This document shows, piece after piece, positions 1 through 33,066 of a stretch of DNA of 33,066 nucleotides. The first letter of the stretch is position 1. Each line of letters opens with the position of its first letter. This DNA comes from Eubacteriales bacterium (GTDB taxonomy: Bacteria > Bacillota > Clostridia > Oscillospirales > CAG-272). The translations under genes and the position numbers were made by a program. Below the pieces are notes generated by a model, which saw only the letters and a list, made by a program, of their open reading frames with translations, ran no database searches and was not told the DNA's origin. The stretch lies in NCBI GenBank assembly GCA_045533315.1, contig JAZSHN010000101.1, forward strand, positions 1 to 33,066. The letters are read 5' to 3'.

Positions 1-170
1 TTAATCTAAGCTTCTTCTTACTTTTTGAGTTTTCTTTTTTCAAAGTGTTTTAACGAGAATCTTTCGCACTAAATCAGTTCTTACCAATTTAAGTGTACAA
101 AAATTTTCAATGTTGTTCAATTTTCAAGGAGCAAGGTGCACGCTCGAGGTCCTGCCTCGTTTTGCGCGCT
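1..170 (-). other. Probable rRNA operon 5' leader with boxA-like element; the 16S gene would lie beyond the left edge
   Basis: The minus strand at 111-134 reads TTGCTCCTTGAAAATTGAACAACA, resembling the Firmicute rrn boxA/processing-stalk sequence. The region is AT-rich and non-coding and lies directly downstream of a perfect promoter. No mature rRNA is inside the window. Confidence 0.7.
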
Positions 171-175
171 TTGAT

Positions 176-204
176 ATTATAACCCAAACAAAACAAAATG
201 TCAA
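176..204 (-). promoter_or_regulatory. Consensus sigmaA promoter (putative rrn promoter)
   Basis: TTGACA (204-199), 17 bp spacer, TATAAT (181-176), with an AT-rich UP-like tract upstream. Confidence 0.85.
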
Positions 205-275
205 GCCCTTTTGTAAAAAAATTTCAAAAATTTTTGTACAGGATATACAACGGGCGAAAAGCAACAAAAAACGGC

Positions 276-305
276 AAAAAAATGCCGCCCCAAAAAGGGG
301 CGGGC
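276..305 (-). terminator. Intrinsic terminator after the 319-747 gene
   Basis: gccgcccc-aaaaa-ggggcgggc hairpin, with the A-run at its left giving a U-tail on the minus strand. Confidence 0.6.
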
Positions 306-318
306 GAGCCAAACATCT

Positions 319-747
319 TTATAATGCCAAAATTGCGATAAAAAATGCAAGGGCGGTAAGAATATAAGCTCCATTCAAGATTATGCTTACCAAACCGAAA
401 ACCTTTTCTCTGCCGAGACGATATTTAAACACGGTAATGGAAAGCACAAGGCTGATAATCGCAAGCACCGCAGAAGCAACCACGCCAATCAAGGTAAAGA
501 CAACCAAAAACACCTGTGCAATACCTGTGCCGAGCTGGCTTTCACCTGCATCTTCGAGAGCGTTATGCTCTGCACGCGTTACGAAAAATTCAACCCCAAA
601 ATAAACGGTAAAGGCAATTGCCACGGTAGCGGCAATGAGAAGTATAATTGCAGCGGTAAGATGAACGACACGTCCAACGGTAACCTTTTGCTTCTCTTTA
701 CCCTCGGTAACCTCCTCTACCTCGTAAACGTTTTCTTTATTATCCAT
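319..747 (-). CDS. Hypothetical membrane protein with about 3 TM helices (142 aa)
   Basis: The start was moved to MDNKENV, which has an AAGGAGG RBS and lies downstream of the promoter. There are three hydrophobic segments. Confidence 0.8.
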   Translation of the reverse strand: MDNKENVYEVEEVTEGKEKQKVTVGRVVHLTAAIILLIAATVAIAFTVYFGVEFFVTRAEHNALEDAGESQLGTGIAQVFLVVFTLIGVVASAVLAIISLVLSITVFKYRLGREKVFGLVSIILNGAYILTALAFFIAILAL

Positions 748-777
748 AACAAGCCTCCTTTCGAGGTTGGTAGAGAT

Positions 778-806
778 ATTATAGCACAAAATGCGAAATA
801 TGTCAA
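778..806 (-). promoter_or_regulatory. sigmaA promoter with extended -10
   Basis: TTGACA-17-TATAAT, with TGTG at -16. Confidence 0.8.
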
Positions 807-869
807 CAGTAACCCATTCTCTCGCGCGTATATATAATTATAAGGAAGCGAAAGCCGAAATTTTTGATA

Positions 870-898
870 TTGACAAGACACTGTGCCTGTGCTATACT
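870..898 (+). promoter_or_regulatory. sigmaA promoter, divergent from the one above
   Basis: TTGACA-17-TATACT, with TGTG at -16. Confidence 0.8.
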
Positions 899-926
899 TA
901 TTGCACCGGAAAATTAAGGAGTATTT

Positions 927-1352
927 ATGACACTTTACGACGAAATTTATTTTGAAATTACAGCATCGGGAAAAAGATCGGAGCTTGAAAAATTCATTTC
1001 ATTTTTGAATGACGGCGGTCTTGACGACTTTTTTGAGATGGACGAGGATTATATCGATTACGACGACGATTTCGGATCATGCGGTGCGGAGGACGACACC
1101 TACGTCACCTTTTCCAACGACGATATGGGAATCGAGGTTGACGAGTTTGACGTTGACGAATTCCTCGAGGTACTTTGTCGCGCGGGAAGAAGGCTCGACC
1201 TTCGCGGCGAAATCTACGACGCCGACGACGACGAATACCGTTTTGTTTCAAAGGAGGGCGACTCCTATTATCTCAACGCAAACAATATAACCCTTTTCAA
1301 CGACGACCTCGATACACAGGCAAAGGAAGAGGATATCGACGACGAGGAATAA
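927..1352 (+). CDS. Hypothetical highly acidic protein (141 aa)
   Basis: TAAGGAG RBS and its own promoter. Hand count gives about 47 D+E versus about 10 K+R. Confidence 0.85.
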   Translation: MTLYDEIYFEITASGKRSELEKFISFLNDGGLDDFFEMDEDYIDYDDDFGSCGAEDDTYVTFSNDDMGIEVDEFDVDEFLEVLCRAGRRLDLRGEIYDADDDEYRFVSKEGDSYYLNANNITLFNDDLDTQAKEEDIDDEE

Positions 1353-1386
1353 AAGGGGGCTGCTTCATTTAGACATAACCGTAAAC

Positions 1387-1426
1387 AAAAGGGCGAGGTA
1401 CCATATAATAGGTGCCTCGTCTCTTG
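1387..1426. terminator. Probable bidirectional terminator
   Basis: Inverted repeat gggcgaggtacc / ggtgcctcgtct between convergent genes. Confidence 0.55.
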
Positions 1427-1496
1427 CTATATTATAAAACAGAAATAAGGAAAGAAAACCTTATAGGGAGTGTCGAAGGATTTTAGAAAACAACTC

Positions 1497-2054
1497 CTAT
1501 AAAAGATTGTCGGTGATTTTTGATAATTTACTATGAAGCCCCTCGTCCTCCACGAGTCGGAGAATTATTCTGCTGCTTTTTTGCTCCACCCTGTAATAGG
1601 CAAGACGGCGGCGGGTTTTTATTTCTTCGGGGTAAACGATTTCAAGATACATATCCCCCTCAAAAATTACGACCGCGATATGGTGGTATTCAAGCACCTC
1701 GCCCTCCAAATCGGCAAGGAGCAATCGCTCGTCAAGGTCGCAGGTTTTTCGCGGAGGATTAAATTCAAAGGGCGATGGGTATAATTCCCTTACCCTTCTG
1801 TGGTCGCGGAGGTTTTCAACCTGCTCGGCGAAAAAGGATATGCCAAGCTCGCGCTCATGCTCCGCGGCTTTACCCTTTACCGATAAAACGATTTTCTCGC
1901 CCTCGTCGCCAAGGGCGGAAATTATACGCTCCTCCCAAGCCTCGTAGCCCGCAATGGCAACAACGGCGCAAATGCTGTCGCCGCTTTTTACGTAATTCAG
2001 GCAATTAACGAGGGCGTTATAGTATTCCTCTTTATAATTATTCGGAAGTATCAT
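1497..2054 (-). CDS. Hypothetical protein with a C-terminal half resembling DUF1292
   Basis: AAGGA RBS. The segment LADLEGEVLEY..IAVVIFEGDMY...YYRVE....LRLVEDE follows the DUF1292 pattern (recalled, not searched). Confidence 0.65.
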   Translation of the reverse strand: MILPNNYKEEYYNALVNCLNYVKSGDSICAVVAIAGYEAWEERIISALGDEGEKIVLSVKGKAAEHERELGISFFAEQVENLRDHRRVRELYPSPFEFNPPRKTCDLDERLLLADLEGEVLEYHHIAVVIFEGDMYLEIVYPEEIKTRRRLAYYRVEQKSSRIILRLVEDEGLHSKLSKITDNLL

Positions 2055-2112
2055 TGCGGTTTCCTTAATATATTATTTACAGGTTTCGGGATTCGTGCAT
2101 ATTCCCGATATA

Positions 2113-2142
2113 TTGACAAACCTCTCGGGTCTGTGTTAAAAT
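2113..2142 (+). promoter_or_regulatory. sigmaA promoter for the two DUF308-like genes
   Basis: TTGACA-18-TAAAAT with a TG extension. Confidence 0.6.
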
Positions 2143-2181
2143 AACGTTGGAAAAATCCTTTTTTCGCAGGAGAAAATAAAA

Positions 2182-2790
2182 ATGCTTAAAAAATTAAAAA
2201 AATTCGGTTGGGGCTATCTCGTTATCGGAGCTATATTAATCGCAATCGGCGTTTCGTTTATAAGCGCACAGGATGCGTACGAAACGCTTGCAATAATAAT
2301 GGGTTGTATTCTCGCCGCGGTCGGCATAGGATTTAGTGTGTACACACTTATGGACAAAAATCGCGGTGTAAGATTTGCGCTTCGCCTTTCCGTCGGGGTA
2401 AGCGCAATAATTTGCGGCATCGTCACAATAATTGCAAAGGGCGGCGCGATAGAGGTTATTGCAAACATTCTTTTTCTTTTGCTCATAATAGACGGAGCCT
2501 TTAAGCTCCAGCTTTCAATCCTTTCCCGTCGGCTTTCCTACTGGGGCTGGTGGTTGATTACCTCGCTCTCCGTCGTGATAATTATATGCTCGTTTTTGCT
2601 TTGCAAGCTTACGCCGAGCGACCCCGCAAACCTTGCAACCCTTTCGGGTATTTTGATAATTTCGGACGGCTTGCTTAATCTTTTATCCGCCTTCTTTTCC
2701 TCTGCAATAGTTGTCAAAAAGGAGGACGAGGACGACACCCCCGACAAGGACGAAGAAACAGCGGAGCCCAAAGACGAGGAAGTCGAGTAG
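2182..2790 (+). CDS. HdeD/DUF308 family membrane protein with an acidic tail
   Basis: Six short TM segments, GxxLIxxG repeats and a WGWW motif; AGGAG RBS. Confidence 0.75.
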   Translation: MLKKLKKFGWGYLVIGAILIAIGVSFISAQDAYETLAIIMGCILAAVGIGFSVYTLMDKNRGVRFALRLSVGVSAIICGIVTIIAKGGAIEVIANILFLLLIIDGAFKLQLSILSRRLSYWGWWLITSLSVVIIICSFLLCKLTPSDPANLATLSGILIISDGLLNLLSAFFSSAIVVKKEDEDDTPDKDEETAEPKDEEVE

Positions 2791-2825
2791 GGTAAACAAT
2801 TATTTACATTTAACAGAGGTGGAGA

Positions 2826-3431
2826 ATGAGAAAAATCCTCGACAAGCTTAAAAAATTTAACACGCCCCTGTACTACGGCATTGCTTGCCTTGCATTTGGC
2901 GTTTCGTTTGCGGTGCTGCCGTATTTATGGAAGCCCGCGCTTGACATACTTCTTATTCTGGCGGGTGTGTTTTCCATATTCGTTGGAATTTTGACGGTAT
3001 CCCTGCTTGATACGGAGTATCGCGACATCAGCTATTATCTTTCGGTTGGAAAGACCCTTTGCCTTATCGGTTTTGGAATATTTTTGATTACCTCGCGCTC
3101 CTCGCTTGCCTGGATGCTTTGCATCGGGTACGGAATTTACCTTTTGGTACGGGCTGTTCCCTCGCTTATAAAATGCGTGCTTTTGCCAAAGACGGGAGAG
3201 ACGGTCTGGTGGGGGCGGCTTTTGCTTTCGATACTTGAGATACTTATCGGACTTTGGCTTATTATCTATCCAAAGTGGCCGAGCGAGTACGTTTTGGCGG
3301 GCGTAGCCCTTTCGGTCACGGCAATCGAGCTTTTTATAAAGCATAATAAAAAGGATAAGGCAGCCACCCCGCCGAGAATGATGTTCGGCACGGTTTTCGA
3401 CCCCGAATTCGAGGATAAAACCGACGAATAA
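2826..3431 (+). CDS. HdeD/DUF308-like membrane protein (second, divergent copy)
   Basis: About 6 TM segments with a WW..LLLSILEILIGLWLIIYP pattern; GAGGTGG RBS. Confidence 0.7.
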   Translation: MRKILDKLKKFNTPLYYGIACLAFGVSFAVLPYLWKPALDILLILAGVFSIFVGILTVSLLDTEYRDISYYLSVGKTLCLIGFGIFLITSRSSLAWMLCIGYGIYLLVRAVPSLIKCVLLPKTGETVWWGRLLLSILEILIGLWLIIYPKWPSEYVLAGVALSVTAIELFIKHNKKDKAATPPRMMFGTVFDPEFEDKTDE

Positions 3432-3459
3432 CCCACAAAAAGACAACCCCAAGATATAG

Positions 3460-3485
3460 AAAAAGCGGCAGTTTTGCCGCTTTTT
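3460..3485. terminator. Bidirectional intrinsic terminator
   Basis: aaaaagcggca-gttt-tgccgcttttt between convergent genes. Confidence 0.85.
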
Positions 3486-3496
3486 CGTTTTTCCCA

Positions 3497-3955
3497 CTAA
3501 CAATACATTCCCGATGCCGCGAGGTAGGAATAGAGCTTTTCGCCGTGGTCCTGCTCCTCCTTTTGAATGTGGGCGAGCGTATCGCGAAGGGTTGTGGAGT
3601 TAAATTCAAACACGCCCGTGTTATAAACACCCGAAACGTGCTTTTCCATTGAGAGCGCGTCCTTGCAAAGGTAGGCGTCGTTGTTCTTGTCAGCCACAGA
3701 GCAGGACGAGGGTGCGCCGTTGTACTTTGCCTCTGCCGCACTCTTTGGCGTTTTGGGCATCGCAACCTCCTCCCCGTTCATAATGCGGTTGATGGTGTCG
3801 AGGTGTGATACCTCCGCGGTTTTGATTTCGTTAAAGAGCGATTTGAGCTGTGGGTCACAGGCGGCATCGGCATATTTGCCGTACTTTTCGATGCAAAGCT
3901 CCTCCTGTGCCTTCAGGTCCTTCAGAATGCTTGTTTCCTTCTGTGTGAGTGTCAT
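3497..3955 (-). CDS. Spore coat protein / ferritin-like (Coat F-related) protein
   Basis: Two helical halves with ExxH motifs (EVSH, EQDH) and DPQLKSLF; typical of clostridial 'spore coat protein'. Confidence 0.75.
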   Translation of the reverse strand: MTLTQKETSILKDLKAQEELCIEKYGKYADAACDPQLKSLFNEIKTAEVSHLDTINRIMNGEEVAMPKTPKSAAEAKYNGAPSSCSVADKNNDAYLCKDALSMEKHVSGVYNTGVFEFNSTTLRDTLAHIQKEEQDHGEKLYSYLAASGMYC

Positions 3956-4024
3956 ATTTTTCTCCTTTCGGGGTATTTACCCTTACGGAGAGTTTATCCC
4001 ATAGAAGGAAATTTATTCATTCAT

Positions 4025-4948
4025 TTACATTTTTGGTATTTTTACGGTAATAATTTCAAGACCTTCGCCGCCCGTGACGGTTATTTTACCCGCGCCGGCG
4101 GGGATAAAGAAGCTGTCCCCTTTTGTGATTTTTTCGCCCTCGATTTCACCCGCGCCGCCGACACAGGTGACGGAAAGGAAGGAGTCGGGTGTGACGTCAA
4201 GCGTCATATTTGTAAAGTTTAGTTTATATTTTGCCGTTTCAAAATATTCGCATTTTCCGATAATTTCGGGCGAATTTGCGACACGGGGTGCGGGTTTATA
4301 TACGTCAAGGTCGGAAACGAGCATTGCCTTTTCAATATGAAGCTCGCGAAGGTTGCCGTCCTTGTCACGGCGCATATAATCGTAAAGGCGGTAGGTCAGC
4401 GTGCTGTTTTGTTGAATTTCAAAGATAACGACTCCCGCGCCGATTGCGTGAATTGTGCCCGACGGGATAAAGAACACGTCGCCCGCCGTTACCCTCTTGA
4501 AGGACAGGAGCTTTTCAACCGTTCCGTCCTCCACCGCCGCGCGGAATTTTTCGGGGGCGACCGCCTCGTTAAGACCCATATAAAGCCCCGCGCCCTCGTC
4601 CGCCTGTACAACGTACCACATTTCGGTTTTTCCGTACTGTCCCTCGTTTTCAAGGGCGTAGCCGTCGGAGGGATGCACCTGTACAGAAAGCTTTTCCCTT
4701 GCATCTATAAATTTCGTAAGGGTCGGAAAAAATTGAAATTTTTCGGCATTTTTGCCCCAGCACTCACGCGGGAAAGCCTCCGACATAGTTCTTCCGTCCT
4801 CGGTTTTCGCCTCTCCGCCCTTTGTAAACGAAAGCTCCCAGCTTTCGGCAATCCTGTCGGCGTCCGACCTCTTTCCGTATGCGCGAAGCTTGTTTCCTCC
4901 CCAAAGATTGTCCTTTGTCGCTGGGATAAGTCTGTATATTTTCTCCAT
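4025..4948 (-). CDS. manA: Mannose-6-phosphate isomerase, class I
   Basis: LWGG, ESWE, LSVQVHP, GKTEMWY, GTIHAIG and EIQQNS motifs. Confidence 0.95.
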   Translation of the reverse strand: MEKIYRLIPATKDNLWGGNKLRAYGKRSDADRIAESWELSFTKGGEAKTEDGRTMSEAFPRECWGKNAEKFQFFPTLTKFIDAREKLSVQVHPSDGYALENEGQYGKTEMWYVVQADEGAGLYMGLNEAVAPEKFRAAVEDGTVEKLLSFKRVTAGDVFFIPSGTIHAIGAGVVIFEIQQNSTLTYRLYDYMRRDKDGNLRELHIEKAMLVSDLDVYKPAPRVANSPEIIGKCEYFETAKYKLNFTNMTLDVTPDSFLSVTCVGGAGEIEGEKITKGDSFFIPAGAGKITVTGGEGLEIITVKIPKM

Positions 4949-4974
4949 TTCGACCTCCGAATTTTTCTGTAACG

Positions 4975-5004
4975 ATTATACACCAAAAGGGCGGAGAATG
5001 TCAA
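4975..5004 (-). promoter_or_regulatory. sigmaA promoter of manA
   Basis: TTGACA-18-TATAAT. Confidence 0.7.
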
Positions 5005-5212
5005 GAGCGCAGGGGCTTAATCCGCCTTGCCTTGCTTTCAAATCCGCGGCGCGAGTGGGCAGCTTGCACATTATTTTTAAATTTTTATAAAATCTATTTA
5101 TTTTTCCGTTTACGTGTGCTATAATATAATATCGCGACCCATACGCTCGCGCAAGGCTTATTACGCGGGCGAGCATTTAACCCCCGTGGGTCGGAAAGGA
5201 AGGCTACATAAA

Positions 5213-6541
5213 ATGAAAAAGGAATGTAACATAGATTGCTCCCGTCTTAACAAGGTCGGCGGACAGGCGGTGCTTGAGGGCGTAATGATGAAGGCGGGCG
5301 AGAGGACGGTCACCACCTGTCGCAAGGAGGACGGCACTCTCGTCGTTACCGACGACAAATTCGTATCGGTAAGAAAGAAAAACAAGCTTCTTAATCTCCC
5401 GATAATACGCGGCTTTGTCAACTTTATCGAGATGATGAAGCTCTCGGTCAAGACGCTTGAAATTTCGGCTGACGCGCTGGAGCTTGAGGACGAAAAGGAA
5501 AAGGCGAAAAAGGAAAAGAAAAAGGCAGAGGGAAAGGTCGCGGTCGGCACGGTCGACGTTGTAATGGTGCTTGGCGTTGTGCTTGGTCTTGCGCTGGCTC
5601 TCGGACTTTTCTTCGTGCTTCCCTCTCTTATTGCCGACGGTATAGAGTGGTTTTTCACCACTGTGCTTAACGCTCTTCCATTTGGCATTGTGACGGTTGC
5701 GGTTATCGAGGGTATTGTCAAAATCGGCATATTCCTTTGCTATCTTTCTCTCGTAATTCTGATGCCCGACATAAAGCGCACCTTTATGTATCACGGCGCG
5801 GGGCATAAGTCGATTGCCTGCTTCGAGGTGGGCGAGGAGCTTACCCCCGAAATTGCGAACAAGCACACCCGCTTTCACCCGAGATGCGGCACGAGCTTTA
5901 TGTTTCTTATGATTCTTATCGGCGTGTTTATCGGTATTTTCGTAAGATTTGTCCTCCCGTCAAAGGCACTTTTTGCCTCGGATTTTCTCTACTCTCTTTC
6001 GGTTTCGGGAATAAAGATTTTGCTTTTGCCGATAACGATGGGTGTCGGCTATGAAATCCTTATGCTTGCGGGCAAGCACGATAACACCCTCACACGAATT
6101 ATATCCGCCCCCGGTCTTTGGGTGCAAAGGCTTACCACAAAGGAGCCGACGCTCGATATGCTGGAGGTTGCGATTGTTTCCATAAAGTGCGCGCTCCGCG
6201 ACGAATATCCCGAGTATATGGAATTTTTCCTTAACCGCGAGTGGGAGCCGAAGCCCGAAAACACAAGCGAAGGTTGCGAGGACGACGGCACAGCCGATGG
6301 CGAAAGCGAAAATAGAGATACAGCGAGCAGCGCGGCAAGCGAGGGCGCATTCGACCTTCCCGAAATCGGAATTGACACACCGATTGTTGACGTTGCGACA
6401 GAGCCGAAAATCACGGTAATCGAGGCAGACGAAGCCGACGACACCGACGGTGACCACCCCGCCGCAAACGAAGCGGCAGACACAAGCGGGGAATGCACCG
6501 CAGCCGACAGCTCCAACGACACCGACGAAAATGACGCTTAA
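5213..6541 (+). CDS. DUF1385 (YqhQ-like) membrane protein with a long acidic C-terminal tail
   Basis: VGGQAVLEGVMM, RFHPRCGTSF and PGLWVQRLTTKEP motifs. The start is at MKKECN after an AAGGAAGG RBS. It lies upstream of prmC, as is usual in Clostridia. Confidence 0.9.
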   Translation: MKKECNIDCSRLNKVGGQAVLEGVMMKAGERTVTTCRKEDGTLVVTDDKFVSVRKKNKLLNLPIIRGFVNFIEMMKLSVKTLEISADALELEDEKEKAKKEKKKAEGKVAVGTVDVVMVLGVVLGLALALGLFFVLPSLIADGIEWFFTTVLNALPFGIVTVAVIEGIVKIGIFLCYLSLVILMPDIKRTFMYHGAGHKSIACFEVGEELTPEIANKHTRFHPRCGTSFMFLMILIGVFIGIFVRFVLPSKALFASDFLYSLSVSGIKILLLPITMGVGYEILMLAGKHDNTLTRIISAPGLWVQRLTTKEPTLDMLEVAIVSIKCALRDEYPEYMEFFLNREWEPKPENTSEGCEDDGTADGESENRDTASSAASEGAFDLPEIGIDTPIVDVATEPKITVIEADEADDTDGDHPAANEAADTSGECTAADSSNDTDENDA

Positions 6542-7346
6542 CGAGGCGATAGCCCTTTTAAGGGCGGCGGGCGTAAGCTCCGCGGCACACGATGCAAGAG
6601 AGATTTTTTCGCATTTCGACGGGGTGGACAGGGCTACGCTTTTGACCCGACCCGATGCCGTCGCATCAAAGGAGGCGGAGGCGGCGATTTTACGCCGCGC
6701 GGCACGCGAGCCGTTACAGTATATTATCGGCGAGGTTGCCTTTTGCAACGAGGTATATTCGGTAAGCCCCGATTGCCTTATCCCTCGCTCGGATACCGAA
6801 ATTCTCGTGGAATACGCAATGAAAAGCATTCCGCGCGGGGAAAAATTTATCGACCTTTGCACCGGCAGCGGCTGTATTGCCGTTTCAACGCTCTGCGGCA
6901 CGCGCGACACCACCGCCGTTGCGGTTGATATTTCGGATAAAGCCCTTGAAATTGCAAGGCAAAATGCCGAGAGAAACGGCGTTTCGGACAGAATTTCGTT
7001 TATAAAAGCCGACCTTCTCGGCGGGGATTTAAGCGAGCTTTCGGACGGGTATTACGCGGTGCTTTCAAATCCGCCGTATATTCGCGCCGAGGTGTATGCC
7101 GAGCTTGAGCCCGAGCTTTTTTGCGAGCCGAAAATCGCGCTTGTCGCGGAAAACGGAGGCGGAATTTTTTACGAAAGGCTTGTCCCTCTCGGACTTTCGC
7201 TGATAAAGGATGGCGGATTTTTAGCGTTTGAGATAGGCTTTGACCAAGGGGAGCTTCTTTCCTCCCTTGCCAAGGAGTACAACGCAAAAATCAAAATATT
7301 AAAGGATTATTCGGGCAACGACAGGGTTGCCGTTATCACAAAATAA
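6531..7346 (+). CDS. prmC: Peptide chain release factor N5-glutamine methyltransferase
   Basis: REPLQYIIG, LIPRSDTE, DLCTGSGCIA and SNPPYI motifs. The start MTLNEA overlaps the end of the upstream gene. Confidence 0.95.
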   Translation: MTLNEAIALLRAAGVSSAAHDAREIFSHFDGVDRATLLTRPDAVASKEAEAAILRRAAREPLQYIIGEVAFCNEVYSVSPDCLIPRSDTEILVEYAMKSIPRGEKFIDLCTGSGCIAVSTLCGTRDTTAVAVDISDKALEIARQNAERNGVSDRISFIKADLLGGDLSELSDGYYAVLSNPPYIRAEVYAELEPELFCEPKIALVAENGGGIFYERLVPLGLSLIKDGGFLAFEIGFDQGELLSSLAKEYNAKIKILKDYSGNDRVAVITK

Positions 7347-7442
7347 AGCCGTCCGCGGCTTTGTAAATATTACCGCAAAAGCCACTCGGCTTTGCAAAGC
7401 GTTACCGCAAAGGTCGAACACAGCTTTGTAAAAATCGGCTTT
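7345..7442. repeat. Three degenerate ~32-bp units, each with an AAAG(C/G)...GCTTT inverted repeat
   Basis: aaagccgtccgcggctttgtaaatattaccgc / aaaagccactcggctttgcaaagcgttaccgc / aaaggtcgaacacagctttgtaaaaatcggcttt. Confidence 0.6.
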
Positions 7443-7503
7443 GGGCGGCATTCGCCCGACAATTCACCACAACACACCGCCCGTCATAGAATGTGGCGAG
7501 GTG

Positions 7504-8538
7504 ATGAATTTGGCAAACGGCAAAGTAAAAATCGCGCTGATTTACGGCGGTCGGGGATGCGAGCATTCGGTATCCCTCGCAAGCGCCGAGTTTTCGGACA
7601 GCGTTATCGACAGAGAAAAATACGAGCTTTATCACGTCCTTATCGACAGGGAGGGGGCGTGGTGGCTTTGCGACGGTATTTCCCGCAATCGCGGGCGGCA
7701 GGGTGCAAAAGCACCGAGGGAGGTATTTCCCCTTCAAAGAGGGAATATTCACGGGCTTTTCGACGGTGAAAAAATACTTTCCGTCAACTGTGCCATACCG
7801 CTTTTACACGGAGATTACGGCGAGGACGGGCGAATACAGGGTGCGCTTGACACTGCGGGCATTCCCTTTGTGGGTGCGGGCGTGGTAGAGGGCGCGATCT
7901 GCATTGACAAGAGCTTTACCAAAGCTGTTGCAGAGTCCGTCGGTATTCCCACCGCACGCGGGGCGGCGCTCCCTCTCGGTGCGAGATACGAGGATGCGCT
8001 ATGGGCAGCGGAGCAAATCGGCTTTCCCGTTTTTGTAAAGCCGCGACGGCTTGGCAGCTCGGTCGGTGCGGGAGTCGCGCGCGATGCGGGCGAGCTTAAG
8101 ACGGTATTCAAATGTGCCGCGATTTTTGGCGAGGTATTAATCGAGGAGCTTATCGAGGATAAGCGCGAGCTTGAAATCGGGCTTCTTTCCCTGCGAGGTG
8201 GGCGGAGGCTTTCGCCTGTTGGCGAGGTGCTGTGCGGCGGGTTTTACGACTTTGACAAAAAATACGGAAGCAGCACCAAAACGGTGTGCTCCGCCGATAT
8301 TCCCGATGCGGCAGCGGGCAAAATACGCGAATACGCATTACTCCTTGCAGAGGTGATTTCGCTTCGCGGTCCTGCGAGAGTGGATTTCTTTCTCTCGGGC
8401 GAGAGGCTTATTTTCAACGAAATCAACACAATGCCGGGTCTTACGGCGGATAGCCTTTATCCCGCGCTTATGCGGGCGGCGGGAATAGGCGAGGGCGAGC
8501 TTTTCGACCTTCTTATAGAGGACGCGCTCGCGAGATGA
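7504..8538 (+). CDS. ddl: D-alanine--D-alanine ligase
   Basis: GGxxxEHSVS, LHGDYGEDGRIQG, KPRRLGSSVG, FYDFDKKY and NEINTMPG motifs; GAGGTG RBS before the ATG at 7504. Confidence 0.92.
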   Translation: MNLANGKVKIALIYGGRGCEHSVSLASAEFSDSVIDREKYELYHVLIDREGAWWLCDGISRNRGRQGAKAPREVFPLQRGNIHGLFDGEKILSVNCAIPLLHGDYGEDGRIQGALDTAGIPFVGAGVVEGAICIDKSFTKAVAESVGIPTARGAALPLGARYEDALWAAEQIGFPVFVKPRRLGSSVGAGVARDAGELKTVFKCAAIFGEVLIEELIEDKRELEIGLLSLRGGRRLSPVGEVLCGGFYDFDKKYGSSTKTVCSADIPDAAAGKIREYALLLAEVISLRGPARVDFFLSGERLIFNEINTMPGLTADSLYPALMRAAGIGEGELFDLLIEDALAR

Positions 8539-9242
8539 CTCTCGGTATCTTCGACAGCGGAGAGGGGGGCAATAACCTCCTTCGCTTTGCAAGAGAGAGA
8601 AACCGCGCGGACGACATAATCTTCCTTTGCGACAGGGGGCGCGCGCCCTATGGCACGAAACGGGATTATGAGCTTTCGGGCATTGTAAACGAAAACATAA
8701 ATCGGTTAAAGGAAATGGGTGCGGAAAGGATAGTTATTGCCTGCTGCACCGCCTGCACGGTTTTCGGCACCGTGGAGGATAAGGTCGGGGTATACCCGAT
8801 ACTTTCAAGGGCGGCAAAGCGCGCCGAAAAAATTTCAAAATCAAAAATCGCCGTTATCGCAACGGGAAGGACAGTTGCCTCCCACGCATTCGGCTCCGCC
8901 ATCAAGGGGCGAGAGGTCGTGGAGATAGAGGCACAGCCGCTTGTCGGAATTATAGACGGCGGAGAGAGCGACGGTGCATACTCCCCCTCCACCGAAAGAA
9001 TTTTATACGAGCTTTTAAAAAGGGCGGAGGGTGCGGATACCCTCGTTCTCGGATGCACGCATTTTTCCTCGCTAAAGGGTCTTGCGGCACGGGTCGGTGC
9101 GGAGCTTGGCATAACGAATATTGTAGATGCGGCACGGGTCGGTGCGGAGCTTGTCCCGAAAAGAGAGGGCGAGGGCGGTATAGATTACGTGTTCAAAACA
9201 AAAAATAACGGCACGCCCATTGCCTTGCGGCAGGGGTGGTAA
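8535..9242 (+). CDS. murI: Glutamate racemase (divergent)
   Basis: GIFDSGEGG, PYGTK, IACCTA and LGCTHF motifs, with both catalytic Cys present; ATGA overlap with ddl. Confidence 0.85.
   Translation: MTLGIFDSGEGGNNLLRFARERNRADDIIFLCDRGRAPYGTKRDYELSGIVNENINRLKEMGAERIVIACCTACTVFGTVEDKVGVYPILSRAAKRAEKISKSKIAVIATGRTVASHAFGSAIKGREVVEIEAQPLVGIIDGGESDGAYSPSTERILYELLKRAEGADTLVLGCTHFSSLKGLAARVGAELGITNIVDAARVGAELVPKREGEGGIDYVFKTKNNGTPIALRQGW
9083..9153 (+). repeat. Exact 26-bp direct repeat within murI
   Basis: tgcggcacgggtcggtgcggagcttg at 9083-9108 and 9128-9153, encoding AARVGAEL twice. Confidence 0.9.
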
Positions 9243-9452
9243 AGATGCAAAGAGGCACACCCTTCGCACCTTCGGCGAGGGTATTAAAGGATAGAAAGAG
9301 GCGCGCCCTTTGCGTTATGGAAATGTAAAAAGGGCAGCAAAAGAAAAACCGCCGTACCCTTTGCCCTTTGGCAAGGACGGCAAAACAATAAAAGAGATAA
9401 CAATTGCCCCGCGCGGGGCGTCAAAATACAGATAAAAGGCGAGGACGTAAAA

Positions 9453-9821
9453 ATGGCAAAATACAGACGCGGAAGAATAAACGATGCGGTGGCAAAGGAG
9501 CTTGCAATCGCGCTCGGTAACGTGAGAGAGCCAAAGGTTGTAAATAACTTTGTAAGCATTACGAGGGCGGAGGTTGCCCCCGACCTTAAATACGCTACCG
9601 TATATTTTTCCTGTATGGGCGACTGGAAGGAGGCGGCGGAGGGTCTTAAAAAATGCACCGGTATGCTTCGCCACCATCTTGCGGTAACCCTTAATCTCCG
9701 TATAACTCCGGAGCTTAATTTCGTGAAGGACGGCTCGATAGAGCACGGTGCGAGAATTGCAAGAATTCTCGAGGAAATAAAGACCGACCCCCCCGCCACG
9801 GCGGACGAGGACGGCGAATAA
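9453..9821 (+). CDS. rbfA: Ribosome-binding factor A
   Basis: YRRGRINDAV..EL, VSITRAEVAPDLKYATVY and LRITPELNFVKDGSIEHGARI. Confidence 0.95.
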   Translation: MAKYRRGRINDAVAKELAIALGNVREPKVVNNFVSITRAEVAPDLKYATVYFSCMGDWKEAAEGLKKCTGMLRHHLAVTLNLRITPELNFVKDGSIEHGARIARILEEIKTDPPATADEDGE

Positions 9822-9832
9822 TCGGGGGCGGT

Positions 9833-10285
9833 ATGGATTTCAGACGCTCTACCCCGTTTGATGCGCCGAAAATGGCGGCTCTTGAGGCGAGGTGCTTTCC
9901 CGACCCGTGGAGCGAAAGGGATTTTCAGGACCTCATCTGCACGGAGGGAGCTATGTGCTTTTCGGCAGTCGAGGGGGAAAGGCTTGTTGCCTTTGTTGCG
10001 GGGCGGATAATCGCGCCCGAGGGGGAGATTTACCGCGTTGCGGTTGACCCCGAATACAGGCGGCGCGGCTATGGCTACCGACTTCTTGACTATGCGATGA
10101 AAACCTCCCGCGGTGCTGGACTTGAAACCGCGTTTTTGGAGGTCAGGGCGAGCAACATCGCCGCGCGAAGGCTCTATCTCGCATACGGCTTTAAGGAAGT
10201 GTCGGTGCGTAAAAATTATTACAAAAGCCCAACGGAGGACGCGGTTATTATGATAAAGGCAAGCCGCGCCGACCTTGAAAATTAA
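9833..10285 (+). CDS. rimI: Ribosomal-protein-alanine N-acetyltransferase (GNAT)
   Basis: FPDPWS, AVDPEYRRRGYG, LEVRASN..A..LY...GF and RKNYY..PTEDA. Confidence 0.93.
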   Translation: MDFRRSTPFDAPKMAALEARCFPDPWSERDFQDLICTEGAMCFSAVEGERLVAFVAGRIIAPEGEIYRVAVDPEYRRRGYGYRLLDYAMKTSRGAGLETAFLEVRASNIAARRLYLAYGFKEVSVRKNYYKSPTEDAVIMIKASRADLEN

Positions 10286-10369
10286 AGCATTTTTCGGCTG
10301 TACATAAGGCAAAATCTGACACGGGGCGGTCTTTACCGCCCAAGTCAATTCAAAAAGCAAGGACAAGCA

Positions 10370-11449
10370 ATGAACATTTTAGCATTTGAAAGCTCGTGTG
10401 ACGAGACCTCTGCCGCGGTTGTTGCGCGGGAGGGCGAGCGCTTTATCATAAAATCGAATATCATAGCATCGCAGGTAGACACCCACCGTCTTTACGGCGG
10501 AGTCGTACCCGAAATTGCGAGCCGCGCCCATATCGAGGCGATAAGCTCCATCACCTACGAGGCATTGGAGGTCGCGGGCGTTAGTATGGAGGACATCGAC
10601 GCGGTTGCCGTAACCTCCAACCCCGGTCTTATCGGTGCGCTTCTTGTTGGGGTGAATTTTGCAAAGGCACTTGCCTTTGCAAATAACAAGCCGCTTATCC
10701 CCGTCGACCACATAAAGGGGCATATCGCCGCGGCATATCTTTCGGGCGAGGACCTGCCAAAGCCGCCGTTTATCGCGCTTACCGTTTCGGGAGGTCACAC
10801 GGCAATTTATCACGTAACCGATTACAATACCGCGATAACCCTCGGCGAGACGAGGGACGACGCAATCGGCGAGGCATTTGACAAAATCGGACGAATTATC
10901 GGAATTCCGTATCCCGCGGGGCGCGGCTTTGACGAGCTTTCCACCCTGGGATTTATAGAGGCAACGGGCGACCCCGTCGGCTTTCACAAGAAATACAAAA
11001 AAAGCGAGGCATACAAGGACCCCGCAATGGCACTTCCCTCCCCCGCGGTAAAGGACGACAGCCTTGATTTTTCCTTCTCGGGTCTTAAAACCGCGGCAAT
11101 AAATCTTATACATAAATACGAGCTAAAGGGGGTAGAGCTTCCCCGCGCGCTTTTCGCCGCAAGATACACCTTCGAGGCTGTGGAGGGCGTAGCCAAAAAG
11201 CTCTCTATGGCGCTTGACAGACACCCGAGGTGCGACCTTGTCCTTTCGGGCGGAGTTGCGGCAAACTCCCACCTTCGCAGAAGGCTCTCGGAGCTTGCGG
11301 CGGCAAAGGGCATCAAGCTTTATATGCCACCCGTGTCACTTTGCGGTGACAATGCGGCAATGATTGCGGCACAGGGATACTACGATTTTCTGGCGGGAAA
11401 GCGCGCCGACACTTCGCTTAATGCGAGCGCGCAGGACAGCATCGACTGA
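10370..11449 (+). CDS. tsaD: tRNA N6-adenosine threonylcarbamoyltransferase
   Basis: ESSCDETSAA, GGVVPEIASRAH, HIKGH, VSGGHT, TRDDAIGEAFDK, FSFSGLKT and DNAAMIA. Confidence 0.97.
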   Translation: MNILAFESSCDETSAAVVAREGERFIIKSNIIASQVDTHRLYGGVVPEIASRAHIEAISSITYEALEVAGVSMEDIDAVAVTSNPGLIGALLVGVNFAKALAFANNKPLIPVDHIKGHIAAAYLSGEDLPKPPFIALTVSGGHTAIYHVTDYNTAITLGETRDDAIGEAFDKIGRIIGIPYPAGRGFDELSTLGFIEATGDPVGFHKKYKKSEAYKDPAMALPSPAVKDDSLDFSFSGLKTAAINLIHKYELKGVELPRALFAARYTFEAVEGVAKKLSMALDRHPRCDLVLSGGVAANSHLRRRLSELAAAKGIKLYMPPVSLCGDNAAMIAAQGYYDFLAGKRADTSLNASAQDSID

Positions 11450-11463
11450 CAAAGGAGAAGCAA

Positions 11464-12162
11464 ATGGATAAAAACAACAGAGTAAATTTCGCACAAAGGG
11501 CGACAGAGCCGACAAAAACCGCAGTGCCGGCGGCGGTTATAAAAAGGCTTCCGCGCTATCACAGATTTCTCGGCGAGCTTTTGCGAGAGGGCAGAGGCAG
11601 AATTTCAAGCGCAGAGCTTTCAAAGATAATGGGAGTTACCGCCTCGCAAATCAGACAGGACCTTAACTGCTTCGGCGGCTTCGGACAGCAGGGCTACGGT
11701 TATAATATTGAGTATCTTTACGGAAAGATAAGCGAGCTGCTCGGCGTAAACGAGGGCTATCGCGCGGTTATCGTCGGCGCGGGCAACCTCGGAAAGGCGC
11801 TTGCCGCAAGCCGTATGTTTGAAAGACGCGGTGTTAAAAAGCTCGCGCTTTTCGACGTTGACAGGTCTATTATCGGCACCGAAATTTACGGGCTTCCCGT
11901 TTACAGCATTGACGACCTTCACGATTATTGTGCCGAAAATTCGGTCGACATCGGCATTCTCACAGTGCCAAAGGAGGCGGCGCACCACGTCGCCGCAACC
12001 CTTGTGCTTTCGGGTGTCAGCGGAATTTGGAATTTTGCAAGCACCGAGCTTCAGCTCCACGACAGCGGAGTGGTGATTGAAAACATACACCTCGGCGACT
12101 CGCTTATGACGCTTTGCTACGAGCTGAAGTCAAACGGTGCGCCAAAAACGGAAGAGGAATAA
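11464..12162 (+). CDS. rex: Redox-sensing transcriptional repressor Rex
   Basis: RLPRY.R.L, SQIRQDLNCFGGFGQQGYGY, GAGNLG and GIWNFA. Confidence 0.97.
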   Translation: MDKNNRVNFAQRATEPTKTAVPAAVIKRLPRYHRFLGELLREGRGRISSAELSKIMGVTASQIRQDLNCFGGFGQQGYGYNIEYLYGKISELLGVNEGYRAVIVGAGNLGKALAASRMFERRGVKKLALFDVDRSIIGTEIYGLPVYSIDDLHDYCAENSVDIGILTVPKEAAHHVAATLVLSGVSGIWNFASTELQLHDSGVVIENIHLGDSLMTLCYELKSNGAPKTEEE

Positions 12163-12164
12163 CA

Positions 12165-13187
12165 ATGACCTTTAAGATAAATTTAGACGGTCTTTCCGAG
12201 CTTGAGTGCTTTCAGGAGGCAAGCCGCGAGGAGCTTCGCATACTTCTTTCGCTATTAAGCCTTGATGGGAAAATAGTGAGTGAGGACGACCTCGCGCGTG
12301 TTGCGGGAGTATCCGCGGCAAGGTGCCGTGCGACCCTTGTGCTTTGGGAGGAGTGCGGCGTTATTACCAAGCTTGACGGCGAAACGGTAATCGACGAGTT
12401 TAAGGAAAGACGAAGCTCGGACGAAAGATACAACAAGCCCGCAGGTGCAGTGGCAAAAAGCGTCCGCGATGGCGAAATGGCCGAATTTCTTAACGAGTGT
12501 GCGAGAATTATGGGAAAGCCGACCCTTAATACCGAGGAGATAAAGGACCTTGAATACCTCATTACCGACAGGGGTGTGTCAAAGGAGTTTTTGCTTATCC
12601 TTATCGCTCATCTTTGCGACAGAAAAAAGACGGTGACTCCGCGTATAGTGTTAAAAGAGGTCGAAAGGCTTGCGAAAAAGAATATCGACACGGCAGAGGA
12701 GCTTGAGAGCTACATAAGCAAGCTTGAAAAAACGACAAACGAGGAATGGGAATTCCGTCGCAAATTCGAGCTTTTCCGTCCGCTTTCGGACACCGAGCTT
12801 TCATACGTTAAAAAGTGGATGGGTGATTTCGGATTTGATATTGAAATTGTTTTTGCGGCATACGGAGCAGCAACAAAAACCGTATCACCGAACGTTCCGT
12901 TTTCAAGAATGGACAAAATCCTCACCGCTTGGCACGAAGCAGACTGTAAAACGGTAGCCGAATGTCTTTCAAGAGGAGAGGAATACCGCGAGGAAAAACG
13001 CAAAAAGGAAAAAGAGCAAAGGGACAAGGAAAAGGCAGAGGCGCTCTCCGCCGCGGGCGGCAAAAATCCCAAGCCTGAAAAAAGCAGAAAAGCAAAATAC
13101 AACAATTTTGACACCGAGGATGCCCTCCTTGCTGCTTTAAAGCGCAGCTACGGTGACGATTTTAAATTTGACGAGGACGAGGTTTAA
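12165..13187 (+). CDS. dnaD: DnaD/DnaB_2-domain replication protein
   Basis: Start MTFKIN after a GAGGA RBS. Two DnaD-like domains (LSDTELSYVKKW..DFGF; MDKILTAW), directly upstream of the loader ATPase. Confidence 0.8.
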   Translation: MTFKINLDGLSELECFQEASREELRILLSLLSLDGKIVSEDDLARVAGVSAARCRATLVLWEECGVITKLDGETVIDEFKERRSSDERYNKPAGAVAKSVRDGEMAEFLNECARIMGKPTLNTEEIKDLEYLITDRGVSKEFLLILIAHLCDRKKTVTPRIVLKEVERLAKKNIDTAEELESYISKLEKTTNEEWEFRRKFELFRPLSDTELSYVKKWMGDFGFDIEIVFAAYGAATKTVSPNVPFSRMDKILTAWHEADCKTVAECLSRGEEYREEKRKKEKEQRDKEKAEALSAAGGKNPKPEKSRKAKYNNFDTEDALLAALKRSYGDDFKFDEDEV

Positions 13188-13189
13188 AA

Positions 13190-14137
13190 ATGTATTCTAA
13201 AGAAAATTACAGACTCGCAAAAGAGGAAATAGAGGCAAGACGCGCGAATGCCGAGGCTACCGCAGAGGCAAGAAACGACGAGCTTCGCATTTTGTACAGC
13301 GAGATAAAAGAGATTGACGACGAGCTGACGGGTACGGGGCTTGCGCTTTTCAAGCTTGCCTGCTCGGGCGGCGACATTGCTCCGCTTCGCGCACGCAACG
13401 AGGAGCTTATGGCAAGGCGCAGAAAAATCCTCGTTGGACTTGGCTACCCCGCCGATTATACCGACGTGCATTACGTTTGTAAAGACTGCTCCGACACGGG
13501 CTTTGTCGGTACGAAAATGTGCAAATGCCTGAAGGAGCTGCTTATCACAAAAAATATTAAGTCGTCGGGAATCGGAAATCTCATCGAGAAGCAGTCGTTT
13601 GAGAATTTTGACCTTGAATGGTACAACGACGACCCAAACCGTTATATGCGAATGTGCGATAATTATGCGAAAGCAAAAAGCTTTGCAGATAATTTCGGTT
13701 CTCATCACCGCAATTTGCTTTTTATCGGCACAACGGGCACCGGAAAAACGCACCTTTCCACCGCGATAGCAAAGGTAATTATACATAAGGGCTATGACGT
13801 AATTTACGACAGCGTGCAGAATATACTGACCGACTTTGAAAACGACAGATTTCATTCGGGCTACGGTCAGAGGGAGGTTGAGAGCAACAAGTATCTCGAA
13901 TGCGACCTTCTCATAATAGACGATTTCGGAACCGAATTCGGCGGCCCGTTTTTCACGTCGACGCTCTACAACATAATCAACACCCGAATCAATCGCGGGC
14001 TGTCAACGATTATTTCAACCAATTTGGAGGCTAAAGAATTAAGAGCAAAATACGAGGGCAGAATAATCTCAAGACTTATCGGAAAGGATTTTGATATTCT
14101 GTACTTCGCAGGAAAGGACCACAGAACGGGAATGTAA
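13190..14137 (+). CDS. dnaC: DnaC/DnaI-type helicase loader ATPase (IstB-like family)
   Basis: CKDCSDTG..MCKC zinc motif, Walker A GTTGTGKT, Walker B LLIIDDFG, TIISTNL and RIISRL. Confidence 0.9.
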   Translation: MYSKENYRLAKEEIEARRANAEATAEARNDELRILYSEIKEIDDELTGTGLALFKLACSGGDIAPLRARNEELMARRRKILVGLGYPADYTDVHYVCKDCSDTGFVGTKMCKCLKELLITKNIKSSGIGNLIEKQSFENFDLEWYNDDPNRYMRMCDNYAKAKSFADNFGSHHRNLLFIGTTGTGKTHLSTAIAKVIIHKGYDVIYDSVQNILTDFENDRFHSGYGQREVESNKYLECDLLIIDDFGTEFGGPFFTSTLYNIINTRINRGLSTIISTNLEAKELRAKYEGRIISRLIGKDFDILYFAGKDHRTGM

Positions 14138-14156
14138 ATAACACTTTACATCACGT

Positions 14157-14193
14157 AAAATCGGCAGAGCGAGCGCTCTGCCGATTTTCTTTT
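14157..14193. terminator. Bidirectional intrinsic terminator
   Basis: aaaatcggcagagc-gagc-gctctgccgatttt between convergent dnaC and metH. Confidence 0.9.
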
Positions 14194-14242
14194 GCTTTTG
14201 TATTGATTTAATATTTGATTTACGGGTTAATTCGGGGTTGAT

Positions 14243-16606
14243 TTACCGTTTTATTTCGGTGTCCACGCGCTCCGCGTATCTTACCGCGCCCATCGCATCG
14301 GGGGCATAGGCATCCGCCCCAATCATTTCGGCATATTCTGCGGTAAGCACCGCGCCGCCGACGATAATTTTAACACGGGGTGCCTCCTTTTTGAGAAGTG
14401 CAACCGTTTCTGCCATTGCGGGTACGGTAGTTGTCATAAGAGCAGAGAGAGCGACGATTGCCGCATTATTCTCCCTTGCCGCATTTAAAACGCGGCTCGG
14501 CGGCACGTCACGTCCGAGGTCGATAACGCGAAAGCCGTAATTTTCAAGAAGCAGCCTTACTATATTTTTGCCGATGTCGTGAATATCCCCCTCCACGGTT
14601 GCGATAACCACAGTGGAGCGCGAGGGCTTTTCGCCGTTTGCCGATGCCGACTTGATTACCTCGAATGCGGCTGCCGCCGCCTCCGCCGCCGTGATAAGCG
14701 AGGGCAGATATATCTTTCCCGTTTCATAGCCGACACCAACCGCATCAAGCGCGGGAATAATATCCTCTCCGATTATATCGAGCGAGGCTTTGCTCTTTAT
14801 CAATTCGCCCGTTATTTTTGCCGCGCGGTCCTTCATTCCGCGCTCTATGGCACAGGAAAGCGTCATATCCGCATCGTTTACCGCGGCGCACTCGATTGCC
14901 CTCCCATTTGCATAGGAGAGATAGCCGACACAGCCCGCATCCCCGCCCGAAAGGGTCAGATACGCGTGATACGCACCCATAATTTTTTCTGCAAACGGGT
15001 TAAGAATTGCCGCCGAAAGCCCCGACGAAAGCGCCATCGTCAAAAAGGTCGCGTTGATGTTATCCCTTTCGGGCAGACCAAATGAAACGTTTGACACACC
15101 GAGCGAGGATTTGTAGCCCATATCGCCTATCATTTTTACCGCGCGCAGGGTCTCGTTTGCCGCGTTAATATTCGTGCTTACCGTCAGGCAAAGCGGGTCG
15201 AACACAAGCTCCCGCCCGTCAATTCCGTACCTCGCCGCCTCCTTGATAATTTTTTTCGCGACAGCCACCCTGCCCTCCGCGGTTTCGGGAATTCCGTCCT
15301 CGTCAAGCGTTATGCAGATAACCGCACCGCCGTATTTTTTAACAAGCGGGAAAATTTTATCCATGCTTTCCCTTTTTCCGCTTACAGAGTTGACGAGTGC
15401 CTTTCCGTTATAGACACGAAGCGCCGCCTCCATAGCCACAGGGTCGGAGCTGTCGATAACAAGCGGAAGTGAGGTTACCGCCTGAATTTCGCTTACTGCA
15501 CGGGGCAGAAGCTCTGCCTCGTTAATTTCGGGAAGCCCCACGTTTACGTCGAGAAGCTGACAGCCCGCCTCCTCCTCTTTAAGTGCCTCGCGGAGAATGT
15601 AGTCTATATCCCCGTCGCGAAGAGCCTCCTTAAAGCGTTTTTTACCCGTCGGATTAATTCGCTCTCCGATAACGGTGGGGGGCGTGCCGATTTTCACAAG
15701 CTGTGAGTAGGAGGTCACGGCGGTGTGCGCCTCTGCCGCGGGCTTTACGCGCGGTACTTTGCCTATCGCATCCGAAAGAGCCGAAATATATTCGGGCGCA
15801 GTACCGCAGCAGCCCCCGAGAGCCGAAGCTCCGAGCGCGGAAATTTCCGTCATAACGGCGGCAAAGTCGGCGGGTGAAACGTCGTAAACGGTGCGACCTC
15901 CCTCCATTCGCGGCATTCCCGCATTCGGTTTAATTAACACGGGTACGGTGGAGTATGCCAAAAGCCGACCCGCAACCTCCTTCATTTTATCGGGCCCGAC
16001 CGAGCAATTTGCACCAAGCATATCCACACCCATAGAGGACATTGTCACGGCGACAATTTCGGGTGTAGAGCCTGTAAAAAGCCGTCCGTCCGCGCCAAAG
16101 GCAAAGGATACGAAAAGCGGCAGATCGCACGCCTCCCTCACACCTATGACCGCGGCACGAGCCTCGTTAAGGTCGCCAAGGGTTTCGAGAAATACCGCGT
16201 CGACGCCCGCCTCCTTTCCGATTTTCGCAACAAAAGAAAACGCATCCACCGCGGCTTCAAATTCAAGGTCGCCGAGTGGCTTCAGCATTTTACCCGTAGG
16301 CCCTATATCAAGCGCGATAATGCAGTCACCCGCCGCCTCGCGCGCCCTTTTTGCACATTCCACGGCGGCATTCACGCTTGCGCGCAGGGCTTGCTCGTCC
16401 ATTTTGAATTGATTTGCTCCAAAGGTGTTGGTGCATATAACACGCGCACCCGCCCTTATATATTCGGCGTGAATTTCGGTGACCGCTTCGGGGTGGGAAA
16501 GGCACCATTCCTCGGGCGGAGTGCCGACGGGGAGACCGCGAGAGAGCAAAAGGCTTCCCATTCCGCCGTCAAGCATCAATATTTTATCGTCAAGAGAAAA
16601 TCTCAT
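14243..16606 (-). CDS. metH: Cobalamin-dependent methionine synthase (homocysteine, pterin and B12-binding domains; no activation domain)
   Basis: DGGMG, TNTFGAN, GANC, GGCCGT, IGERINPTGKK, GVSNVSFG and GDIHDIGKNIV motifs. The start is MRFSLD after an AAAGGAG RBS. Confidence 0.93.
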   Translation of the reverse strand: MRFSLDDKILMLDGGMGSLLLSRGLPVGTPPEEWCLSHPEAVTEIHAEYIRAGARVICTNTFGANQFKMDEQALRASVNAAVECAKRAREAAGDCIIALDIGPTGKMLKPLGDLEFEAAVDAFSFVAKIGKEAGVDAVFLETLGDLNEARAAVIGVREACDLPLFVSFAFGADGRLFTGSTPEIVAVTMSSMGVDMLGANCSVGPDKMKEVAGRLLAYSTVPVLIKPNAGMPRMEGGRTVYDVSPADFAAVMTEISALGASALGGCCGTAPEYISALSDAIGKVPRVKPAAEAHTAVTSYSQLVKIGTPPTVIGERINPTGKKRFKEALRDGDIDYILREALKEEEAGCQLLDVNVGLPEINEAELLPRAVSEIQAVTSLPLVIDSSDPVAMEAALRVYNGKALVNSVSGKRESMDKIFPLVKKYGGAVICITLDEDGIPETAEGRVAVAKKIIKEAARYGIDGRELVFDPLCLTVSTNINAANETLRAVKMIGDMGYKSSLGVSNVSFGLPERDNINATFLTMALSSGLSAAILNPFAEKIMGAYHAYLTLSGGDAGCVGYLSYANGRAIECAAVNDADMTLSCAIERGMKDRAAKITGELIKSKASLDIIGEDIIPALDAVGVGYETGKIYLPSLITAAEAAAAAFEVIKSASANGEKPSRSTVVIATVEGDIHDIGKNIVRLLLENYGFRVIDLGRDVPPSRVLNAARENNAAIVALSALMTTTVPAMAETVALLKKEAPRVKIIVGGAVLTAEYAEMIGADAYAPDAMGAVRYAERVDTEIKR

Positions 16607-16676
16607 AAATGCTCCTTTCCGTCGCAAGCGCGACAAGCGAAAAATAAATTTGGGGCGGTTGGAAAAGAGGGCTTGC

Positions 16677-17279
16677 CTATCGGCTTTTCTCGCAAATTCC
16701 GACAATCGCGCTGACCGATTTTGTAGGTGTCATCAAAAGCCCGTCGGTAAGTCCCACGCCGATTTTTCCCTCGGGCGAGAGCAGACGGAATATTTCGCGC
16801 TGAAATTCAAGCGAAAGGTCGCCGTAGCCCGGGCTGAAGCGAGGTCTTACCTCACGTCCCAAAGCCTCCGCTTGCTCGGCAAGCTCGCGACAAAAGAGGT
16901 CGCAAAGCATCTCCACCCGTTCGGAGGCGAGTGCCGAAATCGCAAGAGCGAGCGACGGCGACAGGCTTGAATACCGCTTAATAAGCCTATCCGCCTCTAT
17001 TCCGACGGTAGCAACGAAAACAACAGCACGCGTCGCACCGAAAGCTCGTCCCGCAAGTCCGCGAGAGCTGCAATTCAGCCCGCCGAGTCTTACCTCGTCG
17101 CCCGACACCGAAAGGGGTAGCTCGGTGTAGCAGACGCGGGGAGAAAGCCGCGGCAAAAGCTCCGCCTCCGCGCGGGACAAAAGAGCCGAATGCTCCTCCG
17201 TCGCAGCCTTTACACACATATGACGTAGCGCCTCCGCCACGTCGGGGGGCGGAAGAATATAATTTTTTACAAATACCAT
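16677..17279 (-). CDS. Stand-alone methionine synthase activation (SAM-binding) domain protein
   Basis: RFSPGYGDL and MTPTKSVSAIVG; located between metF and metH. Confidence 0.88.
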   Translation of the reverse strand: MVFVKNYILPPPDVAEALRHMCVKAATEEHSALLSRAEAELLPRLSPRVCYTELPLSVSGDEVRLGGLNCSSRGLAGRAFGATRAVVFVATVGIEADRLIKRYSSLSPSLALAISALASERVEMLCDLFCRELAEQAEALGREVRPRFSPGYGDLSLEFQREIFRLLSPEGKIGVGLTDGLLMTPTKSVSAIVGICEKSR

Positions 17280-17297
17280 TTTTACTCCGAGTGGGGT

Positions 17298-18176
17298 TTA
17301 CTTTCCGATTATATCCGAAAGGTTTTCGGTGATTTTTTCTGCCACGTGCGGCTTATTCATCGAGTACACGTGCACGCTTTTGACCCCCATTGCAAAGAGG
17401 TCGATTATCTGGTCGGTGGCGTAGGCTATGCCCGCCTGACACATTGCGGCGGGGTCGTCGCCAAACCTTTCGAGAAGTGCCGTATATCTGCGCGGAAGAT
17501 AACAGCCCGAAAGCTCCACCGCGCGCTTGATTTGCCTTGCATCGGTGATGGGCATAATTCCCGCAACCGTCGGCACGCTTATTCCCGCGCCCTGCGCCCT
17601 GTCAAGAAAGTCATAGAAAAGACCGTTGTCGAAAAACATCTGTGTGGTAAGGAAATCCACCCCCGCATCAACCTTTTCCTTTAAATGACAAAGGTCCTCC
17701 GTCGCTGATTTGCTTTCGGGATGCCCCTCGGGATAGCATGCCGCCCCGATACAAAGGTCATACCCGCCCGCGCGTATCTCGCGTATAAGGTCGGAGGCAA
17801 AGCGATAGTCAAGACGGGCGCGGTCCCCCTCGTCAAAGTCGCGCGGAATATCTCCGCGAAGCGCCATAACGTTTTTTATTCCCATTTTCGTCATATCCGA
17901 AAGCCTTTCCCCAACGGTTTTTCTCGTGGAGGAAACACAGGTCAGATGAGCAACGGTGGGGACACCGTATTTTTTCTCTATGCTGCTTGCAAGCTCAAGG
18001 GTATATCGGCTCGTGCCGCCGCCCGCACCGTAGGTCACGCTCATAAAAGACGGCGAAAGCGCGGCAATTTCCTCGGTCGCGCGCATCACGCTTTCAAAGG
18101 CGGTGTCGGTTTTGGGAGGAAATACCTCAAAGGAAAGCGAAAGCCCCTCCCGCTTGAATATATCTGTCAATTTCAT
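17298..18176 (-). CDS. metF: 5,10-methylenetetrahydrofolate reductase
   Basis: SFEVFPPK, SVTYGAGG, AHLTC, ALRGD, YPEGHPE and TQMFFD. The start is MKLTD after GAGG. Confidence 0.96.
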   Translation of the reverse strand: MKLTDIFKREGLSLSFEVFPPKTDTAFESVMRATEEIAALSPSFMSVTYGAGGGTSRYTLELASSIEKKYGVPTVAHLTCVSSTRKTVGERLSDMTKMGIKNVMALRGDIPRDFDEGDRARLDYRFASDLIREIRAGGYDLCIGAACYPEGHPESKSATEDLCHLKEKVDAGVDFLTTQMFFDNGLFYDFLDRAQGAGISVPTVAGIMPITDARQIKRAVELSGCYLPRRYTALLERFGDDPAAMCQAGIAYATDQIIDLFAMGVKSVHVYSMNKPHVAEKITENLSDIIGK

Positions 18177-18349
18177 TTTCAAATCCTCAAGGTCAGTGAC
18201 TGCCCGCAATTTCGTTACACGGGTCGGCGCACCGTATTTTTTCACCCGCAGGCGAAGGAGCGTAAAGCCTTTCGCACGCGCGAAAGGTATTAGGTAATCG
18301 AATAGACCGCGGCAAAGAAGCCATTCGTCCGCGCGAAAGGGGTGTCGAA

Positions 18350-18721
18350 TTATTTTACCCGAAGCGAAAGGTAGGAAAGAAGCTCCGCCTCTCCCATTTC
18401 GCCCGCGGCAACCGACATTCCGATATGATATACCTCCTTGCTCGTGAGCGAGATTTCACATCCGTATGCGGTAAGCAGGGTCAGCATAAGCACCACGCCC
18501 ACGCGCTTGTTTCCGTCGACAAAGGGATGGCTTGAAATCACCGAAAAGCCGAGGTGTGCCGCCTTCTCCATCGGGGTGGAATAAAGCTCGCACCCGCCAA
18601 AGGTCATAAACGGGGAGGCGAGCGCCCCCTCGAGAAGTCCCATATCCCTTACACCGACGTCACCGCCTGTTTTTTCGGCAATTCTTTCGTGAATTTTAAT
18701 CGCAATTTCTGTCCTTATCAT
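18350..18721 (-). CDS. doc: Doc (death-on-curing) Fic-family toxin
   Basis: IH.......GG..GVRD.GLLE.AL, HPFVDGNKR; 123 aa. Confidence 0.92.
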   Translation of the reverse strand: MIRTEIAIKIHERIAEKTGGDVGVRDMGLLEGALASPFMTFGGCELYSTPMEKAAHLGFSVISSHPFVDGNKRVGVVLMLTLLTAYGCEISLTSKEVYHIGMSVAAGEMGEAELLSYLSLRVK

Positions 18722-18828
18722 TACGCAAGCTCCCCGAGGGCGTCGGCATATTTGTCGATTACCCCGTCCGCAATTTTCAAAAGCTCCTCGTCGGAGGGGA
18801 TTTGCGCTTTTAAATTTTCTTTTTCCAT
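18721..18828 (-). CDS. Putative minimal antitoxin (35 aa, MEKENLKAQIPSDEELLKIADGVIDKYADALGELA)
   Basis: GGAG RBS and a TAATG stop/start overlap with doc. The acidic amphipathic helix resembles the C-termini of Doc-associated antitoxins. Confidence 0.7.
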   Translation of the reverse strand: MEKENLKAQIPSDEELLKIADGVIDKYADALGELA

Positions 18829-18916
18829 TCTTTCTCCGTTATGACAACAAAGCTTTACATTTGTTATCCTTGTTCCGATTGTTTTATTCTGTGTTAACGC
18901 GACACGGGTGTGAGGT

Positions 18917-19870
18917 TTACGCCTTTTCGGACGAGGTCGCGGCATCGGCATTTCCCGCCAAAGCATCGGCAAGGCGCACAGCGCCGAGAACAAGATAATC
19001 TATATTTCTCTCGTCAAACACGGTGTCGCGCGAAGTGTGTATTTTGTTCGCATAGTAAAGTCCGCGGCGAGTTTTGTTAAGCGAGGCAACGCCGACACCA
19101 ACGGGGAACGATGCCTGGTCGGAGGGGTAAACCACCCCCTTCGTTTCGTAAAGGCAATCAATCCTCTCGCTCGGTGCAAAGGCGGCTTTAATTTCCTCCA
19201 CCCTGTCTCTCGCTCCCTTTTTAAAAACAAAGAGCATATTGTTTCCGTCGGAGACACAATCGAAATTAACCAGCAGCCTGTCCTTCATTATCTCCTTATT
19301 CTGCTTTGCAAAGAGCCTTGAGCCAAGCAAGCCCTGCTCCTCGCAATCAAAGAGTATAAACGCCGCGTCGGTGCTCCCGTGCATTTCTTCCATAATACCG
19401 AATACGGTCGCAACTCCCGAGGTATTATCGTTTGCGGTGTGCTTGTTTGCGGGACCGTACATCATAAGTACAAGCTCTATATAATAAAGCACCAGAAATA
19501 CCCAAATCGGAATTGACGAGCTTTCAAGCGCGGGTACAAGCTCGCGCAGGGCAAGCCCCACGGATAGCGGGAGGACAAGAAGCAAAGCCACAAGCGCAAG
19601 CTGATACAAAATGTACACGAATATATTCTTCGGTGTAATGAAATTCGGTATAAGCATCACCGGCTGTGTATCGTAGTGCGCGGTATAAACAACGCTTGCG
19701 CGCTTTACGTCGCCGATTACAATATTGCGTACGGAATTACCCTTTCCGCTTATTTGCACGGAATATCCGCACCCCTCGGCAAAGCCGCGTGCGTAATCTA
19801 TAAACTCGGTTTTTTGTGCCTTCGTTTTTCTTACCTGATATTTTTCCAAAAGCTCCCTACGGTATGACAT
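18917..19870 (-). CDS. M28 family metallopeptidase with an internal TM hairpin
   Basis: AHYDT, ANDNTSG, DCEEQGLLGS, NFDCV and IHTSRD zinc-ligand motifs; GGAGG RBS. Confidence 0.9.
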   Translation of the reverse strand: MSYRRELLEKYQVRKTKAQKTEFIDYARGFAEGCGYSVQISGKGNSVRNIVIGDVKRASVVYTAHYDTQPVMLIPNFITPKNIFVYILYQLALVALLLVLPLSVGLALRELVPALESSSIPIWVFLVLYYIELVLMMYGPANKHTANDNTSGVATVFGIMEEMHGSTDAAFILFDCEEQGLLGSRLFAKQNKEIMKDRLLVNFDCVSDGNNMLFVFKKGARDRVEEIKAAFAPSERIDCLYETKGVVYPSDQASFPVGVGVASLNKTRRGLYYANKIHTSRDTVFDERNIDYLVLGAVRLADALAGNADAATSSEKA

Positions 19871-19928
19871 ATTACCTCCGTACAGTCAGATATAACGCTA
19901 CGAGCGAGATTTAACAAAATATATAATA

Positions 19929-19957
19929 ATTATAATCCGCGCGGGAGAATTTGTCAA
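19929..19957 (-). promoter_or_regulatory. Consensus sigmaA promoter of the M28 peptidase gene
   Basis: TTGACA-17-TATAAT. Confidence 0.8.
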
Positions 19958-19964
19958 CAATAAT

Positions 19965-19996
19965 AAAGGCGGGAGGCGCAAAAAGCACCGCCCGCC
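19965..19996 (-). terminator. Probable terminator of the nuclease gene
   Basis: ggcggg...cccgcc stem, with a UUUAUU tail on the minus strand. Confidence 0.55.
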
Positions 19997-20058
19997 GTAA
20001 GTCAAAGCCGTTTCAATTAGATAATTCAAATCCAAACATCAAGCCAAAGCCACATCAA

Positions 20059-22164
20059 TCAAATAAATTTACGTCTGAATATGAAGAAAAGCACCGCGCC
20101 GAGCGTTACCGTTCCGCCCACGCTCGCGACTATAATAACGGTTGTGTCGCCGTTCTTCTCTTGAGGCTGCTCTCCGCCCTTGGTCGCGGGGATAATATCC
20201 ACAAGCTCGTCACCGCAGACGGTGCAAACCGAGCGCTCAAAGCCGTTTGTGCTTTCGGTCGGCTCCTTCACGACCTCCCTTTCGCCGTATGAGTGGTCGG
20301 CGTAGGGAAGCTTTGTTCCCTTTACAAGGAGCTTGTCGCATCTTTCGCAATGCTCGTCACCCGAATAGCCGAATTCGGAGCAGGTTGCCTCCCTTGCCCC
20401 CTTTACAACCGTGTTTTCGTGGGGGCAAAGCACGGGATTTATATACTCGCGGCTTTCGCTCTTGCCACATCCGCCGCAAGCGCGGATTTCGGTTTCGCCG
20501 TCCTCGCCAACCTCCCAATCGCCAAAGCTGTGATTTTCGGTTGCGGGAATTTCCGCACCTGTTGCAAGCCTTTCGCCGCAGGTCTTGCAATATGTGTCAC
20601 CGCTGTATCCGACCTCGCCGCAGGTTGCCGCCTTCGCGTCGCGAAGCTCTGTTTCGGTGTGTGTGCAAGCGGGCTGCTCGGGCTGCTCGCCGTCGGGCTC
20701 GGCATAGAAATGAGCAACGTAGTACGTCGCACTGTCTATCTCGGATATCGGGTTGGTGGAAATAGACTCGTAGGTTCCCGAGGAGCCCATAAAGAATTTC
20801 TCGCCCGTTGAAGATGTGTAAACAAGCGTCTTATGAGCGCTGTCGTAGGTAAAATACTCGGCGGGAACGGTGGCGGTAAGCTCCATTGTTCCCTTTGCGG
20901 TGTTACCGTCTCTCGGGTACATTCTTACGTAGGTTTTAACCCCGTCCTTGTAGAAAAAGAGCCTGTATGCGCCCTCTGTGTCGGCTACCGCCTCGAGGTA
21001 AACGTCGGCAGCCTGTTCAAAACTATCGGTTTCGCCAAGATACCAGGGGTATTCGGGTTTAAATACGTCGCCGTTAAAGAAAACCTCCTTATCAAGGCTT
21101 CCGTGGAAAAGTCCAAGCTTGTATGCAGTGCCCGTGGCAGGATTTTCAACAACTACGGGAGCATTATCCTCCGCGGGAGGCTCGGGAGTTACAACGTCAC
21201 CGCCGCCTATATCATCTCCGCCGCCTATATCGTCACCGCCGCCTATATCGTCACCGCCGAGGCTTCCGCCCGATGCCTTGCCCGACGGGGTTGCCATATC
21301 GGTGGGAACGGACTTTCCGAAAATGAGCCAAGCATATTCGGGGTAGTCGATAAATACGTTTCTGTTCCCCTGTATTGCGTAAACAACCTCGTTACGACCC
21401 ATTTCCCATGTATCAACAGGGTCAAGTTCACACCATTCAAGAAGCACGTCAACGCTTTGAAAAACCTCCGTAACGCTGTCGCAGCCCCAAGAAGAGCCCC
21501 ATCTTACCCACATATAAAGAACTATTCTTGCAACGTCACCCTTCGCATTGTCGTTAGGCTCAAAGAAGCTTCCGGAATAGGTTCCGCCAACAGTACCGGA
21601 GAGGTTTCCCGTGCTGGTTGAACCGCCCGAAACGTTGCCGAATTTTTTATTTCCACGGTTAGAATTTGTTTTGTTTTCGTCGGGTCGAATATGGTGAAGG
21701 TCAGCACCGCCTCCCGACGTGTTATCGCCGCCAAGAGATTGTGGCCAAACGTGCTCCCGGTTCCAGCCGTTACCGCTGTTGTACTCCGAATAGGTTGCTT
21801 CGTAGGAGGAATAGAGCATTATGATTTTACCGTTCTCGTTCTCACAGTCGGTTTTAGTGGCATAATCGCGGCAATTGTCGTACGAGGTTACCTTTTTATG
21901 CGTGCTTGTCATAAGAGTACGAAGCGATTGAAAAACCGTATCCTTTGACATTTGAGAGAGCGTATCAAAGGCATAGCTTCCCGTATAGTAGCCAGCCGCA
22001 GTAGTACCGTCAAGCGTCGTACAAACAACGTCCCTTTCTCCCGAGTTGGAGGTGGAGGAATATTTCGACGGCTGACCCGCTGCGGATGTTGGAAGAATAA
22101 CCAACGATACCAAAAGCGAAACAAGCATCAAAAGCGCAAGAGCGCGCAGCTTCAGATTTTTCAT
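20059..22164 (-). CDS. Secreted, membrane-anchored endonuclease I (Bsn/EndA-type His-Me finger) with Cys/His-rich repeats
   Basis: Signal peptide; WNREHVWPQS, DLHHIRP, NSNRGN and KGDVAR..LYM motifs; ATCxExGYSGDxxCxxC repeats; C-terminal TM segment followed by RRK. Confidence 0.9.
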   Translation of the reverse strand: MKNLKLRALALLMLVSLLVSLVILPTSAAGQPSKYSSTSNSGERDVVCTTLDGTTAAGYYTGSYAFDTLSQMSKDTVFQSLRTLMTSTHKKVTSYDNCRDYATKTDCENENGKIIMLYSSYEATYSEYNSGNGWNREHVWPQSLGGDNTSGGGADLHHIRPDENKTNSNRGNKKFGNVSGGSTSTGNLSGTVGGTYSGSFFEPNDNAKGDVARIVLYMWVRWGSSWGCDSVTEVFQSVDVLLEWCELDPVDTWEMGRNEVVYAIQGNRNVFIDYPEYAWLIFGKSVPTDMATPSGKASGGSLGGDDIGGGDDIGGGDDIGGGDVVTPEPPAEDNAPVVVENPATGTAYKLGLFHGSLDKEVFFNGDVFKPEYPWYLGETDSFEQAADVYLEAVADTEGAYRLFFYKDGVKTYVRMYPRDGNTAKGTMELTATVPAEYFTYDSAHKTLVYTSSTGEKFFMGSSGTYESISTNPISEIDSATYYVAHFYAEPDGEQPEQPACTHTETELRDAKAATCGEVGYSGDTYCKTCGERLATGAEIPATENHSFGDWEVGEDGETEIRACGGCGKSESREYINPVLCPHENTVVKGAREATCSEFGYSGDEHCERCDKLLVKGTKLPYADHSYGEREVVKEPTESTNGFERSVCTVCGDELVDIIPATKGGEQPQEKNGDTTVIIVASVGGTVTLGAVLFFIFRRKFI
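21195..21259 (-). repeat. 18-bp tandem repeat, about 3.5 copies, encoding GGGDDI
   Basis: cgtcaccgccgcctatat units in the linker after the nuclease domain. Confidence 0.9.
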
Positions 22165-22206
22165 TTTTCTCTCCTTTGCGATTTTTTCGCATTTTTTGAC
22201 ATTTTA

Positions 22207-22235
22207 ATTATAGCACAGGCAAAAAAGCAAATCAA
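22207..22235 (-). promoter_or_regulatory. sigmaA promoter of the nuclease gene
   Basis: TTGATT-17-TATAAT with a TGTG extension. Confidence 0.7.
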
Positions 22236-22385
22236 CCCCTTTTAAATATATTAAAGGCTTGTACGCGCTTTGCGGTCAAAAAACGCCTCGCGCAAAAAAC
22301 GCGAAGCGTGAAAACGACAACTATTATTTACACATAAAATGGCGCAAGCCGCAAAAAACCCCTCCTTAATTTAACACGGGGCGGG

Positions 22386-22943
22386 CTATGCGGTTTCGGT
22401 CGGCACAATCGCGATACCGTTATACACACTCTCAAAGCAATCGGTAACGTCCGCAACCTCCAGCCTTACGCCGTCGATTTTTATATAACGGGAGTAGTCG
22501 TAGGTATAGCTTGAAAGCGGGCGGGCATAGGCGTCGTCGGTTTGCGCGGCAACGAGGGGGTCCTCTCCCTCAAACCCAACGATAAGCAGGGTGTGATAAT
22601 ATCCTCCCTCGTTTTTTGCAAGCTGTATAACGTCACCAACCTCCGCCATATCGAGAGAAACCGCACGACCGTACGGTCCGACACCCGTGTTTGTCGTCAT
22701 AAAATTGTAAAAATAATCCACACCCGTCCAGGCGGGCGCTCTGTCATCGAGCGAAACGTAATACCAGCCGTAGGTTTTCGTGTAATTCATCACGCAGCTC
22801 CCCGCATAAATCGCCTGCGACACGAAGTTGGTACAGTTACCGCCGATGCCCCGAAAATTTCCAAAAACGGGGTTTTGCGAAAATGCATACCGCTTTGCGT
22901 ATTCGACCGCACGCTGGCGGTTATATTGCTTTGTTACAAGCAT
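22386..22943 (-). CDS. Putative amidase domain protein (Amidase_6/YhbB-like)
   Basis: YNRQRAVEYA, GGNCTNFVSQ, GDVIQL and YHT; start MLVTKQ after AAGGAG. Confidence 0.88.
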   Translation of the reverse strand: MLVTKQYNRQRAVEYAKRYAFSQNPVFGNFRGIGGNCTNFVSQAIYAGSCVMNYTKTYGWYYVSLDDRAPAWTGVDYFYNFMTTNTGVGPYGRAVSLDMAEVGDVIQLAKNEGGYYHTLLIVGFEGEDPLVAAQTDDAYARPLSSYTYDYSRYIKIDGVRLEVADVTDCFESVYNGIAIVPTETA

Positions 22944-23013
22944 AGCCACTCCTTTATTTAATATTTCTATATACAAATTATTCGCGAGTGTCAAATTTTG
23001 TGAAAAAAATATA

Positions 23014-23042
23014 TTGTAAAATCCCGAAATATGGTGTATACT
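23014..23042 (+). promoter_or_regulatory. sigmaA promoter of guaA
   Basis: TTGTAA-17-TATACT. Confidence 0.65.
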
Positions 23043-23076
23043 TTATTTGTAAAATTTATTTGGAGGTTCTTTCCCT

Positions 23077-24078
23077 ATGTGCGATAACAAAAGACCCGAC
23101 GGTATGCTCCGAATCAATACAAAGGAGCTTGCAAATTCATTCATTGACGAGCAGATTAAAAAGGTAAGAGAGCAGGTTGGAGATAAAAGGGTTCTTCTCG
23201 CTCTTTCGGGCGGAGTTGACTCCTCGGTTGTAGCCGCCCTTCTTATCAAGGCAATCGGCAAGCAGCTCGTTTGCGTGCACGTAAACCACGGTCTTATGAG
23301 AAAGGGAGAGTCGGAGCAGGTTATCGACATCTTTGGAAGGACGCTTGACGCAAATCTCATTTACATTGATGCAACCGACCGTTATCTGAATCTTTTGGCG
23401 GGAGTTTCCGACCCCGAATCAAAGAGAAAGATAATCGGAAAGGAATTTATCGAAATTTTTGCAGAGGAAGCAAGAAAGCTCGAGGGCATTGAATTCCTCG
23501 CACAGGGTACAATCTACCCCGACATTCTTGAGAGTGTAAAGGCGGCAGAGGGTAAAAAGGCGGTCAAATCCCACCACAACGTTGGTGGGCTTCCCGAGGA
23601 CCTCAAGTTTGAGCTTGTTGAGCCAATAAAGCTCCTTTTCAAGGACGAGGTAAGAGTTGTCGGAGAGGCGCTCGGACTTCCCCACGCGATGGTTTACCGT
23701 CAGCCGTTCCCCGGTCCCGGACTTGGCGTAAGATGCCTTGGTGCAATTACGCGCGACCGTCTTAACGCACTTCGCGAGGCGGATGCAATCCTTCGCGAGG
23801 AGTTTGACATCGCGGGACTTAACGAAAAGGTATGGCAGTATTTCGTGGTTATCCCCGACATCAAGAGCGTCGGCGTAAAGGACGACTCCAGATACGAGGG
23901 CTGGCCCGCAATCATTCGCGCCGTAAACACCACCGATGCAATGAGCGCAACGGTCGAGGAAATTCCCTACGCCGTCCTTCACAAAATCACCGCGCGCATC
24001 ACCTCCGAGGTTGAGGGCATCAACCGCGTCCTCTACGACCTCACCCCAAAACCCGTCGGAACGATTGAGTGGGAATAA
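23077..24078 (+). CDS. guaA: GMP synthase, synthetase (ATP-PPase plus C-terminal) part only
   Basis: LSGGVDSSV, LAQGTIYPD, KSHHNVGGLP, RQPFPGPGL and KPVGTIEWE motifs; GGAGG RBS. No glutamine amidotransferase domain is present. Confidence 0.93.
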   Translation: MCDNKRPDGMLRINTKELANSFIDEQIKKVREQVGDKRVLLALSGGVDSSVVAALLIKAIGKQLVCVHVNHGLMRKGESEQVIDIFGRTLDANLIYIDATDRYLNLLAGVSDPESKRKIIGKEFIEIFAEEARKLEGIEFLAQGTIYPDILESVKAAEGKKAVKSHHNVGGLPEDLKFELVEPIKLLFKDEVRVVGEALGLPHAMVYRQPFPGPGLGVRCLGAITRDRLNALREADAILREEFDIAGLNEKVWQYFVVIPDIKSVGVKDDSRYEGWPAIIRAVNTTDAMSATVEEIPYAVLHKITARITSEVEGINRVLYDLTPKPVGTIEWE

Positions 24079-24137
24079 TCGAATTGTTTTTGGGCATAAC
24101 CCATTAACCACAAAAGACAAAATTGAATAATCAAACC

Positions 24138-24173
24138 AGACCTTGAAGGAGCTTTCCTTTGAGGTCTTTTTTT
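24138..24173 (+). terminator. Intrinsic terminator of guaA
   Basis: agaccttgaagga-gctt-tcctttgaggtct followed by a T-run. Confidence 0.85.
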
Positions 24174-24523
24174 ACTCAAAAAGTGCCGTAAAGCCTTGAT
24201 TTTCGGGCAAAAGTGTGAATAAAATAATTGTTTTATCTCATTCGCTGTGGATAAAAATTTTTGCCCCGATGACGATAGAAAGGTTTGTCAAAGACACGAA
24301 TAAATCCAAAGCTCCGTTGCTTTTTATCCGTATTTGTATTTTTTCTGTTATACCACCGCCAAAAGGCATCGGTGCCGTTTTGGGGGCTGCAGCTCCGCCG
24401 TTTGGATTTGAAATCCTGCGCTTGGCACTCGGCATTTCTCGCGTTTGACAGTCAATGCTCCCCGATTGGCTCTCGGTATTCCCCGCACTTGGCGGCTGCA
24501 ACGCTGCAATCCGTGCCGCATAC

Positions 24524-24552
24524 AAAAACCGACCCGTTTTCAGGGTCGGTTT
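24524..24552 (-). terminator. Intrinsic terminator after surface-protein gene B
   Basis: aaaaaccgaccc...gggtcggttt. Confidence 0.8.
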
Positions 24553-24623
24553 CTTCCATTATTAATATATCGCTGATAGATATGTTGATTTTTTCTGCGA
24601 CTACCGCGGCGCGGGCGGAAAAA

Positions 24624-27218
24624 TCAATTTTCACCCGTAATCTTCTTTACGATTACCGCGACAATTTCGCTTACGCCGCAATTTGCACGTACCGATGCGA
24701 CCGCCACTCCCGCGAGCGCATCGATTTCGGAAATAATCGCATTTGCGACACCGTTGTATGCATTATATTCGGTGAGATAATACTCCATTGCCTCTGCGAC
24801 TCCCGCATAGCTTGTGTCGGCGTTTGCAGCATACATATAGCAATTAACGAGAGCGAGGTATTTTCCCTCCTCCTCGGTTTCGGCGCGAAGAAGCTCCACG
24901 GCAACAAGGAAATCGTTAGATGCCTTTTCCATCGACTCAAGGCGGAAGGTCATCTCGTCATAGATTTTAAGCTCGTTCTGAATCGTTTCGTCGCCGACGT
25001 TCATTGCGAAGTAAAGCTCCTGTGCCTTGTTATAAAGCGAGAGAAGCTCCGCATATCCCGTCGCGGTGGACATAAGATTTACGGTATTCTTAAAGATAGC
25101 GGTATTTTGAACGAGAACGTCGTTGTAGTCGTCCTTGTACTGCTCAAGCTCGCTTTCGTAGATATAAAGACGAATAACCGCCTCCTCTACAAGCTCATGC
25201 TCAAGCGAAATATCCGCCGTCGATATATAGGCACGAAGGTGCGCGCAAATTCCCACCTTTTCAACGTAGCCCGTCGCTACAAGATATTTTTCAAGCATTG
25301 CGTTGATATATTCCGCATGCTCCCTTTGAAGAAGACCGTAGAAATACTCGTCCGCGGTATAGAAGAATTCAAGTGCCTCGGCAACGCCGGCAACGGTGTC
25401 GTCGTAGTTTATAACAAGCTTTCCGTTTTCGTCCTCAACCCTTTCGTTTACGACCTTACGCACGATAACGATGTATCTGTTGATATAATCGTAGTTTGCC
25501 TCCCACTGTTCAACCGTGGTGTACTCGGAGATAAAGGAGATGCAGTCGACGATAGTCTTGGAATTCTTTTCGCGAATTTTTTGAGCAAGAAGCTCCGCGC
25601 CCGACTCGTAAAGCTCAAAGCACTCCTTGAATCTTTCAAAGCCCTCGCTGTTCAGAACGGTGCGGTCAATTATAAGGTCATAGGCATCGACAGCGTTCTG
25701 ATAATGCTTTTGCATTACGTCCGCGCCGAATTTCGTCGCGGAATAAAATTTATCCACGGCGTTACAAAAGGCAAAGATGCTGCGGTCGTTGCCGATTGCC
25801 ACGGAAATATTGTCGTACCTTCCCTTTATATCAATGTAATCGGAGTCCTCCGATGTAAGAATATCCGCGCCGCAATCATTCAAGAAGGCTTCAATTTGGG
25901 CAAAAGCCGTAGCTCTGTCCTCCACGTTATCGAGCGTACGCACCTGATTTTCAAGGAACTCGTCAACAAGCGCTCCGAACCTTGTGAGGTTGTCGGTTAT
26001 ATAATCAAGATAAAGAGCTTCATATCCCTCCGAAGCGAAGGTGTTAAAGCCGTTTACCGCCTCCTCGAGCCTTGCGTTAAGCTCTGCAAGAGCATCGGCA
26101 TCCATCTCTGTGTCCACTACGGGAAAGAACTCGCCGTCCTCGTAATATTTTTCAAGAAGCTTGCTCGCCTCCTTATACGCGGTGACACGGTCAGCATTCG
26201 GAGCGTCAAGGCTGCTTGCGTACTCGCTGTAAAATACGAACTTCTCGGGCTCGGTCATTTTCTCAAAGAGGTCGGGAGTGCGGAGATAGGAGCCCTCGTA
26301 TGCAATAAAGTTATCTATGGAAACCTCCGAGCTTAAGCAATCGGGGTTAGAGGTTCCGTAACGGAATATCGAAAGCTCGTAGTGAGAAACACCCGCGGGC
26401 CTTGTATCCCAGCGAGCAATGTATTCATAATCGACGTAAAGGGTTACAAAGCAGGTGTCCGACTCGTAAATCAAGGAAATGTGAGTCCATTCGCCGTTAA
26501 AGCCAAGCTTTACTTGGGAAAATCTTTCCTTTTCCTCTGCGGTAAGCTCGTAGCCCGACTTGCAGCTTTTACCGACGAGCGACGGAGAAATGCTTCCGTC
26601 TGCCTTTATTTCAAGTATTCACGGCTGTGCTCCTCCGCCCGCACCGGTGGAAACCGTCGAATGCTCAAATCCCATAACGGGATACGCCTTGCCAAAGGAG
26701 GTGACATCAAGCTCGATTACGAGATTGTTTTTCTGTGTACGGTTAGACACGCTTATATAGGGGTAAGAATGTATTGCGCCGTTTGCCGCCTCGTACTCCT
26801 TTTCCGCCGCACCGTTATATCTCACAACAAAGTGCGCGTTTCCGTTTTCCTCGTGCTCGACGCGTATATCGTTAACGCCGACGTCGGAAAGAATCTGTCC
26901 CCACGGGGTGTTAACGGTCGTTCCCGATTTCTTCCATCCGACAAGCTCGGGAGTTCCATCCTCCCATGTTAAAGGTCCCTGTATTACAGGAAGAGCATAT
27001 TGCTTTAGGGGTGTTGCCGCCTCGATAGCCGCAAGCCTGTCGGCGAGAATGGAATCCATTTCGGGGGTTTCCCCTGGAGTTACCTCCGGAGCAGCTGTAC
27101 CGTCGCCGTTGGTCTCGGGCTCGGTCGACTCCGAATTTGCAAACGCGGTGGTAAGCACACCGAACGAGAGCGCAAGGACGAGCGCAAGGACAAGGAATAT
27201 CCTTTTAAAGTTCTTCAT
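24624..27218 (-). pseudogene. Large secreted protein B (~864 codons) interrupted by one in-frame TGA at 26619-26621; paralogue of 27486-30392
   Basis: ORFs 26619-27218 and 24624-26474 are in the same frame. The 48 codons between them are open (ILEIKADG...GEWTHIS) and align with the paralogue. There is an N-terminal signal peptide. Pseudogene, recoding and sequence error cannot be told apart from sequence alone. Confidence 0.75.
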
Positions 27219-27269
27219 AAATGTTCTCCGTTCATTGAAAGAAGTATCAAGATATTTTTACACATTATA

Positions 27270-27298
27270 ATAATAGCACACGCGCGTCCGTTTTTCAA
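27270..27298 (-). promoter_or_regulatory. sigmaA promoter of gene B
   Basis: TTGAAA-17-TATTAT with a TGTG extension. Confidence 0.65.
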
Positions 27299-27444
27299 GA
27301 GATTTTAAATATTTTGTCAAATATAACAAATCAATTCGTATTCTGTCACAAAACTTTTTGCCGTCCGCCCGCCAATGCGGCTTTGACGGGAGCGAGCAAC
27401 GCCCGCGCCAAGGGCGTATTCACCGCGGCACACTCCGACGTAAT

Positions 27445-27471
27445 AAAAAGCCCCTCGGTAATCCGAGGGGC
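27445..27471 (-). terminator. Intrinsic terminator after gene A
   Basis: The minus strand reads gcccctcgga-tta-ccgaggggc followed by TTTTT. Confidence 0.85.
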
Positions 27472-27485
27472 GAATCAAAGAAGAA

Positions 27486-30392
27486 TTATTCAAAGATTTT
27501 ATTAATGATTACCGCGATAATGGAGCTGACACCGCAATTGGCACGTACCGAGCCAACGGTAACGCCAATGCTTTCGATAACCTCTATCGTTGCGGTTGCG
27601 GCGGAGTTGTACGCCTCGTACTCCGCGTTAAAGTATTCCATTGCCTCCGCAACACCGTCGTAGGTAAGAACGGCATCCTTGCTGTAAGCATAGCAATTTA
27701 CGAGGGCGGCATATTTGTCCTCCTCGGTATCTGCGGTACGGAGAATTACAACCGCATCAAGGAAGCGAGTAGAGGATATTTCGCCCGTTTCAAAGTAATC
27801 GGTATGCTCGTCGAATACTGCGATAGCCTCCTTTGCGCCGGGGTAATTCGCATTGAGAGCAAAGTAGAAGCCGATTGCCTTGTCGTAAAGCTCGCGCTTT
27901 TCGTTGAAGTCGTTGCTTATACGCATCTTCTCTACAAGAGAAACGAAGTAGGAAGCATTCTGGTTAAGAACAATTTCGTAATCAACCTCTCTGAACGCAA
28001 GCTCCTCAAGCGCGGTCTCGTAGTTGGAAATGAGCGCAGCCATTTCGGGATTAGTTCTGTCGATATCGTTGCTCTCAAGGTATCTGGTGATATAGGAGAG
28101 CGTTCCGCTTTTTTCGATATAAGCGTCGTTGTTGTAGACGAAATCAAGTCTTGCGGCAATTTCCGCGATATGAACCTTCTGAAGAAGACCGTAGAAGTAT
28201 TCGTCCATCGGAGCGAATGCCTCCATCACCTTATCAACACCCTCGTAATCATAGTTATAGTAGTTCTCGGCAATCGTGCCTCTGATCATAATTACATAGG
28301 GATTGATATAATCGTAATTTGCCTCCCACTCGGACGGGTCAAATCTCGAAATAAGCTCGTAGCAGGAAATAATCTTCTGCGAGTTCTGGTCTCTTTCAAC
28401 GCCCTCTATTCTCGCGGCAGCGTGAGAGTAAAGCTCGTATGCGACTGCAAACGCCTCAAAGCCCTCAAGCTCTGTTTCCCTTGAGTCGAGAGGATAGGAT
28501 GCGTCGTTGAAGATTTGATATGCGAGGTTGTAGTATTTGCGAAGCGCGTTGAGCGTCTCAACCTTTGCATAAACCTCCATATACTTATTGAAAACGAGAA
28601 TATTTTCGTCAATGTAGCGGTTGCGCTGACACTTAACGTAATTTTCAAACGCCGCCCTGTAATCCTCGTTTTCGTCAATCAAGCCGTCCGTGGAAACTAT
28701 AAAGTCCTCTATCTTGGTAACCGCCTTTTTACGGTTATCGATGCTCGCGGCGGTAAGCTCGCGCGTGATTGCAAGTGCCTCGTTAACATACTGTATGAAC
28801 AGCTCGCGGTTAGAGATTTTGAGGTTTTCAACGAATGCGGTAGCGTCAAAGCCCACCATTTTCTCTACGGCAGCCTGAACCTCCGCGGTGAGTGCGGCAT
28901 AAGCCTCGTCGGTAAGCTCGCCCTGCTCGAACGGCTTGAAGCTTCCGTCCTCGTTGGTGTAATTTTTAAGCAATGCCTCCGCATTCTTCTTGGATTCATA
29001 TCTTCCAAGCGTATCGGTGCTTGCATCGTTGGTGTAGTAGTTAGCGTAGTAAACGAATCTTTCCTCGTCGGTCATTCTCTCAAACATACCGAGGTCGCGA
29101 AGCGCGGTGCCCTGATATACCTGAAGGTTATCGATGGACCATTCGCCGACGTTGGTGGCTGCGGAAAAACGAATATTCGTAAGTTCGTAGTGGAAGCCGA
29201 AAACCTTTCCGCTATACGTGCCGAGAAGCTCGTACTCGCAGTAAACGGAGTAGGTGAAATCGTCGGGGTTGAAGATTACGGTGTAGTGCATCCACTCGCC
29301 TTGTGTGATACTGTTTTGAAGAAGAACGCCCGCGGGGCCGTCCTTTCCGTCCTCGGTCTTGAAGAAGGATTTACCCGCATCGGGGCTGTCTTGCGAAATT
29401 TTTACCGTACCGTCAGTAAGTATTTTGAAATAGGAGGCATAAAGCTTCATTGAGTCACTGTCCCATTTCTCCTTAAGCTTGGAGGCATCTCCGTCGCCGA
29501 GAGCCTTGTGTCCTCCACCCTCAAGGTGGAAGCCTTCGCCCGCGACCATATCTCCAAAGGTTGTAAAGTCGAAATCTACAACGACGCCCTTTGCGGTAAA
29601 GCCGGAGGAGTAGCTCGACTGTACGTAGGTGTTGGTTCTTCCGCTGTTGCCCTCGTAATTGATGGTGAGATAGCCGTCCTGTGTCGTAACGGTGCTGCTA
29701 CCCTTGTTTCCCACAACCGTGAAGGGGTGAGAGCCGACGAAGTCGGTGTCGTACATCGTGGAAAGCTTATACGCATCGAGAGTACCGCCCGCAAGCATTG
29801 CCTGACGGTTTGCCTCTCTTGCCTCGTCCTGAAGCGCGATACGAGTCTGTGCCTCAAGCATCATAGCCTTGTACTCCTCGGACTCCGTGTCGCAAAAACC
29901 GCGCTTTACGAAGGCGTTGAAGTTGTTGATTGCGATCTGATTTCTTGCGGTGCTTGTAACCGTTTCGGAGGCAATTTCATCAAAAAACGCCTTCGCAACA
30001 GAAAGTGCGGCACCCTTAACGTCACCAATCTCCTGCTCCGCAATTTCATAAGCGGCGGAAATGGCGTTAAGCTTGTCAAACTCCCATTGGGCGGTAAGGG
30101 GAGCAGAAGCGTCGATAGCCGAACAAATGGTGGTAGCTACGTTAAGCGCAGCAGCCCGCGCAGAAGCTATCGAATCGGCATAACCCTCTGCCGCGGGGTC
30201 AACCGTGGGTATGTAGCTCGCAATATCCATAACGGCATTGTAGCCGTTGGGAGCCGTTTTAACGCCCTCGATTTTTGTGTTCAGCTCCTCTACCGTTCCC
30301 GTATAATCCTCTGCAAAGCCGCCGATAACAAGACCGAGGCAAAGCGCGGTAACGAGAAGCAAAAGAGCCGAAATCTTTTTCAAATTCTTCAT
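27486..30392 (-). CDS. Large secreted protein A (968 aa): signal peptide, helical region, ConA/LamG-like beta-sandwich and long helical C-terminal region
   Basis: MKNLKK-hydrophobic-GFA signal peptide; AAGGAG RBS. GEWMHYTVIF..YSVY...WSIDNLQVY is typical of ConA-like folds (inference). Confidence 0.9.
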   Translation of the reverse strand: MKNLKKISALLLLVTALCLGLVIGGFAEDYTGTVEELNTKIEGVKTAPNGYNAVMDIASYIPTVDPAAEGYADSIASARAAALNVATTICSAIDASAPLTAQWEFDKLNAISAAYEIAEQEIGDVKGAALSVAKAFFDEIASETVTSTARNQIAINNFNAFVKRGFCDTESEEYKAMMLEAQTRIALQDEAREANRQAMLAGGTLDAYKLSTMYDTDFVGSHPFTVVGNKGSSTVTTQDGYLTINYEGNSGRTNTYVQSSYSSGFTAKGVVVDFDFTTFGDMVAGEGFHLEGGGHKALGDGDASKLKEKWDSDSMKLYASYFKILTDGTVKISQDSPDAGKSFFKTEDGKDGPAGVLLQNSITQGEWMHYTVIFNPDDFTYSVYCEYELLGTYSGKVFGFHYELTNIRFSAATNVGEWSIDNLQVYQGTALRDLGMFERMTDEERFVYYANYYTNDASTDTLGRYESKKNAEALLKNYTNEDGSFKPFEQGELTDEAYAALTAEVQAAVEKMVGFDATAFVENLKISNRELFIQYVNEALAITRELTAASIDNRKKAVTKIEDFIVSTDGLIDENEDYRAAFENYVKCQRNRYIDENILVFNKYMEVYAKVETLNALRKYYNLAYQIFNDASYPLDSRETELEGFEAFAVAYELYSHAAARIEGVERDQNSQKIISCYELISRFDPSEWEANYDYINPYVIMIRGTIAENYYNYDYEGVDKVMEAFAPMDEYFYGLLQKVHIAEIAARLDFVYNNDAYIEKSGTLSYITRYLESNDIDRTNPEMAALISNYETALEELAFREVDYEIVLNQNASYFVSLVEKMRISNDFNEKRELYDKAIGFYFALNANYPGAKEAIAVFDEHTDYFETGEISSTRFLDAVVILRTADTEEDKYAALVNCYAYSKDAVLTYDGVAEAMEYFNAEYEAYNSAATATIEVIESIGVTVGSVRANCGVSSIIAVIINKIFE

Positions 30393-30427
30393 AGTAATCT
30401 CCTTAAAATCGATTCTACACTGCCAAC

Positions 30428-30456
30428 ATTATAGCATTAATATTTTAGCGTTTCAA
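30428..30456 (-). promoter_or_regulatory. sigmaA promoter of gene A
   Basis: TTGAAA-17-TATAAT with a TG extension. Confidence 0.75.
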
Positions 30457-30679
30457 CACTCGCGCGCAATATTTGTATATTTTGCCCGAAAAGTTCTACT
30501 ATTTTGATATATAGACAGCCAACCGCCAACCCTTGCGCTGCTCGTCAAAAAGGGGCGAATTTGCCTTTTCGGGCAGAGCAACCCATCGCCTTTTTCGGCA
30601 AGCAACGCCCGTGTCGCCGTGAAAGAACAAACGGCAATGGAAAAATTCGTTTCCGACAGTCTCGCGTCCTTCGTGCAGC

Positions 30680-30717
30680 AAAAACAACGACGGGGCAAAA
30701 AGTGCCTCCGCCGTTGT
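30680..30717 (-). terminator. Intrinsic terminator of comM
   Basis: The minus strand reads acaacggcggaggca-cttt-ttgccccgtcgttgt followed by TTTT. Confidence 0.7.
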
Positions 30718-30789
30718 CGGGAATTGTAAATAATCGTTTACTTTTTGTAGTATAAATTCAGCAAGCAAAGGCGCGAAATTTAACACGCC

Positions 30790-32337
30790 CTACCCTCTTT
30801 TCCAATATTTACGGTCAAGAGAACGGTACATTATTGCCTCTGCTATATGGTCCTCTCCGATAACCTGCGCACCGTCAAGGTCGGCAATTGTGCGGGCAAC
30901 GCGAAGCACTCTGTCGTGTCCTCTTGCCGAAAGACCGAGCTTTTCAAACGCCTCGCGCATAAGGCTTGACGCCTCGTCGGTAAGGACGCAATGGCGGCGA
31001 AGCATTTCGGTTGACATATTTGCGTTAAGCACGCCCGTTTTATCTCCCGCGGCGGCAAGACGCTTGTTGGTAAACTCTCTTGCGGAATTTACTCTCTTTC
31101 TTATATTCTCGCTCGGCTCGCCGTGTATTCCCTTTCCCGCAAGGTCGTTATAGGACACCGAGGGAAGCTCTATTTCAATATCTATTCGGTCAAGAAGCGG
31201 GCCCGAAACCTTTTCGAGATATTTCGCAATCGTCGCGGGGGTGCAGGAGCAGCGGCGGTTCGGGTCGCCGAAATATCCGCAACGGCAGGGGTTCATCGCG
31301 CAAACGAGCATAAACTTTGCGGGATAGGTAATCTTCGCGGCGGCGCGCGTAACGGTAACAACCCCGTCCTCCAGCGGCTGGCGAAGCCCCTCGGTTACCT
31401 GCTTTGAAAATTCGGGAAGCTCGTCAAGGAAAAGCACACCGTTGTGTGCGAGCGAAATTTCACCCGGGCGGGGATACGCACCTCCGCCGACAAGCCCCGG
31501 CATACTCACGGTATGGTGGGGCGAGCGAAACGGTCGTTCGGTTACGAGCCCCTTGCGAAGCTTTCCACTTACCGAGTGGATTTTCGTGGTTTCGAGCGCC
31601 TCCTCGAAATCCATATCGGGAAGGATTGAGGGCAAACGCTTTGCAAGCATCGACTTTCCCGTACCGGGAGGGCCAATCATAAGCACGTTGTGACCGCCCG
31701 CCGCCGCAACCTCAAGCGCGCGCTTTGCACGGAGCTGACCGCATACGTCGTAAAAGTCAAGCGTTTTTTCATGGCGGGAAAGGTCAAGCTCCGAAAAGCT
31801 CGTGGGGGTTGGCTCAATCGGGCTGTTACCCTTGAAATGCTCGACCGCCTGACGCAGGGTTTTCACCCCGAAAACGGTGATGCCCGAAACAACCGATGCC
31901 TCAAGCGCGTTGTCAAACGGGACGTAAATCTCCTTAAATCCGAGGTCACGGGCGGAAACCGCCATCGACAAAACGCCGCTTACCGCGCGAAGCTCGCCCG
32001 AGAGCGAAAGCTCGCCGACAACGCACTTGTCGGAAAAATCGTATTCGCGCGAAATAACGCCGTCGCTTTGCAAAATTGCAAGAATGATGGCAAGGTCAAA
32101 AACCGTACCCTCCTTTTTAACGTCGGCGGGCGCGAGGTTTATCATTATATCAAGCGCGGGAAAGACAAATCCGCTGTTTTCGCAGGCGGATTGCACGCGA
32201 TTTTTCGCCTCCTTTACCGCCGCATCGGGAAGTCCGACAAGCTCGAAGCGCGGCATTCTGTCCCATGCGCTGCACTCCACCGTTACCGAAAATCCGTCAA
32301 TACCCATAACTCCCGAGGAATAAATTTTAGATAGCAT
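30790..32337 (-). CDS. comM: YifB/ComM family Mg-chelatase-like AAA+ ATPase
   Basis: VGLPDAAVKE, NLAPAD, GELSLSG, GPPGTGKS, PFRSPHHT, LAHNGVLFLDE, AMNPCRCG and ARTIADL; the gene is intact. Confidence 0.96.
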   Translation of the reverse strand: MLSKIYSSGVMGIDGFSVTVECSAWDRMPRFELVGLPDAAVKEAKNRVQSACENSGFVFPALDIMINLAPADVKKEGTVFDLAIILAILQSDGVISREYDFSDKCVVGELSLSGELRAVSGVLSMAVSARDLGFKEIYVPFDNALEASVVSGITVFGVKTLRQAVEHFKGNSPIEPTPTSFSELDLSRHEKTLDFYDVCGQLRAKRALEVAAAGGHNVLMIGPPGTGKSMLAKRLPSILPDMDFEEALETTKIHSVSGKLRKGLVTERPFRSPHHTVSMPGLVGGGAYPRPGEISLAHNGVLFLDELPEFSKQVTEGLRQPLEDGVVTVTRAAAKITYPAKFMLVCAMNPCRCGYFGDPNRRCSCTPATIAKYLEKVSGPLLDRIDIEIELPSVSYNDLAGKGIHGEPSENIRKRVNSAREFTNKRLAAAGDKTGVLNANMSTEMLRRHCVLTDEASSLMREAFEKLGLSARGHDRVLRVARTIADLDGAQVIGEDHIAEAIMYRSLDRKYWKRG

Positions 32338-32373
32338 AAAGCACCCCGTTTTCGTCGTAAAGCTTTTTTATTC

Positions 32374-32402
32374 ATTATACTACCTTTTCGGGGATATTTC
32401 AA
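32374..32402 (-). promoter_or_regulatory. sigmaA promoter of comM
   Basis: TTGAAA-17-TATAAT. Confidence 0.7.
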
Positions 32403-32467
32403 TAGTGTTTTGCGCCTCTTTTACTTTTTTTCGCAAAGCCGCGACGCAAGGTTGCCTTTTCGGCTTG

Positions 32468-32496
32468 TTGACATATTTGAATTTTTGGGTTATAAT
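32468..32496 (+). promoter_or_regulatory. Consensus sigmaA promoter upstream of tcdA
   Basis: TTGACA-17-TATAAT. Confidence 0.8.
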
Positions 32497-32644
32497 AAAT
32501 CCGTAAGGACAACGCCCGACCTCTTTTGACACAAAAAACCGCAAAAACGCGACACGGGGTGGGGGCTTTGCAAGAATTTCAAACAAAATATCGTATTTTA
32601 AGCCAAGGGTGTGCTTTAAAAAACACATTCGGGCGGGAGAAAAA

Positions 32645-33066
32645 ATGCAGGATAATATGTTCACGAGGACGGAAATGCTCCTCGGCAAAGAAGGGTTAGA
32701 AAAAATCAAGGCGGCACACGTTGCCGTTTTCGGAGTAGGCGGAGTCGGCGGCTTTGCGGTGGAGGCTCTCGCGCGGGCGGGGGTCGGCAAAATCACCCTG
32801 ATTGACAGCGATACGGTATCACCCTCTAACATAAACAGACAAATAATAGCAACGCTAAAAACCGTCGGCAGGTATAAAACCGAGGTTGCGCGGGAAAGAA
32901 TAAAAGAGATAAACCCCGACTGCACGGTCGAGTGTCACAATATCTTTTATTCGGAGGAGAATACGGGCGGCATCAGCCTTTCGGCATTTGATTACGTCAT
33001 AGATGCAATCGATAGCGTAAGGGCAAAGCTTTTTCTTATCGAATCCGCCACGCGGGCGGGTGTACC
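32645..33066 (+). CDS. tcdA: tRNA threonylcarbamoyladenosine dehydratase (ThiF family), truncated by the window end
   Basis: Translated by hand: MQDNMFTRTEMLLGKEGLEKIKAAHVAVFGVGGVGGFAVEALARAGVG...SNINRQ...DYVIDAIDS. It is absent from the ORF track because there is no stop in the window. Confidence 0.92.
   Translation, partial: MQDNMFTRTEMLLGKEGLEKIKAAHVAVFGVGGVGGFAVEALARAGVGKITLIDSDTVSPSNINRQIIATLKTVGRYKTEVARERIKEINPDCTVECHNIFYSEENTGGISLSAFDYVIDAIDSVRAKLFLIESATRAGV

Follow-up and report, generated by a model that had tools for sequence, protein, structure and literature searches.

A large unnamed protein family of uncultured gut Clostridia with a LamG/ConA-like domain and a helical-repeat array, represented by two old paralogues

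Introduction

For Clostridia of the gut and rumen that are known from metagenomes alone, almost no surface proteins have, to our knowledge, been characterised. In the window (the whole stretch of 33,066 nucleotides that was analysed), two large genes, A and B, stand in tandem on one strand, each with a signal-peptide-like N-terminus. In a first-pass annotation the pair was read as a modular surface system (S-layer-like, adhesin or glycan-binding) whose exchangeable ConA-like heads are assembled or anchored by a conserved stalk; taken as a two-gene model, A and B would co-assemble through that stalk. We asked what kind of proteins these are, whether the two depend on each other and whether they are likely to be held at the cell envelope.

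Gene layout and expression signals

Both genes were found on the minus strand at the positions first assigned to them, and the 968-residue frame of A was intact as described. The features are listed below.

30428..30456, minus strand: promoter-like site of A (motif scan), TTGAAA-17-TATAAT, TG extended, 11 of 12 consensus positions
30404..30399, minus strand: ribosome-binding site of A, AAGGAG, 6 nt ahead of the ATG
27486..30392, minus strand: gene A, 968 aa, intact, TAA stop
30312..30392, minus strand: A residues 1-27, signal-peptide-like hydrophobic N-terminus (...GGFA/ED), from the model helix 2-26 and hydrophobicity
29766..30311, minus strand: A residues 28-209, N-terminal helical module (N-module), the fastest-evolving part of A
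29103..29765, minus strand: A residues 210-430, LamG/ConA-like beta-sandwich (FDFTTFG, GEWMH, SIDNLQVYQG)
27567..29102, minus strand: A residues 431-942, helical-repeat array of long-helix/short-helix units
27489..27566, minus strand: A residues 943-968, conserved tail, ...VGSVRANCG... followed by a 14-aa amphipathic hydrophobic helix ending KK/NK-IF
27450..27471, minus strand: intrinsic-terminator-like hairpin 3' of A (scan), 9 pairs, 8 of them G-C, with a T-run
27349..27320, minus strand: second promoter-like site of B
27270..27298, minus strand: promoter-like site of B (motif scan), TTGAAA-17-TATTAT, TG, 10 of 12 consensus positions
24624..27218, minus strand: gene B, 864 codons and a TGA stop, interrupted at codon 200
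26619..26621, minus strand: in-frame TGA, codon 200 of B, within the beta-sandwich
about 24524..24550, minus strand: hairpin and T-run 3' of B (ACCGACCC / GGGTCGGT), read by eye and missed by the terminator scan

The architecture of B is that of A minus the N-terminal helical module, and its hydrophobic N-terminus ends ...AFA/NS; a signal peptide on each gene had been proposed and is borne out. All eight peptide motifs listed in the first-pass annotation were found once per protein in A and B. The mature proteins are acidic (pI 4.4) and contain 7 and 10 cysteines.

The promoter-like sites upstream of both genes, the strong hairpin after A and the hairpin after B agree with the earlier assignment of a promoter and a terminator to each gene. 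A and B each form a separate transcription unit. An Rfam search of the window gave no match. Rare-codon avoidance was stronger in A and B than in all other window genes. The codons TTA, CTA and TCA are nearly absent, which accounts for long antisense ORFs (683 aa opposite B and 991 aa opposite the homologue at related locus L006); these were rejected as genes.

Interruption of gene B

B had been taken for an open frame of about 864 aa, and the in-frame TGA at codon 200 had been overlooked. It leaves ORFs of 199 and 616/664 aa that share one reading frame. A 97%-identical orthologue of B is intact, without the interruption. At codon 200 the orthologues carry Arg (8 of 11), Val (2 of 11) or Lys (1 of 11). 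Recoding of TGA or selenocysteine was considered and ruled out, TGA being the ordinary stop of four of the 16 window genes checked, B's own end included; the residues of the orthologues also contradict it. Gene B here is a pseudogene, or the sequence contains a base error. One nonsense codon would inactivate B in this genome. Since B is interrupted, A would be the working copy, and a partnership of A and B is not required.

Fold of the beta-sandwich

The AF2 model of full-length A (pLDDT 86.5) has strands at residues 212-426 and is all alpha-helical outside the sandwich, so that both the ConA-like head and the helical stalk of the first-pass annotation are recovered. The sandwich matched domain-sized ConA-like PDB structures in Foldseek (probability 1.00, TMt 0.43-0.54), including the alginate lyases 3gne and 6kzk, the putative glycosyl hydrolase 3u1x and the sialidase CBM 2w68, and viral LamG-named proteins in BFVD match A structurally. 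By all three (AF2 model, Foldseek and BFVD), A contains a jelly-roll beta-sandwich of the ConA/LamG type. The family profile gave a weak match to pentraxin PTX3 among PDB sequences (E 0.004). Laminin_G_3 (PF13385) was matched by seven of 35 relatives at E<=0.01, and its gathering score was reached among the 35 by P0040 only (27.8 against 27.6 bits). Residues 210-430 of A thus share their fold with LamG/ConA-like lectins (PF13385, pentraxins), although the domain makes up only about 22% of A and neither A nor B has a Pfam match, both staying below the PF13385 gathering score. Five sandwich residues are near-invariant (D275, W367, R408, D421 and N422) and could be structural or could serve to bind a ligand such as a carbohydrate or calcium.

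The nine best whole-chain Foldseek matches of A were NTNH or BoNT chains (E 1.7e-6 to 4.8e-5), with a Cry1Ca chain at rank 45. A toxin-like protein was weighed, in which a helical bundle and a jelly-roll, as in the translocation and HCN domains of clostridial neurotoxins/NTNH or in three-domain Cry toxins, would act on the membranes of other cells. The order of a helical region followed by a LamG-like jelly-roll resembles the HN-HCN part of the neurotoxins, and the hydrophobic C-terminal helix would suit such a role. A preprint (10.1101/220806) states that the BoNT lineage acquired a large helical bundle and a LamG-like domain from a source described there as unknown. The matches themselves, however, have TM-scores of 0.11-0.15 and rmsd of 26-33 Å, and plain phage LamG proteins reach the same E-values. 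There is no sequence signal: the family profile gave 12 matches among PDB sequences at E<=10, none of them BoNT or NTNH. Protease and trefoil domains are absent; a long helical array, not a trefoil, comes after the sandwich, and the 50 fold matches listed for that array include neither BoNT nor NTNH. The genes lie on the chromosome, in a syntenic housekeeping context with no immunity or accessory gene, and tblastn against phage and plasmid collections gave no match. We consider a toxin highly improbable, and kinship of the N-module and sandwich with the HN-HCN unit of the neurotoxin lineage still more so.

Helical array and C-terminal tail

The AF2 model of A residues 436-968 had a pLDDT of 91.1. 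The C-terminal array spans about 510-530 aa in repeat units of about 65-70 aa, each a long and a short helix; internal helical repeats were detected by hhalign (probability 86-95%) for four of 45 segment pairs. Foldseek of this region against the PDB gave no match at E<=0.001 (best E 0.015, TM <= 0.18), and the domain, as modelled, has no PDB fold neighbour. Its sole Foldseek neighbours, all weak, were alpha-solenoids (Sel1-like, TPR/HAT, HEAT/ARM), from which it differs in the lack of a significant match or Pfam repeat family and in unit length (65-70 rather than 34-45 aa). A homodimer prediction for two copies of A residues 495-968 scored 0.00 (mark 0.42); it was run without controls and has no bearing either way on self-association.

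Conservation across the family is 1.7-2.2 bits per column in the C-terminus, 1.0-1.8 in the sandwich and 1.1-1.3 in the N-module. The C-terminal third is the best-conserved part, as had been noted, and within the array of A it is residues 676-942 (WEANYDYIN, DEYFYGLLQ, KYAALVNCY, GVAEAMEY) that are best conserved. Arg950 of the tail is retained by 153 of 184 members. The tail helix has a median <H> of 0.48 and a muH of 0.43, and 112 of 144 tails lie more than 1 sd above their own shuffles; in the remaining short repeat helices <H> is close to 0. A KD19 of at least 1.6 is reached by just 28 of 185 tails, and the hydrophobic stretch is about 10-12 aa long. By these measures the tail is neither long nor hydrophobic enough to span the membrane. 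The final repeat keeps the long-plus-short helix pattern of the other repeats, and the tail could be the last capping helix of the array.

The family

Profile searching returned 263 clusters (50% identity) at E<=1e-30 and 1115 at E<=1e-3; nearly all of the best 150 of the 1115 matches were full length. Members share a fixed architecture: behind the signal peptide come 0-5 helical modules and a LamG/ConA-like sandwich, then helical repeats over about 510 aa and, at the C-terminus, a 14-aa amphipathic helix. The N-terminal KD19 is at least 1.6 in 176 of 185 family proteins, and A, B and the family are predicted to be exported via Sec. The N-module, of about 170 aa, occurs once in A and not at all in B. 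Its copy number is the variable feature across the family (0 copies in 44 members, 1 in 98, 2 in 13, 3 in 17, 4 in 7 and 5 in 1), and N-module repeats give rise to the long forms, which reach 2600 aa.

Sandwich and C-terminal region were both present in 180 of the 184 members examined, and the remaining four look truncated. A search with the stalk only found 49 proteins, in which Laminin_G_3 was the sole Pfam domain; no other head was recovered. The idea of exchangeable heads should be dropped. Homologues that pair the same stalk with different heads were absent among the members examined, an outcome that the first-pass annotation had itself named in advance as speaking against its proposal.

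No match for A or B was found in Pfam, NCBIfam, PADLOC or PHROGs, in accord with the earlier statement that they belong to no recognised family. The NCBIfam search covered the whole proteins and their last 60 or 293 aa, with TIGR04073 as the sole weak match (E 0.095, 12.8 bits against a cut-off of 50). A search of PDB sequences with A gave nothing at E<=1. The ESM Atlas gave only weak unnamed matches for the whole protein, with recognition below the usual mark, and no usable match among named clusters for the helical part. Keyword search of open-access text found no description of the family, which is weak evidence of absence. The family is large, unnamed and found in uncultured gut Clostridia.

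Relationship and evolution of A and B

A and B align end to end over 774 columns with 31% identity (E 3e-91), far beyond chance. Identity rises from 26% in the beta-sandwich through 29% (helical residues 431-675) and 41% (residues 676-942) to 69% over the 26-aa tail. A gradient thus exists, as expected from the described variable head and near-identical stalk, but it is gentler than that description, the helical part being only 29-41% identical. In the family tree, the smallest clade that holds both A and B comprises 101 of 181 leaves, and A clusters with the single-copy type to the exclusion of B (support 0.994). By end-to-end homology together with separate deep clades, A and B are old (anciently diverged) paralogues. 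Their best shared DNA stretch is 28 nt at 96%, the other stretches being 71-75% identical. Gene conversion between the two was rejected for want of long identical DNA tracts.

Related loci were sought with an alignment of 22 closer sequences. The tandem arrangement occurs here and at L001, and of the five related loci whose downstream DNA is available, four have just one copy. Two pairs of A-like and B-like relatives come from contigs of equal size (P0003/P0026, both on 276,489 nt; P0008/P0027, both on 192,710 nt). These observations, with the C-terminal blocks common to A and B, are what speaks for a dedicated two-part system. It is contradicted by the single-copy loci, the nonsense codon in B, the deep separation of the two clades, the absence of DNA tracts hinting at exchange between copies and the homologous sandwich in 180 of 184 members. 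We regard the two-gene model as very unlikely.

The positional homologue at L004-L007 is about 30% identical, against 81-82% for comM and 72-74% for the amidase. Relative to L001, A has a dN of 0.17 and B one of 0.24, against 0.02-0.05 for the neighbours; the two genes evolve 4-10 times faster than the syntenic genes around them. Exposed proteins often evolve fast. The fastest part of A is the N-module (57% identity, dN/dS 0.38). With an overall dN/dS of about 0.2, diversifying selection is not supported, and A and B remain under purifying selection. Comparison of A orthologues gives the sandwich and the C-terminus much the same conservation (82% against 84% identity), so the sandwich is not a hypervariable tip.

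Several of these properties would fit a self-assembling S-layer-like coat, with the C-terminal part bound to the envelope, the variable N-terminal part forming the exposed lattice and B as a spare or alternative copy: a strong promoter and ribosome-binding site, a terminator for each gene, the strongest rare-codon avoidance in the window, acidic mature proteins, fast evolution relative to the neighbours and a dispensable second copy. One half is conserved and one variable; in Lactobacillus S-layer proteins, too, a conserved part binds the wall and another part varies. Of lattice assembly and very high abundance the promoter and codon bias would give indirect hints only. The SLH and CWB2 domains of Firmicutes S-layer proteins are, however, absent from A and B (Pfam, NCBIfam), 7-10 cysteines are unusual for S-layer proteins, and members extended to 2600 aa by added helical modules are unlike a lattice subunit. 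A coat of this kind seems to us improbable.

Envelope attachment and function

Envelope association and ligand binding are inferred. Once exported, the protein would be retained at the envelope by its conserved C-terminal array and amphipathic tail, the latter set into the membrane's outer face or an interface. The fast-evolving N-module or N-modules and the lectin-like sandwich would be exposed on the outside as the ligand-binding part, a carbohydrate being the likeliest ligand. The DD-carboxypeptidase PBP5 is exported and held at the membrane by a C-terminal amphipathic helix. A and B may be likened to it in their signal peptide and the short, strongly amphipathic, hydrophobic helix at their very C-terminus, but show no sequence or domain relation to it. 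Fibrillar adhesins of Gram-positive bacteria are described, in PMC9210967, as a stalk with an adhesive domain. They are likewise exported, fast-evolving and extended by a variable number of repeats, with one binding-type domain; the repeats of the A/B family differ in being alpha-helical rather than Ig-like, and in the module that is repeated, which precedes the binding-type domain in the chain.

No SLH, CWB2, dockerin, LysM, LPxTG, lipobox or NCBIfam sorting signal was found in A or B, and, unlike in sortase-anchored proteins, no sorting-signal model matches their last 60 aa; the lipobox pattern L[AVS][AG]C is absent. This agrees with the first-pass annotation, which had seen no SLH, CWB2, dockerin, LPxTG or lipobox motif. 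No secretion, sortase or glycan-utilisation genes were found near the locus. The want of a known anchoring device, a tail unfit for a membrane span, the lack of such neighbours, the low overall dN/dS, the well-conserved sandwich of A orthologues and the cysteines of the mature proteins are observations against the envelope model.

A signal peptide with no recognised anchor would also suit freely released soluble binding or accessory proteins, possibly polysaccharide enzymes, with the array as a scaffold or substrate-binding solenoid and no attachment to the cell. The ConA-like fold is common to the lyases, glycosidase modules and CBMs among the Foldseek matches, and the tail might be a mere capping helix, the last repeat being patterned like the others. 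Yet the helical region matches no enzyme fold, no catalytic family was matched (Pfam, NCBIfam), carbohydrate-utilisation neighbours are lacking, and the tail is conserved in sequence and far more hydrophobic than the other short repeat helices. Release from the cell is a possible reading to which we give appreciable but clearly lesser weight.

The best explanation as a whole is that A and B are envelope-associated binding proteins and old paralogues, with A as the working copy; we hold it tentatively, at a little short of even chances.

Implications

For annotation, gene B here should be corrected to a pseudogene or a base error. More broadly, a large family without a Pfam or NCBIfam model has come to light, holding a helical domain of about 530 aa without a PDB fold neighbour. 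Should it prove to be merely another secreted protein of unassigned function, it would be ordinary metagenomic dark matter. A bolder reading, which we think unlikely though worth stating, is that array and tail are a new envelope-holding device, that the family forms the main exposed coat or adhesin layer and that the N-modules and lectin-like domain set adhesion and phage or host recognition. If array and tail do act as an anchor, they would show how proteins are held at the envelope in Gram-positive Clostridia of the gut without SLH, CWB2 and LPxTG devices. An envelope-attached binding protein would open a way into the adhesion, phage recognition or host interaction of these bacteria, and possibly a new anchoring principle.

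Gene pair and the interrupted frame

The two genes under study lie on the reverse strand of the window:

27486..30392 (-), gene A, intact frame of 968 codons
24624..27218 (-), gene B, 864 codons, frame interrupted by an in-frame TGA at 26619..26621

The first-pass annotation had given each gene its own promoter, signal peptide and terminator, and all three hold. Promoter-like sites lie upstream of both genes (11/12 with an extended TG for A, 10/12 for B), AAGGAG is found 6 nt upstream of the ATG of A, and both N-termini resemble Sec signal peptides. A strong terminator follows A, and a hairpin with a T-run follows B; the latter was read directly from the sequence and is absent from the list of the terminator scan. 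The eight peptide motifs reported earlier each occur once in A and once in B, the patterns said to be missing (LPxTG and lipobox) are found in neither protein, and neither gave a Pfam or NCBIfam match, in keeping with the claim that no recognised family covers them.

Stop-to-stop listing split gene B into two abutting ORFs in the same frame (26619..27257 and 24624..26618). The DNA at the interruption reads …CAG CCG TGA ATA CTT…, and translation with TGA as X placed an X both at codon 200 and where the gene naturally ends. Recoding was ruled out, TGA being an ordinary stop in four of the 16 window genes checked, the end of B itself included. In an alignment of 11 orthologues of B, the codon-200 column holds Arg in eight, Val in two and Lys in one; the closest orthologue (P0025, 864 aa, 97% identical) is intact with Arg, and that of the related locus L001 has CGT. 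Given this use of TGA and these residues, codon 200 carries either a nonsense change, for which CGA to TGA is the simplest route, or a base error. The earliest in-frame start past it is a TTG 49 codons downstream, and a product begun there would be without a signal peptide. B differs from P0025 at 23 amino acids, four of them within codons 192-201 (window 26616..26645; D>G, R>G, R>stop, M>I), a pattern that could reflect a local hot spot, a variable sandwich loop or locally poor assembly.

A and B were aligned over 774 columns (31% identity, E 3e-91). Their sharing had been placed mainly in the last ~300 aa; the conserved C-terminal blocks stand, but the homology spans the sandwich and the whole helical part. 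Identity climbs from the LamG/ConA-like beta-sandwich (A residues 210-430; 26%) through A residues 431-675 (29%) and 676-942 (41%) to the last 26 aa (69%). Between signal peptide and sandwich, B is without the ~180-aa helical module of A (the N-module, residues 28-209); a short linker rich in Pro, Glu and Thr takes its place. Nothing points to recent gene conversion between A and B, because only short stretches of DNA are shared (28 nt at 96%, the rest at 71-75%).

Family and domain architecture

Word-indexed searches gave 22 relatives of A and 18 of B from Clostridia MAGs, all either without a name or named 'hypothetical protein'. A family profile of 35 sequences was run against 1.84 billion representatives and matched 1115 proteins at E<=1e-3, of which 388 also passed E<=1e-10 and 263 passed E<=1e-30; the match was end to end in nearly all of the best 150 of the 1115. 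On re-scoring 184 family proteins, the sandwich region was found in 182, the C-terminal region in 182 and both in 180. The four exceptions start or end abruptly and resemble truncated ORFs. The 180 full members carry zero (44), one (98), two (13), three (17), four (7) or five (1) N-modules in a simple count, which can overlook weak copies; additional copies occur in family proteins of 1400-2600 aa. Laminin_G_3 was touched by seven of the 35 relatives, one of which reached the gathering score.

Using A residues 676-968 alone as the query, 49 proteins were matched. Their sole Pfam domain was Laminin_G_3 (3/49), so that among the matches listed the stalk is never joined to a different head. The exchangeable heads proposed in the first-pass annotation thus find no counterpart there, and its modular A/B system, in which such heads sit on a conserved stalk, is quite improbable.

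Genomic setting and evolution

The window is ordinary chromosome, with genes for CotF, PrmC, Ddl, TsaD, Rex, DnaD-like and DnaI-like proteins, MetH, MTHFR, an M28 peptidase, a secreted endonuclease I, Amidase_6 and a short GMP synthase, then B, A, a ComM-like protein and ThiF. A genome scan gave seven family loci, all in gut Clostridia MAGs.

Family loci found by the genome scan
L001: tandem pair; A 74% and B 66% identical
L002, L003: sequence ends too soon to tell the number of family genes
L004-L007: single family copy in each; 8.6-10 kb of sequence available downstream

Across loci the flanks are syntenic (identity of ComM 94% in L001 and 81-82% in L003-L007; of the amidase, 90% and 72-74%), and the family gene of L004-L007 is just 29-30% identical to A. 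In a tree of 181 members, A falls in a clade of 16 leaves (support 1.0), which groups with the L004-L007 type, B being outside, in a clade of 36 leaves (support 0.994); the smallest clade containing both A and B has 101 leaves. Because this 36-leaf clade unites A with L004-L007 and excludes B, the comM-adjacent gene is the positional orthologue of A, and B an older paralogue kept in some lineages. The ComM-like gene (window 30790..32337) runs opposite to the family gene in L004-L007 and is co-stranded with it in the window, L001 and L003. In L001, the B orthologue and guaA are separated by ~2.4 kb (15804..18252) with two ORFs (422 and 297 aa); the matching interval in the window is 545 nt only.

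Substitution rates, window versus L001
A: dN 0.17, dN/dS 0.22
B: dN 0.24, dN/dS 0.19
ComM, amidase, nuclease domain: dN 0.02-0.05, dN/dS 0.06-0.10
guaA: dN 0.03, dN/dS 0.23 on a very small dS

The family evolves fast yet under purifying selection. The fastest part of A is the N-module (57% identity, dN/dS 0.38); the sandwich (82%) and C-terminus (84%) are about equally conserved.

The secreted Endonuclease_1 (window 20059..22164 (-), 701 aa) combines GGDDI repeats and Cys-rich CxxC repeats with a hydrophobic segment at the C-terminal side. It is a second fast-evolving exported protein near A and B, since its C-terminal part is ~40% identical to that of L001 as against 96% for the nuclease domain. 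The GMP-synthase-like gene (window 23077..24078 (+)) encodes 333 aa only, comprising ATP-pyrophosphatase and GMP_synt_C without the glutamine amidotransferase domain; as L001 also has the short form (95% identical), this lineage may have a split GMP synthase. Compared with L001, the gene shows an unusually small dS of 0.12, where comM has 0.6. A Coat_F (spore coat) gene at 3497..3955 (-) suggests that the organism forms spores.

Long ORFs lie antisense to family genes (683 aa opposite B, window 24285..26336 (+); 991 aa opposite the L006 homologue, L006 10010..12985 (-)). These open frames are a by-product of codon bias, because TTA, CTA and TCA are nearly missing from A and B (2.1 and 3.5 per 1000 codons); most neighbours have 6-12. 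Such a bias is a hint of high expression.

Structure prediction and fold comparison

The AF2 model of A (pLDDT 86.5, pTM 0.59) consists of a helix (2-26), helices (34-209), strands (212-426), helices (436-942), a low-confidence stretch (944-951) and a final helix (955-967). Residues 436-968 modelled separately (80 sequences; pLDDT 91.1, pTM 0.69) show long helices (~35 aa) that alternate regularly with short ones (~15 aa). The helical body is a repeat array, because hhalign on ten segments of A paired four of 45 combinations at 86-95% probability (576-645/782-852, 782-852/853-913, 495-575/719-781 and the two N-module halves). The helical model gave no PDB match at E<=0.001; the best had E 0.015 and TM <= 0.18, and the weak matches were generic solenoids.

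At TMt 0.43-0.54, the full model has domain-sized PDB matches to ConA-like lectins, CBMs and lyases. Its whole-chain matches are headed by nine NTNH or BoNT chains, which would favour a toxin-like role, but with TMq 0.11-0.15 and rmsd 26-33 Å. The likeness was taken as a generic 'helices then jelly-roll', since ordinary phage LamG proteins match at equal E-values and a search of PDB sequences with the family profile at E<=10 gave pentraxins as best matches (E 0.004) and no BoNT or NTNH chain. A toxin-like role is accordingly very improbable.

Conservation and the C-terminal tail

Information content across 184 members is highest in residues 676-968 (1.7-2.2 bits per column); the values are 1.0-1.8 for the sandwich and 1.1-1.3 for most of the N-module. 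A near-invariant core is retained in the sandwich (V271, D275, W367, R408, D421, N422, G428, R432). The C-terminal motif can be approximated as V-[GC]-S-[VL]-R-x-N-[CS]-G, after which comes [IV][LI]A[VI]I-KK-IF, and Arg950 is conserved in 153 of 184 members.

The tail is no normal membrane span: the hydrophobicity score KD19 reaches at least 1.6 in just 28 of 185 tails and at least 1.2 in 133. NCBIfam sorting-signal models gave no match to it. Its last 14 aa are strongly amphipathic (median mean hydrophobicity <H> 0.48, median hydrophobic moment muH 0.43). Among 144 tails of suitable length, amphipathicity lay more than 1 sd above that of their own shuffles in 112 and more than 1 sd below in none; in the remaining short helices of the repeats <H> is near 0. 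A freely released soluble protein, the main rival reading of the family, is possible but the less probable choice, and an S-layer-like coat is unlikely. We prefer, tentatively and at somewhat below even odds, a protein that the conserved C-terminal array and amphipathic tail would keep at the envelope, where the N-module(s) and sandwich would bind something outside the cell, probably a glycan.
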